Notes under the pieces: generated by a model
Databases searched by the model: none
Told to the model about the DNA's origin: nothing
Seen by the model: the letters and a program-made list of their open reading frames with translations, nothing else
Program-made: the position numbers and the translations under genes
Assembly: GCA_038231275.1 (NCBI GenBank)
Contig: JBBRLQ010000020.1
Span: 1 to 64,000, forward strand
Source of the DNA: Polyangiales bacterium
GTDB lineage: Bacteria > Myxococcota_A > Polyangia > Polyangiales > Polyangiaceae
DNA length: 64,000 nucleotides
Reading direction: 5' to 3'
Part shown: positions 1-64,000 of the stretch, in pieces
How positions within the stretch are numbered: position 1 is the first letter of the stretch
Layout of the letters: every line of letters starts with the position of its first letter

Positions 1-26
1 ACACAAGGCCTCACCGGCCTTTCCCC

Positions 27-66
27 CAGGAGCGTTTCGCTCCGCTGCGCTTCGCTCCACTCACTC
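27..66. repeat. REP-like palindromic intergenic repeat (copy 1)
   Basis: CAGGAGCGTTTCGCTCCGCTGCGCTTCGCTCCACTCACTC contains the hairpin GGAGCG-TTT-CGCTCC; a related inverted copy lies at 12320-12350. Confidence 0.55.
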
Positions 67-158
67 GATTGAAATACTGCAATTTCGCGAGGGCGACGAG
101 GCCAAGGATCCTACGAGCACGCCGGGCCGGGCGGTTGTATGAAGGTCGGGAGGCTCCC

Positions 159-677
159 ATGCGTTTTTCTCCCCTTCTCGTTCTCGTGGTTCTCGCCGGT
201 GCGTCTGCGTTTGCGGGCTCGGGGTGCTCGAAGCCCGAGCCGCCGGTCTTGACGCCGAAATCCGCGAAGGTCACCGCCGTCTCGCTCGCCGGCGTCGATC
301 TCGCGCTCGACGTCGACGCGTTCAACCCGAACGCGAGCGAGCTCTCGGCGCGGAGCGTCACCGGCACGGTCGTGCTCGACGGTCGCTACACGCTCGGCGC
401 CGCGACCATGTCGACGCCCATCCGATTGCCGGCCGGCGCGCACACCGATCTCACGGTACCGCTCGCGGCGACCTGGACCGACCTCACCGCGCTCGCGACG
501 CTGGCAGCGACCAACCGTCCGGTACCGTTCACGGTCGACGGGACGGTGAACGTCGGCGGCGATCGGCTCAACGTCGATCTGCCGCTGCACATGGCGGGGA
601 CGCTCACGCACGACGAGCTGGTGAAGGCGGCGTCCCGCTCCCTCGACGCCCTGCCGGGGCTGAAGCTGCCGATGTGA
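159..677 (+). CDS. LEA type 2 (WHy domain) family lipoprotein
   Basis: ATG 159 after GGGAGG; signal ending GSGC; NPN motif (DAFNPN) and beta-rich LEA_2 pattern. Confidence 0.8.
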   Translation: MRFSPLLVLVVLAGASAFAGSGCSKPEPPVLTPKSAKVTAVSLAGVDLALDVDAFNPNASELSARSVTGTVVLDGRYTLGAATMSTPIRLPAGAHTDLTVPLAATWTDLTALATLAATNRPVPFTVDGTVNVGGDRLNVDLPLHMAGTLTHDELVKAASRSLDALPGLKLPM

Positions 678-2362
678 CGAAGGTCCTCGTCGACGCGGAC
701 GTGCGGTGCATGGACACTGCGGAAACGCGCGCCGAGGCGATCGCGTGGAACGATGGGCGCATCGTGGCGGTCGGCACGCGCGACGCCGTCGTGCGGGCGG
801 CAGGGGAAGGCGCGGAGACGGTCGATGCGGATCGAGCGACGGTCCTTCCGGGCTTCGTCGACGCGCACCATCACCCCAGCATCGTGGCCATGTACGGTGG
901 GCTCGTTCGCCTGACGCCGCCGCGCGTGGTGGACATCGCGAGCCTCCAGAAGACCCTCGCCGAGGCGGCCGCGACGCTTCCGGCCGGAGAGTGGCTGGTC
1001 GCGATGGAGTGGGACGAGATGCTCCTCGCCGAGCGGCGCCCGCCGACGCGCGCCGAGCTCGACGACGCGGTGCCCGATCACCCTCTCCTCGCGTTTCACT
1101 ACAGCTGCCACCGCGCGCTCGCCAACGGACGTGCGCTCGCGCTCGCCGAGATCGATCGCGCGACGCCCGACCCGTCGGGCGGCACGATCTCGCGCGGGCC
1201 GCGAGGTGTCCCCGATGGCCTCTTGATCGAGCGCGGCATGAGCCGCGTGGAGATGTTGGCGCGCGCGAGCCTCTTGGCGCGTGACGCGGAGGGGTTCTTC
1301 GAACGACTCGGCCGCCATCACCACGCGCTCGCCGCGGTCGGCATCACGCGCCTCGTCGACGCCACGGTCCCCGGCGACGTCGCGGCGCTCTACCGCGAAG
1401 CCGAGCGCCGCGGCCTCCTCTTGATCCCGACGGTCATGATGCCGGTCTCCACGAGGGGGTACCTCGAGACGCCGTGGGACGTGCTCGACGGTCCGACGAC
1501 GGAGGACGGCGACGGACTCTTGATCAACGGACCGCTCAAGCTCGTCTTCGACGGGGCGCCGGGCTGCGCGATGTGCCTCGGGTGGTGGCAGACCGCGGGC
1601 ACCTTCATGCGCTCGTGGGCGATGGCGCTCGCGCAGCGCTCGCTCGATCCGCTCCGCGCGACGATGTCCTTGGACCCGCGCATCGGCCGAAAAATTCGCA
1701 CGGGCATCCACATCTACGCGCGCGGCGAAGCGCACGCGATCGTCCACGCCGCGGCGTCGCGCGGATTCCAGCTCGCGACGCACGCGATCGGCAACGACGC
1801 GGTCGACGTCGCGCTCGGCGCCTACGAGACGGCCGGCGCAGCGCTCGGTCGCGCCGGCATCCCGCGCATCGAGCACGCCACGTTCTTGGATCGCGAGCTC
1901 GTCGCGCGCATCGCCGGCGTAGGGGCCGCGGTGGTCGCGCAGCCCTATTTTCTAGGCCTTCCCGCGTTCGGGAGCGCACCGTCGATACCGGGGCTCAGGA
2001 TGTCCGCGCTGAGGTGGCTGCTCGACGGAGGCGTGAAGGTGGCCGGCAGCTCCGATCATCCGGTCGCCGGCTTCGATCCACTCGACGGCGTGCGCGCCGC
2101 GGTGGGGCGCGTCACGCGGCGGGGTCACGTCCACGAGCCCGACCAGGCCGTCACGCTCGACGAGGCGCTGGCGATGTACACACGCACGGCCGCGGAGGTC
2201 TCGGGCGCGGGGGCACGCGCGGGGACCCTCGAAGTCGGAAAGCGCGCGGACCTCGTCGTGCTCTCGGGTCCCCTCGCGAGCCTGCGCGATCTGGAGACCG
2301 CACGCGTGCGCGCCACGATCGTCGGCGGCACGACGCTCTTCGGCGACGTGCATAGGCCGTAG
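674..2362 (+). CDS. Amidohydrolase 3 (YtcJ-like) metal-dependent hydrolase
   Basis: GTG overlaps the upstream stop (GTGA); PGFVDAHHH, HAIGND, RIEHA, GSSDHP, GTLEVGKRADLVVL motifs. Confidence 0.85.
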   Translation: MTKVLVDADVRCMDTAETRAEAIAWNDGRIVAVGTRDAVVRAAGEGAETVDADRATVLPGFVDAHHHPSIVAMYGGLVRLTPPRVVDIASLQKTLAEAAATLPAGEWLVAMEWDEMLLAERRPPTRAELDDAVPDHPLLAFHYSCHRALANGRALALAEIDRATPDPSGGTISRGPRGVPDGLLIERGMSRVEMLARASLLARDAEGFFERLGRHHHALAAVGITRLVDATVPGDVAALYREAERRGLLLIPTVMMPVSTRGYLETPWDVLDGPTTEDGDGLLINGPLKLVFDGAPGCAMCLGWWQTAGTFMRSWAMALAQRSLDPLRATMSLDPRIGRKIRTGIHIYARGEAHAIVHAAASRGFQLATHAIGNDAVDVALGAYETAGAALGRAGIPRIEHATFLDRELVARIAGVGAAVVAQPYFLGLPAFGSAPSIPGLRMSALRWLLDGGVKVAGSSDHPVAGFDPLDGVRAAVGRVTRRGHVHEPDQAVTLDEALAMYTRTAAEVSGAGARAGTLEVGKRADLVVLSGPLASLRDLETARVRATIVGGTTLFGDVHRP

Positions 2363-2368
2363 TGGCCG

Positions 2369-3106
2369 CTAGAAATTCTTCGCGGTGAGCTTGGCGTCCC
2401 AGCCGTTGCCGGCGAGATCCTGCGAATAGGACTGCACCATCCCGACGCCGCGGCAGTAGATGCCGAACGCGGTGTAGCTGACGTTCTGGTGCGCCTTCCA
2501 GCACGCCGTGAAGGTGCCTGCGGGGACCGTGATCGTCGGCACCGACTCCCACGTGTAGCCGGTGTTGAAGTACGGCCACGAGTGCCCATCTTGGACCGGC
2601 ACGTCGAGGAAGTGGTTCCACGTGCCCTGGTAGTCGACGTCGGCTTGATCGCCGTTCACGGTCTCGTACGCGGAGCCGACGCCGCTGCAGAACGAGGAGA
2701 CCTCGAACGCGTTTCGACCGTCGACCGTCTTCTGGCCGAGGACCTTCACGTCGTGCGAGCCGTTCGCGCAGAAGCCGCCGCCGACCGATGCGACGTCGTA
2801 GGTCCACGTTCGTCCGAGGGCGAGAGGCATCAGACGATCATCGGGAGCGGCGGAGTCGCCTGTCGCGCCGTCTTGTCCCGGGAGAGCGCCGTCCCTGCCG
2901 GAGCCACCGTCGCCAGACGACGAGCCGCCGGAGTCGGTGCCACCGCCGCCACCTTCACCGCCACCACCGGTCGCCCCCGACGAGCCACCCGCGTCCCCGT
3001 CACCGGGGCCGGTACCAGGTCCGCCGGTCGTCGTGGTCATGACCGCGCACGCGGCGAGCGTGAGCGTAGCGAAGCCGACGATAGAAGCGCGGAGCAGACC
3101 TTGCAC
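2369..3106 (-). CDS. Hypothetical lipoprotein (Gly/Asp-rich linker, TVPAGTF-motif beta domain)
   Basis: Lipobox LAAC, low-complexity DGG/DAG linker, GRTWTY...TITVPAGTF...CRGVGMV; start uncertain. Confidence 0.7.
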   Translation of the reverse strand: MQGLLRASIVGFATLTLAACAVMTTTTGGPGTGPGDGDAGGSSGATGGGGEGGGGGTDSGGSSSGDGGSGRDGALPGQDGATGDSAAPDDRLMPLALGRTWTYDVASVGGGFCANGSHDVKVLGQKTVDGRNAFEVSSFCSGVGSAYETVNGDQADVDYQGTWNHFLDVPVQDGHSWPYFNTGYTWESVPTITVPAGTFTACWKAHQNVSYTAFGIYCRGVGMVQSYSQDLAGNGWDAKLTAKNF

Positions 3107-3168
3107 GGGACCTTCTACGCCATCGCGGCGGCCTTTCTCCCCCGCCACCTGGTGCTACGCTGTCCGCG

Positions 3169-4179
3169 GTGCATCGCGTTCGCAGCCTCGCGCTCCTCCT
3201 CTTCTTCTGCGGGTCCAGCAGCCTCTTCGCCGCGTGCGGCACGAAGAGCTCCGGCGGCGTCACCCCGACGCCGACCCCGGACGGCGGAGACGTCGACAGC
3301 GGCGCGCCTCCTCCGAACGACGGCGGCGGCGGGAGCGACGGCGCGCCTCCCCCCGACGCAGGGACCGAAGCTGGCCCGTACGACGGCGGCTCCGGCCCCG
3401 CCAACCTGCGCGTCGCCGCCGCGAACCTGACGAGCGGCGGCAGCCAATCGTACGATCCCGGCGAGGGCATCCGCATCCTTCAAGGTCTCAAACCCGACGT
3501 CGTCCTCCTCCAGGAGTTCAACTACGGCGCGAACACCGACGTCGACGCGCGCAAGATGATCGACGCCGCGTTCGGTCAGAGCTTCTCCTACTTCCGCGAG
3601 AGCGGCGCCCAGATCCCGAACGGTGTCGTGAGCCGCTGGCCGATTTTGCAGTCGGGGACGTGGACCGATCCGCAGGTCGCGAACCGCACGTTCGTCTACG
3701 CCAAGATCCAGCTCCCAGGCGCGCACCCGCTCTGGGCCGTCAGCATGCACCTTCTCACGTCGAGCGGCACGAGCCGCAACCTGGAGGCGCAAGCGGTGGT
3801 CGCGCAGGTCAACGCGGTGGTGCCGAAGGACGACTACCTGGTCATCGGCGGAGACTTCAACACCGACAACCGCGGCGAGGCATGCATCGTGTCGTTCGGT
3901 GCGATCGTCGCGACGGCCGGCCCCTACCCGGCCGACGGCGCCGGAAACGACAACACCAGCGGCCCACGCACCAAACCCCACGACTGGGTCCTGCCGAGCC
4001 CCGCCCTCGCCGCGCTCCAGGTTCCCACCGTTATCGGCGCCGGGAGCTTCGCCGCAGGCCTCGTCTTCGACAGCCGCGTGTACACCCCGCTCTCGGACGT
4101 CGCACCCGTCGTCGCCACCGACAGCGCCGCCTCGAACATGCAGCACATGGCGGTAGTGAAGGACTTCCACCTTCAGTAG
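3169..4179 (+). CDS. Endonuclease/exonuclease/phosphatase family lipoprotein
   Basis: Lipobox FAAC; AAANL, PDVVLLQE, SRWPI, GGDFN, DWVL and terminal HMAV motifs of the EEP fold. Confidence 0.85.
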   Translation: MHRVRSLALLLFFCGSSSLFAACGTKSSGGVTPTPTPDGGDVDSGAPPPNDGGGGSDGAPPPDAGTEAGPYDGGSGPANLRVAAANLTSGGSQSYDPGEGIRILQGLKPDVVLLQEFNYGANTDVDARKMIDAAFGQSFSYFRESGAQIPNGVVSRWPILQSGTWTDPQVANRTFVYAKIQLPGAHPLWAVSMHLLTSSGTSRNLEAQAVVAQVNAVVPKDDYLVIGGDFNTDNRGEACIVSFGAIVATAGPYPADGAGNDNTSGPRTKPHDWVLPSPALAALQVPTVIGAGSFAAGLVFDSRVYTPLSDVAPVVATDSAASNMQHMAVVKDFHLQ

Positions 4180-4230
4180 TCCCGGCGAGCCTTAGGATCA
4201 GCGCCAGGCGGCCGTTCCCGTAGAGTGACC

Positions 4231-6240
4231 ATGGACGACCCCGCCGCGACGAAGAGAACCGTCTTGCTCGTCGACGACAGCCCCTACTGGACCGAGACGA
4301 TCGGGCAGGCGCTGGAGCGCGAAGGCTACGACGTGACCGTGGTGCACGACGGGCTGACCGCGGTCGAGATGCTCCGACGCTCGCCGCCGCAGATCCTCAT
4401 CACCGACTTTTTCCTCGCCAACCTCGACGGCGGGAAGCTCTGCCAGCTCGCCAAGCAGACGCACGGAGACGCGCCGATCACCACGATCATCCTGACCGGA
4501 GGCGCCGATCGCGAGCATTCGCGAACGCCGTCGAAGTTTGCCGACGCGGTGATCGCCAAGAACTCCCACGAAATCGTGTTCGGCGATCTGCGGCGATCGC
4601 TCCACCAGCTGCGCGAGAGCCTCCCTCCGCTCCCGGGCAGCGCTCCCGTCGTCGGGCACGAGCGACTGAAGCCGCGCCTCATCGCGACCAAGCTGCATGG
4701 GATGAAGCAGTACCTCGACGCGCTGCACGAGGGCATCGGTGACGCGGTGATCGGCGTCGACGCGCAGCTCCGCGTTTATTTTTTGAACTCGGCGGCGCTC
4801 GACGTCTTCGATCTGAAGGAACAGGACGCGCTCGCGCGGCCTATCGAGGAGGTGTTCGGCGTCGGATCCGACCACGAGATTCTCGTCCGCGTGAGGAACG
4901 CGCTCGAAGGTCGCGCGGCGCCGCGCAGGCCGCTCACCGTCCAGATCGGCGCGTCCACGCTGCGCGTGACCGTCGCGGGACTCGAGAGTCAAGACGGCAA
5001 GCCCACGGCGCTCCTCATCGCGCGGGACATCAGCGATCTGCGCGCCGCCGAAGAGGCGCGGCTCGCGCTCGACGCGAAGCTCCACCAGGCCGACAAGATG
5101 GTGGCCCTCGGCCAGCTCGTCGCCGGGGTGTCGCACGAGATCAACAATCCGCTCGCCGCGCTGCTCCCGAACCTGCGCCTGCTCGAGGAGCAGTTCGTGA
5201 AGCTCCAGCGCCGCCCCCCGACCGAGGAAGAGGTCAAGGACACGCGCCAGGCCTTCGAGGACTCCGTGGACGGCGCCGTCCGCATCCGCGCGATCGTCGC
5301 GGAGATGCGGACGTTCGCGCACCCCGAGCAGAGCCGCGGCGAGAAGGTCCACGTCGAGGAGCTCCTCGAGGCGCCGCTCGCCCTCGTCGCCAACGAGGCC
5401 CGCTACAAGGCGCGGATCGAGCGCGCGTACGGCGAGACGCCGGAGATCGTGGTCGATCGGATGCCGCTCAGCCAGGCATTCCTGAACATCCTGCTCAACG
5501 CCGCACAGGCCATCGGCGGCAACGATCCGATGGAGAGCTGGATCCGCGTCGAGACACGGAGCGACGCCGACGGGGTGGCGATCGAGATCTCGAACAACGG
5601 CCCGAGCATCCCGAAGAGCGCGATCGGGAAGCTCTTCGAGCCGTTCTTCACGACGAAGCCGGTGGGCGAAGGCGTGGGGCTCGGCCTCAGCCTCGCCATG
5701 GACACGGTCAAACGTCACGGCGGCGTGATCGTCGCGCGGAGCGACGAAGGGCAGCCGACCGTTTTCAAGGTGTGGCTCCCGGCGAACACCGGCGTCGCGC
5801 CTGCGGTGCGCCTCGGACGCCATCGCTCGATGCCCGCGCCGCCCGCGCGCATCCTCGTCGTCGACGACGATCGCATCGTGCGAAACGCGCTCCGGCGCAT
5901 CCTCGACAAGTCCCACGAGGTCGTCTTGGCCTCCGGTGGCGAGCGCGCGAGAGAGTTGCTCGCGGCGGGCTGGTACGATCTCGTCCTCTGCGACCTCATC
6001 ATGCCCGGCGTCACCGGAATGCGCCTGCACGCCGAGGTGCGCGGGCGATCTCTCGAGCAGGCGGCGCGCTTCGTGTTCCTCACCGGCGGCACCAACAGCG
6101 TCGAGGCGCGCGAGTTCCTGCACAACGTGCCCAACCTCCGCGCCTACAAGCCGCTCGACGCCGCGGAGATCATCTCCCTCGTGGAGCGCGCGCTGAAGGG
6201 CTTCGTCCGAGACCGCGACACACAGCGCCCGCTCGTCTGA
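4231..6240 (+). CDS. Hybrid histidine kinase (REC-PAS-HisKA-HATPase-REC)
   Basis: N- and C-terminal receiver domains, PAS-like segment, H-box SHEINNPL, N box NILLNAAQA, FEPFFTTK and GVGLGL. Confidence 0.9.
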   Translation: MDDPAATKRTVLLVDDSPYWTETIGQALEREGYDVTVVHDGLTAVEMLRRSPPQILITDFFLANLDGGKLCQLAKQTHGDAPITTIILTGGADREHSRTPSKFADAVIAKNSHEIVFGDLRRSLHQLRESLPPLPGSAPVVGHERLKPRLIATKLHGMKQYLDALHEGIGDAVIGVDAQLRVYFLNSAALDVFDLKEQDALARPIEEVFGVGSDHEILVRVRNALEGRAAPRRPLTVQIGASTLRVTVAGLESQDGKPTALLIARDISDLRAAEEARLALDAKLHQADKMVALGQLVAGVSHEINNPLAALLPNLRLLEEQFVKLQRRPPTEEEVKDTRQAFEDSVDGAVRIRAIVAEMRTFAHPEQSRGEKVHVEELLEAPLALVANEARYKARIERAYGETPEIVVDRMPLSQAFLNILLNAAQAIGGNDPMESWIRVETRSDADGVAIEISNNGPSIPKSAIGKLFEPFFTTKPVGEGVGLGLSLAMDTVKRHGGVIVARSDEGQPTVFKVWLPANTGVAPAVRLGRHRSMPAPPARILVVDDDRIVRNALRRILDKSHEVVLASGGERARELLAAGWYDLVLCDLIMPGVTGMRLHAEVRGRSLEQAARFVFLTGGTNSVEAREFLHNVPNLRAYKPLDAAEIISLVERALKGFVRDRDTQRPLV

Positions 6241-6274
6241 ACGCGCGCCAGGAGGCGTTCAGGATGCGCGCCCC

Positions 6275-6631
6275 TCAGCGCGTGTGCGGGCAGCCGTCGA
6301 CGCGATCGGGGAGGAGCTCGGGGCAGAGCTCGAGCTGATCGACGCCGTCGCCGTCGCGATCGTCTGGGAGATCTGCGGCGGTCATGTCGACCGCGAAGCG
6401 TCCGCGCGCCGCCGGATCGCGATCGGGCACGTCCCCTGGCATCGCCATCGACGCGGCCGCGCGGCGCATGGGTCTGGCGGGGTCGCCGGAGCCCGCGGAG
6501 CCCGCGGCGCCAGGACGCGCGCTTTCGGCGGCACCGGCGACCGTCGGCGGCGGCGCGGCCGAGGGCGGCTCCACGCACCCGGAGAGGGCTGCGATCCCCG
6601 TCCACACGATCGCCCAGGCGCGCATTTCCAC
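6275..6631 (-). CDS. Small hypothetical lipoprotein with a thrombospondin type-3-like Ca-binding repeat
   Basis: Lipobox LSGC; C-terminal DRDGDGVDQLELCPE...DGCP; fills the gap between two genes. Confidence 0.5.
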   Translation of the reverse strand: MEMRAWAIVWTGIAALSGCVEPPSAAPPPTVAGAAESARPGAAGSAGSGDPARPMRRAAASMAMPGDVPDRDPAARGRFAVDMTAADLPDDRDGDGVDQLELCPELLPDRVDGCPHTR

Positions 6632-6691
6632 AAGAGTAACATACGGCCGCTTGCGGCATCATTCCCCCGCGGGTATTGCCGAGATCCTAAA

Positions 6692-8836
6692 ATGAGCGCG
6701 CATCCCCTGCTCCTGGAAATCGGCGTCGAAGAGCTGCCCTCGTCCTTCGTGGACGCTGCGCTCGCCGCGCTGCCCGCCCTCGTGTCCGGCCGCCTCGGCG
6801 AGCTTCGCCTCCTCCACGGCGACGTGAAGGCCCTCGGAACTCCGCGCCGCCTCGCCGTGATCGTGAAGGAGGTCGCCCTCCAGCAGCTCGACTTGGACGA
6901 GGAGGTCGTCGGGCCGCCGGAGAGCGCGGCCTTCAAGGACGGCAAGCCCACCAGGGCCGCCGAGGCCTTCGCCGCCAAGCTCGGCGTCCCGCTCGATCAG
7001 GTGCACGTCGTCGAGAAGCCGGCCTCCGGAAAGCAGAAGGCGGGGCGCTACCTCGTCGGTCGCCGCGCCGAAAAAGGGCGATCCGCGCGCGAGCTCCTCG
7101 GCAAAGAGCTCGCGCTGGTCTGCGAGAAGATCCCGTTCAAGAAATCGATGCGCTGGGGCTCGGCCGACGTGACGTTCGGGCGGCCGGTGCAGTGGATCGT
7201 GGCGCTCTTCGGCGAGGAGCAGATCGATCTGACCTTCGCCGGCATCCGCTCGGGGAGGACGTCGCGCGGGCATCGCTTCCTCGCCAAGGGGGACGTCACC
7301 ATCACCAGCGCGCAGACGTACGTGGAGCAGCTCCGCGCCGCCCACGTCGTCGTCGACCGCGAAGAGCGCGCGCGCGTGATGATGGAGAAGGTGGCGGCCG
7401 CGGCGAAGGCAGCCGGCGGCGTGCACGATCCGGAGCCGTCGCTCGTTGACGACAACGCGTCGCTCGTCGAGGAGCCGCACGTCGTCACCGGCTCGTTCGA
7501 TCCGGCGTTCCTCGAGCTGCCGGCCGCCGTCATCCGCGCCGTCGCGCGCGGCCACCAGAAGTACTTCTGCGTCCAGAAGAGCGACGCGGAGCTCCTCCCC
7601 CACTACATCACCGTGGTCAACACCGCGCAGATGCCCGCCAACATCACGCGCGGCAACGATCGCGTCATGCGCGCGCGCCTCTCCGACGCAAAATTCTTCG
7701 TGGGGGAGGACAAGAAGGCCAACCTCGAGGACCGCGTCGAAAAGCTCGGCGGCATCGTGTTCCACAACCGCCTCGGGACCGTGCGCGAGAAGGTGACGCG
7801 CCTGGAGAAGCTGGCGGCTGCCATCGCGGACCGCGTCGGCGAGGACGCGGCGACGTGCGTGCGCGCCGCGCACCTGTGCAAATCGGACCTGGCGTCGCTC
7901 ATGGTCGGCGAGTTTCCCGAGCTGCAGGGGCACATGGGGCGCTCGTACGCACTGCACGCGAACGAGGCGCCGGCGGTGGCCGACGCGATCCGCGATCACT
8001 ACCGCCCCGTCGGCGCGCACGACGACGTCGCGCCCCAGGGACCCTCGGCGGTCGTCGCGCTCGCCGATCGTCTCGACTCGCTCACCGGCTGCTTCGCCGT
8101 CGGCCTCTCGCCCACCGGCACCGCGGACCCGTTCGCGCTTCGTCGGGCCTGCATCGCCGCGCTGCGAACGCTGATGGATCTCGGCGACACGAACCCGCGC
8201 TGGGCGGAGCTGTCGTTCGTCACGCTCGTCGGCGACGCGTACGCGGGCCTCGAGGGGAAGAAGCTCGATCTCACCGCCGACGCGACCGCCGCAAAGATCG
8301 CCGAGTTCTCGACGGAGCGCCTGCGCGGCCTCCTCGCCGGCATCTCGAGCAACCCGGTCGCCGACGCGATCCTCGGCAGCTTCGCCTTCGTGGGCGACGC
8401 GCGCCACACCATCGTCGCCTTCCCGGCGTACGCGGCGTGGAAGGCGCGCGCCCTCCAGAAGGCGGTCGACGGAAAGGAAGCGTGGCTCGACAACGCGCGC
8501 ACGGTCACCAAGCGCCTCGCCGGCATCAGCAAGTCGGCCGCGCCGCGCTTCCACGATCTCGCGGTCCTCGGCGCGACGCCGGCCGACGCCGCGAAGAACG
8601 GCCTCATCGTGAAGCTCGTCGAGACGGTCGACGCGGCGACGAAGGATCTCGCCGGCGCGCGTCAGGTCGAGGCAGCCATCCGCTCCATGCGAGAGGTCGC
8701 CGAGGGGCTCGAGAAGGTCTTCACGGAGATGCTCGTCAACGATCCGGCCGATCCGCTCACGCCGCAGCGCCTCGAGCTCCTCAGCTACGGCGCGGGCTGC
8801 ATGCTGCGGATCGCCGATTTTTCTCGGCTGGCGTGA
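6692..8836 (+). CDS. glyS: Glycine--tRNA ligase beta subunit
   Basis: LLLEIGVEELP, TPRRLAV, KSMRWG, RPVQW, EFPELQG, GTADPFALRR motifs. Confidence 0.95.
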   Translation: MSAHPLLLEIGVEELPSSFVDAALAALPALVSGRLGELRLLHGDVKALGTPRRLAVIVKEVALQQLDLDEEVVGPPESAAFKDGKPTRAAEAFAAKLGVPLDQVHVVEKPASGKQKAGRYLVGRRAEKGRSARELLGKELALVCEKIPFKKSMRWGSADVTFGRPVQWIVALFGEEQIDLTFAGIRSGRTSRGHRFLAKGDVTITSAQTYVEQLRAAHVVVDREERARVMMEKVAAAAKAAGGVHDPEPSLVDDNASLVEEPHVVTGSFDPAFLELPAAVIRAVARGHQKYFCVQKSDAELLPHYITVVNTAQMPANITRGNDRVMRARLSDAKFFVGEDKKANLEDRVEKLGGIVFHNRLGTVREKVTRLEKLAAAIADRVGEDAATCVRAAHLCKSDLASLMVGEFPELQGHMGRSYALHANEAPAVADAIRDHYRPVGAHDDVAPQGPSAVVALADRLDSLTGCFAVGLSPTGTADPFALRRACIAALRTLMDLGDTNPRWAELSFVTLVGDAYAGLEGKKLDLTADATAAKIAEFSTERLRGLLAGISSNPVADAILGSFAFVGDARHTIVAFPAYAAWKARALQKAVDGKEAWLDNARTVTKRLAGISKSAAPRFHDLAVLGATPADAAKNGLIVKLVETVDAATKDLAGARQVEAAIRSMREVAEGLEKVFTEMLVNDPADPLTPQRLELLSYGAGCMLRIADFSRLA

Positions 8837-8837
8837 G

Positions 8838-9857
8838 CTATTTCAGGAACACACGAAGGGTCGAGAGCGACTTGCCGGCAGCGGTCGTCGCGATCGCCGA
8901 CACGTACGTGATCGTCCCGCCGGTCTCGGTCACCGTCACCGGGAAGGCCGCGGGCGTGCACGTCGGATGCGCCACCGACACGGTGAGATCGGCGCCGGCC
9001 GTCGCGTTGTAGACGAACGCGTGGGGAAGGCTGCCCGCTTGCGCGCTGGTCGTCGCGGCGTCCGGGAACCCTGAGTTCGTGTAGATGATCTTCGCCGCGC
9101 CACCGCCCGAGACGGCGATCGTGGCACCCGCCTCGCTGGCGCACGACGAGCGCGCGACGATCTCCACGGCGACGATCCCGCCGGTGGCCGAGTAGCCGGG
9201 GAGTGCCTGGGTGAGGAGGCTGCCGGTGCTGTCGGAGACGAGATCGACGGTCCCCAGGTCCACGCCGATCGGCGCGGACAGCTGCTGACCCGACCGTGCC
9301 CAGTATCCTGACGTCGTCGCCTGGAAGCGAAACGGGACGCCCGGCGAGAAGTCGACCGCGAAGGTCCCATTCGCCTGCGTCGTGCCCTGCCCGAGGGCCT
9401 GCACCGTAGCGCCGCCGATCGCCTTCTTGGTCGAGAGATCGACGAGCTTGCCCGACAGCGTGACCCGCGCGCCGCTCGCGTCGCCGCCTCCTCCTCCCTC
9501 GGTGGGAACGATGCCGCCTTCTCCGGGCGGGGCGGCGCCGTCGCGATCGCAGAGCGCCGAGACCGACTCCGCCGCGCAGTTGCTCCCGCAGACCTCGTCG
9601 CGACCTTGGCCGAAGCACCCGCCGTTCGGGCCGAACTCCTTCGTCAGATCCGCGGCGGTGGTCGGCGAGATCTTCTGCATGCACGCGATGTACGCGTCGC
9701 ACGTAGCGTGCGCGATCGCGGTCACGTCGGGTCCGGCGTCGGTGGGGCCCGCGTCGCTCGTTCCGCCTTTGCAGCCTGTGAGCGGCGCGAGCCACACAAA
9801 CGACGTAAGCGAAACGAGCGCGAGCCACGCCAAACTGCCGCGCTGCGAAGAAGACAT
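8838..9857 (-). CDS. Hypothetical lipoprotein with carboxypeptidase-regulatory-like Ig domains
   Basis: Signal ending LTGC, Cys-rich N part, DAG linker, LSGKLVD...IGGATV...ANGTF pattern; start moved to ATG 9857. Confidence 0.7.
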   Translation of the reverse strand: MSSSQRGSLAWLALVSLTSFVWLAPLTGCKGGTSDAGPTDAGPDVTAIAHATCDAYIACMQKISPTTAADLTKEFGPNGGCFGQGRDEVCGSNCAAESVSALCDRDGAAPPGEGGIVPTEGGGGGDASGARVTLSGKLVDLSTKKAIGGATVQALGQGTTQANGTFAVDFSPGVPFRFQATTSGYWARSGQQLSAPIGVDLGTVDLVSDSTGSLLTQALPGYSATGGIVAVEIVARSSCASEAGATIAVSGGGAAKIIYTNSGFPDAATTSAQAGSLPHAFVYNATAGADLTVSVAHPTCTPAAFPVTVTETGGTITYVSAIATTAAGKSLSTLRVFLK

Positions 9858-9901
9858 GGAAGGATTTAGCACTCGCCCCCGGGCCGGCAACTGCGCGCGC
9901 A

Positions 9902-11362
9902 TCACGGGGCGGCGAGCATGAACTGCTCGACCCTTCCGTCGAGGCTGCGGTACATCGACGCCGAGAGCGGCGGGCCGGCGGCGAACGTGATCTTCACGGC
10001 GGACGCCTCGATGCCGCCGCGCATTCCCTGCCGTTCGATGTCGACGCTCTTGGGTGCGCCGCGCGGGGCCAGGCGCGTCGCGGCGCTCTTCAGCATCTCG
10101 TCGGTGAGAAACGCGCTCCACTCGTCGGCGAGCTTCGCGCGATCCACGTGCCCCGACTGCATCGCCGCGAACATCTCGCGCGCGCTCTCCTTTGCGGGCG
10201 GCCCGTCGACCTTGGGCGGCGGCGGGCGATGCTCCTTCAGGAGCACGTTGGCGATCGCGTCGGCGACCTTGGACGGCGAGCCGCCTTCGGAGTTGGAGAG
10301 GACCACGATGGCCGAACGCGTGCGCGGGACGATGACGTTCTCGGCCAAAAAGCCGCTCACCGCGCCGCCGTGAGAGAAGACCAGCTCGCCGGCTCGCGTG
10401 CCGACGTTGAGGCCGCATCCGTAGCCCGTCGAGCGTCCCGTCGTGAGCGTGCGCGCAGTCGTCATCGCGCGGTACGACGCGGCCGACAGCACCTCGCCGC
10501 CGGTGAGCGCGACGTCCCACTTCGCGAGATCGGTGGCCGACGCGTACATCGCCCCCGCGGCCCACAGCCAATGCGACGGCTCTCGTGGAACCGCGATCGG
10601 CTCTTCGAACGCGAACGCGCGGTGTCCCGTCGCGAGGTTCTTCGGATCGTCCTTCGGCTCGAACGAGGCGTGCTTCATGCCGGCGCGCTTCCAGATCCCG
10701 TCGTCGAGGATCGTCGCGAACGGCTTGCCGCTCGCCTTCTCCATCACGCGGCCGAGGAGGACGTACGCCGTATTGCTGTACGAGTATCGTGCGCCCGGCT
10801 CGAAATCGAGCTTGGTCGTGTATCGCCGGAGGAGCGCGTCGGGCTCGATGGCCTGCATCATCCGGCGATCGTAGAAATCGAGGGGGTAATAGTCGGTGTA
10901 GCCCGAGACGTGGGCGCCGAGATCGTCGAGCGTGACGTCCCCCGCGCGCGCCAGGTCGGGGAAATACTTCGAGACCTTGTCGGTCATCTTCAGCTTGCCC
11001 TCCTGTTCGAGGAGGTAGGCGCCGGCGCAGGTGAACTGCTTCGTGACGGATCCGATCGCGAAGGCCGTGTCGGTCGATACGGGCTCGCCGGCGATTTTGG
11101 CGGTGGTGCCGTAGGCCTTCGCGAAGACGACGGCGCCGTCGCGCGCGATGGCGACGGAGAGGCCGACATACCCTGGCGTCTTCACGACGGCCGCGACGTA
11201 GCGGTCGATCTCGACCGTGTCGAAGGTCTCCGGGGCCTTGGGCGGCGGATTTTCGGGCGACGTCGCGGTCCGCGCCGCCTGCCGTGTCGCCAACATGAAG
11301 GGGAGCAGGGCGGTCGCGGTGGCCAGCGCCACGACGACGCTCTTGATCGGGCTGTCGGACAT
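9902..11362 (-). CDS. Serine hydrolase, beta-lactamase/AmpC-like family, exported
   Basis: SxxK (GSVTK), YSN and HGG motifs; N-terminal signal. Confidence 0.88.
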   Translation of the reverse strand: MSDSPIKSVVVALATATALLPFMLATRQAARTATSPENPPPKAPETFDTVEIDRYVAAVVKTPGYVGLSVAIARDGAVVFAKAYGTTAKIAGEPVSTDTAFAIGSVTKQFTCAGAYLLEQEGKLKMTDKVSKYFPDLARAGDVTLDDLGAHVSGYTDYYPLDFYDRRMMQAIEPDALLRRYTTKLDFEPGARYSYSNTAYVLLGRVMEKASGKPFATILDDGIWKRAGMKHASFEPKDDPKNLATGHRAFAFEEPIAVPREPSHWLWAAGAMYASATDLAKWDVALTGGEVLSAASYRAMTTARTLTTGRSTGYGCGLNVGTRAGELVFSHGGAVSGFLAENVIVPRTRSAIVVLSNSEGGSPSKVADAIANVLLKEHRPPPPKVDGPPAKESAREMFAAMQSGHVDRAKLADEWSAFLTDEMLKSAATRLAPRGAPKSVDIERQGMRGGIEASAVKITFAAGPPLSASMYRSLDGRVEQFMLAAP

Positions 11363-11436
11363 CCCCAGGGGATACCATCCCCACCATCCCCCGGCGCGCG
11401 CAACGAAGCGCGAGCGTGCGGCATCGGAACGCCTCG

Positions 11437-12321
11437 ATGGACCCGACGTTCGCCCCGCGCCCCCTCGGCAAGACTGGCCGCCTCGTTTCTCCGCTGGGCC
11501 TCGGCTCCAGCTACGGCCTCCCGGCGCGCGACGTCGAGCGCGCCTTCGACCGCGGCGTGAGGTTCTTCCTCTGGGGCTCGCGCCGACGCGCCGCCTTCGG
11601 CGAGGGGCTGCGCAGCGTCGCGCGCACGAACCGCGAAGACATGGTCATCGCCATCCAGACGTACACGCGCATGGGCATGCTCATGCCGTGGTCGGTCGAT
11701 CGCGCGCTCAGAGAGCTACGCACCGACTACGTCGACGTCCTCGGCCTCGCCTGGTGGAACGGACCGCCGCCGCGCCGCATCGTCGACGCCGCGCTCCGCC
11801 TCCGCGAGCAAGGCAAGGCCCGTCACATCATGATCTCGGGCCACGACCGTCCGGCGTTCACGCGCTTCATCGACGATCCGGCGATCGATCTCCTCATGCT
11901 CCGCTACAACGCCGCGCACCCCGGCGCCGAGCGCGAGATCTTCCCGAGCTTGCCGAGCGAGCGCGCGGAGAGGCAAGGCACGATCGCCTTCACCGCGACG
12001 CGATGGGGCACGCTCCTCGATCGCCGCTTCGTTCCCGAGGCCGAGGCGCTTCCGCGCGCCGCCGATTGCTACCGCTTCGCGATGACGAACCCGAACGTCG
12101 ACGTGTGCCTCTCGGGCGCCAAGAACGCCGCCGAGCTCGACGAGGCGCTCGACGCCGTCGACGAGGGGCCGATGGACGCGGCCGAGCTCGCGTGGATGCG
12201 CAGGGTCGGCGCAGCGGTGCGCGCATCGACCGTGAAAAAGGGGCAAATCTCGGCGTTGACGCTGATCGACCGCCTCGCCTCATTCTCCCCGTGCGCGCCG
12301 AAGCAGCTCTCGTCGGGCTGA
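11437..12321 (+). CDS. Aldo/keto reductase family protein
   Basis: LGKTGRLVSPLGLG, LRELRTDYVDVL, QGKARHIMISGH, GAKNAAELDE. Confidence 0.8.
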   Translation: MDPTFAPRPLGKTGRLVSPLGLGSSYGLPARDVERAFDRGVRFFLWGSRRRAAFGEGLRSVARTNREDMVIAIQTYTRMGMLMPWSVDRALRELRTDYVDVLGLAWWNGPPPRRIVDAALRLREQGKARHIMISGHDRPAFTRFIDDPAIDLLMLRYNAAHPGAEREIFPSLPSERAERQGTIAFTATRWGTLLDRRFVPEAEALPRAADCYRFAMTNPNVDVCLSGAKNAAELDEALDAVDEGPMDAAELAWMRRVGAAVRASTVKKGQISALTLIDRLASFSPCAPKQLSSG

Positions 12322-12350
12322 GTGGCGTGGAGCGAAGCGAAGCGCTCCTG
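12320..12350. repeat. REP-like palindromic intergenic repeat (copy 2, inverted)
   Basis: Reverse complement CAGGAGCGCTTCGCTTCGCTCCACGCCACTC matches the element at 27-66; hairpin GGAGCG-N8-CGCTCC. Confidence 0.55.
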
Positions 12351-12418
12351 ACCCGCCCGTCTCTCGACGCCTGCCGGTGAGGTAGGTAGAGTGCCGCCCC
12401 AAAGGGAGCACCGGCGAC

Positions 12419-15166
<2,748 letters not shown>

Positions 15167-16102
15167 CTACTTGCAGCAGCGAAAGCCGACACGTCGACTG
15201 GTGAACTTGCGCTGCTCCTGTGGGCCGACCTCGTTGCAGTGCAGGCTCTTGTCTGCCGGCGCCGCGCTGAAGTCTCCGCCGCGGACCTTGCAGTTCTGGC
15301 CGTCGGCGCTTGAGCCCGCGGTGTCGCACGCGTCCTGCCACTCCGAGACGTTGCCGCTCATGTCGAAGAGGCCCGGCGCGGTGCCCTGGCAGCCGAGGTG
15401 GCTCTTCACGTCGGCCGACGCGGCCGCGCTCTCGACGCACTGCCCGGGCGCGTACGTCGCGCCGTAGGGGTAGGTGCGTTTGGAGTCGCCCCCCGAGCAC
15501 GCCGAGAACCACTGGTCCTTGGTGGGATCGTTCAGGTCGCCCGGGACCGCCAGTCCGCCGCTGCCGACCTTGCCGCAGAGGCGCTTGCCGGCCATTTCGC
15601 AGTACGCCTTCGCGTCACACCAGTCGACGCACACCACCGGCTTGTTCGCGCCCGTGAAGTCGTAGCCCTGGCACTCGCCGGTGCCGTTCTGCGTGGGATC
15701 GAAGTTGGTGTTCCAAAGGCACGGATCGGCTTGCTTGAGCCCGCCGGCCGCGGTGATGAACAGCGCGTAGTCCGCCTCGGTCACCTCCGTCGAGTCGATG
15801 CAGAAGACAGGACCGGTGCCGACAGCCGCAACCATCGGAGGGTCACCGAACGTGCCCTGGTTGCACGAGAAAGAGTTGCCGCCCTCGGGCGCGTCCGGAA
15901 GCGCGTCGCCGCCGTAGCCGGGCCCGTCGCCGCTGGCCCCGTCGGACGCACCGGGGCCGCCGTCCACCTGCGCGTCGACGGTGGCGAGCGCGCCGCCGTC
16001 CGTGGCACCAGACACGTAGGTGCCCGAGAGCCCCGCGACGAGGCTGCAGCCCGCGGCACCCAAGAGAGTCGCGGCGATCGCGAAGAGCGCACTCCGCCTC
16101 AT
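15167..16102 (-). CDS. Formylglycine-generating-enzyme (SUMF1/EgtB/PvdO) fold lipoprotein
   Basis: Lipobox AAGC; FCIDSTEVT, PVVCVDWCDAKAYC, DMSGNVSEW, RGG, GFRCC. Confidence 0.85.
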   Translation of the reverse strand: MRRSALFAIAATLLGAAGCSLVAGLSGTYVSGATDGGALATVDAQVDGGPGASDGASGDGPGYGGDALPDAPEGGNSFSCNQGTFGDPPMVAAVGTGPVFCIDSTEVTEADYALFITAAGGLKQADPCLWNTNFDPTQNGTGECQGYDFTGANKPVVCVDWCDAKAYCEMAGKRLCGKVGSGGLAVPGDLNDPTKDQWFSACSGGDSKRTYPYGATYAPGQCVESAAASADVKSHLGCQGTAPGLFDMSGNVSEWQDACDTAGSSADGQNCKVRGGDFSAAPADKSLHCNEVGPQEQRKFTSRRVGFRCCK

Positions 16103-16136
16103 ACGCGAAAGCGTAGCACCGCCCGCGGCGGATGAT

Positions 16137-17420
16137 TCAGCCGAGGCTTCCCATGGCCTCGTCGGAGGCGGCGATCGTCGCGTCGATGTCGGCGTCGGTG
16201 TGGGCACCTGAGATGAAGGCCGCCTCGAACTGCGACGGCGGCCAGTATTGCTTTCGCTCGATGATGCCGCGATGCCAGGCGGCGAAGCGCTTGGTGTCGC
16301 ACGCGCTCGCCTCGGTGAAGTTACGGATGGGGCCCTTGCCGAAAAAGAGCGTGATCATCGAGCCGACGCGCTGCACGCAGCCTTCGATCTTTCGCTTGGC
16401 GAGCGACGCCGTGAGGCCGGCTTCGAGGCGCGCGCCGAGCGACTCGAGCTTCGCGTAGAGGGCGTCGTCGAGGCGCTCGATCGTCGCGAGCGCAGCGCTG
16501 ACGCACACCGGGTTCCCGCTGAGCGTGCCCGCCTGGTAGACCGGCCCGAGCGGCGCCACCTTCTCCATGATCGCGCGCGCGCCGCCGTACACGGCGAGCG
16601 GCATTCCGCCGCCGATGATCTTGCCGAGGCACGTCATCTGCGGCTTCAGGCCGGCGCGGGCCTGGTATCCGCCGCGCGCGACGCGCGAGCCAGTCATGAC
16701 CTCGTCGAAGACGGACACGGCGCCGTGCTTGGCGCAGCCGGAGATGATCTCCTCGAGGAAACCGGGGACCGGCGGGACGACGCCCATGTTGCCGACGACC
16801 GGCTCGACGATGATCGCCGCCACCCGGTGACCGCGCGAGCTGAAGAGCTCCTTCAGCGCGGGGATGTCGTTGTAAGGCAGCGTCGTCGTGTTGCCGGCGG
16901 CGCCGTTGGGGACGCCGGCCGAGTCGGGGACGCCGAGGGTCATCGCGCCGCTGCCCGCCTTCACGAGGAGGAAATCCGCGTGGCCGTGGTAGCAGCCCTC
17001 GAACTTGACGATGACGTCACGCCCCGTGAAGCCACGCGCCGCGCGGAGGGCCGCCATCGTGGCCTCGGTGCCGCTCGACACCGCGCGCATCATCTCGATC
17101 GTCGGGTAGAGCTTGTTGACCGTCTCGGCGAAGCGCACCTCGAGCTCGGTGGGCGCGCCGTAGCTGGTGCCGCGCGCCGCCGCCTCGCCGATCGCGCCGA
17201 TGACGGCGGGGTGCGCGTGGCCGAGGATCATCGGGCCCCACGAGCCTACGTAGTCGGTGTACTTCGCGCCGTCGGCGCCGAAGAGGTACGCCCCCTCGGC
17301 GCGCGACACGAAGATGGGATCGCCGCCCACGGACCGAAACGCGCGCACCGGGCTGTTCACGCCGCCGGGGATGAGGTTCTTCGCGCGCTCGAAGAGGCCC
17401 TTGGAAATGGGATCGCTCAT
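16137..17420 (-). CDS. hemL: Glutamate-1-semialdehyde 2,1-aminomutase
   Basis: PGGVNSPVRAF, SWGPMILGH, SGTEATM, FEGCYHGH, FDEVMTG, GKIIGGG, YQAGTLSGNP. Confidence 0.97.
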   Translation of the reverse strand: MSDPISKGLFERAKNLIPGGVNSPVRAFRSVGGDPIFVSRAEGAYLFGADGAKYTDYVGSWGPMILGHAHPAVIGAIGEAAARGTSYGAPTELEVRFAETVNKLYPTIEMMRAVSSGTEATMAALRAARGFTGRDVIVKFEGCYHGHADFLLVKAGSGAMTLGVPDSAGVPNGAAGNTTTLPYNDIPALKELFSSRGHRVAAIIVEPVVGNMGVVPPVPGFLEEIISGCAKHGAVSVFDEVMTGSRVARGGYQARAGLKPQMTCLGKIIGGGMPLAVYGGARAIMEKVAPLGPVYQAGTLSGNPVCVSAALATIERLDDALYAKLESLGARLEAGLTASLAKRKIEGCVQRVGSMITLFFGKGPIRNFTEASACDTKRFAAWHRGIIERKQYWPPSQFEAAFISGAHTDADIDATIAASDEAMGSLG

Positions 17421-17465
17421 GGCAGGGCGGAGCGTATCGGAAAACGGCGGGTGGGACGAGAACCC

Positions 17466-19466
17466 TCAGCCCCGCATGCGCGCGATGTAGTACGCGGCGG
17501 CCGCGGCCGTCGTGAGGAAGAAGAGTACGACCAGGGCGACGAGGAACACGAAGCCGATTCCTCGGCCCGGGCGTGTCGTGACCGTGGGCACCGCCGCTTG
17601 CGCGGCCGGGACGAAGATCGGCGCGGGCGGCGGAGCGTGAAAGGGAGCCTGAGCAGGCGCCGGAGCGGGAGCGGCTCCAGGGTTGTTGCCGCCGGACGAT
17701 GGCGCGACGTAGAGCTGCGCGAAGACGTCGAGCGCGCCGCTGCCGATGCGCGTGGGCTTCTCGCCTTCCGAGTCGGGTCCGTTCGGCGCCTCGGGCAGAC
17801 GCGCGGTCTCCGGTGCCGCCGGAAACGCGGGCACGTCCGGCGGAGGCTGGGACGCCGCAAGCGACAGGGTCGGCGGAGCGGCTGGCGGCGCGGCCGACGC
17901 GGAGGGCCGCGGCAACATCACCGTCCCCATGATCACCGATGGCATCGGGCTCGTGACCTCGCGCGAGGGCACGTTCGACGCGCGTGCCGGCGCATACGCC
18001 GGCGCGATCAAGACGAGCGACGCGTCTTCGCCAGGCGACGACGGCGGATCGACGAGGAGGGACGAGGGGTACGCGTTCGCCGATCCGGTGAGCGTGACGG
18101 GACCGCGCCCGAACGCCGGGTTCGATCCGGTGGTGAGCGCAGGAGGCGACAGCTCGAACACGTTCGGCACCGGCGGCGGCGGCGCAGGGACCTTCACCTC
18201 GGTCGCCGGCGGCGTCGGAGGCACCGCAGACTCCATCGGCATCGAGGGCCGCGCGACGCTGTCGACGCGCTGAGGCATGAAGGTCGCTGCGAGCGGCGAC
18301 GCGGCGGCCGCGACATTCCCACGCGCCTCTGGCATTCGCGTGGTCTCCGGCGGCATCTCGACGGCCGGAGGATCGGGCCGCGGCGGCATTGGTCGCACCG
18401 GGATCGGCACCTGCTCGATCGACAACGTGCGCCCTGGCTGCACGCGCACGCCCTGCACCGTGTTGTTCGACGAGATCGGATCGGCGGCCGGGCCCTTCAC
18501 CGGCTCGGCGACCGCAGGGTTGCCGGCCGCCACGTCGCGCTGCATGGCGGCCTTCAGCGAGCCCCAGAACTCGCCGACGTCTTGGATGCGATCCTTCGGG
18601 TTCAGCGCGACCGCCCCGGCGAAGATGATCTCGGTCTCGTCGGGCACCGCGAGCCCCAGCGCACGCGGCGTCGGGCGGACGAGCGGATCGAGCGCGCGCG
18701 ACGCGAAATCGCCGAGGTACTCTCCCTCGATCGCTGCCCGATCGCGCAGGATCTCGAGGACGATCAGCGCGAGCGAATACACGTCGGTCCACGTTCCGAT
18801 CGGACCGAGCTTGTCGTCGAACTGCTCGGGCGCCGCATACTGGGGCGAGAAAATGCGAATCTGCCCGATCGTCTGCGCGCGCGGCCCGAGGGACAGCGCG
18901 TGATCGGAGATGACCTTGGCGACGCCGAAATCGAGCACCTTCAGCTTCGGCCCGAGCGACGTACCGGTCATGAAGAGGTTGCCGGGGTTCATGTCGCGGT
19001 GGACGACCCCTTGCGCGTGCGCGTACGCGAGGCCGTCGACGGCGGAGTCGAGGATCGCGATCGCCTCCTCGAGGCTGCGCCCCTTGTCGCCGTACGCGCG
19101 CCGCACCTCGAGATCGGCGGCGAGCGATCGCCCCTCCAGCCATTCGAGGACCATGTACGGCACGAGCGCCCCCGTCGCCGGCGCCATCGTGGTGCCGGAC
19201 GCGAGCGTGCGCACGATGAAGAGGCTGCCCTGCGAGAGCCGGTAATGGAGGCGCGACTCGTCACGGAAGCGCTTCACGAACGACTCGACGAGCGCCGATC
19301 CCAGCGCGATCGGGAGCTTCAGGCATTTGACGGCGATCGGCTCTTCGAGGCCTACGTGGTACCCCCGGTAGACGACGCTGAAGCCCCCCTCGCCGACGAA
19401 CTTGTCGATGCGGAATTGCCCGTCCAGGACCTGCCCAATGAGGCCGAACGGGTCGGTAGAGCTCAC
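17466..19466 (-). CDS. Hanks-type Ser/Thr protein kinase with Pro-rich tail and C-terminal membrane anchor
   Basis: GEGGFSVVY, IAVK, HRDMNPGN, DFG, APE, DVYSL; hydrophobic C-terminus; GTG start estimated. Confidence 0.85.
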   Translation of the reverse strand: MSSTDPFGLIGQVLDGQFRIDKFVGEGGFSVVYRGYHVGLEEPIAVKCLKLPIALGSALVESFVKRFRDESRLHYRLSQGSLFIVRTLASGTTMAPATGALVPYMVLEWLEGRSLAADLEVRRAYGDKGRSLEEAIAILDSAVDGLAYAHAQGVVHRDMNPGNLFMTGTSLGPKLKVLDFGVAKVISDHALSLGPRAQTIGQIRIFSPQYAAPEQFDDKLGPIGTWTDVYSLALIVLEILRDRAAIEGEYLGDFASRALDPLVRPTPRALGLAVPDETEIIFAGAVALNPKDRIQDVGEFWGSLKAAMQRDVAAGNPAVAEPVKGPAADPISSNNTVQGVRVQPGRTLSIEQVPIPVRPMPPRPDPPAVEMPPETTRMPEARGNVAAAASPLAATFMPQRVDSVARPSMPMESAVPPTPPATEVKVPAPPPPVPNVFELSPPALTTGSNPAFGRGPVTLTGSANAYPSSLLVDPPSSPGEDASLVLIAPAYAPARASNVPSREVTSPMPSVIMGTVMLPRPSASAAPPAAPPTLSLAASQPPPDVPAFPAAPETARLPEAPNGPDSEGEKPTRIGSGALDVFAQLYVAPSSGGNNPGAAPAPAPAQAPFHAPPPAPIFVPAAQAAVPTVTTRPGRGIGFVFLVALVVLFFLTTAAAAAYYIARMRG

Positions 19467-19566
19467 GCACGCACGATACCATCCCGCGGTCCGGTGGACT
19501 CTAAAGTGGCGAAGGTCGGGGTCCCGCGACTTGCCTTCTGCGCGCGGAGACCTAAAAAGGAAGGCC

Positions 19567-19890
19567 ATGGAATCGCCCCGTATCTCGCGCCGGGACGCCG
19601 GCCGCCGCTTCTTCCTCGCCTCAGCCACCCTCCTCGCGCCCGCGTGGCTCGTGGCGTGCGGCAAAAAAGAGCTCACGTGCGTCGACACGATCGGCCTCAC
19701 GCCCGACGAGCAAGCCGCCCGCCTCAACACGCTCGCCTACGTGGACAAGTCGCCCGACCCCGCGAAGACCTGCCTCAAGTGCCAGCAGTACAAGCCCGCG
19801 GCCGAGGGGCAGTGCGGCGCGTGCACGGTCCTCAAGGGCCCGGTGAACCCGGCGGGCAACTGCAAGTCGTTCGCGGTGAAGGTGACCTGA
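19567..19890 (+). CDS. High-potential iron-sulfur protein (HiPIP), Tat-exported lipoprotein
   Basis: RRFFL twin-Arg, lipobox LVAC, LAYVDKS...CLKCQQY...CGACTVLKGPVNPAGNCKSF. Confidence 0.85.
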   Translation: MESPRISRRDAGRRFFLASATLLAPAWLVACGKKELTCVDTIGLTPDEQAARLNTLAYVDKSPDPAKTCLKCQQYKPAAEGQCGACTVLKGPVNPAGNCKSFAVKVT

Positions 19891-19931
19891 CCGGCGGGCG
19901 TTCGACGGGCGGCGGGCGCGACTCGGTGTGA

Positions 19932-21368
19932 TCAGAGGTCCCGCGCGATGGCGCCGAGCGTGCCGATCGCCTTCTCGATCGTGACGGACCACGGGAACCC
20001 GCAGCTGATGCGGACGCAGGTGCCGAAGCGCGCCTTCGCGGAGAAGATGGGGCCTGGTGCGACGCTGATCTTGTGCTCGAGCGCGCGGGTGAAAAGCTCG
20101 AGCGCGCTCTTGCCAGGCGGCATCTCCACCCACAGGAAGAAGCCCCCGCGCGGCCGCGAGATGCGGGTCCCGGTCGGGAACTCGTGCGCGATCGCCTCGC
20201 TCACGCGCGCCACCTGATCGACGAGATTCCGTCGCAGGCGCCGCAGGTGCCGCTCGTAGCCGCCGTTCTCCAGAAAGTCCGCGATCGCCATCTGCGGCAA
20301 CGTCGCGGTGCCGACGGTCTGCGCGAATTTCAAGCGCTCGACGACCTCGCGGTAGCGACCGGGGACGACGTAGCCGACCCGGTATCCAGGGGCGAGGGTC
20401 TTGGAGAACGAGGTGCACAGCATCACGAGGCCGCTCGTGTCGAACGCGCGGGCGGGACGCGGTCGCGCTCCTTCGAAATGGAGATCGCCGTAGATGTCGT
20501 CTTCGATGAGAGGGACGCCGCGGCGCACGAGCATCTGAACGAGCTCGCGCTTGGCGTCGTCGGGGAGGAGCGCGCCGAGTGGGTTCGAGAAATTCGGCAC
20601 CAAGAGGCACGCCTTCACGCGGTGCTGGCGGAGCGCGGCGTCGAGGAGCGCCAGATCGATCCCGGTCCCGGGATTCGCCGGGATCTCGAGCGCGCGCATG
20701 CCGAGGCTCTCGATGAGCTGGAGCACGCCGTAGTAGGCCGGCGACTCGACGACGATCGTGTCTCCCGACTTCGCGACGGCGCGAAGACACAGATGAAGGG
20801 CCTCCATGGTGCCGAAGGTGGTGACCACCTCGTCGGCGGAGATCGCCACGCCGGTGTCGGCGGCGCGTCGTGCGATCTGGCGGCGGAGCGCGGGGAGGCC
20901 CGGCGGCGTGTCGTACGCAATGCCCGCCCCTCCTGCCGTGCGTGCGACGGCGGCGAGGCCACGGTTCAGGCGCTCGGTCGGCAGGAGCGACGGGCTCATG
21001 AACCCGGCGCCGAGGAGCACCATGCTCGGATCGCGCGACGCGCCGTACACGCGGGCGACGAGGTCGCTTACCGTCGGGCGCGCGGCCTGCTGCGATCCTC
21101 GCGGCGCGCGCGGCTCGGGGGCCAGCGACGCGCGGCTGGCGCGAACGTAGTGCCCAGACTGCGGGCGCGTCTCCACGACGCCGCGGCTTTCGAGCAAGAG
21201 GTACGCTTGGAGCACAGTGGAGACGCTGACCCCGCGCTGATCGCTGAGCGCCCGCACGGATGGCATGCGATCGCCCGGGCGCAGCGTCCCCCTCGCGACG
21301 AGGGAGGTCAGGTCCTGGGCGAGGACCTCGTAGAGGTGCTCCTGCGGTGACGACGACGCGGCGGTCAT
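19932..21368 (-). CDS. MocR/GabR-type GntR regulator (HTH + PLP aminotransferase-like domain)
   Basis: LYEVLA...PSVRALS...SVSTVLQAY; PNFSNPLG, EDDIY, SFSKTLAPGYRVG. Confidence 0.93.
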   Translation of the reverse strand: MTAASSSPQEHLYEVLAQDLTSLVARGTLRPGDRMPSVRALSDQRGVSVSTVLQAYLLLESRGVVETRPQSGHYVRASRASLAPEPRAPRGSQQAARPTVSDLVARVYGASRDPSMVLLGAGFMSPSLLPTERLNRGLAAVARTAGGAGIAYDTPPGLPALRRQIARRAADTGVAISADEVVTTFGTMEALHLCLRAVAKSGDTIVVESPAYYGVLQLIESLGMRALEIPANPGTGIDLALLDAALRQHRVKACLLVPNFSNPLGALLPDDAKRELVQMLVRRGVPLIEDDIYGDLHFEGARPRPARAFDTSGLVMLCTSFSKTLAPGYRVGYVVPGRYREVVERLKFAQTVGTATLPQMAIADFLENGGYERHLRRLRRNLVDQVARVSEAIAHEFPTGTRISRPRGGFFLWVEMPPGKSALELFTRALEHKISVAPGPIFSAKARFGTCVRISCGFPWSVTIEKAIGTLGAIARDL

Positions 21369-21380
21369 TACGAATGCTCC

Positions 21381-21444
21381 GTACCGGTACAGTGAAGAAC
21401 GCGCCCCATCTGTGCTGGTATCAGATCACTTTGACTGAATCTGT
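21381..21444. promoter_or_regulatory. Candidate MocR operator in the divergent intergenic region
   Basis: Perfect palindrome GTACCGGTAC (21381-21390) and direct repeats ATCTGT at 21408 and 21439. Confidence 0.55.
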
Positions 21445-21476
21445 TCTGTCTCGCAAGCCGGCCGCACGATGAGGTC

Positions 21477-22430
21477 ATGGTCGCAGCGCCCGTCCTTCCC
21501 CGCCGCGCGCTCCTCATCGCCTCGTTCGTGACGGTGTGCCTCGTCTGGGGCTCGACGTACTACGGCATCCGCGTCGCGCTGGAGGGGTTTCCGCCATTCC
21601 TCATCGGCGCGATCCGCTTCCTCGGCGCGGGCGGCGTGCTTCTGCTCGTCGCGCGCGCGCGTGGAGAAGCGCTGCCGAGCCGGCGCGAATGGGGCGCGGC
21701 GCTGGTGAGCGGGACGCTGTTCTTCGCGCTCGGAAATGGCCTCGTCAACTTGGCGGAGCAGTCGGTGTCATCGGGGCTGGCCTCGGTGCTCGTCGCGACG
21801 ATGCCGCTGTGGGCCACGGTGTGGGCGCGGCTCTTCGGCGATCGCGCGTCGGTTGGCGAAGTGCTCGGCGTCGCGCTGGGGCTGGTCGGCGTGTGCATCC
21901 TCGAGCTCGGGGGAGAGCTGCGCGCGAGCCCGGCCTCTGCCCTCCTCTTGATCCTCGCGCCGATGTGCTGGGCGCTCGGCTCGCTCGTGAGCAAGCGCCT
22001 CCCCACGCCCCCCGGCACGTTCGCGCGAACGGGGGCGCAGATGACCACCGGCGGAACCGTCATGCTCCTCGTCAGCTCCCTCGCGGGCGAACGCCTCCAC
22101 GCCGTCCCGTCGCTCGGCTCCGTCCTCGCTGTCGCGTACCTCTGCGTCTTCGGATCGCTCGTCGGCTTCACGGCCTTCTCGTACCTGCTGACGAACACAC
22201 GTCCGGCGGTCGCGACGAGCTACGCCTACGTCAACCCCGTCATCGCTGTCGCGCTCGGGGTCGTCTTGGGCGGCGAGCGCTTTGGCGTCGCCAGCGCGGT
22301 GGGGGCGCTCGTCGTCCTCGGCGCGGTCGGCATCGTCGCCCGCGCGCGCTCGTCCGGGCCGCGTCCGACGCAGATCGCCCAGGCCTCCGCCGATCGCCCC
22401 AACGCCGGCCCGCACGCCGCGCGCGTCTGA
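21477..22430 (+). CDS. EamA/DMT family transporter (YedA-like)
   Basis: VWGSTY, PPFL...RF, ATMPLW, FGSLVGFTAF, SYAYVNPVIAV; about 10 TM segments. Confidence 0.92.
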   Translation: MVAAPVLPRRALLIASFVTVCLVWGSTYYGIRVALEGFPPFLIGAIRFLGAGGVLLLVARARGEALPSRREWGAALVSGTLFFALGNGLVNLAEQSVSSGLASVLVATMPLWATVWARLFGDRASVGEVLGVALGLVGVCILELGGELRASPASALLLILAPMCWALGSLVSKRLPTPPGTFARTGAQMTTGGTVMLLVSSLAGERLHAVPSLGSVLAVAYLCVFGSLVGFTAFSYLLTNTRPAVATSYAYVNPVIAVALGVVLGGERFGVASAVGALVVLGAVGIVARARSSGPRPTQIAQASADRPNAGPHAARV

Positions 22431-22445
22431 ACTACGATACCTGCC

Positions 22446-22853
22446 GTGCGCAGGTGCCTCGTCGCTCTCGCCGTGCTGACCGTCCTCGCCAGCTGCTCCG
22501 CCGAGGCGGACCGCCCGCTCGTCATCGCCTCGCGCGCGTCATCCGACACGGCGCGATCGCGCGCGACGCAGGGCACCGAGCAGGACTGCACGCCGTTCGC
22601 GTGCGACGTTGGGACCGGCGCGTGCCGCAGCGCGTGCGCGTCGAGCGACGACTGCGCCGCGGGCTTCCTCTGCGCGGGCGGAGGGATCTGCCGTAGCGCG
22701 CCGCCGTCGCCGGTGTCGACCGGTTGCCGCATCCACCGCGCGCGAGGCACGGACGGCGCCGCGGCCGGTTCGGTCTTCGCACCGATCGTCGCGTGGCTCG
22801 GCGTTCGTCGACGCCGCCGTCGACACCGAACATCTGGCGGGGCCCGACGGTGA
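22446..22853 (+). CDS. Small Cys-rich exported protein with MYXO-CTERM-like tail
   Basis: Lipobox-like LASC; CTPFAC...C...C...DC..G..C module; TGC + hydrophobic stretch + RRRRRR. Confidence 0.6.
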   Translation: MRRCLVALAVLTVLASCSAEADRPLVIASRASSDTARSRATQGTEQDCTPFACDVGTGACRSACASSDDCAAGFLCAGGGICRSAPPSPVSTGCRIHRARGTDGAAAGSVFAPIVAWLGVRRRRRRHRTSGGARR

Positions 22854-24100
22854 GGTTCCCCGATCCTCAGAAGGTCGATCCGCTCGCCCTGCACATGCCG
22901 TCACGCCCACGCGCGGTCGTCGAAGCTGCCTTCGTGATCGCCTTCGTCTTGTCGGTTTCGCTCGCGAGCGGTCTCGTCATCGCCGCGGCGCTGATCGTGG
23001 TCGGCGTGGTGCTCGTCCGGCCGTGGAACGCCGTTCACGGCTCGCCTGCGCGCCGCGTGGTCACTGCGGTCCTGCTCGTTCCCGCGCTCGTCGTTCCCGT
23101 CCTCCTCGAGCGCGCCCACGACGTTTCAGGTCGGCGCATCGGAGTTCAGCTCGAACAGGCCTCGCTGCTCCCGAGCGATCCCGTGCGCGAGGGCGGCGTG
23201 GCGAAGATCGTCGCGGTGGTTCCCGGCTCGCCGGGCGCGGGCCGGCTCTTGGTGGGCGATCGCATCGTGGCCCTCGCAGGTCGACCGCTCGCCACCGCCG
23301 ATCCGGTAGCCGACGTGGTCGCGCGCGTAGGGACGGAGGACGTGCCCGTCGACACCTCCGTCGACGTTCTTCGCGGCGGCGCGCTCGTGTCGGTTCCCCT
23401 CCACGTTCCGTGGCCGAAATCGCGGAGCGCCGCGTCCGGAGCGAAGGCGATTCAGGCGTTCGTCGGCGCGCACATCTTCGCGTCACTCGCGATTCGCGGA
23501 ATTTGCGTCATCGCGCTCGTGATCCTCCTGGCACGCGCGGACGGGCAACGCGTTCGGCAGCTCGGCCTCCTCCGCGCGGGCGCGCTGCGCGAAATCGCGA
23601 TGGGCCTCCCCGCGATGTTCGGCGCGTTCGGCGCGAACCTCATCGTCGCGATCCCGATTGGGCTCGTCAGCCTCGTGGCCGGCGACGCGCTCCAGCGCGA
23701 CATGAACAGCCGCGCCGAAGGCCTCAGCGTCCTCACCGCGCAGGGCACGGGCATGGGCGCCTTCTTCACGTTCGCGATCACCGCGGTCTTCGCGGCCGCG
23801 TTCGAGGAGCTCGTCTTTCGCGGTTTCTTGGTTCCTCGGCTGCGAAGCGTGACGGGCTCATGGGTCGCCGCCGTCGTGCTCGCCAACGTGGCCTTTGCGT
23901 CCGGGCACCTCTACGAGGGTGTGGCGGCCCTCTTCCAGACGTTCGCCATCGGCGTGTACTTCTCGCTCCTCCTCTTGTGGCGAGGGCGCCTCGAATCCGC
24001 CATTTTCGGACACGCGTCGTTCAACATCGCGATGTTCGCCGTCATCACGGCGCTCGAAAAATCCGGAGCGCTCGAGGCCCTTCGGCACGCCAAGCCCTGA
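22850..24100 (+). CDS. CPBP (Abi/CAAX protease II) intramembrane glutamic endopeptidase with PDZ domain
   Basis: EELVFRG, FASGH, GHASFN motifs; PDZ-like VVPGSPG...GDRIVAL; GTG overlaps the upstream stop. Confidence 0.85.
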   Translation: MRFPDPQKVDPLALHMPSRPRAVVEAAFVIAFVLSVSLASGLVIAAALIVVGVVLVRPWNAVHGSPARRVVTAVLLVPALVVPVLLERAHDVSGRRIGVQLEQASLLPSDPVREGGVAKIVAVVPGSPGAGRLLVGDRIVALAGRPLATADPVADVVARVGTEDVPVDTSVDVLRGGALVSVPLHVPWPKSRSAASGAKAIQAFVGAHIFASLAIRGICVIALVILLARADGQRVRQLGLLRAGALREIAMGLPAMFGAFGANLIVAIPIGLVSLVAGDALQRDMNSRAEGLSVLTAQGTGMGAFFTFAITAVFAAAFEELVFRGFLVPRLRSVTGSWVAAVVLANVAFASGHLYEGVAALFQTFAIGVYFSLLLLWRGRLESAIFGHASFNIAMFAVITALEKSGALEALRHAKP

Positions 24101-24101
24101 C

Positions 24102-24899
24102 TCACCACTGGTACCAGCGCGTCGACGCGTAGACCGCGATCTGCGGCGCCCCGTCGAAGAGCTGACCGAACGCCGCTTGAACGTCGGGGTTCCCGTAGAA
24201 CGCGGCGATGTTGATCGACGCGGGCCACACATCGATCGCGAGAAATTGCAGGCGATCGTCGCGCCCGGTGTAGACGACGTGCGCGACGTCGCCAGCCCCT
24301 TGCGCCTTCGGAGCCGCCTGCGCCGCGATGCCGTCGTGCGTCGCCTTGTCCGCGGCGAGATCCGCGAACTTCATCTTTCCGCGCACGATGACCCAGTAGT
24401 GCGGGTCCGTCGCCTTCGCCTCGTCGGGCGTTCCGTACCCGGACCACGTAGGCTGCGCGACAAAGACGGTCACCGCCGGCCGCTGGGCGAAGATGCCGGC
24501 GAACGCGGCTTGCAAATCGGGGTTCGCGTAGAACGTGTCGATGTGCGCGCCGTCGCTCCACCGATCGAGCGCGAGGAACTGGTTGGGCGTCGTCCCGAGC
24601 AGCGAGGTGCCCAGCATTACCGTGTGCGCGACGTCGCCGAGCTGGGTCGCCGCCACCTCTCCCCCCTTCGCCGCCTGATCTTGCTTTGCCTGTGCCGTCG
24701 CGAGATCTGCGTCCGCGAGTGTCCCGACGATGAGCACGGCGGAGGGCGTGGGTGCGGACGCGGGCGCGCCGGCATCGACGGTTCCCGTGTCGGGAGACGC
24801 GTCGGCGGCACCGATTGGGCCATTGGCGCCGGAGCCCGAGGACGACGAGCACGCGGCCGAGATCACGACGAAGAACGGGACGAAAGAGCGAATTTGCAT
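24102..24899 (-). CDS. Hypothetical lipoprotein with tandem duplicated (ABM/Dabb-like) domain
   Basis: Lipobox SAAC; two copies of GDVAH..QFLA.D.W...FY.NPD.QAAF. Confidence 0.75.
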   Translation of the reverse strand: MQIRSFVPFFVVISAACSSSSGSGANGPIGAADASPDTGTVDAGAPASAPTPSAVLIVGTLADADLATAQAKQDQAAKGGEVAATQLGDVAHTVMLGTSLLGTTPNQFLALDRWSDGAHIDTFYANPDLQAAFAGIFAQRPAVTVFVAQPTWSGYGTPDEAKATDPHYWVIVRGKMKFADLAADKATHDGIAAQAAPKAQGAGDVAHVVYTGRDDRLQFLAIDVWPASINIAAFYGNPDVQAAFGQLFDGAPQIAVYASTRWYQW

Positions 24900-24953
24900 G
24901 ACAACCTCCGCGTCACAACCTGCGCGACGGCGGGGCTCCGCGAAGCCCCTGGG

Positions 24954-24981
24954 CGTCCCGGCGATCCGTCGAATCGTCCCG
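24954..24981. promoter_or_regulatory. Candidate AraC operator (21-bp-spaced direct repeat)
   Basis: CGTCCCG at 24954 and 24975, between divergent lipoprotein and AraC genes. Confidence 0.5.
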
Positions 24982-25021
24982 ACCGCGGCCTCCCCCTGCC
25001 GGGGCGCGCTATTCTGAACGC

Positions 25022-25945
25022 ATGAACGAGGAGCTCGGACAGGTCCTCCGCTCGCTGCGCCTGGCGAGCGCATTTCTCTCCCGCTCGCACTTTCGCGGCC
25101 GCTGGGGCGTCATCGGCGCGGCGAGCGTCGGGAAGATGATCTTCCACGGGGTCGCCGCCGGCGAGTGCTTCGTCCGGCTCGAGGGAGCGCGCGAGGTCAC
25201 GCGCCTCGGCCCCGGCGACGTCGTCGTCTTTCCGCGTGGCTGCGAGCACCGCCTCACCAGCGCGCCCGACGCCGACGTGATGCGCGTTACGCAGGTTCCC
25301 ATGCGGCGCGAGAACGATCTGCCGCTCTTCCACCTCGGCGCGGCGGGGGACGAGGTCCGGCTCGTCTGCGGAACCTTCCGGCTCGATCACCCCGCGCACG
25401 CGTCGGTCGTCGAGCTCTTGCCGCGCGTGCTCCTCGGCCAGCCTCGCACTGACGCACGCAAGCGCTGGTCGAGCGCGACGGTGGGCCTCATCGAAGAGTC
25501 GCTCGGCGAGCGCGCGCCCACGAGCGAGACCACGAGCCTCGCCGATTCGCTGTTCGTCAGCGCCCTCGTAGAATCGGCGCAGGCGTCCTCCGGACCGTCC
25601 GGCCTCCTCGCCGCCGTGCGCGACGAGCGGATCGGGCGCGCCCTCGCGCTGATCCACGCGGAGCCCTCGGGGGATTGGACCTCGACGAACCTCGCGGCCA
25701 AGGTCGGGATGTCGCGCACGCGCTTCTTCGCGGCGTTCACGAGCCTGGTCGGCGAGCCTCCGGCCAAGTACGTCACGCGCTGGCGCGCCCTCGTCGCGGC
25801 CGATCTCCTGCGCGAGCGCTCGCTCAGCACGAACGAGGTCGCCGAGCGCGTCGGCTATTGCGACGAGGACGCGCTCGCGAAGGCGTTCAAGCGCACGATG
25901 GGGATGAGCCCGACCGAGTACCGACGTTTGCAGACCGCGAACTGA
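25022..25945 (+). CDS. AraC family regulator with cupin domain (RclR-like)
   Basis: FHGV..GEC, GDVVVFPRG..H, LVCG; C-terminal LAAKVGMSR..F...VGEPP.KY..RWR HTH pair. Confidence 0.9.
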   Translation: MNEELGQVLRSLRLASAFLSRSHFRGRWGVIGAASVGKMIFHGVAAGECFVRLEGAREVTRLGPGDVVVFPRGCEHRLTSAPDADVMRVTQVPMRRENDLPLFHLGAAGDEVRLVCGTFRLDHPAHASVVELLPRVLLGQPRTDARKRWSSATVGLIEESLGERAPTSETTSLADSLFVSALVESAQASSGPSGLLAAVRDERIGRALALIHAEPSGDWTSTNLAAKVGMSRTRFFAAFTSLVGEPPAKYVTRWRALVAADLLRERSLSTNEVAERVGYCDEDALAKAFKRTMGMSPTEYRRLQTAN

Positions 25946-26043
25946 GGAGAGTCGGAACGGCCAACGCTTCCCGTATCGTTGCCGGCCCGCGCGGAGGTAT
26001 GGTGGCCCATGCGCCCGTCGGAGACGGCGTAGGGGGTTGAGTC

Positions 26044-26964
26044 ATGGCCAGTTCGGCGTTCGCAGGGAAAATTGCGGTGATCACGGGTGGCGCGTCCGGC
26101 ATCGGAGCGGCGCTCGCGAAGGGGCTCGCGCGGCAGGGCGCCGAGGTGGTCCTCGCGGATCGGCAGCTCGCGCTCGCGGAGGAAGTCGCCGAGACGATCC
26201 GCCGATCGGGCGGCCGTGCATCGGCATACGAGCTCGACGTGCGCGACATGGCAGCGTTCGCCCGGCTCGCCGCGGAGACCGAGTCGCGCTGCGGGGGCGT
26301 CGACTACCTGTTCAACAACGCCGGCCTCGGCGTCGGCGGCGAGATCCACACGTACTCGCCCCGCGACTGGGACGACGTCTTCGACGTCAACCTCCGCGGC
26401 GTCGCGTACGGTGTTCAAGCGGTCTACCCCATGATGCTCCGCCGCGGCACCGGTCACATCGTGAACACCGCGTCGATGGCCGGTCTCGTCGGCGCCGTGG
26501 GCGCCGGCAGCTACGTCGCGGCGAAGCACGCCGTCGTCGGGCTCTCGAAGGTCCTGCGCATCGAGGCCAAGACGCACGGCGTGCGCGTCTCGGTCGTGTG
26601 TCCCGGCGCGATCGCGACGCCCATCCTCACCGGTGGCAAGTTCGGTCGCATGAACAACGTCGGCCTCTCCGACGCGAAGATCCTCGAGATTTGGTCGCGG
26701 ACGCGCCCGATGGATGTGGACGTCTTCGCGGAGAAGGTGCTCCGGGCCGTCGCGCGAAACGAAGCGATCATCGTGGTGCCCGCATGGTGGAAGGCCATCT
26801 GGTACCTGGAGCGCCTGTCCCCAGCGCTGAGCGCGAAGATCTGGGGCGCCCTCCTCGAGAAGATCCGGGCCGACATGGTCGCCGCGGGCGTCGACGTCCA
26901 GCCGGGCGCTGCGCCACGAGCCACGCCGGCCGCGACGAAGGACGAGCACGCCGCGCGCGTGTGA
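26044..26964 (+). CDS. Short-chain dehydrogenase/reductase
   Basis: TGGASGIG, NNAG, NTAS, YVAAK. Confidence 0.93.
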   Translation: MASSAFAGKIAVITGGASGIGAALAKGLARQGAEVVLADRQLALAEEVAETIRRSGGRASAYELDVRDMAAFARLAAETESRCGGVDYLFNNAGLGVGGEIHTYSPRDWDDVFDVNLRGVAYGVQAVYPMMLRRGTGHIVNTASMAGLVGAVGAGSYVAAKHAVVGLSKVLRIEAKTHGVRVSVVCPGAIATPILTGGKFGRMNNVGLSDAKILEIWSRTRPMDVDVFAEKVLRAVARNEAIIVVPAWWKAIWYLERLSPALSAKIWGALLEKIRADMVAAGVDVQPGAAPRATPAATKDEHAARV

Positions 26965-26989
26965 TCGATTCGAGCGGAGGTCGGTTGCT

Positions 26990-27946
26990 CTAGGGCCGCG
27001 GATCGGACGGACGAGGGGGGCACTGCCACTGCCAAGGGCCGCGCTCGAGCTCGTCGTCGTCGCTGCTCTTTGGCTCGAGCGTGCAGCCCGCGTCGTTGCT
27101 CCCGTGCCACTTGCGCTCGGCGTCGGCCGGATCCGCCTTCCCGCGGCTCCCGTCCTCGGCGACGTGAATGACGTCGAACGAGGGGCCGCTCCAGCCGTAG
27201 ACGCCGAACGACAGCGCGAAGCGGCCGCACCATCGGCACGCGCACGACGTTTGCTGACGCGGCCACTCGTCGCCCGCGGCCGCCACTTCGAGCAGCGTCG
27301 CCCCGTGCGTCTCGTCGTCGGGCCAGCCTCGCCACACGCGACCATGGCCCTTCACGAGCCACTCCTGCCCGGACTGCAAATCGCGAACGCGCATTCCGGC
27401 CGTCGTGAGCCACGCGACGCGCTTGCCCTTCGGTGAGAACGCCGCCATCCGCGGCGCGAGGCATCGGTTCTGATCGACGGACGCGAGCGCGCCCGTGAGC
27501 GCGTCGAAGCCACCTGAGCGCGCGTCGGCGAGGAGGACCGCGCCGCCGTCGACGATCAAGAGCCAGCGACGTGACGGATCGACGTCGATGAGATCGTCGA
27601 CGAGGCGCTCGGTCCCTTTCACTCCGTCGTGCACGGTGAGGCGCGTGGGCGTGGCGCTCTCGCCGTGGTGGCCAAAGCGGGGTCGCGCGTCGCCCTCGAA
27701 CGTTCGCAGCACGACGAGCCGGCCGTCGGCGCTGGAGGCCTCCGCGAAGCCCCAGCGCTCACCTCCGAACGCGGCTCCGCGCGGAGCCAGAGGGACCGGC
27801 GGCGGTGCAGGCTGCGCGACCACGGTCGGCGCGGGCACGGGCACCGAGGCCTTCACGCGAGGCGCGCGCGACGTCGCGGGCGCCGCCGCACACGCAACGA
27901 GCCCGACGACCATGAACGAGAGGGACACATGAGCCAGCGACGTCAT
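26990..27946 (-). CDS. Hypothetical lipoprotein
   Basis: Lipobox LVAC, Pro-rich linker, beta-rich body with CACRWC motif. Confidence 0.65.
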   Translation of the reverse strand: MTSLAHVSLSFMVVGLVACAAAPATSRAPRVKASVPVPAPTVVAQPAPPPVPLAPRGAAFGGERWGFAEASSADGRLVVLRTFEGDARPRFGHHGESATPTRLTVHDGVKGTERLVDDLIDVDPSRRWLLIVDGGAVLLADARSGGFDALTGALASVDQNRCLAPRMAAFSPKGKRVAWLTTAGMRVRDLQSGQEWLVKGHGRVWRGWPDDETHGATLLEVAAAGDEWPRQQTSCACRWCGRFALSFGVYGWSGPSFDVIHVAEDGSRGKADPADAERKWHGSNDAGCTLEPKSSDDDELERGPWQWQCPPRPSDPRP

Positions 27947-28097
27947 TGCGATCGATCTCCGCCATGGATCGAGCGTCGTTCGACCGGTTGGGGCAACGAC
28001 GTTCGCGAGTACCGAAGACTAGACCCTCCGGACACCAAAGTTCTTGGCACCCTGTGCGCGCGACTTGAGGAGGCCGCCGTGCCATCATCGTTCGCGG

Positions 28098-30350
28098 ATG
28101 CAGCACCTGGCCGAGACCACCGTGCTTCACCTCCTGCGCGGCGCGCTGGCGGCGCCCGAACGCGCGCGGGTCGACGTTCACATCGACGAGTGCTCCGAGT
28201 GCCGCGAGCTGGTCTCCGCGCTCGCCGCGTCGCGTGACACACTCGGCGGCACGTTCGAGTCGGTGCCGTCGCAGTCGCCGCCCGGTCCCGCGTGGCAAAA
28301 GGGGACCGTCCTCGGAAGCCGTTTCGAGATCGAGGAGCGATGCGGACAGGGCGGAATGGGGACGCTCTTCCGCGGACGTGACATGCGCACGGGCGCAGGC
28401 GTCGCGATCAAAGCGCTGTTCCTGTTGAGCGATCAGGCCGATTTCAAGCGCTTCGAGCGCGAGGCGGACATCCTGGCCTCGCTCGATCACCCGGCGATCG
28501 TGCGTTATGTCGCGCACGGGACGACGTCCCACGGCGACGCGTACCTCGTCATGGAGTGGCTCGCGGGCGAAGACCTCGCGGGGCGCCTCGCGCGCGGGCC
28601 GATCCCGGTACCGGAGGTCTTGCGGCTGACCAAGCGGATCGCGCAGGGCCTGTGGCTTGCCCACGCCCGCGGCATCGTCCACCGCGACGTGAAGCCGAGC
28701 AACGTCATGCTGCCGGGCGGCAGCGTCGAGGTCGCCAAGCTCGTCGACTTCGGCATCGCGCGCGCCACGACGCCGGCGCAAAGCGCGACGACGCGCACGC
28801 AGAAGGGCATGCTCCTCGGCACGCCGAGCTACATGGCGCCGGAGCAAGCGCGCGGCCGGGCCCTCGACGCGCGCGCGGACGTCTTCGCGCTCGGTTGCGT
28901 CCTCTACGAGTGCCTCACGGGCCAGCGGGCCTTCCGCGGAGAGGACGTGCTGGAGGTGCTCGCGCGCGTGCTCCTCGACGCGCCGGTGCCACCGAGCCAT
29001 TTGACCCCGAGCGTGCCGCCCGCGCTCGACGCGCTCGTCCTAGGCATGCTCGAAAAGGATCCGGCGAACCGCGTGGCGACATGCCGCGAGATCATCGCCG
29101 CGATTCAGCCGTTGCTCGGCGAAGGCGCGACCTCCGTGACACCGACGCCTCCACCGCCAGAGATCCGGCCGAGCGCGCGTCCCAGCGCCGCACGCAGCCA
29201 ACCCCCTCGGACCCCGAGGCCCGCGCCGCGCATCGCCGTCGTCGCCGTCATCGCGAGCGTCACAGCGATTCTCGGAGTGATCGCTCTGTCGACCGTGCTC
29301 TGGCGAAGCCGCGCCGCGCCGTCGAACGCTAGCGCCGCGGACGACCCCGGGTCTTCGCAGGCGCGCACGCGGACCGATCCTTCGAGCAGCGCGCTGAACA
29401 TCGCGTCGCTGGCGACGTTGTCCCTCGCGCGGACCCCGGAGTCGATGGCCGCTGTCACCGGGCACTCGGCGACCAAGGACACCGTCGGCGAGCTCACGAT
29501 GACCGTCCCGTTGGCCGGCGATTCCTTCACCCGCTTGAAGCTCACGTGGGACCCGTCGGACCCGACGCACGTGGCGGAGGTCGAGCTCTCCAGCGACGCC
29601 GCTCCGCCTCACGACGCCGCGATCCGCCAGAAGCTCACCCGTCTCCTCGGCCGCCGCTTCGACAAGGACGGCCACATGAGCTGGAACGGCGCGACCTTCG
29701 TGTACGACGGCACGCGCGCGCGCGGGGACGCCGATCGAACGATCCAAGGCGCGCCTAACCCGAGCTGGAAGGCCCAGGTCGACGCGACGTGGAACCTCTT
29801 GCGCGGCGTCGTCCTGGAGCTCCCGGTCGACGTCACGGAGGCCGAGCAGCGTGATTGGCTCGGGCGCGGCTACTCGCTCGCGGCGATCGCGGGGATCGAC
29901 GCGGCCGCGGACACCGATCACGCCGAGGCCATGACGCGACGGACCCTCCCGGGAGTCGCCGTGCGGACCGTCGTCGGCGTGGAGCACACGTTCGCGGTCG
30001 ATCATCCGTGGTACGGCGCCGCGACGCTTACGTGGAAGAACGAGAAGGGGGGCGCCCTGCAAGAGCTCTCGCTTCGCCCGCCTCCCGACACCGACGGCAA
30101 CTTCCACGATCCGGTGGCGATCGAGGCGTGCGTACAAGCCCTGGTCGAGGTCGCGCCGCGCGAAGGCGCCGGCCGTCGCACCGACCCGAACCACGACACG
30201 TGGTGGTGGCCCGCCCAAGGTGGCACCGTCCGCGCCTACCGCCACATGCTCGTCGTCTCGCTCGTGAGCCCTTTCGTTCCCAAGAAAATGGCACCGCACG
30301 ACTTCGCGCGCCTCGTCCGCGCCCTCGACACGTGCGGCCGCAAGACGTGA
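28098..30350 (+). CDS. Membrane Ser/Thr kinase with N-terminal zf-HC2 zinc finger
   Basis: HIDECSEC; GQGGMG, VAIK, HRDVKPSN, DFG, GTPSYMAPE; TM helix, then an unknown extracytoplasmic domain. Confidence 0.9.
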   Translation: MQHLAETTVLHLLRGALAAPERARVDVHIDECSECRELVSALAASRDTLGGTFESVPSQSPPGPAWQKGTVLGSRFEIEERCGQGGMGTLFRGRDMRTGAGVAIKALFLLSDQADFKRFEREADILASLDHPAIVRYVAHGTTSHGDAYLVMEWLAGEDLAGRLARGPIPVPEVLRLTKRIAQGLWLAHARGIVHRDVKPSNVMLPGGSVEVAKLVDFGIARATTPAQSATTRTQKGMLLGTPSYMAPEQARGRALDARADVFALGCVLYECLTGQRAFRGEDVLEVLARVLLDAPVPPSHLTPSVPPALDALVLGMLEKDPANRVATCREIIAAIQPLLGEGATSVTPTPPPPEIRPSARPSAARSQPPRTPRPAPRIAVVAVIASVTAILGVIALSTVLWRSRAAPSNASAADDPGSSQARTRTDPSSSALNIASLATLSLARTPESMAAVTGHSATKDTVGELTMTVPLAGDSFTRLKLTWDPSDPTHVAEVELSSDAAPPHDAAIRQKLTRLLGRRFDKDGHMSWNGATFVYDGTRARGDADRTIQGAPNPSWKAQVDATWNLLRGVVLELPVDVTEAEQRDWLGRGYSLAAIAGIDAAADTDHAEAMTRRTLPGVAVRTVVGVEHTFAVDHPWYGAATLTWKNEKGGALQELSLRPPPDTDGNFHDPVAIEACVQALVEVAPREGAGRRTDPNHDTWWWPAQGGTVRAYRHMLVVSLVSPFVPKKMAPHDFARLVRALDTCGRKT

Positions 30351-30402
30351 TCGCGCGGGGATCTGCGGCACATTCGAGGGTCGATGCGCGTACACTTGGA
30401 TC

Positions 30403-31530
30403 GTGGGTGCATGGCTACGACCGGCCGCGTGGGCGGCGCTGACCGCAGCGTTGAGCGGCTGCGCGGCTTCGCCGGGACCAGGTGCATCACGCGCAGCCGT
30501 CGCAGGTCCGCGGAATCCCGCTCCGTCGGCCGCGCCCGCACTCCTTCGCGCGGGCACGTCGCCGTTCGTCCACGTCCAAGTCGAGGCGCACGGCCCGCCG
30601 CGGGCGCCGGCTCCGCGTGAAGAGCCCAAAGAGACGCCGGTCACGCCTCGGCCGGAGGCGCCGCTCGATCTCCGCGCCGATCCGCAGGGCAGCGTCGACG
30701 GCGGCGGCAGGAGTCTCCACAAGAACGTCTTCGGCGGCTCGGTGTTCGACGTCGCCACGTTCCAGCTCGGCGCCGAGATCATCCTCGTCCTTCCCGCAGC
30801 CGCGACGGTCGCGTACGGCGCACCGAAGGGTCAGGCGTTGATCTACTCCGAGAAATCCCTCGCGTTCATGGGACATCCGCCCGAGGGCATGCCGGCCGCG
30901 GGCGTGCGCCAAAACATTGGCTGCGCGTCGCGCTCGGTCACTGGCAAGCTCGTCGTCGGAACCTACGGCGAATGGGGCTCGATCGAGGGCGGCGCGCACA
31001 TGGCGCTCTTCGTGCTCGTCCCGCCGAGCACGCGCGTCGTCACGCGCGCGGGGCTCGAAGGGGAGTCGAGCGAGGCGGGCACGTGGCCCGACGGGGCACC
31101 GGTCGCGGCGAGCGAGGCCGGCCGCATCGGCTACTGGTATGCGGCGACGCGCCCAGCGCCCGGGTGGAAGGCGATCGCGAGCCGCCCCGATCCTTCGCGC
31201 ACCGCGCGTCGCTCCGGCGCAACGGCGCCCGCACGCGAGTCAGCTTCGACGACGCCGCCGCTCGACGATCACGAGCACGCCATCGAGGACTTCGTGACGT
31301 CGCACGCCGCCGAGCTCGCCGTCTGCGCCGAAGCGCGCCCCAACCTCCGGGCCGCGGTGATGACGTGGCGCGTGGTCGCGGGTGGCCTCGCCGAAGCCGT
31401 AAGCGTGTCTCCGATGGCCGCCAACGCGCGCGCGTTCGAGGAGTGCCTCGTCCGCAGCGTGCAGGCGTGGAAGTTCCCGGCGTCACCACCCCCCGTCGCC
31501 GTACGCGCCTCGTTCGTGTTCGACGAGTGA
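30403..31530 (+). CDS. Lipoprotein with C-terminal TonB-C/AgmX-PglI-like domain
   Basis: Lipobox LSGC; C-terminal ELAVC...WRVVAGG...CLVRSVQAWKFP...VRASFVF. Confidence 0.6.
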   Translation: MGAWLRPAAWAALTAALSGCAASPGPGASRAAVAGPRNPAPSAAPALLRAGTSPFVHVQVEAHGPPRAPAPREEPKETPVTPRPEAPLDLRADPQGSVDGGGRSLHKNVFGGSVFDVATFQLGAEIILVLPAAATVAYGAPKGQALIYSEKSLAFMGHPPEGMPAAGVRQNIGCASRSVTGKLVVGTYGEWGSIEGGAHMALFVLVPPSTRVVTRAGLEGESSEAGTWPDGAPVAASEAGRIGYWYAATRPAPGWKAIASRPDPSRTARRSGATAPARESASTTPPLDDHEHAIEDFVTSHAAELAVCAEARPNLRAAVMTWRVVAGGLAEAVSVSPMAANARAFEECLVRSVQAWKFPASPPPVAVRASFVFDE

Positions 31531-31538
31531 CCCGCGAC

Positions 31539-32012
31539 CTAGAGCCGCGGCGCGTCGCCCGTCAACCGCAGGACGCGCGCGGGGACTCCCGATGCCACCC
31601 CGCCGCAGTACGCCGTGAGGCTGCCCTGCACTCGCGGGTTACCGTCGCGACGCGCGAGCGATAGCGCGAGGGAGACCGGTTTGTCGCCGCACGCGCCGCC
31701 GCTCGCCGGGAGCGCCGCGAATTTCGCCGTGTACACCTCCCAGCTCGTCGACTCTGCGAACGTCTCGGTGCGGCCCTTCGCGGTGAGCGGCTTCGCCGGA
31801 TCGAAGAGCGCGTACCCGTCTTGCCAGCCCGCGAGGGTGACATCGAGCCCTTGGTCGGACGGCGAGAGGGTCACGTCGACGGCACCGCGGATGTCGACCG
31901 CCAGCGTGCCCTGGTAGGTGGGCCGAACGGGGTTCGTCGTCGCGCTGTCCGCGCACGCAAACGCGACGAGCGGCGCGAGGAGGAGGAGAAGCGGCAGGCG
32001 CGCACGCGTCAT
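31539..32012 (-). CDS. Hypothetical lipoprotein
   Basis: Lipobox AFAC; ATGA overlap with the upstream gene. Confidence 0.7.
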   Translation of the reverse strand: MTRARLPLLLLLAPLVAFACADSATTNPVRPTYQGTLAVDIRGAVDVTLSPSDQGLDVTLAGWQDGYALFDPAKPLTAKGRTETFAESTSWEVYTAKFAALPASGGACGDKPVSLALSLARRDGNPRVQGSLTAYCGGVASGVPARVLRLTGDAPRL

Positions 32013-33709
32013 CGCCACACCCGCGGCGTCACGTTGAGCGCGCGTGCGATCTTCGCGGCCCGCGCGTCATCTCCCTGCACCAGCCGAAATCGCCACACGA
32101 CCGCCTCGTCGCCGTGCGCGGTCTCGTCGAGGAACGTCACGTCCCCCGCCGACGCGGTGATCTTCGCCGCCGTGTGCACGGACGCCTGGTCCTTGACGAC
32201 GTACCAGCCGCCTCCGAGTCCCAACAGACCATCGGAGAGCGCGAGCTGAAAGTGCTCGAATTTCAGCCCATCCCTCTTCACGTGGACCGGCGCGTCCATG
32301 AGGCCGGGCGTGTACACGACGTCGCCCATCACGCCCGGGAACGTCACCGCGAAGCTCCCGTCGGCGTCCTTTCCGGCGGGCGCTCGCGCCACGATCTCGA
32401 AGTGCCCGTCCTCGACCTTGGTCGCGGTCACCGACGCGCCACGATCGCCGCCGTCGGCGGTGACCGCGATCGGCAAGGGGACACCGCCGCCAGGATCGGA
32501 CGGTGGCGATCCCGAAGCCGCCGATCCATCCGCCGCATCGATCCATGCGCCACCTGCGATGCCGAGCTGCGCCTTGCCCTTGCCGATCACCTCGCGCGCG
32601 ATGCGGAGCGCTTCGGTCGCGTGGGCGATGCCGTACTCGACCTCGCCGCGGAACGGGTTGATGCCGCTCGCGTCGCTCACCTCTCCAAGTGCGAGGAGCC
32701 GCCACGCGTCGCCTATCTCCGGCGCGACGAGGCCCGCCCGCTTCGCCAGCGCCTCGGCGATCGTGATCTCGCGCTGCGCGAGCGCTTGGAGAGAGCGCAC
32801 GTCGTTGTCGCGCTCGTCACGGAAGAAGACGCCACGCCCACCGAGCCACTTGTGGATCCCGTCGGTCGAATTCGGCTGCCACGTTCCATCGAGGAGCGGC
32901 GGCGCGACGGGCGGCGAGGCGAGGATCCCGCGCAGCGCCTTCACGTAGCTCGAGACGGTCGTGATCGCGTACCCGTTCGCCTCGAGGCGGGCGAGCTTCG
33001 TCTCGTAGTCGCGCACGGCCTTCGCCGATTTTACGAAAATCGATGGGAAATACGGGTTGATTCCTCCCGTCGCGAGCAGCTCGCCGTCGTCGACGAACGA
33101 CCAGGTGACGTCGACCGTGTCGGCGCCGATCGTCTTCTTGAGATCGCGCGACGTGATCATCGATCGATCGCCGAACGCGTAGAGAGGCTCGGGCTCGGCG
33201 TCTCCGAGCTCGTAGGAGAAGAGGTTCTTCGGCCACACGAGGACGTCCTGTCCGTTGGCCTTCATCGCCGCAGCCATCCCGACGCCGGCCTGCCCTTCCT
33301 GACAGAACACGGCACCCGAGCGCGGGACGTGGTTGTCGAGAAAGACGCTGGCGTTTCGCGCGGCGCTTCGATCGAACGCGGCGCGCGGGAACGCGAGGAA
33401 CAGCTGATCGGAGTAGTGGAAGCTCATGACCTCGAGCTGTCCGCGGCCGGTCAACGTCTGGAGCTTCGCGAGCACGCTGGGATGACGTGCCGCGATCACC
33501 TCCAGCATGTACCCCTGCATCTCGACGTCGTGCCCCCAGGCCGGGTGGGCCAGGAAGAGATCGAGGACCGGCTCGAAGCTCTCCACGATGATCTGATCTT
33601 CGACCTGCTCGGCGGTGCGATCGTCCGCGGGGACGCCGAAGCCGGTCATTCCGCCGGCGACGTACTGCACGTTGAAATGCAAGACCGCGAGGGCCACCTT
33701 CAGGTTCAT
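32009..33709 (-). CDS. Glycoside hydrolase family 57-like protein
   Basis: LHFNVQY, LEVMSFHYSDQ, FCQEG, DDGE, GTW, GEVSD resemble the conserved GH57 regions. Confidence 0.55.
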   Translation of the reverse strand: MNLKVALAVLHFNVQYVAGGMTGFGVPADDRTAEQVEDQIIVESFEPVLDLFLAHPAWGHDVEMQGYMLEVIAARHPSVLAKLQTLTGRGQLEVMSFHYSDQLFLAFPRAAFDRSAARNASVFLDNHVPRSGAVFCQEGQAGVGMAAAMKANGQDVLVWPKNLFSYELGDAEPEPLYAFGDRSMITSRDLKKTIGADTVDVTWSFVDDGELLATGGINPYFPSIFVKSAKAVRDYETKLARLEANGYAITTVSSYVKALRGILASPPVAPPLLDGTWQPNSTDGIHKWLGGRGVFFRDERDNDVRSLQALAQREITIAEALAKRAGLVAPEIGDAWRLLALGEVSDASGINPFRGEVEYGIAHATEALRIAREVIGKGKAQLGIAGGAWIDAADGSAASGSPPSDPGGGVPLPIAVTADGGDRGASVTATKVEDGHFEIVARAPAGKDADGSFAVTFPGVMGDVVYTPGLMDAPVHVKRDGLKFEHFQLALSDGLLGLGGGWYVVKDQASVHTAAKITASAGDVTFLDETAHGDEAVVWRFRLVQGDDARAAKIARALNVTPRVWR

Positions 33710-33802
33710 GGGCGGACGATACCTCGCGTCCGAGGACACCCACAAATCGTCCCGGACAGCCTCGGTGACGCAACTTCATCGAGAAATCGCGGACCGGCGA
33801 GC

Positions 33803-33818
33803 TGGCACGACGCTCGCT
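33803..33818 (+). promoter_or_regulatory. Sigma54-type -24/-12 promoter of the cytochrome c gene
   Basis: TGGCACGACGCTCGCT (GG-N10-GC), about 30 bp before the ATG. Confidence 0.65.
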
Positions 33819-33847
33819 CTCGGCCCTCCTCGAAGGAGTGCCCCGTC

Positions 33848-34648
33848 ATGGACCGTTCTCGTCTCGCCCTCGCCGCCCTCGTCGCCCTCGCGATCGTCGC
33901 CCTCTTCGCGTTGGCCACCTCTCTCGCCGCCTGCATGGGGACGGACGGCGGTCCGCCCTCCGGCGCCGGACCTGCGTTCGCCTCCGATGCATCGACCGAT
34001 GCCGATGGCGCAAAGGTCGACGCAGCGCCTCCGTCCGAGGACGACCGCGGCGAAGGATACGTGCACGCGCGCGGCTGCGTGAGGTGTCACCAGTCCACCG
34101 ACTCGGCCGACGGCGTCCTCTCGGGCAGCAGCACCCCACGCCCCGGCGCGCTCGCGTATCCGAAGAACCTGACGCCCGACTCGGAGACCGGGATCGGCGA
34201 CTGGAGCGATCGCCTCATTTTACGGGCGATCCGTGAAGGAGTCGACGCCGACGGCGCGCTCCTCTGCGCCACGATGCCGCGCTACGCCGAGATGGACGAC
34301 GACGAAGGGGCGGCGATCGTGGCGTACCTTCGTGCGCTCGCGCCGGTCCATCACGTCATTCCCGAGAGCAGGTGCGGCGGCGATCGCGGCGAGGCCGACG
34401 CAGGCGCGAACGACGCGGCGAGCGTCGACGCCGCGGCCGATGCGCCGGATTCTTCTGACGCCGGGAGCGATGCCGGGCACGACGCCGGCCCCGTGGTCTG
34501 CGTCGGCCTCGCCGGCCCCGGCACCAAGGCCTCGTGTCATGCGTGCGGCACGCGACCCTGCCAGGCCAACGGCTGCTACGGCGGCTGGGTCTGCGACACG
34601 CGCACCAACCTCTGCCAAACGTTCCCCATCGGGTGCACGGTCCTGTGA
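33848..34648 (+). CDS. Monoheme c-type cytochrome lipoprotein with Cys-rich tail
   Basis: Lipobox LAAC; CVRCH; NLTPD..TGIGDWS, IREG, MPRY (axial Met), AIVAYL. Confidence 0.85.
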   Translation: MDRSRLALAALVALAIVALFALATSLAACMGTDGGPPSGAGPAFASDASTDADGAKVDAAPPSEDDRGEGYVHARGCVRCHQSTDSADGVLSGSSTPRPGALAYPKNLTPDSETGIGDWSDRLILRAIREGVDADGALLCATMPRYAEMDDDEGAAIVAYLRALAPVHHVIPESRCGGDRGEADAGANDAASVDAAADAPDSSDAGSDAGHDAGPVVCVGLAGPGTKASCHACGTRPCQANGCYGGWVCDTRTNLCQTFPIGCTVL

Positions 34649-34651
34649 TCG

Positions 34652-35437
34652 TCAACCTCCGCTGATCACCCTCACGGTCGTCGGCACCGCGCGCTGCGGC
34701 GCTGCGACGCCGTAGTACGGAACGTCGACGACGACCGTGTATTTCCCGCCCCACAGCGGTCGCGGCGCCGTCTTGGGGACGATGCGATGGCCGGCGTCGT
34801 CCTCGAACGGCGGATACGGCGCGGGGATCGCCAGCGCGAGCCACACGAACGAGTGCGTGAGCGTCGCCTGCGGCGCGAGCACGATGCGGTAGAGGCGCGA
34901 GGGCGGAGGCGCCGCCGGCGGTACGAGGCGCAACTGGTCGACGTTGATCTCGCGCGCGTCGAGCGTCTTCATCGCGAAGCGCGCCTTGAAGCCTTCGGAC
35001 TGCACGCCCCGCGGCGGCGAGAGGCCGGTGAGGAGCGTCCAATCGTAGTGTGCGCCCGATCCCGGCGGCTCCCCTTCCAGGACGAGCACGACCGGTCGCT
35101 TTCCGGTATTCGCGATCGACAGGCGCAGGTTGATCTGCCCGCCGCCAATCGTCTCGCGCGCGTCGGGCGTGAGCGTCGCGACGAGGACGCGGAGCGACGC
35201 CAGCGTCTCTTGCGGATCGGCGCTCGGCACGATGCACGTCTCGTCAGACTCCACGCCCGCGATCGCACCCGCGCGACGGCAGCCGGGGCCGAGCCCGTCG
35301 TTCTGCTCGCTTTTGTCGGAGCGCGCGACCGAGCCAACGTCAGAGCCCGCGTCGGTGGCCCGCGCCTCCCGAGGCGGGTCGCACCCGAGGCCGGCCGCGA
35401 GGAAGATCGCCGCCCCGGCTCTTCCCCGCCGCGCCAA
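34652..35437 (-). CDS. Hypothetical lipoprotein
   Basis: Lipobox GLGC, DAG linker, Ig-like beta pattern; fills the gap. Confidence 0.6.
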   Translation of the reverse strand: MARRGRAGAAIFLAAGLGCDPPREARATDAGSDVGSVARSDKSEQNDGLGPGCRRAGAIAGVESDETCIVPSADPQETLASLRVLVATLTPDARETIGGGQINLRLSIANTGKRPVVLVLEGEPPGSGAHYDWTLLTGLSPPRGVQSEGFKARFAMKTLDAREINVDQLRLVPPAAPPPSRLYRIVLAPQATLTHSFVWLALAIPAPYPPFEDDAGHRIVPKTAPRPLWGGKYTVVVDVPYYGVAAPQRAVPTTVRVISGG

Positions 35438-35446
35438 CCCCCTCCC

Positions 35447-36121
35447 CTACTTTCCGCCGTAGAAGACGAAGCGGCCACCCAGGAGCGCGCCGTGTCGCTC
35501 GATCGAGCGCGAAGTGGTCACGTCGTATTCGAGCGCCGGCCCTGTCGCGAGGTGTCCGCCCAAGAGCTTCACGAGCGACCACTCGTAGAAGACCCCGGCG
35601 CCGATGAACGACTGCGCGCCATCTGCGTCGGGATAGTTCCCGGGGACCTTCACGTGGAGCGTCGTCGCGCCGATCCCGAGCTGCGTGAAGACGCCGAGAT
35701 CGGCAAGCGCCGGGACGAGGCGAAGAAGCGGGAAGGCCTCGACGCGAAATCCGCCGCCGCCGCCCGACGATCGCCACGTGGAGCTCTGGTACGTGCCGCC
35801 GCCGAACCACAGCCCGAAATTGACGTAGTCGGTGAGCGCGCCCATCACGAAGAAGGAGCCGCCGCTGCCCGTCATCAAATCGCTCGACGAGTAGAACGCG
35901 GGATCGCCTATTTTCGTCGCGCCGTTGGGATAGCCGCTCGATCCCGCGACGCCGAAGCCGCCGCTCATTCCGAGGACGACACCGGCGCGTCGATCGTTGG
36001 GCGCGTCGAGCGACGTCGCGGGCTCCTCGGCGGCGTTCGCGACGCGCGGCACGAGCGTTACCGCCGGCGCCACGGGTACGAGCACGACGATCGCGAGGCC
36101 GAGGAACCGCTTCACGTGCAC
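35447..36121 (-). CDS. Outer-membrane beta-barrel-like protein
   Basis: Signal peptide, alternating Gly/aromatic strands, C-terminal RFVFY. Confidence 0.6.
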   Translation of the reverse strand: MHVKRFLGLAIVVLVPVAPAVTLVPRVANAAEEPATSLDAPNDRRAGVVLGMSGGFGVAGSSGYPNGATKIGDPAFYSSSDLMTGSGGSFFVMGALTDYVNFGLWFGGGTYQSSTWRSSGGGGGFRVEAFPLLRLVPALADLGVFTQLGIGATTLHVKVPGNYPDADGAQSFIGAGVFYEWSLVKLLGGHLATGPALEYDVTTSRSIERHGALLGGRFVFYGGK

Positions 36122-36142
36122 GAGGTTACCGCAAAACCTCGC

Positions 36143-36580
36143 TCAGCCAACGGCCTTGCCGGCGAGCTCGACGCCCCCTTCGAGGCACATGAGGCGAACG
36201 CGCCCCGTCGACAGCGTCTTTCCGTCGGCGTCGGTGACGACGGCCTCCCACACCTGCGTGCGCCGGCCGCGCGTCACGGGGCGCGCCGTCACGCGAATGA
36301 GCCCTTCGCGCGCGGCGCGGATGAACGACGTCGCGTTCTCGAGCCCGACGACCGACATGCCGCGCGCCATCGCGTGAACGGCGGCGCCGGTCGAGCACGC
36401 GGCCTCGATGATCCCGCAATGGAGACCGCCGTGGACGATGCCGTACGGTTGGAGGTGCTGGGGGCCGACGGTCAGCTCACCGACGACGAGCTCCTCGGTG
36501 GCCGTCTTCAGGGTGAGGCCCATCGCCGTGTTCCAGCCGCCGAGCTGCTGGTTCAACATCGCCGCAAGGTCTTCGCTCAT
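36143..36580 (-). CDS. PaaI family (hotdog) thioesterase
   Basis: HLQPYGIVHGG, VVGLE...FIRA, GRRTQVW. Confidence 0.9.
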   Translation of the reverse strand: MSEDLAAMLNQQLGGWNTAMGLTLKTATEELVVGELTVGPQHLQPYGIVHGGLHCGIIEAACSTGAAVHAMARGMSVVGLENATSFIRAAREGLIRVTARPVTRGRRTQVWEAVVTDADGKTLSTGRVRLMCLEGGVELAGKAVG

Positions 36581-36650
36581 CGACGCCAACGTTAGCGCAT
36601 GCGCCCGCGAGGGTCGACGACGGCCTGTCGACGTTCTATACCGGGAAACC

Positions 36651-37907
36651 ATGACCGAACGGGATCCCGCGCTCCAGGCCTCCGATCCGGAAATTGCGAA
36701 GCTCATCGCCGACGAGAATCGCCGCGAGCACGAGACGATGCGCCTCATCGCGAGCGAGAACTACGCGTCGCGCGCGGTCATGGAGGCGACCGGCTCGGTC
36801 CTTACGAACAAGTACTCCGAGGGGTACGCGAAGAAGCGCTACTACGAGGGGCAGCAGGTCATCGACCAGGTCGAGGAGCTCGCGATCGCGCGCCTCAAGA
36901 AGCTCTTCGGCGCCGAGCACGTGAACGTGCAGCCGTACTCCGGTAGCCCCGCGAACCTCGCCGTGTACCTGGCGTTCTGTAAGGCGGGCGACACGATCAT
37001 GGGCCTCGGCCTCCCCGCCGGCGGTCACCTCACGCACGGCTGGCCGGTGTCGATCACCGGCAAATACTTCAAGAGCGTCCCCTACGGCGTGAAGAAGGAC
37101 GATCACCGCATCGACATGGACGAGGTGCGCAAGCTCGCCAAGGAGCACCAGCCCAAGCTCCTCTGGTGCGGCACCACCGCGTACCCGCGCACGATCGACT
37201 GGCAGGCGTTTCGCTCGATCGCCGACGAGATCGGCGCCGTCCTCGCCGCGGACATCGCGCACATCTCCGGGCTCGTGTGCGGCGGCGCCCACCCTTCGCC
37301 GGTCGGCATCGCGGATGTCGTCACGTCGACGACCCACAAGACGTTCCGCGGCCCGCGCGGCGGGATGATCTTCTGCAAGGCGCAGCACGCGTCGGCCATC
37401 GACAAGGCCGTTTTCCCGGGCCTCCAGGGCGGTCCGCACAACCACACGACCGCCGGCATCGCCGTCGCCGCGAACGAGGCGCTCCAGCCGAGCTTCAAGA
37501 CGTACGCGCAGGCCATCGTCGACAACGCGCGCACGCTCGCGACCGAGCTCACGGCGCGTGACTTCAAGCTCACGACCGGCGGAACCGACAACCACTTGAT
37601 GGTCGTCGATCTCACGAACAAGAACGTGTCCGGCAAGATCGCCGCGCAGGCGCTCGACAAGGCCGGCATCGTGCTCAACTACAACTCCGTCCCCTTCGAC
37701 CCGCGAAAGCCGTTCGACCCGTCGGGCGTGCGCCTCGGCACCCCCGCCGTCACGTCGCGCGGAATGGGCAAGGACGAGATGAAGAAGCTCGCCGACTGGA
37801 TGGACCGCGTCGTCAAAGCGCCCACCGACGACGCGCAGCTCGCCAAGATCGCCGGCGAAGTGCGTGAGGTCTGCGCGCGCTTCCCCGCCCCCGGCTTGCG
37901 CATCTGA
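36651..37907 (+). CDS. glyA: Serine hydroxymethyltransferase
   Basis: LIASEN, NKYSEGY, NVQPYSGS, GGHLTHG, TTHKTFRGPRGG, FPGLQGGP, GGTDNH. Confidence 0.98.
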   Translation: MTERDPALQASDPEIAKLIADENRREHETMRLIASENYASRAVMEATGSVLTNKYSEGYAKKRYYEGQQVIDQVEELAIARLKKLFGAEHVNVQPYSGSPANLAVYLAFCKAGDTIMGLGLPAGGHLTHGWPVSITGKYFKSVPYGVKKDDHRIDMDEVRKLAKEHQPKLLWCGTTAYPRTIDWQAFRSIADEIGAVLAADIAHISGLVCGGAHPSPVGIADVVTSTTHKTFRGPRGGMIFCKAQHASAIDKAVFPGLQGGPHNHTTAGIAVAANEALQPSFKTYAQAIVDNARTLATELTARDFKLTTGGTDNHLMVVDLTNKNVSGKIAAQALDKAGIVLNYNSVPFDPRKPFDPSGVRLGTPAVTSRGMGKDEMKKLADWMDRVVKAPTDDAQLAKIAGEVREVCARFPAPGLRI

Positions 37908-37909
37908 TC

Positions 37910-38893
37910 GTGCACCGAGCCCGCGAACGGCTCGTCGCGACGCTGCTCACGCTGCTCCTCGGCGCACTCGCGGTGGGCTGCCCGGGCCGCCCGCCCGCGC
38001 CTCCGCGCCCGCCCGCGCCGAAGCCCGCGCCGCCACCGCCGATCCCCGACGAGGAAGACTTCGTCCCGCCCCACGTCGAATTCGAGCCAAAATGGCGGGG
38101 CGCGAGCTTCGCGCCGTACCTCGTTCCGAAGATCGATTTCGCGAAGACGGGCGGCGCGGTCGACGTGATGTTCCAGTTCCACGCCGGAATGATGAGCGAG
38201 AAGGACTGGCGCGCCGCGGGTCTGCCGGCCGTCGTGATCAGCGCGGCGTTCGGAATGGGCAGCGGTCCCTACGAGGAGGCGCTCCGCGATCCCGCGCGCT
38301 TCGGCCGATGGATCGACGAGGTCCTCGGCAAGCTCGGACGCTCCGTCGGCACCTCCCTCCACTTGCGGCGCCTCGGCGTCGTCTCCTTCTCGGCCGGCTT
38401 CGGCGCGGTCGGCAAGCTCCTCCGCCAGGGCTACGCCGACAAGCTCGACGCGCTCATCCTCCTCGACAGCATCCACACGCCGTACACGAAGGAGAAGAAG
38501 CCCGACGTGCACGGCCTCGCTCCGTTCATCGAGTTCGCGGCGCTGGCGAAGGACAAGAAGAAGGTGTTCGTCATGACGCACTCGTCGATTCGCCCGTACG
38601 ACTACGCGAGCAGCACGGAGTCCGCGCTCGCCGTCCTCGACGCGGTCGGCGTGACCACGACGCCATTGTCGGGCAAGAACGCGCACGGCATGGAGCAGAC
38701 GTACCGCGCCGACGCAGGCGCCTTGCACGCGTTCGGCTTCAAGGGCGAGGCGGCGAAGGATCACATGGATCACCTCGGCCTCGTCGCCGACATGGTACGA
38801 ACGTACGTCGCGAAGAGGTGGGCGCGCATGGACGCCGTCGACCAACGAAGCGCCGACGCAAACCTCGACACGGAAGGAAGAGACCCTCGATGA
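37910..38893 (+). CDS. Lipoprotein, alpha/beta-hydrolase-like
   Basis: Lipobox AVGC; FHAG, VVSFSAG elbow, ILLDS, terminal DH. Confidence 0.6.
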   Translation: MHRARERLVATLLTLLLGALAVGCPGRPPAPPRPPAPKPAPPPPIPDEEDFVPPHVEFEPKWRGASFAPYLVPKIDFAKTGGAVDVMFQFHAGMMSEKDWRAAGLPAVVISAAFGMGSGPYEEALRDPARFGRWIDEVLGKLGRSVGTSLHLRRLGVVSFSAGFGAVGKLLRQGYADKLDALILLDSIHTPYTKEKKPDVHGLAPFIEFAALAKDKKKVFVMTHSSIRPYDYASSTESALAVLDAVGVTTTPLSGKNAHGMEQTYRADAGALHAFGFKGEAAKDHMDHLGLVADMVRTYVAKRWARMDAVDQRSADANLDTEGRDPR

Positions 38894-39447
38894 GCCAACC
38901 GCCGAACTATCCGTATCCGCCGGGAACGCAGGGGCAACCGAAGAAGGGCGGGATGGGGATCGTCGCGATCATCCTGCTCGTGGTGCTCGGCGCCGTGGTG
39001 GTCATCGGGGGCATCCTCGCGGTGCTCGCGATCTACGGCACGCGCAAATACATCAGCGCGGCGAAGCAGACCGAGGCCAGGTCCGCGCTCTCGCAAATCG
39101 GATCGCTCTCGAAGGCGGCGTTCGCGCGCGACGGTAAGATCTGCCCCTCGGCCAGCAAGCCCGTCCCGTTCGCCGGCGTCCCGAAGGCGGCGAAGTACCA
39201 GTCGATGCCCGCGGACTGGGAGGCCGACAAGGCGGCGAACGCCGGCTTTGCGTGCCTCGGCTTCGAGATGTCGATGCCGCAGTACTACCAGTACGACTAC
39301 AAGGCGACGGCGACCGGCTTCACGGCGACGGCGCGCGGCGATCTCGACGGCGACGGCGTCACGAGCGAGCTCTCGCTCGAAGGCAAGATCGTCAGCGGCA
39401 ACCTCGAGGTGGCGCCGGTGCTCAAGGAGACGAACGCGGCCGAGTGA
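38890..39447 (+). CDS. Type IV pilin-like protein with atypical N-terminus
   Basis: GILAVLAI...KY...AKQTEAR..L..I helix and TATARGDLDGDG C-terminal motif. Confidence 0.7.
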   Translation: MSQPPNYPYPPGTQGQPKKGGMGIVAIILLVVLGAVVVIGGILAVLAIYGTRKYISAAKQTEARSALSQIGSLSKAAFARDGKICPSASKPVPFAGVPKAAKYQSMPADWEADKAANAGFACLGFEMSMPQYYQYDYKATATGFTATARGDLDGDGVTSELSLEGKIVSGNLEVAPVLKETNAAE

Positions 39448-39489
39448 CACGCCACCACGCCGGTCTCGGCGCTCGGCGGTTCTTGGTGC

Positions 39490-39843
39490 TCAGCGCCGCT
39501 TGATGAACTTCCCGCGCGCTTCGGGGTGCTCGTTCTCGAAGGCTTGCAGGCTCTCCTGGGTGATCTCCACCTCGAGGTCGCCGTCCTTCTCGATCTTGGA
39601 CTGACACCCGAGGCGCGACGAGGCGCGCACGTCGAAGGCCTTGTCGAGGATGTCGTTCTCCTCGTCTTCCATCTCGCTCAAGAGCTCCGAGCCTTTGTGC
39701 ACGTAGACGTGGCACGTCGAGCACGCGCAGACGCCGCCGCACGCGTAGCCCTCCGGCGCGCCGACTTTTTGCGCGGCCTCGAGGATCGACGAGCCGACGG
39801 GAGCCTCGGCCTCGCCGTAGCCGATGAACTTGATGCGCGCCAT
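39490..39843 (-). CDS. fdx: ISC-type [2Fe-2S] ferredoxin
   Basis: ACGGVCACSTCHVYV, SRLGCQ; last gene of the isc operon. Confidence 0.93.
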   Translation of the reverse strand: MARIKFIGYGEAEAPVGSSILEAAQKVGAPEGYACGGVCACSTCHVYVHKGSELLSEMEDEENDILDKAFDVRASSRLGCQSKIEKDGDLEVEITQESLQAFENEHPEARGKFIKRR

Positions 39844-41672
39844 CAGCCCGACACCTCGGTCGCGACGTCGTCGACCTTGCGACCTTCGAACGCCTTGGCG
39901 ATCGCGCGGTTCATGCGGCGCGTCGCGAACTCTTTGCTCGCGAGATCGAGCGCCTCGATGGCCGAGTGCATCTTCGCAGGCTCCGCGCCGCGCGCCGCTT
40001 CTTCCGCGTCGCGAATGGCGGCCTCGATGTGTGCGCGCTCGCCCGCCACGAGGAGGGCCTGGTCGGTGTCGATCGCCTTCTTGGTCGCGGCGACGATGCG
40101 GTGCGCTTCCATGCGTTCCTCGGCGACGCGGCGCGCGAGGAGGTCCTCTTCGCCGTGGTCGAGGGCGTCCATGAGCATCTTCTCCACCGCCTCGTCGTCG
40201 AGACCGTAGGACGGTTTCACGGCGACGGTCTGCTCGATGCCGGTCGTCACCTCTTTGGCGTGCACGGAGAGGAGGCCGTCGGCGTCGACCTTGAGCTCCA
40301 CTTCGAGCTTGGCCATCCCGGCGGCCATCGGCGGGATGCCCTTCAGCGTGAAACGGGCGAGGCTGCGGCAATCGGCCACTAGCTCACGCTCGCCCTGCAC
40401 GACGTGGATCTCGAAGCCGGTCTGCTTGTCCTCTTGCGTCGTGTAGGTTGCGCGCGCGCCGGTGGGGATGGTCGTGTTGCGCGGGAGGATCTTGTCGACG
40501 ATGCCGCCGCCGACCTCGATGCCCAGCGAGAGCGGGAGCACGTCGAGGAGGAGCACGTCGTCGTTCGAGCTGCCCGCGAGCAAATCCGCTTGTACGGCAG
40601 CGCCGAGCGCGACGACCTTGTCGGGATCGATGTCGGCGAGCGGAGCCTTGCCGAAGAGCTTCTCTACATAGGCGCGCACCGCCGGCACGCGCGTCGAGCC
40701 GCCGACGAGGATGACGCCATCGAGCTGCGCAGGCTTGATTCCAGCGTCTTTCAGCGCACGACGGCACGCTACGCCGGTGCGCTCGAGGAGCGGGTGCACA
40801 AGCTCATCGAAGCGGGCGCGCGTGAGCGTCACGCCCTCCACCTCGACCGCCTGCGCGCCAGTGAGCGTGTGCTTCATCTGGCGTGCGAGATCGAGCGCCG
40901 CGCGGATCTCGGAGGGCGAGCCCCCCTTCGCCCCGAGCACTTGCTCGGCCACCGCGCGATCCATGTCGTCCCCACCGAGCGCGCTGTCGCCACCCGTCGA
41001 CTTCACCTGAAAGACGCCGTCCTCGAGGAGGAGGATCGTCACGTCGAACGTCCCTCCGCCGAGATCGTAGACGCAGAAGAGGCCGTTCTTCTTCTTCTCG
41101 AGCCCGTACGCGAGCGCCGCGGCCGTCGGCTCGTTCAGGAGACGGAGCACGTCGAGGCCGGCGAGGCGCCCGGCGTCTTTGGTGGCCTGGCGCTGCGCGT
41201 CGTCGAAATACGCGGGCACCGTGATGACGACACCGCCGACGTTCGTGAGCTCGTCCTCCGCCCGGCGCTTCAGGGCGCGCAGAATGTCCGCGCTCACCTC
41301 GACCGGCGTGACGTCGCGCCCTCGCACCCGAAAGCGCACGACGTTGGGCTCGCCCGGCTTCGTCTCCGCGAACTCGTACGGCCCCAGGCGCCGCGTCTCC
41401 GGATCGTCGGCGCCGCGGCCCATGAAGCGCTTCACGCTGACGATCGTCTCACGCGGCTCCATCGCGGCGCGCGCAGCGGCGAGTCGTCCGACGGTCACCT
41501 CTCCCTTGGGCCCGTAGTTGACGACGCTCGGCACCAAGAAGTCCTGATCGCAGTCGGCGATCGCGGATGGGTGCTCGTTCTGGACGAACGCGACGAGCGA
41601 GTTGGTGGTGCCCAGATCGATGCCGATCGGCTTCGGGGGGGCCTTGGGGTCATAGATCTCAAGCAGCGCCAT
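39843..41672 (-). CDS. hscA: Fe-S assembly Hsp70 chaperone
   Basis: MALLEI start, GIDLGTTNS, TVPAYFDDAQRQAT, DLGGGTFD; isc context. Confidence 0.95.
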   Translation of the reverse strand: MALLEIYDPKAPPKPIGIDLGTTNSLVAFVQNEHPSAIADCDQDFLVPSVVNYGPKGEVTVGRLAAARAAMEPRETIVSVKRFMGRGADDPETRRLGPYEFAETKPGEPNVVRFRVRGRDVTPVEVSADILRALKRRAEDELTNVGGVVITVPAYFDDAQRQATKDAGRLAGLDVLRLLNEPTAAALAYGLEKKKNGLFCVYDLGGGTFDVTILLLEDGVFQVKSTGGDSALGGDDMDRAVAEQVLGAKGGSPSEIRAALDLARQMKHTLTGAQAVEVEGVTLTRARFDELVHPLLERTGVACRRALKDAGIKPAQLDGVILVGGSTRVPAVRAYVEKLFGKAPLADIDPDKVVALGAAVQADLLAGSSNDDVLLLDVLPLSLGIEVGGGIVDKILPRNTTIPTGARATYTTQEDKQTGFEIHVVQGERELVADCRSLARFTLKGIPPMAAGMAKLEVELKVDADGLLSVHAKEVTTGIEQTVAVKPSYGLDDEAVEKMLMDALDHGEEDLLARRVAEERMEAHRIVAATKKAIDTDQALLVAGERAHIEAAIRDAEEAARGAEPAKMHSAIEALDLASKEFATRRMNRAIAKAFEGRKVDDVATEVSG

Positions 41673-42186
41673 TTACAATCTCGTCCTCGATGGCGCTCAC
41701 CTCGTCGAGGAAGCGCCGATAAAACCTGAGCTCGCCCAGCTTCTGGACGAGCGACGTGTCGGCTCCCTTTCGGAAGCCCTCCGACAGCGCGCGATCCGCT
41801 TCCTCGACGCGCGCCTCGATCGCCCGCGCGAGCGCGTTCACGCGATTCATGTCGCGCGCCGCCTTTGCCTCGGCGAGCGCCTCGCGTTGATCCATCATGT
41901 CCATCAAGAGCGCCGCCGACGGCTTCGGCTCCGCGCGCTCGCCCACGGCGATCCCCGCGAGCTCGAACAGCGCCTCCGCGCGCTTCACCGGATCGCGCAC
42001 GATGCGCCAGGCCTCGTTGACCTCCACCGCCTTGGACAGCGCCATGCGACGCTCCCCTGCCCCGCTCCCCACGAACTTGTCGGGATGGAGCGTGCGTGAC
42101 AGCTCGCGGTGCGTCTTCTCGAGCGACGCGAGATTCACGTCGAACGAAGCGCCGAGTCCCAACACCGCGAAGGGGTTCACGGTCAC
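41659..42186 (-). CDS. hscB: Fe-S assembly co-chaperone
   Basis: J domain HPD, NEAW...DPVKRA, LMDMMDQRE, ELRFY. Confidence 0.93.
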   Translation of the reverse strand: MTVNPFAVLGLGASFDVNLASLEKTHRELSRTLHPDKFVGSGAGERRMALSKAVEVNEAWRIVRDPVKRAEALFELAGIAVGERAEPKPSAALLMDMMDQREALAEAKAARDMNRVNALARAIEARVEEADRALSEGFRKGADTSLVQKLGELRFYRRFLDEVSAIEDEIVNGAA

Positions 42187-42608
42187 ACCGTGAAGCTGTG
42201 ACCGCAGCCGCAGTTGGACTTCTCGTGGGGGTTACGCCACTTGAAGCCCTGCTGCATCAGCGTCTGCTCCCAATCGAGCACGGCGCCGCTGAGGTAGATG
42301 AGGCTCTTCGGATCGCAGATGACGCGCACCGGCGTGCCGTCTTGCGCGACGTAGTCGTAGACGCGATCTTTCGCGTGCGGCGGCCCGTCGTGGAACTGAA
42401 TCACGTAGCTGAACCCCGAGCAGCCGCCCCCCTTGATGCCGACGCGCAGCGTCGTATCGGTCGCGCCTCGCTTCTGGATCTGCTTTTTGACGGCCTCGAC
42501 CGCGGCGGGCGACACCGAGATGTCACGCGTCTTGGAGAGGCTCTCCGGCGGCTTCGATTCGGCCGTCGTGGTCTCGGGGGCGGTGGCGACTTCGCTCGAC
42601 ATCATCAC
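42183..42608 (-). CDS. iscA: A-type Fe-S carrier
   Basis: GGGCSG and CGCGHSF motifs. Confidence 0.93.
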   Translation of the reverse strand: MMMSSEVATAPETTTAESKPPESLSKTRDISVSPAAVEAVKKQIQKRGATDTTLRVGIKGGGCSGFSYVIQFHDGPPHAKDRVYDYVAQDGTPVRVICDPKSLIYLSGAVLDWEQTLMQQGFKWRNPHEKSNCGCGHSFTV

Positions 42609-42617
42609 GGTGCCTCT

Positions 42618-43022
42618 CTACTGAGCCTTCACCGCGCGCTTGGCGGCCTGCTTGGCGCGATAGTCGGCGATGGCGCTCTTGATCGCGTCTTCGGCGAGGA
42701 CCGAGCAGTGGATCTTGACGGGGGGGAGGTTCAGCTCGGTGACGATGTCGCTGTTTTTGATCGTCTCCGCCTCGTCGACCGTCTTGCCCTTGATCCACTC
42801 GGTGGCGAGCGACGAGCTGGCGATGGCGGAGCCGCAGCCGAACGTCTTGAACTTGGCGTCCTGGATGATCCCGTCGTCGGTCACCCTGATTTGGAGGCGC
42901 ATCACGTCCCCGCACGCCGGCGCGCCGACGAGCCCGGTGCCAACGCTCGGATCGTCCTTGTCGAGCGTTCCAACATTTCGCGGGTTTTCCGCGTGATCGA
43001 TGACTTTTTCGCTGTACGCCAT
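42618..43022 (-). CDS. iscU: Fe-S scaffold protein
   Basis: MAYSEKVIDH, APACGD, FKTFGCGSA, LPPVKIHC. Confidence 0.98.
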   Translation of the reverse strand: MAYSEKVIDHAENPRNVGTLDKDDPSVGTGLVGAPACGDVMRLQIRVTDDGIIQDAKFKTFGCGSAIASSSLATEWIKGKTVDEAETIKNSDIVTELNLPPVKIHCSVLAEDAIKSAIADYRAKQAAKRAVKAQ

Positions 43023-43073
43023 TTTCTAGTTCCTCATTCCAGCGCGTTTCGAAAATTTTCCCGGGGGGGGAGC

Positions 43074-43101
43074 TCGAGGGAGGGTCCCGACCCTCTCTCG
43101 A
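43074..43101. repeat. Intra-operon stem-loop between iscS and iscU
   Basis: TCGAGGGAGGGT-CCCG-ACCCTCTCTCGA, 12-bp stem with one non-Watson-Crick pair. Confidence 0.6.
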
Positions 43102-43107
43102 ACCTGA

Positions 43108-44340
43108 TCAGTGCGCGGTCCACTGGACCGACTTCAAATCGATGCCTTCTTTGTGCATCTCGTAGAGAGGGCTCATGTCCCGCAGGTGCTTGACCTTGGA
43201 GATGACGAGGTCGGCCACGTAGTCGACCTCGTCATCGGTGTTGAAGCGGCCGAGGCCGAAGCGGATGCTCGAGTGCGCGAGCTCGTCGCCGACGCCGAGG
43301 GCGCGGAGGACGTAGCTCGGCTCGAGGCTGGCGCTCGTGCAGGCCGAGCCGCTCGAGACGGCGACGTCCTTGATCGCCATCATCATCGCCTCGCCTTCGA
43401 CGAAGTTGAACGAGATGTTCAAGTTGCCGGGGAGGCGGTGCTCCATCGATCCGTTGATGTACGTCTCGTCGATCTTCGCCTGGATGCGCGTGCGGAGGCG
43501 CTCGCGGAGGCGGAAGATGTTCTCGTTGTCGGCCTTGCCTTCGGTGCGCATGATTTCGGCGGCCTTGCCGAAGCCGACGATGCCCGGAACGTTGAGCGTG
43601 CCCGAGCGCATCCCGCGCTCGTGGCCGCCGCCATCCATCTGAGCGACGAGGCGAACGCGCGGCTTGCTCCGCCGCACGTAGAGCGCGCCGACGCCCTTGG
43701 GCCCGTACATCTTGTGCGCGGTGATGGATGCGAGATCGACGTTCATCTTCTGCACGTCGAACGGCACCTTGCCGACCGCCTGCACGGCGTCCGAGTGGAG
43801 GAGCACGCCCTTCTCGCGGGTGATCTTGCCGATCTCCTCCAGGGGCTGCACGGTGCCGATCTCGTTGTTGGCGGCCATGATGCTGACGAGGATCGTCTTG
43901 TCGGTGATCGCCTTCTTCACGTCATCGGGATCGACGCGGCCGTCGGTGCCGACGCCGAGGTACGTCACCGTGAAGCCCTCCTTTTCGAGGCGCTTGCACG
44001 TGTCGAGGATCGCCTTGTGCTCGGTGACCGTCGTGATGAGGTGGTTGCCCTTGTCCTTGTAGAACTCGGCGACGCCCTTGAGCGCGAGGTTGTCGGATTC
44101 GGTGGCGCCGCTCGTCCAGACGATCTCTTTGTCGCTCTGCGCGTTGATCAGCTTGGCGACGCGGTCGCGCGCGTACTCGGTCGCTTCCTCTGCCGTCCAT
44201 CCGAAGACGTGGCTGCGGCTTGCCGCGTTGCCGAACTTGCCGCTCGCGAGCTGGAAATACGGGATCATCTCGTCGAGCACGCGCGGGTCGACCGGCGTAG
44301 TCGAGTGGTAATCCATGAAGATGGGGAGCTTCGGCATCAT
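43108..44340 (-). CDS. iscS: Cysteine desulfurase
   Basis: [42 protein letters not shown]. Confidence 0.98.
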
Positions 44341-44919
44341 CTAATCGTCCTTGGCGGCGGGCTTGGTGCCCGCGACGTGGAATCCGGCCACGAGCTCGGG
44401 GACGTGCTCGCGGCAATCGTGGAGATCGCACGAGCGGCACGCGTGGAGCAGGCGCTCCGGATCGCACGTGTCGCACGTGTCGAGGTAAACGAGGCTCGCT
44501 TGAAGCTCGCGCTCGAGGTCCTGCATGCGCCGGATCTGCTCGCGCGCGTCGGCGAGCTTCTTCCGGTAGACGTCGCGCATCTTGACCATCATCCGAGGCG
44601 CGCTCTGGGACTGCTCCCAGTCGCGAACGACCGTCTGAATGTCGGTCAGGCTGAAGCCCATCTCTTGAAGGCGGTGAATCCAGCGGATGCGAACGAGCGC
44701 GTCCCGACCGTACAGTCGGTATCGGCCCTTGGAGCGGGCGGCCGGCCGCAGGAGCTCGAGCTCTTCGTACAGGTGGATGGCGCGAACGGTTTTCCCGCAT
44801 TTCGTTGCGAGATCGCCGATTTGCATGAGCTGATCATCCTCGAGATCCGGCGTCGACGGCACCGCGGCAGGGACCGGCGGCTCAATCGTGCGGAGGATGG
44901 GGAGGCGGATGTTGCTCAT
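44341..44919 (-). CDS. MerR family regulator with five-Cys C-terminal motif; first gene of the isc operon
   Basis: IGDLA..CGKTVRAIHLYEELELL..YRLY HTH, GFSL.DI, coiled coil, CDTC-X8-CRSC-X4-C; TAG abuts iscS ATG. Confidence 0.9.
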   Translation of the reverse strand: MSNIRLPILRTIEPPVPAAVPSTPDLEDDQLMQIGDLATKCGKTVRAIHLYEELELLRPAARSKGRYRLYGRDALVRIRWIHRLQEMGFSLTDIQTVVRDWEQSQSAPRMMVKMRDVYRKKLADAREQIRRMQDLERELQASLVYLDTCDTCDPERLLHACRSCDLHDCREHVPELVAGFHVAGTKPAAKDD

Positions 44920-44925
44920 TGGTAT

Positions 44926-44992
44926 GACCCATACGTCTTACGTTAAGGATCGACTTGAGGGAACATGTACGGTCGAGGGAGCCCCTCGTCAA
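44926..44992 (-). promoter_or_regulatory. Sigma70-like promoter and dyad elements of the merR-isc operon
   Basis: TTGACG (44992-44987) then TACATG (17 bp) or CATGTT (19 bp); dyad CGAGGG-N3-CCCTCG at 44974-44988; imperfect ACGT dyad at 44929-44948. Confidence 0.55.
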
Positions 44993-45085
44993 GCGAAAAA
45001 CCCGGCGGTTCCGCGGAGGTCGGCCTTACGATCGGCCTTCCGTAACGACGAAGAAATCCAGCTTGAGCGGCCAAACGGGCGCTTG

Positions 45086-45101
45086 GGGCACGGACCTCGC
45101 A
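45086..45101 (+). promoter_or_regulatory. Sigma54-like promoter of the TPR gene
   Basis: GGGCACGGACCTCGCA (GG-N10-GC), about 38 bp before the ATG. Confidence 0.5.
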
Positions 45102-45138
45102 AGCTCCTCCTCTCTTAAGGAAGAAGGAGCGAAGGTGG

Positions 45139-48100
45139 ATGGCGAAGCGCGGCTCAAACGCGCAGATTCGAGTCGGCGTGGCGGATGATCGAGAGCCCAC
45201 CTGGGTGTCCGGTGATCCGGACGACACCCGTCCGACGACGCAATTCCCCGTCGCCCGCGACAGCTCGCTCGACGACGCCGAGGTCGCGCAGCACTTGCCG
45301 CTGCCGAACGCCAGCTCGGGCGAGGTGATGGTCGTGCCCGAGCCCGAGTCGCTCCGCGATCTCGAGACGCTCGTGGCGATGGAGAACGCCGACACGGTCG
45401 CCCGCACGGGCCCGCGCCAGGGGTCGCAGAGCGGCTTCGTCACCGGCGACGAAGAGACGCGCTTGCGCGTGACCGGACGGTGGGAGGAGCTCCTCGAGCT
45501 GTACCTCCAGAAGCTCGAGGCGACCGAGGCGCCGAAAGGCAAGGCGGACATCTTCAAGCGCATCGCCGAGGTGTTCGATCAGCGCCTCGCCGATCCGGAG
45601 CAGGCGATCGACGCGCTCGTGGAGGCGCTGACGCTCGATCCGTTCGACTACGACGCCGTCGACATGATCGAGGCGCTCGCGCGGCGCACGAACAAGTGGT
45701 CGCCGCTCGTCGTCGCGGTCGACGACGTAATGAAGAAGTGCTCCGATCGCGAGCGGCAAGCCAAGCTCTGCGAGCACTTGATCCGCTGGTACTCGGTGGA
45801 GAAAGGCGCGCCGGAGCTCGCCGAGCAATACAAGGAGCGGATCCGGCGGCTCGACCCGAAGCACCCCCTCGTGCAGCTGGAGCTCGCGGCGGGCTACAAG
45901 GATCAGGGCAACTGCGCCCTCGCGAAGGACGCGTTCACGCGCGCGCTCGACGGGCTGCGGCGCAAAGACCGCGTCCCCGTCTACGTGGCGCTTGGGGACC
46001 TGTACGAGTTCTACCTGAGCGACGTGAACGAGGCGCAGAAGGCCTACGACGCGGCGCTCGAGATCGCGCCGGAAACGCTCGACGCTCTCGGAGGGCTGGA
46101 GCGCATCTATCGCGCGCAGGAGAAGTATCGCGAGCTCGAGGGCGTCCTCGAGAAACAGGGAGAGAGCGCGGCGGCGTCGAGCGAGGATCGCGCGCAAGCG
46201 CTCATGCGATTGGCGCTCCTGCACGAGCGGCATTTCTTGAGGTACGACGCGGCAGCGCGGACGCTCGGCGTCGTGCTCGATCTCGATCCGCGGCGCGACG
46301 AGGCGCTGGAGGCGCTCGAGCGCTGCCAGATCGCGCTGCGGGCGTGGGCCGACGTCATCGCCACGCTCGACCGGCGCGCCAACCTCGCGCGCGATCCGGC
46401 GCAGCGCGCGGTCCTGCTCGGGCGCATGGCGGAGGTGCAGGAAAGCAAGCTCTGCGATCTCGAGGCGGCGAGCGACGCCTACGAGCGGATGACCGCGGCG
46501 GACGGTAACGCGAGCGCGCCGCTCACCGAGCTCGCGCGCCTCGCCGAGAAGCGGCAGGACTGGGGGGCCACGGCGGCCTACCGCGCGCGCCTCGCGCAGC
46601 TCGCGCCCGACGCGAACCAGGCGGCGCAGATGCTCGTCCAGATCGGCGACATGCTCTCGGCGCCGGGTCGCGACCCGGACCGCGCGCGGCACTACTACGA
46701 GCGCGCGCTCGGGATGACGCCCGGACACGTCGGCGCCTGGGAGGCGCTACAGCGCGACGCCGAACGACAGGAAGATCCGTCGCGCGTCGCCTACTGCCTC
46801 GAGCAGCGCGCGGGACTCACGGACTCGCCGCGCGCGCGGGCCCAGCTCCTCGTCGAGCTCGCGCGCGTCAAGAAGCAGATCGGGTCGGAGAGCGGGGCCT
46901 ACAGCGCGTACCAGGACGCCGTCGCCGCCGATCCCACGAACGAGACGGCCGCGGCCGCCGTACTGCCCGCGCTCGCGAAGGAGTCGCGTTGGCCCGAAGC
47001 GGCGCCGCTCTGCGAGCTGCTCGTCAACGCGGCGACGCGCGACGGCGATCACGAGCGCGCGTTCAGTCTGCTCCGCCTCGCGTCGCGCATCGCGACGAAG
47101 ATGGACAACCTGGAGCGCGCGGTCATCGCGGCGCTCGCGGCGTACGAGCTCGATCGACGCGCGCCGGAGGGGCAGTCCGATTTGCTGGTCGTGTGCGAGC
47201 TCGCCAAGGACAACCCCGCCGTGCTCGCCCGCGCGAAGAGTGCGATCGCGGAGATCGGTGAGAACGCCGCCGCGCTAGGTGCCGGCTCCCTCGTCCACCT
47301 CGCCGCCGTCGAGCGCGCGCTGGGCGACGACGCGCGCGCGCTCGACACGTTGTCGCACGCGCTCGCCAAGGAGGCCGAGCACGTCCAGGCGCTCGCCGCC
47401 GCCAGCGAGATTTACGCGGCGCGCGGCGATTTCGAGCACGCCGCCGCCTTCAAGAAGCGCCTCGCCGAGGCCGCCGCCGACGACGCCTCCCGCTACGCGC
47501 TCCTCGTGGAAGCGGGCGAGACGTGGACCCATCGCGCCAAGAACCTCCCGATGGCCGCCCTCGCCTTCGAGGACGCGCTGATCCTGAAGCCGAAGGACTC
47601 GTGGCTCCTCCACACGCTCCTCTGGGTGTACGGCGAGCTGTCGTGCTGGGAGAAGCTCGTGGAGACGCTGCGCGCGATCGTCGAATTGGATCGCGACCCG
47701 GTGAAGAAGGCCAAGGGGGTCTTCACCATGGCGCAGGTGATGCGCGACAAGATCGACGATCCGTACCGCGCGGCGGAGCTCTTCGAGGAGACGATCGCGG
47801 TCGATCCGACGCGCCTCGACGCGTTCGAACGCGTCGTGCGCATCTACACCGAGCTCAAGGACTGGGCGGCGCTCGAAAAATCGTACCGGCGCATGATCCA
47901 CCGGACGAGTGACGACGAGGTGGAGCTACGGCACGCACTCTTCCATCAGCTCGGGCTCATCTACCGCGATCGCATCGGCAACGCCGACGGCGCGCTCGAC
48001 GCGTTCCGAGCCGCCGGCGCGCTCAAGCCGAGCGACGAGAACCGCAAGATCGTCTCCGAGCTCTACGTGGTCGCCGGGCGCATCGACGACGCGCTCCGGG

Positions 48101-49110
48101 AGACGCGCGCGGCGCTCGAGGCCGAGCCGTCGAGCGTGGGCCTCTACACGACGCTCTACGATCTGTTCCTGCGCGCGCGCACGTTCGACAAGGCCTGGTG
48201 CGCGATCAACGTGCTCGCCCACATGGGCCCGCTGTCGACCGAGCAGCGCAAATTCCACGACGACTACCCGCCGGTCGCGCTGTCGTACGTGCCGGGGATG
48301 ATCACGCCGGTCGCGTGGCGCTCGCACATCCTGCACAAAGAGCTCGATCCGACGCTGACCGCGATCTTCTCGGTGATGGCGCAGGCGACGGCGCGCGCTC
48401 GAGCGGCGATGATCCCGCCTGCGCAGCGCGCGACGGCGTTCGGCGAGCCGATGCGCCCCGACCACTCCTACAACGCGGGGGCGCTGCTCGACGCGGTCAC
48501 CCACGCGGCGGCAATCTTGAGCGTGCCGGTCCCCAGCGTCTTCGCGCGGAGAGGGCCTCCGCAGCCGCTCGCGATCGCGGCGTCCTCGGTGCCGGCGCTC
48601 GTTTCGTCGTGCGAGGCGCTGGACTCGATGTCGCACGAGGCGATCGCGTTCCTGGTCGGCAAGCGCCTCGCGGATCTTCGTCCCGAGCTGTTCGGGCGCG
48701 CGATGTTCCCGACGGTGTCGGAGATGACGGCAGCCCTCGCCTCCGCCGTCCGTATCGTCAAGGGCGAGATGTCGTCCGATCCGGCGATCGCGCGCGCCGA
48801 TCGCGAGCTGGCGACGCTGATGAGCCCCGACGAGCGCGCGACGCTGCAAGGCGCGGTGATGCGCGCGACGTCGACGAACGCGAGGCTGGACGTGAAGCAG
48901 TGGTCGCGGCTCGCCGATTTGACGAGCTCGCGCGTGGGGCTGCTCCTGTGCGGCCACGTCGAGTACGCGCGACGCGCCATGCTCCAGGACGGCCAGAGCG
49001 CCTGCGATCTGCCGCCGCGTGCGCGTGTCCAACAGATGTGCCTCTTCGCCGTCAGCAGCGAGTTCGCCGAGCTTCGCGCGGCGATTGGCGTCGACGTGGC
49101 AGCAACGTAG
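45139..49110 (+). CDS. Large TPR-repeat protein (myxobacterial AgmK-like style)
   Basis: 1323 aa, many helical A...Y..AL..DP....AL..L repeats; AAGGAG upstream. Confidence 0.85.
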   Translation: MAKRGSNAQIRVGVADDREPTWVSGDPDDTRPTTQFPVARDSSLDDAEVAQHLPLPNASSGEVMVVPEPESLRDLETLVAMENADTVARTGPRQGSQSGFVTGDEETRLRVTGRWEELLELYLQKLEATEAPKGKADIFKRIAEVFDQRLADPEQAIDALVEALTLDPFDYDAVDMIEALARRTNKWSPLVVAVDDVMKKCSDRERQAKLCEHLIRWYSVEKGAPELAEQYKERIRRLDPKHPLVQLELAAGYKDQGNCALAKDAFTRALDGLRRKDRVPVYVALGDLYEFYLSDVNEAQKAYDAALEIAPETLDALGGLERIYRAQEKYRELEGVLEKQGESAAASSEDRAQALMRLALLHERHFLRYDAAARTLGVVLDLDPRRDEALEALERCQIALRAWADVIATLDRRANLARDPAQRAVLLGRMAEVQESKLCDLEAASDAYERMTAADGNASAPLTELARLAEKRQDWGATAAYRARLAQLAPDANQAAQMLVQIGDMLSAPGRDPDRARHYYERALGMTPGHVGAWEALQRDAERQEDPSRVAYCLEQRAGLTDSPRARAQLLVELARVKKQIGSESGAYSAYQDAVAADPTNETAAAAVLPALAKESRWPEAAPLCELLVNAATRDGDHERAFSLLRLASRIATKMDNLERAVIAALAAYELDRRAPEGQSDLLVVCELAKDNPAVLARAKSAIAEIGENAAALGAGSLVHLAAVERALGDDARALDTLSHALAKEAEHVQALAAASEIYAARGDFEHAAAFKKRLAEAAADDASRYALLVEAGETWTHRAKNLPMAALAFEDALILKPKDSWLLHTLLWVYGELSCWEKLVETLRAIVELDRDPVKKAKGVFTMAQVMRDKIDDPYRAAELFEETIAVDPTRLDAFERVVRIYTELKDWAALEKSYRRMIHRTSDDEVELRHALFHQLGLIYRDRIGNADGALDAFRAAGALKPSDENRKIVSELYVVAGRIDDALRETRAALEAEPSSVGLYTTLYDLFLRARTFDKAWCAINVLAHMGPLSTEQRKFHDDYPPVALSYVPGMITPVAWRSHILHKELDPTLTAIFSVMAQATARARAAMIPPAQRATAFGEPMRPDHSYNAGALLDAVTHAAAILSVPVPSVFARRGPPQPLAIAASSVPALVSSCEALDSMSHEAIAFLVGKRLADLRPELFGRAMFPTVSEMTAALASAVRIVKGEMSSDPAIARADRELATLMSPDERATLQGAVMRATSTNARLDVKQWSRLADLTSSRVGLLLCGHVEYARRAMLQDGQSACDLPPRARVQQMCLFAVSSEFAELRAAIGVDVAAT

Positions 49111-49404
49111 ACGTCCTCGCTCACTCGAGCCTGAGCTCGAGGGTGTCGTCGTCGAGGAGCGACGTCTCTCCTTGATGCGCGCCGTTCCATTCCCGAGCGA
49201 GCAGCGGCGCGACGACCTGTGGGAACGGCGGGATGGGAGTGGCCCTCGCAGAGCAAATCTAATGATGCAGTCAATCGTGTTTCCACATCGCGAAAAAGCG
49301 ACGGGGAGGTTAGGCAGAGTTTTTACGATGTCATTTCAGGTACCTGCGAAAATAGTTCGAACCGCATCTGTCAAACGGAACGTCTGTCTATTATATTGGA
49401 GGAC

Positions 49405-49707
49405 ATGAAGATCGCGTGGATTGGGGGATTGGATCGCAACGAGCGGGCCCTCGAGGAGATCGCGGCGACGGCCGGCCATCGCCTCTTCTTCCATTGCGGG
49501 GACGTGCGCGGGCGCGGGGCCGAGGAGCTCAGAGGCCTGGTAAAGCGCGCCGACGTCGTGGTCGTGGTCACGTCGGTGAACAGCCACGGCGGCGTGCTGT
49601 TCGCGAAGAAGTTCGCGCGGCAGGCGGGGCGACCGGTCGTCATCACGCGCAGCGGCAGCTCGTCGACGCTGGAGCAGCTCCTCGGCGAGATGTCGCGCGT
49701 CGCGTGA
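49405..49707 (+). CDS. DUF2325 family protein
   Basis: GGAGG RBS; KIAWIGG...H.G...ADVVVVVTSVNSH pattern. Confidence 0.8.
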   Translation: MKIAWIGGLDRNERALEEIAATAGHRLFFHCGDVRGRGAEELRGLVKRADVVVVVTSVNSHGGVLFAKKFARQAGRPVVITRSGSSSTLEQLLGEMSRVA

Positions 49708-49725
49708 AGGTGGCATAGTCGCCCC

Positions 49726-50049
49726 ATGGACGAGGCCCGTTACCAGCAGCTCGCCGACGTCGCCCTCGGTCGCATCGAGCGCGCGCTCGGCGATCACGAT
49801 CCCGACGAGGTGGACTGCGAGCTCGCCGGAGACGTCCTATCGCTGACGTTCAAGGGCGGGAAGAAATGCGTCGTCAACACGCAGCGCCCGACCCGGCAGA
49901 TCTGGGTCGCCGCCAACGCGCGCGCGTGGCACTTCTCGTACGACGAAGCGACGGGCGCGTGGCTCGACGACAAGGACCGCGCCGTCGAGCTCTTCGGCCA
50001 GATCGCCCGCATCGTGAAGGACGCCGCGGGGGCGACTGTCTCGGTGTGA
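49726..50049 (+). CDS. cyaY: Frataxin-like iron donor protein
   Basis: GDVLSL.F...VVNTQRPTRQIWVA...HF...W. Confidence 0.92.
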   Translation: MDEARYQQLADVALGRIERALGDHDPDEVDCELAGDVLSLTFKGGKKCVVNTQRPTRQIWVAANARAWHFSYDEATGAWLDDKDRAVELFGQIARIVKDAAGATVSV

Positions 50050-50079
50050 CGTCGCGGCCCCCCTGACGGCGGCGAGTGG

Positions 50080-50463
50080 CTAGTTGAGCGTGTACGGCAG
50101 CGCCAGCGCGAACGCCGCGATCGTCGCGTCGAAGCTGGAGCCGTCGGTGCGCTGCATTTGGTAGGTGCCGCGCATCTCACCGCGCGGGGTCTGCAGAACG
50201 CAGCCGCTCGTGTACTCGAAATCCTCGCCGGGCCGGAGCAGCGGCTGCTGGCCCACGACGCCAGGTCCGCGCACCTCTTCGAGCTTGCCGGCCGCGTCGG
50301 TGATGATCCAGTGACGGCTCCGCAGCTGCGCGCTCGCGGTCCCCTCGTTCGCGATCTTCACCGTGTAGGCGAAGACGTAGCGCTTGGCCATCGGCGCCGA
50401 TTGTTCGGGCACGTACACGGCCTGCACCGATACGCGAATGCCGTTGGTGATCGCCGTCGACAC
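50080..50463 (-). CDS. apaG: ApaG protein
   Basis: YVFAYTV.I.N, QLRSRHWIITD, GPGVVG.QP, FEYTSG, M.G.Y; start 50463 (GTG) or 50484 (ATG). Confidence 0.95.
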   Translation of the reverse strand: MSTAITNGIRVSVQAVYVPEQSAPMAKRYVFAYTVKIANEGTASAQLRSRHWIITDAAGKLEEVRGPGVVGQQPLLRPGEDFEYTSGCVLQTPRGEMRGTYQMQRTDGSSFDATIAAFALALPYTLN

Positions 50464-50495
50464 CGCCTTACCCTTTTCACGCATCTCCTCTTGTT

Positions 50496-51512
50496 TCAAG
50501 AGCGAACCTCCTTCGTCTCGCGCACGGGAGATGCGCGCATGTGGCTTTCCAAGAACTCGTGTGTCTTCTTCCACTTCAGGCGTGCGGCCGGACGCCAGAC
50601 CATCGCATCGTAGCCGTGGATCTCGCCGGGTTGCACGAGGAGCTCGCACGATGATCCGATTCGATCGAGGGCGGCCTTCAGCCTGCGCGCGTGGGGAAGG
50701 AGCGGATCTTTGGTGCCGGCGTTGGTGAAGAACGCCGGCATCGGGCGTGTGGGGCGGAAGCCGTTCTCGAGGAGAAGCAGCGGGCTCGACAGAGGATTTT
50801 TGCGCACGCCGCCGTGCACGTCGTGACCGACGTAGAACACCGCCGCGTCGCTGAGCATGTCGCGCGCCCAGAACGCCATCTTGGGGTGGAGGCGGTAGCG
50901 ATCGACGTCGGTGAGATCGAGGAACGGGTACGTCGACACGACCGCGCGGAGGGGCAGGTCGGCGTCGTAGATCGCACGCGCGAACGGCTCGGGGCGGCGC
51001 GTCGCGTGGGCGATCGCCAGCGCGGTGACGAGGTTGCCGCCTGCGCTCTCGCCCGCGATCGCCAGGCGCGCCTCATCGCCGCCGTACTCGGCGCACCGCT
51101 CGCGCACCCACAAGAGGGCAGCGCACGCGTCCTCGAGGGGCGCGGGGTAGAGGTGCCGCGGTCCGAGGCGGTAGTTGATGTTGAAGACGAGGTACCCGCG
51201 CCGCGCGTAGGCGAGCGCCATCACGCGGTGCGTGTCTTTCGACAACATCGAGAAGCCCCCGCCGTGGACGTACATGACGACGGGCATGGGGCGCCCGGCC
51301 TGCGCCGGGATGTACACGTCGAGGCGATGGGCGGCATCCCCGGGATCGGCGTAGGCAACGTCGTGATGAACGACCACGTCGTGCCGAGTAGGGTGGGCGT
51401 CGGGGAGCGCGTAACGCACGCGCGCGAAGGCATGCGCCGCCTGGTTCACTACGGCCGCTTGAACGGCGCCGCGCGTCGCGCTGAGGCGCTGACGGATGGA
51501 GGGTCCTGCCAT
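50496..51512 (-). CDS. Alpha/beta hydrolase, hormone-sensitive-lipase-like esterase
   Basis: HGGG, NYRL, GESAG, DPL, HGY. Confidence 0.92.
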   Translation of the reverse strand: MAGPSIRQRLSATRGAVQAAVVNQAAHAFARVRYALPDAHPTRHDVVVHHDVAYADPGDAAHRLDVYIPAQAGRPMPVVMYVHGGGFSMLSKDTHRVMALAYARRGYLVFNINYRLGPRHLYPAPLEDACAALLWVRERCAEYGGDEARLAIAGESAGGNLVTALAIAHATRRPEPFARAIYDADLPLRAVVSTYPFLDLTDVDRYRLHPKMAFWARDMLSDAAVFYVGHDVHGGVRKNPLSSPLLLLENGFRPTRPMPAFFTNAGTKDPLLPHARRLKAALDRIGSSCELLVQPGEIHGYDAMVWRPAARLKWKKTHEFLESHMRASPVRETKEVRS

Positions 51513-51569
51513 TGCCAGCGTTCAGTCTCGCACTCTTTACGGACCCATTCCACCCTACAATCGCCCCCC

Positions 51570-53234
51570 ATGGCCCGATCCCCCCGTCTCTCCGGCGCGG
51601 CGCTCAAGCACGTCGCGCGGCTCGTGCGTAGTCGCTTCGGTGCGATCACGCTGCCGCGAATTTTGCGCGCCGAGCTCAAGGTCAACGAGCTGGCTGCGCT
51701 CCCTCACGACGCGCGCGGCGTCCTGCCGCTGCACAATGGGCCTCTTCAAGCGCGGCCGCCGCGCGAGGCGCACGACGCGAAGCTGGCTCTGCCGGAGCGC
51801 GCATGGAGCGGGACGAGCGAGTCGTACGTCAGCGCGTACGCGAAGTCGGAGACGAGCCCCACCGAGGTCGTGGATCGCGCGCTCGCGCTCGCGCGGGAGC
51901 TCGCCGCCAGGACACCGACGATGGCGCCGCTCTACATCGCGGCCGACGAGGACGCGCGGAGAGAAGCGGCGGCGGCGACCGAGCGATACCGAGCCGGCAA
52001 CACCAAAGGACCGCTCGACGGCGTGCCGTGCGTCATCAAAGAAGAGATGGCGATCCGGGGGATGCCCTGGAGCTTCGGCACGCACCTGTACGACGGCGCG
52101 AAGGCGAAGAAGGACTCCACGGTCGTCGCGCGCCTCCGTGAAGCGGGCGCGATCGTGATCGGCATGACGGCGATGACCGAATTCGGGATGACGCCGACCG
52201 GGATCAACCCCAAGCGCCCGATGCCGCGCAACCCACACGCGACCGACTGCGTCGCGGGCGGATCGTCGACGGGGACCGGCGTGTCGGTGGCGACCGGGCT
52301 CGTTCCTTTCGGGCTCGGCGCCGACGGCGGCGGATCGATCCGAATCCCCGCGGCGCTCACCGGCGTCTTCGGAATCAAGCCGACGTGGGGCCTCCTCTCG
52401 CGCGAGGGTGCCTCGGGCGGGACCGTCGCGCACCTCGGCCCGCTCGCGACGAGCGCGCTCGATCTCGCGCGCGTCCTCGAGGTCACCGGCGGTCCCGATC
52501 CGGCGGACGACGAGACGCGCTGGCAGCCGCCGCTCGCCGCCGGCCGTCTCACGCGCGCGATCGGGCGCGGAGTACGCGGCCTCCGCATCGGGATCGAGGA
52601 GAGCGAGTGGAGCGCGGCGGAGGACGTCGTCGGGCACGCTGGCCGCGAGGCGCTTCGCGCGCTGGAGAAGGAAGGGGCGATCCTCGTCCCCGTGAAGATC
52701 TCGATGGCCCGCTACGCGGCGCCGATCGGCTACGTCAGCATCGCGGTGGAGGCGCGCGCGACCCTGCGCGCAGAGTGGCGCGATCACGCCGACGAGCTCA
52801 CCCCCGATCTGCAAATCACCTTCGCCACGCTCGACACGCTCACCGCCCCCGAGCTCCTCGACGCGCAGCGCCTTCGCATGGGCCTGCGGCGCGAGGTGGC
52901 CGGCGTCCTCGGCGACGTCGATCTGCTCGCGCTGCCGACCACGGCGTGCACCGCGCCGCGCGTGACCGACGCCGAGTTCGCGGGAGGAATGCTCGACGCG
53001 CAGGTGATCGAAGGGCTCTGCCGGTTCTCGTTCCTCGGCAACCTCACCGGGCTCCCGGCGGGGACGGCGCCGGTCGGGCGCGACGCGGACGGTCGGCCGA
53101 TCGGCCTCCAGCTCGTCGGCGACGCGTGGGACGAAGCGACGGTGATCGCGGCGCTTGCCCACCTCGAGCGGATCGGCGCCGCGCGCGTGGTGAGGCCGGG
53201 CGTCGCGGTGGACGTCCTGGAACGGCGCGCGTGA
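51570..53234 (+). CDS. Amidase signature family enzyme
   Basis: PLDGVP..IK, GGSSTG, GADGGGSIRIPA, GIKPT; TACAAT -10-like box at 51556. Confidence 0.93.
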   Translation: MARSPRLSGAALKHVARLVRSRFGAITLPRILRAELKVNELAALPHDARGVLPLHNGPLQARPPREAHDAKLALPERAWSGTSESYVSAYAKSETSPTEVVDRALALARELAARTPTMAPLYIAADEDARREAAAATERYRAGNTKGPLDGVPCVIKEEMAIRGMPWSFGTHLYDGAKAKKDSTVVARLREAGAIVIGMTAMTEFGMTPTGINPKRPMPRNPHATDCVAGGSSTGTGVSVATGLVPFGLGADGGGSIRIPAALTGVFGIKPTWGLLSREGASGGTVAHLGPLATSALDLARVLEVTGGPDPADDETRWQPPLAAGRLTRAIGRGVRGLRIGIEESEWSAAEDVVGHAGREALRALEKEGAILVPVKISMARYAAPIGYVSIAVEARATLRAEWRDHADELTPDLQITFATLDTLTAPELLDAQRLRMGLRREVAGVLGDVDLLALPTTACTAPRVTDAEFAGGMLDAQVIEGLCRFSFLGNLTGLPAGTAPVGRDADGRPIGLQLVGDAWDEATVIAALAHLERIGAARVVRPGVAVDVLERRA

Positions 53235-54016
53235 GCTGGGATCCCGCGCAATACGAGCGCTTCCGCGACGAGCGCAGCCAGCCGTTCTTCGATCTGCTCG
53301 GGTGCGTCGAGGCGTCCGACGGCATGCGCGCCGTGGATCTTGGCTGCGGCACCGGCGATCTCACGCGCGTCCTCCACGAGCGCCTGCGCTGCACGAGCAC
53401 CGTCGGCTACGACAACTCGAAGGAGATGCTCGACGCCGCCGCTGCACGCGGGGCTCTCGCCGCCGGGCTCTCGTTCGAGGAGGCCGACATCGCGGACCTC
53501 GCGCTCGCGCCAGGCAGCGTCGATCTCGTGCTCGCCAACGCGTCGCTCCACTGGCTGCCCGATCACGAGGCCCTCCTCGCGCGCCTCGCCGGCTGGCTCT
53601 CGGCGGAGGGACAGCTCGCGGTGCAGGTTCCGGCGAACCACGACTACGTGACCCACACGCTCGCGCGGGAGCTCGCCGCACGCGCGAGGTTCGCAGGTCC
53701 ACTGGGCGGGTTCATTCCGCCGCAGCACGTTCGTACCCCTACCGAATACGCCGCGCTCCTCCATGGCATCGGGTTTCGCCCGATGCGGGTCTCGCTGAAC
53801 GTCTACTCCCACCTCTTGCCGTCGCGCGACGGTGTCTTCGAGTGGGTTCGTGGCACCACCCTCACCGGGCTCAAGTCCCGAATGACGCCCGATCTCTACG
53901 CGACCTTCGAGGCCGAGTACCGCGCGGAGCTCCTCAGGCGCTTGCCGGACGACCGACCCTTCTTCTTCCCATTTCAACGCATTTTGATGTGGGGAAGAAG
54001 GGCGACGGCGGGCTAA
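53231..54016 (+). CDS. tam: Trans-aconitate 2-methyltransferase-like SAM methyltransferase
   Basis: WDPAQYERF.DER.QPF.DL, DLGCGTG, NASLHW, LAVQVP.N, WVRGT, FPFQR. Confidence 0.85.
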   Translation: MSWDPAQYERFRDERSQPFFDLLGCVEASDGMRAVDLGCGTGDLTRVLHERLRCTSTVGYDNSKEMLDAAAARGALAAGLSFEEADIADLALAPGSVDLVLANASLHWLPDHEALLARLAGWLSAEGQLAVQVPANHDYVTHTLARELAARARFAGPLGGFIPPQHVRTPTEYAALLHGIGFRPMRVSLNVYSHLLPSRDGVFEWVRGTTLTGLKSRMTPDLYATFEAEYRAELLRRLPDDRPFFFPFQRILMWGRRATAG

Positions 54017-54080
54017 ATCGGGCCGCATGGATGCGACGGCCGATCTAGTCTCGTCGCGTGAAAGAAGGATCGCGCCGGCG

Positions 54081-54710
54081 ATGAACGTTCTGATTGCCGA
54101 TGACCACGCGCTCCTCCGTCGAGGCTTGCGGCAAATCCTCACGCAGGAGATGCCCGGGGCGCGGTTCACCGAGGCGAGCAACGGCGAGCAGGTAATGGCG
54201 AAGCTCGCGGAGCGGCCGGTGGACATCCTCCTGCTCGACATCTCGATGCCCGGCAAAAATGGCATCGAGCTCCTGCGGGAGGTCCGTCGCAAATACCCCG
54301 ATTGCCCGGTGCTCGTCCTCAGCGTGCACGCGGAGCGGCTGTATGCGGTGCGCGCGCTGAAGGCCGGCGCGTCCGGATACCTCACCAAGGACGTCGCGCC
54401 CGACGGTCTCGTCGAGGCGATCCAGAAAATTCGAAAGGGCGGGCGTTACGTCAGTGCGGCGCTCGCCGAGCTGCTCGCCGCCGACGACGCGTCGACCGAC
54501 GACCGACCGCTCCACGAGAAACTGTCCAACCGCGAGGACGCGATCTTCCGTCGCCTCGCGGCAGGGCAGACCGTCGGCCAGATCGCGAAGACGATGGCGC
54601 TGAGCGTGAAGACGGTGAGCACGTACCGCACGCGCGTCCTCGACAAGCTGCAGATGACGACGAACGCCGCGCTGATGCGCTACGCCATCGATCAGAAGCT
54701 CGTGGAATGA
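54081..54710 (+). CDS. NarL/LuxR family response regulator
   Basis: IADDH, LLDISMP, GYLTK; LS.RE...LSVKTVSTYR HTH. Confidence 0.95.
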   Translation: MNVLIADDHALLRRGLRQILTQEMPGARFTEASNGEQVMAKLAERPVDILLLDISMPGKNGIELLREVRRKYPDCPVLVLSVHAERLYAVRALKAGASGYLTKDVAPDGLVEAIQKIRKGGRYVSAALAELLAADDASTDDRPLHEKLSNREDAIFRRLAAGQTVGQIAKTMALSVKTVSTYRTRVLDKLQMTTNAALMRYAIDQKLVE

Positions 54711-55396
54711 GCGCCGTGACGACTACGGAGGACGCCGAACGGGAGCTCGCAGAGCTGCGCGCTCTCCACGCGCGCGCGCAGGCCGCTCGGGAGGACGACG
54801 CGACGCGCATCGCCCGCGAGCTCCATGACGGGCTTGGGCAGACCTTGACGGCGCTTACGCTCGACATCGGTTGGCTGCGGGAGCGCGTCGCCGAGGACGT
54901 GCGGCTTCACCTCGACGAGATGGCCGACCTCGTGAAGGGGGCGCTCGCGTCGACCCGCCGGCTCGCCGGAGCGCTTCGCCCGACGGTTCTAGAAGATCTC
55001 GGCCTCGGTGCGGGCCTCGAAGGGCTCGTCGAGGAGTGGAGTAGCCGGACGGACATCGCGTGCCGAACCGACCTACGCGCGGAGGGCCTGGTGTTCGGGC
55101 GTCGCACGTCGATCGCCATCTTTCGCGTCCTCGAAGAGGCGCTCTCCAACGTAGCCCATCACGCGGCCGCGACCTCCGTAACGATCTCGTTCGCACATGA
55201 CCGCGAGGCGGCGACGTTGATCGTCTCGGACGACGGTTGCGGCTTCTCCATGATCGAGGCTCGCGCGAAGGGCGCGCTGGGCCTTCGCGCGATGCGTGAG
55301 CGGATGGCCGCGCTGGGTGGCGCGCTGGACGTCACGTCCGCGCCTGGCCAAGGCACGCGCATCGTGGCGCGCGTACCCGTCGACGAGCCCGCGTAG
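54707..55396 (+). CDS. HisKA_3-type histidine kinase without sensor domain
   Basis: IARELHDGLGQ, LRP..L, EALSNV..HA, DDG.GF, GL..MRER; ATGA overlap with the regulator. Confidence 0.88.
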   Translation: MSAVTTTEDAERELAELRALHARAQAAREDDATRIARELHDGLGQTLTALTLDIGWLRERVAEDVRLHLDEMADLVKGALASTRRLAGALRPTVLEDLGLGAGLEGLVEEWSSRTDIACRTDLRAEGLVFGRRTSIAIFRVLEEALSNVAHHAAATSVTISFAHDREAATLIVSDDGCGFSMIEARAKGALGLRAMRERMAALGGALDVTSAPGQGTRIVARVPVDEPA

Positions 55397-55411
55397 ACGA
55401 GAGCGGTCGGG

Positions 55412-55681
55412 CTACCGCGCCGCCGCGATCGCGCTTGCAGGCGAAGGTTGCGGCGAGGGTTGCGGCGTCGGGGACGCTGTGGCGTTCGCGACCTTCTGCG
55501 CGTTCGCTTGCGCCATGACGGCGGCCTGGAGCGCGCTGAACGGGACCTTGGCCACCGTCGTGGAGTCGAGGTGCGAATGCATCGCGCCCACTCCCCATGC
55601 TCCGGCGGAGAACGCACCGACGCCGCCGATGAGGCCGAAGCAGCCGACGGCGATAGCCCTGCGGATCGTTTGCGCCTTCAT
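55412..55681 (-). CDS. Small exported hypothetical protein
   Basis: Signal-like N-terminus, PQPS repeat tail, sigma54-like motif upstream. Confidence 0.55.
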   Translation of the reverse strand: MKAQTIRRAIAVGCFGLIGGVGAFSAGAWGVGAMHSHLDSTTVAKVPFSALQAAVMAQANAQKVANATASPTPQPSPQPSPASAIAAAR

Positions 55682-55694
55682 GGCGTTCTTGCAG

Positions 55695-55710
55695 AGCAAG
55701 CTTCGAACCA
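55695..55710 (-). promoter_or_regulatory. Sigma54-like promoter
   Basis: Minus strand TGGTTCGAAGCTTGCT (GG-N10-GC). Confidence 0.5.
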
Positions 55711-55834
55711 GGACACCGGGATCATGCCCCGACCCCGAAACCTGCCGAAATCACGTGCGTGGCGCCGCGTTTTCTGTGGCGATCGTGCGCTTCCGTGCGG
55801 GTCTGCTGCCGCACCCGTGGCCGAAATGGCTCCG

Positions 55835-57079
55835 CTACGGCTTGTCCGCAATCGCCGCGAGGATGGGCTCGAGGATGGCGTCGTGCGTCTCGAAGCGCGC
55901 GTCGACGGCGAGGGTCGCGGGATCGAATTTGCCGAGCGGATCCTGGCCGAACCGCACGACGACGAGATCGAGGCCCGGCAGGACGTCGACGAATTGGTTG
56001 CCGAAGCCGCGCGCGGCGAACAAATCCTTCGGCGCGAAGGGGACCATGAGCCCCTTCCATGCGGTGCCCATCGCGTCGACGGCGGGCGTGTCGGCGTTGA
56101 GCCAGAAGAGGAAGCCGTATGCGCGGTTCATGTCCTGCGACGGCGTTCGCGTCGCGGCGACGTGCGCGGCGGAGACGACCTGCTCCGTCCCCCACGTTCC
56201 GCCGTGCAAGTAGAGGTACCCGAGCCGCGCGTGATCGCGGCACGACGCCAAGACGTTCGCATACGCGGTCGGGTTGCCCGACGGATCATGCTTCCAGCTC
56301 GCGTCCGCGCCGATCGGAGACCAAAGGTGGAGGTGTGCGTACTCTTCGATCGTCCGACCCGTCGCCGCGCGGAAGACGCGCTCGAGCACCTGCACGGTAC
56401 CGTTGTCGTACGTCCAGCGGGTGCCGGGAGGCGCGGCGAGCGGCCTGTCGATCGCGAAGGTCGTGCCGTCCGTGGCCAAGGTCGCGAGGCTCACGTAGTC
56501 CTCGAAGACGTCCCACTTGAGGCCCGACGTCATGCTCACGAGGTGGCGGAGCGTGATCGCCTCGCGATCGGTGCCTCGCCACTCCGGGACGAGCTCGGCG
56601 ACGGACTGATCGAGGCTCGCAAGATCTCCGCGATCGATCGCGATCCCGACGAGCGCGCTGGCGTACGACTTCGCGATCGACCACGACGGATCCTTCGAGC
56701 TCCGATCGCGTCCGTTCCAGTAGCGCTCGTAGACGAGGACGCCGTGCCGAATGACCAAGAGGCAATGGGACTGCCGGGCCTCCGCGATGGCGGCGGCGGC
56801 GTCGAGGGCGGCGGTGCTCATGCCCTGCTGCTCGGGGACGCCGGTGGTCCAGTCGGGGATCGGGTACGGCACGGTCCGGCCCGCATCGGCGGCGGCGTCT
56901 GCGGCGGTCGTTGGCGACGGCCGCGCGGCGCCACCCTCGGCGGAACCGTCGGGGCTCGGCGGCGCCGGCGACACCTCGGGCGGCGGAGGCTCGGCGCGCG
57001 CCGACGTGGCGCAGCCGGCCGCGGCGACGCAGGCGGCGACGAAGACCGGCGCGAGGGCGAATGGCGGCGTGCGGGTCAC
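55835..57079 (-). CDS. Serine hydrolase, beta-lactamase-related (NylB-like) lipoprotein
   Basis: Lipobox AAGC; SWSIAK, LVSMTSG, YDN, ARLGYL, ARGFGNQ; start estimated. Confidence 0.88.
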   Translation of the reverse strand: MTRTPPFALAPVFVAACVAAAGCATSARAEPPPPEVSPAPPSPDGSAEGGAARPSPTTAADAAADAGRTVPYPIPDWTTGVPEQQGMSTAALDAAAAIAEARQSHCLLVIRHGVLVYERYWNGRDRSSKDPSWSIAKSYASALVGIAIDRGDLASLDQSVAELVPEWRGTDREAITLRHLVSMTSGLKWDVFEDYVSLATLATDGTTFAIDRPLAAPPGTRWTYDNGTVQVLERVFRAATGRTIEEYAHLHLWSPIGADASWKHDPSGNPTAYANVLASCRDHARLGYLYLHGGTWGTEQVVSAAHVAATRTPSQDMNRAYGFLFWLNADTPAVDAMGTAWKGLMVPFAPKDLFAARGFGNQFVDVLPGLDLVVVRFGQDPLGKFDPATLAVDARFETHDAILEPILAAIADKP

Positions 57080-57124
57080 GGAGAGAGACGCTAGCAAGTC
57101 GTCCGGAGGTCGCCTCTCACGGGG

Positions 57125-57156
57125 GCGCCAATCGCTGATTTGCGCGCGCCAATCGC
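57125..57156. promoter_or_regulatory. AraC-type operator: perfect 11-bp direct repeat at 21-bp spacing
   Basis: GCGCCAATCGC at 57125 and 57146, between divergent hydrolase and AraC genes. Confidence 0.7.
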
Positions 57157-57176
57157 GCCCGTAAGCTCACCGCATC

Positions 57177-57992
57177 GTGCACGGTGGACTACGCGGAACG
57201 ACGGTCGAGGAGCTGCGGCGCGATCCCGTGGGGCGCTACGTGAGCAGCGCGACGTTCGCACACTTCTGCGCGCACGCGGGCCTTTGGGGGATCCTCCTGT
57301 GGGGACGACCCGATCGCGATGAGGCCCAGAAGCTGGGACGATCCCTCGTCCTCGAGCTGGCCCCGCCGGCGGTACCCCACGCGTCGATCGTCGACGCCAG
57401 CCGCCTCCAGGGCGGCGACGACACGGCGTTCGGCGCACTGGAGCGCTACGTGACGCGCCATGGAGCGCTCCTGAAGGAGTGGGTGACGCGCCTCGCGATC
57501 GTGCGATCGAAAGGCCTGGGGGGCGCCATCGTCGCGGGCGCGCGCGAGGTGTTGTCCCTTCCGTATCCGGTCCGCGTGTTCGACGACGCGTCCGCCGCGC
57601 TCGGGTGGCTCGGCGAGGCGGCTCCCGCCAACGTCGCCGCAGCGCTCGACGCGCTCTACGCCGAGGCGTCGGGGACCCCGGTCTTGCTCGGCGAGCTGCG
57701 CGCGCTGCTCGACGCGAATCTCCGAGGCCTCGAGCTCGCAGAGGCCGCGCGAACGCTCGGAATGTCGGATCGCTCACTGCAGCGAAGGCTGCGTGAGTCG
57801 GCCACGACGTTCCAGGGAGAGATGATCGACGCGCGCGTCCGCAAGGCAAAGGCGCTGCTCGTCGGCGACGCGCCCTTGACCACGATCGCGCTCGAGGCAG
57901 GGTGCGCCTCGCTCCAGCACTTCAACACGCTGTTCCGAAAGCGCACCGGGCGATTGCCCAGCGCGTGGCGTCAAGAAAAGCGGAAGAGGTAG
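57177..57992 (+). CDS. AraC family regulator with SpoIIAA/STAS-SEC14-like N-terminal domain
   Basis: AARTLGMSDRSLQRRL...IALEAG..S..HF...FRK HTH pair; N part LAIV...PVRVF...ALGWL. Confidence 0.88.
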   Translation: MHGGLRGTTVEELRRDPVGRYVSSATFAHFCAHAGLWGILLWGRPDRDEAQKLGRSLVLELAPPAVPHASIVDASRLQGGDDTAFGALERYVTRHGALLKEWVTRLAIVRSKGLGGAIVAGAREVLSLPYPVRVFDDASAALGWLGEAAPANVAAALDALYAEASGTPVLLGELRALLDANLRGLELAEAARTLGMSDRSLQRRLRESATTFQGEMIDARVRKAKALLVGDAPLTTIALEAGCASLQHFNTLFRKRTGRLPSAWRQEKRKR

Positions 57993-57995
57993 CCG

Positions 57996-59747
57996 ATGGA
58001 GCTGTCCCACAAGGCGAAGGAGCGGCTCGCGAGTCCGAACGTCGGACGGTGGGCGGTCCTCCTCGGCGTCGTGCTGCTGTCACCGTCGCTCGTCGGCGGG
58101 CTCGTCCTCGACGACGACTTCCATCGCGCGCGCGTCCTCGGGGCCGACGTCATCCCCATCTCGCGCCTCGACCTGTTCGATTTCTGCAACGGGCCGGCGG
58201 CGGTGCGCGCGTTGCGGGACCTCGGTCTCTTGCCTTGGTTCGCGACGCCCGATCTCAAGCTCGCGTTCTTTCGGCCGCTCGCGTCAGTCCTCCACTATGT
58301 GGAGTACACGTGCTGGCCCGAATGGCCGGTCCTGATGCACGCGCACAGCCTGGCGTGGTACGCGCTCGCGGTCGCGCTCGCGGCGCGCCTCTACGCGCGG
58401 CTGGTTCGACCGGCGTGGGCGGCGGGGCTCGCGGCGATCTTCTACGCAGTCGCGCCCGGTCACGGGCTGCCGGCGGCGTGGATCGCGAACCGCAACGCAG
58501 TGATCGCGACCGCGCTGGGCCTCGCTGCGCTCCTCGCGCACGATCGGTGGCGCCGGCATGGGCAGCGCGCGGCCGCGGCGATCGGACCGGCGTGCTTCGC
58601 GTTCGCGCTCCTCGCGGGCGAGACGGCGATCGGAGTCTTCGGCTACGTGATCGCCTACGCGTTTTCGCTCGACCGAAGCTCGAGAGGCGCGAGGGCCCTG
58701 GCGGTCGCGCCGTACGCCGCCGTGCTCGTGGTGTGGCAGGTCGCGTACCGGGCGCTGGGGTACGGCGTGCACGGCTCGGCCGTCTACCTCGACGTCGCGC
58801 ACGACACGGGCGAGTTCGCGCGCCACTTCGGTCCGCACGCCGTCGCGCTGCTCCTCGGCGCGCTCGCATTTCCACCGGCGGACGTGTGGGCGGCCGCGCC
58901 GCCGGCCGGAAGGTGGGCGCTCACGGCGGCTGGCGTCGCGTTCCTGGTGTGGTTCTGCCGCGCCGTCGCACCTCTCGTGCGCCACGATCGGGCCGCGCGC
59001 TTCTGGGCGCTCGGCGCGGTTCTCGCGGTGGTTCCGGCGTGCAGCGCGATGCCGTCGAATCGAATGCTCCTTCTCGTGGACCTCGGCGCGCTGGGTCTCG
59101 TCGCGCAGCTCTTGGCCGCCCGCGCCTCGCAGCGCGCGCTGGGGCGGCTGATGATGGTCGTGCACTTGGTCGTCGCTCCACTCCTGTTGCCGGTCATCGC
59201 GATGGTTCCGTTCGCGGTGCGGGCCTACCTACGGGCGGGGACACGCGAGCTCGACGTTCGTGCGTGGTCGCCGGCAGAGACCGTCGTCATGGTGAACGCC
59301 CCGAACCTGCTCCTCCCCTTCTATGGGGTAACGGCCAAGCGACTCGTCAGCGCCGGCCGCCCGACGCTCACGCGGGTGCTCGCGTCGGGCAGCGAGCCCG
59401 TTCGCGTGAGCCGCCCCGACGCGCAGACCCTCTTCGTCCGCGTGGAGCACGGCTTCCTGAGCGAGCTCTCGACCGGCATCGTACGGGCGCGCGCGCTGGA
59501 GCTCGGCGAGACCGCGTCGCTCCATGGCCTCGTCGTCGACGTGACCGCGCTCGATCGCGAGGGCCTCGCCGTCGAGGCGCGGTTTCGGTTCGATCGTCCC
59601 CTCGACGACCCGTCGTTCCGCTGGCTCGCGTGGACCGGCGCGACGCTCGTGGAGATCTCGCTCCCCGAGGTCGGCGCCGCCGCGACGTTCGGCGACGGAG
59701 CTCCTACCCGCGCGGTCCCGACGGGCGGCTCGCCACGAGATCGGTGA
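57996..59747 (+). CDS. Polytopic membrane protein, GT-C glycosyltransferase-like
   Basis: LDDD, FFRPL, WIANRN, LLAGE motifs; more than 10 TM segments. Confidence 0.65.
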   Translation: MELSHKAKERLASPNVGRWAVLLGVVLLSPSLVGGLVLDDDFHRARVLGADVIPISRLDLFDFCNGPAAVRALRDLGLLPWFATPDLKLAFFRPLASVLHYVEYTCWPEWPVLMHAHSLAWYALAVALAARLYARLVRPAWAAGLAAIFYAVAPGHGLPAAWIANRNAVIATALGLAALLAHDRWRRHGQRAAAAIGPACFAFALLAGETAIGVFGYVIAYAFSLDRSSRGARALAVAPYAAVLVVWQVAYRALGYGVHGSAVYLDVAHDTGEFARHFGPHAVALLLGALAFPPADVWAAAPPAGRWALTAAGVAFLVWFCRAVAPLVRHDRAARFWALGAVLAVVPACSAMPSNRMLLLVDLGALGLVAQLLAARASQRALGRLMMVVHLVVAPLLLPVIAMVPFAVRAYLRAGTRELDVRAWSPAETVVMVNAPNLLLPFYGVTAKRLVSAGRPTLTRVLASGSEPVRVSRPDAQTLFVRVEHGFLSELSTGIVRARALELGETASLHGLVVDVTALDREGLAVEARFRFDRPLDDPSFRWLAWTGATLVEISLPEVGAAATFGDGAPTRAVPTGGSPRDR

Positions 59748-61857
59748 TCGTCCGAACGAGAAGATCGGGCTCCACCGGCTTGGTGAGGTGCACGTTGAAC
59801 CCGGCGACCAGGGCGCGCGTGCGATCGTCGGAGCGCGCATACGCGGTGAGGGCGATCGCGGGGATCGCCTTGATGACCTCGGACGGCGACGTTCGAACTG
59901 CGCGGATGAGGGTGTGGCCGTCGGCGTCGGGCATCCCGATGTCGGAGACCATCACGTCACGGTGAAACGGCTCGAGCGCGGCGATCGCTTCGGCGACGCT
60001 CGCGACGGTCTGAACCTCCGCGCCGCACATCTCCAACAGCACGCCGAGCATCTCGCGGGCGTCGGGCTCGTCGTCGACCACGAGGACACGCACCCCGTGG
60101 AGCGCGTGAGGGAGCGACGGGCTCTCGGAGGGCTTCGTCGCGGTGACGGTCTTCACGCCGAGGCTCGCCGATACCAGCGCCCCGACCGGAAGGCGCACCA
60201 CGAACGTCGCGCCGTGGCCGAGCCCGGCGCTCCGTGCGTCGATGACACCGCCGTGCAGCTCGACGAGGTGCTTTGCGATCGACAGGCCGATGCCCAAGCC
60301 TCCGTGTACGCGCGCGGTCGTCGTGTCGGACTGCCGGAAGCTGTCGAATACTTGCGGCAAGAACGCGGGCGAAATCCCCTCGCCGCTGTCCTCCACCACC
60401 AGCTCGAAATCGGACTCCACGCGACGGAGCACGACGCTGACCGTGCCGCCCTTCGGGGTGAATTTGACCGCGTTGGTGACCAGGTTCCACACGACCTGTT
60501 GCAGGCGCTCGCCGTCGCCGCGCATCACAGTGTCGCCGGCTTCGAGATCGACCTTGAGCGTGATGCGTTTGGCCTCGACGGCGGGCCGAATCCCCTCGAG
60601 CGCCATCTCGACCGTGTTCGCGAGATCGACCTGCGATAACGTCACGCGCATCTTTCCGCTGATGATGCGGCTGATGTCGAGCAGATCGGCCACGAGCTGG
60701 TTCTGCGCGCGCGCGTTGCGCTCGATGACCTCGACGGCGTGCTCGCGCTTTGCAAGGTTGAGCGAACCGCTGCGGAGGAGGCGGCTCCAGCCGAGGATGG
60801 CGTTGAGCGGCGTCCGCAGCTCGTGAGAGACCATCGCGACGAACTCGTCCTTGGCGCGGGTCGCCGCCTCGACCCGCGAGCGCTCCTTCTGCGACAGATC
60901 GTAGAGGCGCGCGTTGTCGATCGCGACGGCCGCGCGACGCGCGAGCTCTCCCGCGAGCACCAAGTCGGATTCGGCGTAGTGGCGCTGCGAGTCGCTGTAC
61001 GCGAGGACGAGGGCGCCGAAGGTCGTCTCCTGCACGCGCAGCGGAAGCACCATCCACGAGCACGACTGGATCTGACGAAGCAGCGCGCGATGCTCGTCGT
61101 TCTGCGCGCTCGTCGCCACGGAATCAGGGTCCACGTGCGTGACGATGAGCGGCTCGCCCATACGAATCACCCGGGGGTGCCCGTCCGGCGAGTCGGAGGG
61201 GACGGGAAAGCGCCGATAGAGCTCCCGTAGGAGCGGGATCTTCGCGGGATCGACGTGCGCGATCGGCATCTCGTCGATGCTTGCCCCCTCGAGGTGCACC
61301 GCGCACCAATCCGCGAGCCGCGGAACGAGGAGGCGCGTCAGCCTGGCGAGCGTCGACGTGTAGTCGAGCGACGAGGTGAGGAGCTGCCCCGCCTCCGCCA
61401 GGAACGCGAGGCTCGCGCGCTCGCTATTCAGCTCTCCATCACGATGGCGCGCGTACTCCGCCGCGGCCTCCGCGACGCCCACGTTGAGGCACTTGGAGAG
61501 GACGTCGACCTCGTCGAGCGTGACGGTCGCCTCCATCTCTTTCGCGACCTCGACGATGACGTGCCGCAAGACTCCGTACTCGCGGACGACCCCCTCGAGG
61601 TCGTACCCGAGGCTCCATCGCTGCGCGCCGTGCTGGCGTGCGGTCGGGCTGTCGTCGCCAGCGTCTTGGCTCGGCCGCACCGTGCGCTCCGGGGTGAGCT
61701 CCTCGACGATCTCGTCGAGGAAGATCGGGATGTGATCGACGAGGAGCGACCGCGTGACGCCGGGAGGCGACAACGCCCCTCGCTGCACCTGCGCGACGAA
61801 TCGCCGGACGATGGCGTCGCGGTGATCGAGCATCAGCTGTCGAAGCGTAACGGACAT
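59704..61857 (-). CDS. Hybrid histidine kinase (RsbRD_N-like - GAF - HisKA - HATPase - REC)
   Basis: HG.QR..LGY....VVREY N-domain, GAF ending AIDNARL, SHELRTPL, NAVKFT, GLGIGL, receiver SDIGMP. Confidence 0.92.
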   Translation of the reverse strand: MSVTLRQLMLDHRDAIVRRFVAQVQRGALSPPGVTRSLLVDHIPIFLDEIVEELTPERTVRPSQDAGDDSPTARQHGAQRWSLGYDLEGVVREYGVLRHVIVEVAKEMEATVTLDEVDVLSKCLNVGVAEAAAEYARHRDGELNSERASLAFLAEAGQLLTSSLDYTSTLARLTRLLVPRLADWCAVHLEGASIDEMPIAHVDPAKIPLLRELYRRFPVPSDSPDGHPRVIRMGEPLIVTHVDPDSVATSAQNDEHRALLRQIQSCSWMVLPLRVQETTFGALVLAYSDSQRHYAESDLVLAGELARRAAVAIDNARLYDLSQKERSRVEAATRAKDEFVAMVSHELRTPLNAILGWSRLLRSGSLNLAKREHAVEVIERNARAQNQLVADLLDISRIISGKMRVTLSQVDLANTVEMALEGIRPAVEAKRITLKVDLEAGDTVMRGDGERLQQVVWNLVTNAVKFTPKGGTVSVVLRRVESDFELVVEDSGEGISPAFLPQVFDSFRQSDTTTARVHGGLGIGLSIAKHLVELHGGVIDARSAGLGHGATFVVRLPVGALVSASLGVKTVTATKPSESPSLPHALHGVRVLVVDDEPDAREMLGVLLEMCGAEVQTVASVAEAIAALEPFHRDVMVSDIGMPDADGHTLIRAVRTSPSEVIKAIPAIALTAYARSDDRTRALVAGFNVHLTKPVEPDLLVRTITDLVASRPSGPRG

Positions 61858-61875
61858 CCATTCCCTTTATCGTCG

Positions 61876-62100
61876 TCAGGGCCGTCGCCGTCGACCCTTT
61901 CCGGCAGGCTCGGGTCGCAATAGGAGCTCGAGCTTGCAACGCGTTGCGCCAAGCGCATGCTTGAGAAGGAGGCGTACGACGTCGGCCCGGGTGACCTCGA
62001 GCCCTTGTATACGAATCTGCTTCGCGCATTCTTCTACCTGGTCGACCAGGGTTTCTGGAAGTCGAAATGAGAACTGTTTCCACGCTTCGGTCTGGCTCAT
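61876..62100 (-). CDS. Small ribbon-helix-helix-type DNA-binding protein
   Basis: QFSFRLPETLVDQVE...TRADVVRLLL..AL; AGGAGAG upstream. Confidence 0.7.
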   Translation of the reverse strand: MSQTEAWKQFSFRLPETLVDQVEECAKQIRIQGLEVTRADVVRLLLKHALGATRCKLELLLRPEPAGKGRRRRP

Positions 62101-62126
62101 GAGATCACTCTCCTAGCGTAGGTGCA

Positions 62127-62153
62127 AGAATGGGTGACATCGTCACCCATTCT
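62127..62153. promoter_or_regulatory. Perfect 12-bp inverted repeat upstream of the RHH gene
   Basis: AGAATGGGTGAC-ATC-GTCACCCATTCT. Confidence 0.65.
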
Positions 62154-62294
62154 GATCATTGCAGCGACGATGCCACTCCTCGATGAGCCGCAAAGCACCG
62201 AAGCATGGGCGCCACTGCGGCGAACGCGTCACACTCGCGCAAAGTCGCCACAAGCAGCGCACGGGTCGAGGGCTTCCGCGAGGAGCGCGACCAC

Positions 62295-62310
62295 TGGCAC
62301 GGTCGCTGCG
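62295..62310 (+). promoter_or_regulatory. Sigma54-like promoter
   Basis: TGGCACGGTCGCTGCG (GG-N10-GC), about 15 bp before ATG 62325. Confidence 0.55.
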
Positions 62311-62324
62311 TAGCCAGAGAGCCG

Positions 62325-62801
62325 ATGAGGTCCACCGTCGCGGTCTTGATTGGCGTGGTCTGCCTGGTCGCGTGCGCGGCGACGCCGGAGCTCGACTACG
62401 GAGACGGCAGGGTCGAGCCGAGCATCCTGCACGCCGGTGATGGCGGAGACGGGCGAGACGATGCGGGGCGGGTCGGCGAGGCCGGCACTCCAACGACAGG
62501 AGTGGATGCGTCCGGCGCGGGCGGCGGCGACTCGGGCGGAACGCGTCCCCCTCCACCGCCGATCGATTCTGGTCACGATCCCGGAGCCGATGCCGCGGCG
62601 CCGGCCTGTCCACTCGTCGTGGCGCGGGGTGTCGACTGCTGCGCTTCGCCCACGGGCCCGCGCACCTGCGTCGGTCAGGCGTGCCTGCATTGCGCGGACT
62701 GCTTGCAATCCGGGTACAAAGCGAGCGAGTTTTGCTGCGCCAAGATGAAAAGCGACGAGAAGTACAAGGGGGTTTATTGTGCCGCTTCCTCAGGATGCTG
62801 A
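62325..62801 (+). CDS. Cys-rich hypothetical lipoprotein
   Basis: Lipobox LVAC, DAG linker, C-terminal domain with 11 Cys. Confidence 0.65.
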   Translation: MRSTVAVLIGVVCLVACAATPELDYGDGRVEPSILHAGDGGDGRDDAGRVGEAGTPTTGVDASGAGGGDSGGTRPPPPPIDSGHDPGADAAAPACPLVVARGVDCCASPTGPRTCVGQACLHCADCLQSGYKASEFCCAKMKSDEKYKGVYCAASSGC

Positions 62802-63993
62802 CACGAGCCCCAGATCCGCGTCGACCACCGGGGCGGCGCGTGGCTCGTCCGATGCCGCGACCCGCGACACGCGGCCCATCGTCGTCGAGACCGCGGTGGA
62901 GGTCGCGCACGATGAGCGGAGCGCCCTCGGGTGGACTGCGCTCGCAGCCGTCGCGGCGATCGCGTGGATCGTCGCTCCAATCGGGATAGGCATTCTCCTA
63001 GGGACGCTCTTGGCGTTCATGGTCCAACCCGTGTTCGAGCGCCTGAAGCCGCGGCTCGGCGGCCGCGGGTCGGCGATGGCGACGGTCCTCGGCTCCACGC
63101 TGGCGCTCGGAGGAACGATCGCGGGACTTGCTTGGTTGTTCGTGGCGCGCGGTGCGGTCCTCATGCGCGAGCTCATCGCGTCGCTCGGTCCCGACGGGCG
63201 AGGAGGAGTGGATCTGAACGCGACGGGGCAGATCTTGGCGAAGCTCGGTCTTTCGGTGCCCGAGTTCACGGCGCGGATGCGCGCGCTCGCCGAGATGGCC
63301 GCCGTGCGCGCAGAGGGCTTCGCGGAGGACCTGCTCGCGACGACTGCCAGCGCGATGCTCGCCCTCTTCTTCTCGATGCTATCGCTGCACTACATCCTCC
63401 GGAACTGGCTGTCGGTCGCCCGACTCGCCGAGGAGACCTTCCCGCTGAGGCCGGACTACACCGCCGAGCTCTTCGCCGAGTTCCGCCGCGTCGGGCGCAC
63501 GAGCCTCTTCGGAACGATCGTCACCGGTCTCGCGCAGGGCGCCTTCGCGACGCTCGGGTTCTGGATCACCGGAGTGCGCGAGCCGCTCTTCTTCGGCGCC
63601 GCCACGGCGCTAGCGTCGTTGATCCCGGCTGTCGGGACGATGATCGTGTGGGTTCCAGCGGGCATCATCCTCGTCGCAGCGGGCCACCCTGCGCGCGGCG
63701 CGATCGAGCTCGCGTGGGGCGTGGTCATGGTCATCGGCGTGCCGGACTACGTGCTGCGCCCCCGGCTCATCGGCGGCGAGAGCGAGATCCCGTCGATCCT
63801 GACTTTCGCGGCACTCTTCGGCGGCGTCGAGGTCTTTGGCCTCAAGGGTCTCATCGTCGGACCGGTGGTGATGGCCGTGGCGATCGCGGTGCTGCGCCTC
63901 TACGCGAGTGAGGCAAGAAAGCGCCGCGCCGCGTTTCGTTCGCGCGCGCGCAACCAGCCCGCCGCAGGTGTGGCGGGTTCGCCGCCCACCTGA
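62779..63993 (+). CDS. AI-2E family transporter
   Basis: LAFMVQP, AQG, SLIPAVG, WVP, DYVLRPRL, GG...FG.KGLIVGP; start uncertain. Confidence 0.9.
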   Translation: MPLPQDADTSPRSASTTGAARGSSDAATRDTRPIVVETAVEVAHDERSALGWTALAAVAAIAWIVAPIGIGILLGTLLAFMVQPVFERLKPRLGGRGSAMATVLGSTLALGGTIAGLAWLFVARGAVLMRELIASLGPDGRGGVDLNATGQILAKLGLSVPEFTARMRALAEMAAVRAEGFAEDLLATTASAMLALFFSMLSLHYILRNWLSVARLAEETFPLRPDYTAELFAEFRRVGRTSLFGTIVTGLAQGAFATLGFWITGVREPLFFGAATALASLIPAVGTMIVWVPAGIILVAAGHPARGAIELAWGVVMVIGVPDYVLRPRLIGGESEIPSILTFAALFGGVEVFGLKGLIVGPVVMAVAIAVLRLYASEARKRRAAFRSRARNQPAAGVAGSPPT

Positions 63994-64000
63994 CGCCTCT

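Follow-up and report, generated by a model that had tools for sequence, protein, structure and literature searches.

A four-cysteine MerR-family protein at the head of the isc operon of a Polyangiales bacterium, a likely repressor predicted to sense Fe-S supply

The isc operon and its first gene

The window, i.e., the whole 64,000-nucleotide stretch of DNA that was analyzed, carries on its minus strand a gene for a MerR-family protein followed by an Fe-S cluster biogenesis operon, in the order merR-iscS-iscU-iscA-hscB-hscA-fdx (Table 1). Pfam and NCBIfam assignments agreed with the gene order named by an earlier, sequence-only reading; for fdx, the assignment derives from its Fer2 domain. The merR stop codon TAG (44343-44341) directly abuts the iscS ATG, which starts at 44340, as that reading had also noted. 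Further downstream, hscB overlaps iscA by 4 nt and hscA overlaps hscB by 14 nt, and the fdx ATG shares 1 nt with the hscA stop codon.

Table 1. Features of the merR-isc locus (positions in the window)
Feature	Position	Strand	Evidence
-35-like hexamer TTGACG	44987..44992	-	direct reading
-10-like hexamer TACATG (putative), with a 17-nt spacer to the -35-like hexamer	44964..44969	-	direct reading
operator-like element, three 9-nt half-sites with 4-nt spacing	44921..44955	-	diverged copy of family palindrome
merR, four-cysteine MerR-family regulator, 192 aa	44341..44919	-	Pfam MerR_1, MerR, MerR-DNA-bind domains
winged helix-turn-helix DNA-binding domain, residues 32-99	44623..44826	-	PF13411; model helices 34-41, 45-53, 72-86
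long dimerization helix, residues 107-149	44473..44601	-	model helix 107-149; PF09278 over residues 75-141
four-Cys module C149-x2-C152-x8-C161-x2-C164, end of long helix	44428..44475	-	alignments; model
iscS, cysteine desulfurase	43108..44340	-	TIGR02006, 649.9 bits (cut-off 643.2)
iscU, scaffold	42618..43022	-	TIGR01999, 226.5 bits (above cut-off)
iscA, A-type carrier	42183..42608	-	TIGR00049, 97.5 bits (cut-off 58.8)
hscB, co-chaperone	41659..42186	-	TIGR00714, 73.3 bits (cut-off 46.75)
hscA, chaperone	39843..41672	-	TIGR01991, 782.2 bits (above cut-off)
fdx, [2Fe-2S]-type ferredoxin	39490..39843	-	PF00111 (Fer2); fdx_isc model 79.3 bits (below cut-off 132.1)

The product of the first gene is a member of the MerR superfamily, combining an N-terminal winged helix-turn-helix (PF13411, E = 1.1e-14; PF00376 also matched), a long helix, and the fold of solved members, with dimerization being predicted. 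Its AlphaFold2 model (mean pLDDT of 88.9) was matched by Foldseek with a probability of 1.00 to CueR, CadR, PbrR, MtaN, and SoxR. By sequence profile, the top solved match was MerR (4ua1; E = 2e-22), with CadR and CueR next. Solved structures aligned to profile positions 12 to 121 only, covering the DNA-binding domain and the helix, and none aligned to the family past position 121.

The C terminus reads C149-D-T-C152, 8 residues, C161-R-S-C164, 4 residues, and C169, with histidines 159, 167, and 172 close by, exactly as described from the sequence. In the model, C149 ends the long helix, and C152, C161, and C164 lie in the loop that follows. The four-cysteine module occupies the place where metal-sensing MerR proteins and SoxR hold their ligands. 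The earlier statement that the motif fits neither SoxR nor CueR held, both by cysteine spacing and by score. SoxR identity was ruled out, since the protein reached 46.2 bits with TIGR01950 against a cut-off of 116.9 and carries C-x2-C-x8-C-x2-C, not C-x2-C-x-C-x5-C. Every other NCBIfam equivalog was likewise far under its curated cut-off (CueR, 62 versus 147.4; MerR, 57.9 versus 150.85; ZntR, 54.6 versus 167.95; CadR-PbrR, 49.6 versus 151.45), which, together with the different cysteine pattern, excludes CueR, ZntR, MerR, and CadR. Membership in the IscR/Rrf2 family was excluded as well, given that the protein has no Rrf2 match in Pfam or NCBIfam; it can be a functional analogue of IscR at most.

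Conservation of the cysteine module and its gene neighborhood

Conservation reduced the five-cysteine motif of the sequence-only reading to four. Among homologues drawn regardless of motif and with their C terminus on the contig, 175 of 177 keep C149, C152, C161, and C164. The fifth cysteine, C169, is present in only 22 of 175, and the histidines are not conserved. Alignments A1 and A2, to which sequences had been admitted on the basis of the cysteine motif, show the same four cysteines without exception. We define the subfamily by C-x2/3-C-x6-11-C-x2-C with a P-x-L-V-type tail, an Fe-S biogenesis gene downstream, and a palindrome upstream. The MerR protein of the window has the motif, the tail, and the abutting iscS, and the palindrome occurs upstream of it as a diverged copy only. 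It should be noted that the four-cysteine module also occurs outside Fe-S operons: a sister subfamily with the same module adjoins folE (GTP cyclohydrolase I), Lon-N, and other non-Fe-S genes, so that a broader signal may be sensed by it.

The synteny of merR and iscS, put forward earlier as a check, was confirmed in 180 fetched loci, comprising 20 loci of relatives, 80 from genome contigs, and 80 from metagenomes, the last set found with the more distant members (A2). The gene following the four-cysteine merR was iscS in 156 of the 180 (20/20, 68/80, and 68/80, respectively) and a suf gene in 13 (10 from genome contigs and 3 from metagenomes). Nine of the remaining 11 loci have less than 300 nt of downstream DNA, 8 of these being metagenome loci. 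Where at least 300 nt was available, an Fe-S biogenesis gene came next on the same strand in 169 of 171 loci, with a median gap of 9 to 14 nt. The suf-type loci are ordered sufA-sufC-sufB-sufD or sufC-sufB-sufD, and their genome records, where named, are Candidatus Eisenbacteria. Other Myxococcota classes yielded 9 strong matches to the four-cysteine MerR, 8 of which precede isc; one strong family member (L133) does not adjoin isc. The merR-isc arrangement is not due to chance; genes of this subfamily come first in the isc operons of lineages across Myxococcota and in the suf operons of Candidatus Eisenbacteria.

Regulators of the kind expected at an isc operon were sought in parallel. The window holds no Rrf2 gene, in agreement with the earlier reading, and the sole Rrf2 match in the 9.28-Mb assembly (94% complete) lies on another contig (C22), lacks the IscR cysteine triad, and neighbors a PALP enzyme and a ThiF gene. 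No SufBD was found in this assembly either, at the same completeness. One Myxococcota family, f29, shows the reverse situation: the four-cysteine MerR was found in none of its 22 genomes, and 14 of the 22 encode a three-cysteine Rrf2 protein, followed by iscS in 12 of 12 fetched loci and then by iscU in 11 of 12. An Rrf2 protein of this type was detected neither in the other 228 sampled genomes nor in that of the window. The four-cysteine MerR and an isc-heading Rrf2 do not co-occur in the sample.

Promoter and operator-like elements

Most loci carry a 22-bp palindrome, ACCCTnACG-N4-CGTnAGGGT, upstream of the four-cysteine merR; the pattern was matched at 13 or more of its 16 positions in 89 of 100 loci. 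In the metagenome set, which was outside the training of the weight matrix, 68 of 77 loci scored at least 20, compared with a maximum of 16.4 in a 9.28-Mb background. All sites with 0 or 1 mismatch in the genomes of five relatives (7 to 12 Mb) fall at the merR-isc locus.

The copy in the window is diverged, scoring 3.1 with the family matrix against a training median of 31.8. Of its half-sites H1 (44955-44947), H2 (44942-44934; CGTAAGACG), and H3 (44929-44921), H2 matches the family palindrome well and H1 is one base off the H1 of a relative (L005). The element begins 8 nt past the -10-like hexamer and stops 1 nt short of the start codon, a layout that lines up with that of the closest relatives. 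The window's own genome contains no consensus site anywhere, so predicted binding at this locus rests on the diverged copy common to the closest relatives.

A promoter-like pair of TTGACn and TAnnnn separated by 16 to 18 nt was present in 60 of the 89 loci, and in 58 of these 60 it ends between 4 nt inside and 15 nt before the palindrome. No such pair was found with this simple pattern in the other 29. The strict consensus promoter scan returned nothing in the window, the final G of the second hexamer being the reason that this pair was passed over; the hexamer, TACATG, recurs in relatives L006, L017, L046, L080, and L002. Judged by these predicted promoters, the arrangement of classical MerR activators, with the dyad inside a spacer of 19 to 20 bp, does not apply, the spacer in the window being 17 nt. 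Inspection of the homologous loci gave no evident second -35/-10 pair with the palindrome between its hexamers. A palindrome just downstream of a promoter-like pair with a 16- to 18-bp spacer points to a repressor-like layout, and thus to repression over classical MerR activation.

Proposed regulation of Fe-S cluster biogenesis

Comparative evidence strongly supports a regulatory link between the MerR protein and isc, and we consider it very probable that the protein regulates this operon. That it does so as a repressor is probable, and that the signal is an Fe-S cluster we regard as an even call. Taken together, these parts lead us to favor, on balance, a dedicated autoregulating isc repressor that is predicted to sense Fe-S supply through its four-cysteine site. 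In such a mechanism, a MerR dimer would bind the 22-bp palindrome and block transcription of merR-iscSUA-hscBA-fdx, because the site begins near the predicted transcript start and follows a promoter of the ordinary kind, with a 16- to 18-bp spacer. The four cysteines would hold an Fe-S cluster supplied by the ISC machinery, a prediction supported by their invariance and by the genomic context. Cluster-loaded MerR would repress, and the cluster-free protein, arising under high demand, iron or sulfur shortage, or oxidative loss, would permit transcription of the operon. The suggestion made from the sequence alone, of an undescribed MerR-type regulator exerting feedback control on Fe-S biogenesis, thus stands in its regulatory part through synteny, palindrome, and the Rrf2 regulator found in the same position in a family that lacks the MerR. 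It had to be amended from five cysteines to four, toward repression in view of the promoter layout, and with respect to a module that also occurs outside Fe-S operons. A description of such a regulator was not found in the searched literature, nor in what a 2024 review says of MerR in the sections devoted to it (PMC11672702).

As to the nature of the signal, C-x2-C ... C-x2-C would suit zinc or mononuclear iron as well. The MerR protein could regulate the operon with its four cysteines binding a single metal ion, either a structural or sensory Zn(II) or a rubredoxin-like Fe, and respond not to the occupancy of a cluster site but to the supply of metal or the oxidation of thiols; for example, oxidized cysteine pairs might release the metal and lift repression. 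Cys4 sites for zinc or iron usually consist of paired C-x2-C, the metal sensors MerR, CadR, PbrR, and CueR are the nearest solved relatives in both sequence and fold, and the sister subfamily carries the same module beside GTP cyclohydrolase I and Lon-N genes, not Fe-S genes. Thiol-based MerR sensors, NmlR and AdhR, are named in the parts of the 2024 review devoted to MerR proteins (PMC11672702), which would suit the thiol-switch variant. However, in two phyla the family is encoded almost exclusively at the front of isc or suf operons, where the cluster sensors IscR and SufR have their place, and none of the four-cysteine merR loci examined has a linked metal-efflux or detoxification gene. We consider a single-ion site less likely than not.

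Two further explanations concern the mode of action and the link itself. A classical activator that occupies the promoter whether its sensor is triggered or not, and that upon triggering turns the operon on by distorting DNA, like SoxR and CueR, would agree with the superfamily, the long dimerization helix, and the sensor loop at its canonical place, and 22-bp 9-4-9 palindromes are of the usual size for MerR operators. It is nevertheless improbable, given that the palindrome follows the -10-like hexamer in the 60 loci with a recognizable pair instead of sitting within a 19- to 20-nt spacer, and that no second pair flanking it was evident. Finally, merR might be a mere neighbor of iscS that regulates something else, as the strong homologue L133 and the sister subfamily, both away from Fe-S genes, could suggest. 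This is very improbable in view of the near-invariant, closely spaced, same-strand Fe-S biogenesis gene downstream, the persistence of the linkage through the switch from isc to suf, and the confinement of the palindrome, at up to 1 mismatch, to the merR-isc locus in five genomes.

Most of what is understood about the control of Fe-S assembly comes from IscR, SufR, and a small number of other regulators, and large groups of soil and sediment bacteria have none of these at their isc operon, here myxobacteria of the class to which Sorangium, Chondromyces, Labilithrix, and Nannocystis belong. A MerR-based regulator in this place would show the same feedback problem solved on an unrelated scaffold and would widen the known chemistry of the MerR sensor loop. 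More tentatively, and with slightly under an even chance, the subfamily may join IscR and SufR as a third class of regulators dedicated to Fe-S homeostasis, namely, cluster-holding repressors on a MerR scaffold with C-x2-C-x8-C-x2-C, acting at the transcript start, which would have replaced IscR of the Rrf2 type in most Polyangia and in a number of further Myxococcota lineages and which head suf in Eisenbacteria. If so, SoxR would no longer be the sole MerR type with an Fe-S cluster, and this second one would work by occlusion instead of DNA distortion. One protein, one 22-bp site, and one operon form a compact set of parts for testing, and the isc-to-suf switch between phyla is a natural experiment that bears on the signal read by the sensor.

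Among known systems, IscR, the [2Fe-2S] Rrf2 regulator of Escherichia coli and other Proteobacteria, shares with the four-cysteine MerR the first place in the isc operon, a cysteine ligand set, presumed autoregulation from a site at its own promoter, and a likely role in feeding Fe-S supply back on iscSUA-hscBA-fdx. In Myxococcota family f29, an Rrf2 regulator holds exactly the position of MerR. The folds are unrelated, MerR combining a winged helix with a coiled coil, and the operators differ, as do the ligands, with four cysteines versus the three cysteines plus histidine of IscR; there was also no sign in five genomes, with up to 1 mismatch allowed, that the regulon extends further. SufR proteins, the cluster-bearing suf repressors of cyanobacteria and actinobacteria, resemble the Eisenbacteria members as dedicated regulators encoded at the suf operon. 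They belong to other DNA-binding families than MerR and have no sequence relation to it, with no SufR model among the NCBIfam matches of the MerR protein. The metal sensors MerR, CadR, PbrR, CueR, and ZntR are the best matches by sequence and fold but differ in cysteine pattern, in their linked efflux or resistance genes, and in equivalog scores, which the four-cysteine MerR does not reach. MliR, another MerR-superfamily protein, is tied to iron homeostasis but is unlinked to isc or suf and, according to its authors, has no effector domain and no cysteines (PMC9478572). SoxR, the [2Fe-2S] redox sensor, shares the superfamily, the fold, and four cysteines from one chain right after the dimerization helix, and no other MerR protein with an Fe-S cluster is named where the 2024 review treats MerR, its compact motif being given there as CIGCGCLSxxC (PMC11672702). 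The four-cysteine MerR differs from it in its C-x2-C-x8-C-x2-C motif, in an operator placed after the -10 element and not inside a long spacer, and in its predicted target, an Fe-S assembly operon instead of soxS or efflux genes.

Organization of the isc operon in the window

The isc genes of the window were found in a single, tightly packed row on the minus strand from 44919 to 39490, headed by a gene for a MerR-family protein. The merR stop codon (TAG) runs into the iscS ATG without a gap, and farther downstream neighboring genes overlap by 4 nt (iscA and hscB), 14 nt (hscB and hscA), and 1 nt (hscA and fdx). Gene calls and Pfam and NCBIfam searches confirmed this junction, the operon, and the lack of an Rrf2 gene within the window, all of which had been noted in the sequence-only reading. 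The A-type carrier has about 29 additional N-terminal residues ahead of its Fe-S_biosyn domain. On the opposite strand, 219 nt separate merR from the start of a TPR-rich open reading frame of 1,323 aa (45139-49110, plus strand), so that the two genes have a divergent intergenic region in common.

Features of the merR-isc region in the window and loci of the sister subfamily
Feature	Position	Strand	Basis or remark
-35-like hexamer TTGACG	44992-44987	minus	read directly
-10-like hexamer TACATG	44969-44964	minus	17 nt after TTGACG
Candidate operator, three 9-nt half-sites with 4-nt spacing	44955-44921	minus	8 nt after TACATG
MerR-family gene, 192 aa	44919-44341	minus	Pfam MerR domains
iscS	44340-43108	minus	Pfam and NCBIfam, passes equivalog cut-off
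iscU	43022-42618	minus	Pfam and NCBIfam, passes equivalog cut-off
iscA, A-type carrier	42608-42183	minus	passes TIGR00049 cut-off, below IscA equivalog model
hscB	42186-41659	minus	Pfam and NCBIfam, passes equivalog cut-off
hscA	41672-39843	minus	Pfam and NCBIfam, passes equivalog cut-off
[2Fe-2S]-type ferredoxin (fdx)	39843-39490	minus	Fer2 domain; below fdx_isc cut-off
Sister-subfamily loci	L119:5308-6633, L125:5333-6448, L118:4778-6456, L124:5923-8778

In the source assembly (9.28 Mb, 94% complete), the sole Rrf2 match lies on a separate contig (C22:50593-50973; L021:1441-1890 in the fetched locus). The clustered cysteines of IscR are missing from its product, and genes for a PALP enzyme and a ThiF-family protein come next; the product therefore looks like a regulator of cysteine metabolism. 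Since no SufBD (SufB/SufD-type) protein was found in the same 94%-complete assembly, this genome appears, on present evidence, to have ISC alone for Fe-S assembly. The stretch itself was present in one DNA sequencing run. Contigs of relatives (80 to 95% alike) covered parts of merR and iscS in three soil metatranscriptome runs, for which DNA carry-over is possible; none of the pieces listed from these runs bridged the merR-iscS junction.

The four-cysteine MerR family and its genomic context

A word-indexed search returned 1,456 relatives, for which the most specific name was "MerR family copper efflux regulator," and an exhaustive search yielded 80 clusters with an E value below 1e-30. Generic MerR domains were the only Pfam matches of the window protein. 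Identities as CueR, MerR, ZntR, CadR, SoxR, or HspR were rejected, as all of the NCBIfam equivalogs scored far below their cut-offs. The family profile matched the solved structures of MerR, CadR, PbrR, and CueR, and more weakly that of SoxR, over profile positions 12 to 121, which comprise the DNA-binding domain and the long helix; no solved structure aligned with the cysteine part.

The C-terminus of the window protein reads C149-x2-C152-x8-C161-x2-C164-x4-C169. For counting cysteines, homologues were chosen by how similar their DNA-binding parts were, which avoids circularity, and 177 loci had the C-terminus on the contig. The pattern C-x2/3-C-x6-11-C-x2-C was present in 175 of these, and the two exceptions appear truncated or frameshifted. 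In 174 of these 175 loci, the motif leads into a tail of the P-x-L-V type. The five-Cys motif proposed from the sequence does occur in the window protein, but only 22 of the 175 loci have a fifth cysteine within 8 residues; the motif of the family is thus one of four cysteines. Nearby histidines were not conserved among homologues.

MerR proteins are homodimers. An AlphaFold2 model built with 55 relatives as input (mean pLDDT, 88.9) shows a winged helix-turn-helix, then a long helix (residues 107 to 149) terminating at C149, with C152, C161, and C164 on a loop and a short helix and a final helix at residues 175 to 183. Its Foldseek neighbors were CueR, CadR, PbrR, MtaN, BmrR, and SoxR. Together, model and neighbors would place the four cysteines at the ligand position of metal-sensing MerR proteins and SoxR. 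When the last 55 residues were compared with the ESM Atlas, a cluster of SoxR-family fragments ranked sixth; all scores (0.85 to 0.88) were below the level at which they count.

Linkage of merR to iscS recurred in every set of loci. Among the nearest 41 genomes, the window's own included, 38 had a match, and iscS lay directly downstream in all 20 loci fetched from this set. In a species-level genome collection, iscS-iscU-iscA-hscB-hscA followed in 68 of 80 loci and suf genes in 10, arranged either as an A-type carrier and then sufC-sufB-sufD or with sufC first; one locus had too little downstream DNA, and one could not be resolved. Named isc-type records include Labilithrix luteola, Chondromyces apiculatus, Nannocystis, Sandaracinus, Sorangium, and Haliangium, and 8 of the 10 suf-type records are named Candidatus Eisenbacteria, which belongs to another phylum. 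The 80 metagenome loci, found with more distant members, comprised 68 with iscS, 3 of the suf type, 8 ending within 300 nt, and 1 exception. Median gaps to iscS were 9 to 14 nt. A full-length strong match (E value of 1e-45 or less) was present in 62 of 251 sampled Myxococcota genomes, among them all 18 from the window's own family and members of several families in other classes; 8 of 9 such matches fetched from other classes precede isc. In one Candidatus Eisenbacteria genome, the SufB gene (L082:5432-7861) holds a LAGLIDADG-containing intein.

Of ten Myxococcota genomes lacking the MerR, most had NifS-like desulfurases only, and true IscS was found in two. In one of these two, an Rrf2 protein with a C-x8-C-x5-C motif is encoded ahead of iscS. 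Of the 22 sampled genomes of one Myxococcota family (f29), 14 encoded this type of Rrf2 protein; the 229 others, the window's own included, did not. Within f29, the order Rrf2-iscS was seen in 12 of 12 fetched loci, with iscU next in 11, and none of the 22 genomes encoded the four-Cys MerR. Within one phylum, different lineages thus carry one or the other regulator at the same place, and the two did not co-occur in the sample. Because of kinship among the genomes, these cases represent few independent events. The Rrf2 proteins of f29 (L217:2731-3132 and L233 to L244) were closest to the model of the Xanthomonas-type suf regulator, below its cut-off.

Intermediate matches (E values of 1e-27 to 1e-38) constitute a sister subfamily, 24 to 30% identical to the window protein, with a different recognition-helix sequence and an LPRAxxxLW tail and with a shared C-x2-C-x8-10-C-x2-C module. 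In some loci its genes adjoin those for GTP cyclohydrolase I and a Lon-N-domain protein; other loci have unrelated neighbors, and one member is encoded ahead of iscS-iscU-fdx. With such non-Fe-S genes beside it, the module is not confined to Fe-S operons and predates its link to them.

Upstream palindrome and predicted promoters

Counting of 7-mers upstream of merR homologues revealed a 22-bp palindrome, ACCCTnACG-N4-CGTnAGGGT, which was matched at 13 or more of its 16 fixed positions in 89 of 100 loci. A weight matrix scored at least 20 in 68 of 77 metagenome loci, none of which had been used for building it; of the five lowest-scoring ones, four had less than 120 nt of sequence before the gene and one was a truncated gene. 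The palindrome also precedes the suf-linked merR genes of Eisenbacteria. At the merR-isc locus of one Polyangiaceae genome, two perfect copies lie 67 bp apart (L104/L108, G043:C1:1598222-1598310).

In five genomes of 7 to 12 Mb, all sites with no or one mismatch were located at the merR-isc locus, which suggests a regulon of this one operon. Sites with two mismatches were as frequent as those of a reversed control pattern and were rejected as a regulon: those inspected were mostly within coding regions, one (L109) goes with an unrelated MerR gene lacking cysteines, and one in Chondromyces (L111), some 360 nt ahead of a PALP-enzyme gene, is too weak to claim.

A TTGACn hexamer, 16 to 18 nt, and a TAnnnn hexamer were found just upstream of the palindrome in 60 of the 89 loci; the chance expectation of about 1% for seven fixed bases in this span is our own estimate and not a shuffle test. 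In 58 of the 60, the end of the second hexamer fell in the range from 4 nt within the palindrome to 15 nt ahead of it. These positions would put the palindrome roughly over the transcript start and early leader of an ordinarily spaced, predicted promoter, a layout that points to repression by occlusion.

The half-site element of the window ends one base ahead of the merR start codon, and its layout aligns with that of the closest relatives. Its middle half-site, CGTAAGACG, is well preserved, and the first is one base off that of a relative (L005). With a family matrix score of only 3.1, it is a diverged copy. When the 9.28-Mb source assembly was scanned with a matrix built on 79 family sites, no site was convincing (best score, 16.4), and this genome therefore reveals no regulon. 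Between 39300 and 45300, a strict promoter scan gave no promoter-like site and did not list the TTGACG/TACATG pair, and terminator-like sites were at chance level only. For the family as a whole, the case for a predicted operator is strong; for the genome of the window, it is weaker.

Proposed regulation and comparison with known regulators

We propose that the merR product is an autoregulating isc repressor to which Fe-S supply is reported through a putative cluster on the four cysteines, a reading to which we give a slightly better than even chance. The holo form would bind the palindrome and repress the isc operon, and the apo form would be released. The cysteines may instead form a mononuclear Zn or Fe site or a thiol-disulfide switch. 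This explanation is kept alive by the sister subfamily, in which the same module is found outside Fe-S operons, and we regard it as possible, at well below even probability.

A regulator acting as a classical MerR activator is improbable. A spacer of 19 to 20 bp between the hexamers is the defining arrangement of MerR-type activation, whereas the predicted promoters of this family have 16- to 18-nt spacers and the palindrome follows the second hexamer. Mere neighborhood of merR and isc, to be set beside the linkage that recurs across phyla, we consider very improbable. The regulatory interpretation offered in the sequence-only reading, a Cys-rich MerR-type Fe-S or metal sensor heading isc, is supported with three corrections: the motif has four cysteines, the layout resembles that of a repressor, and the operator copy of this genome is diverged.

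A branch of the MerR superfamily in an IscR- or SufR-like role clearly merits the attention of the Fe-S field. No description of a MerR-type isc or suf regulator was found in the full texts searched, which lie outside subscription journals, as judged by listings and abstracts. The relevant passages of a 2024 review on metal sensing in bacteria name SoxR, NmlR, and AdhR as redox-sensing MerR proteins, with SoxR as the only Fe-S cluster member among them, and CoaR, MliR, and NimR as unconventional metal sensors (PMC11672702). MliR is described by its authors as having neither an effector domain nor cysteines (PMC9478572), whereas the window protein carries four conserved cysteines.
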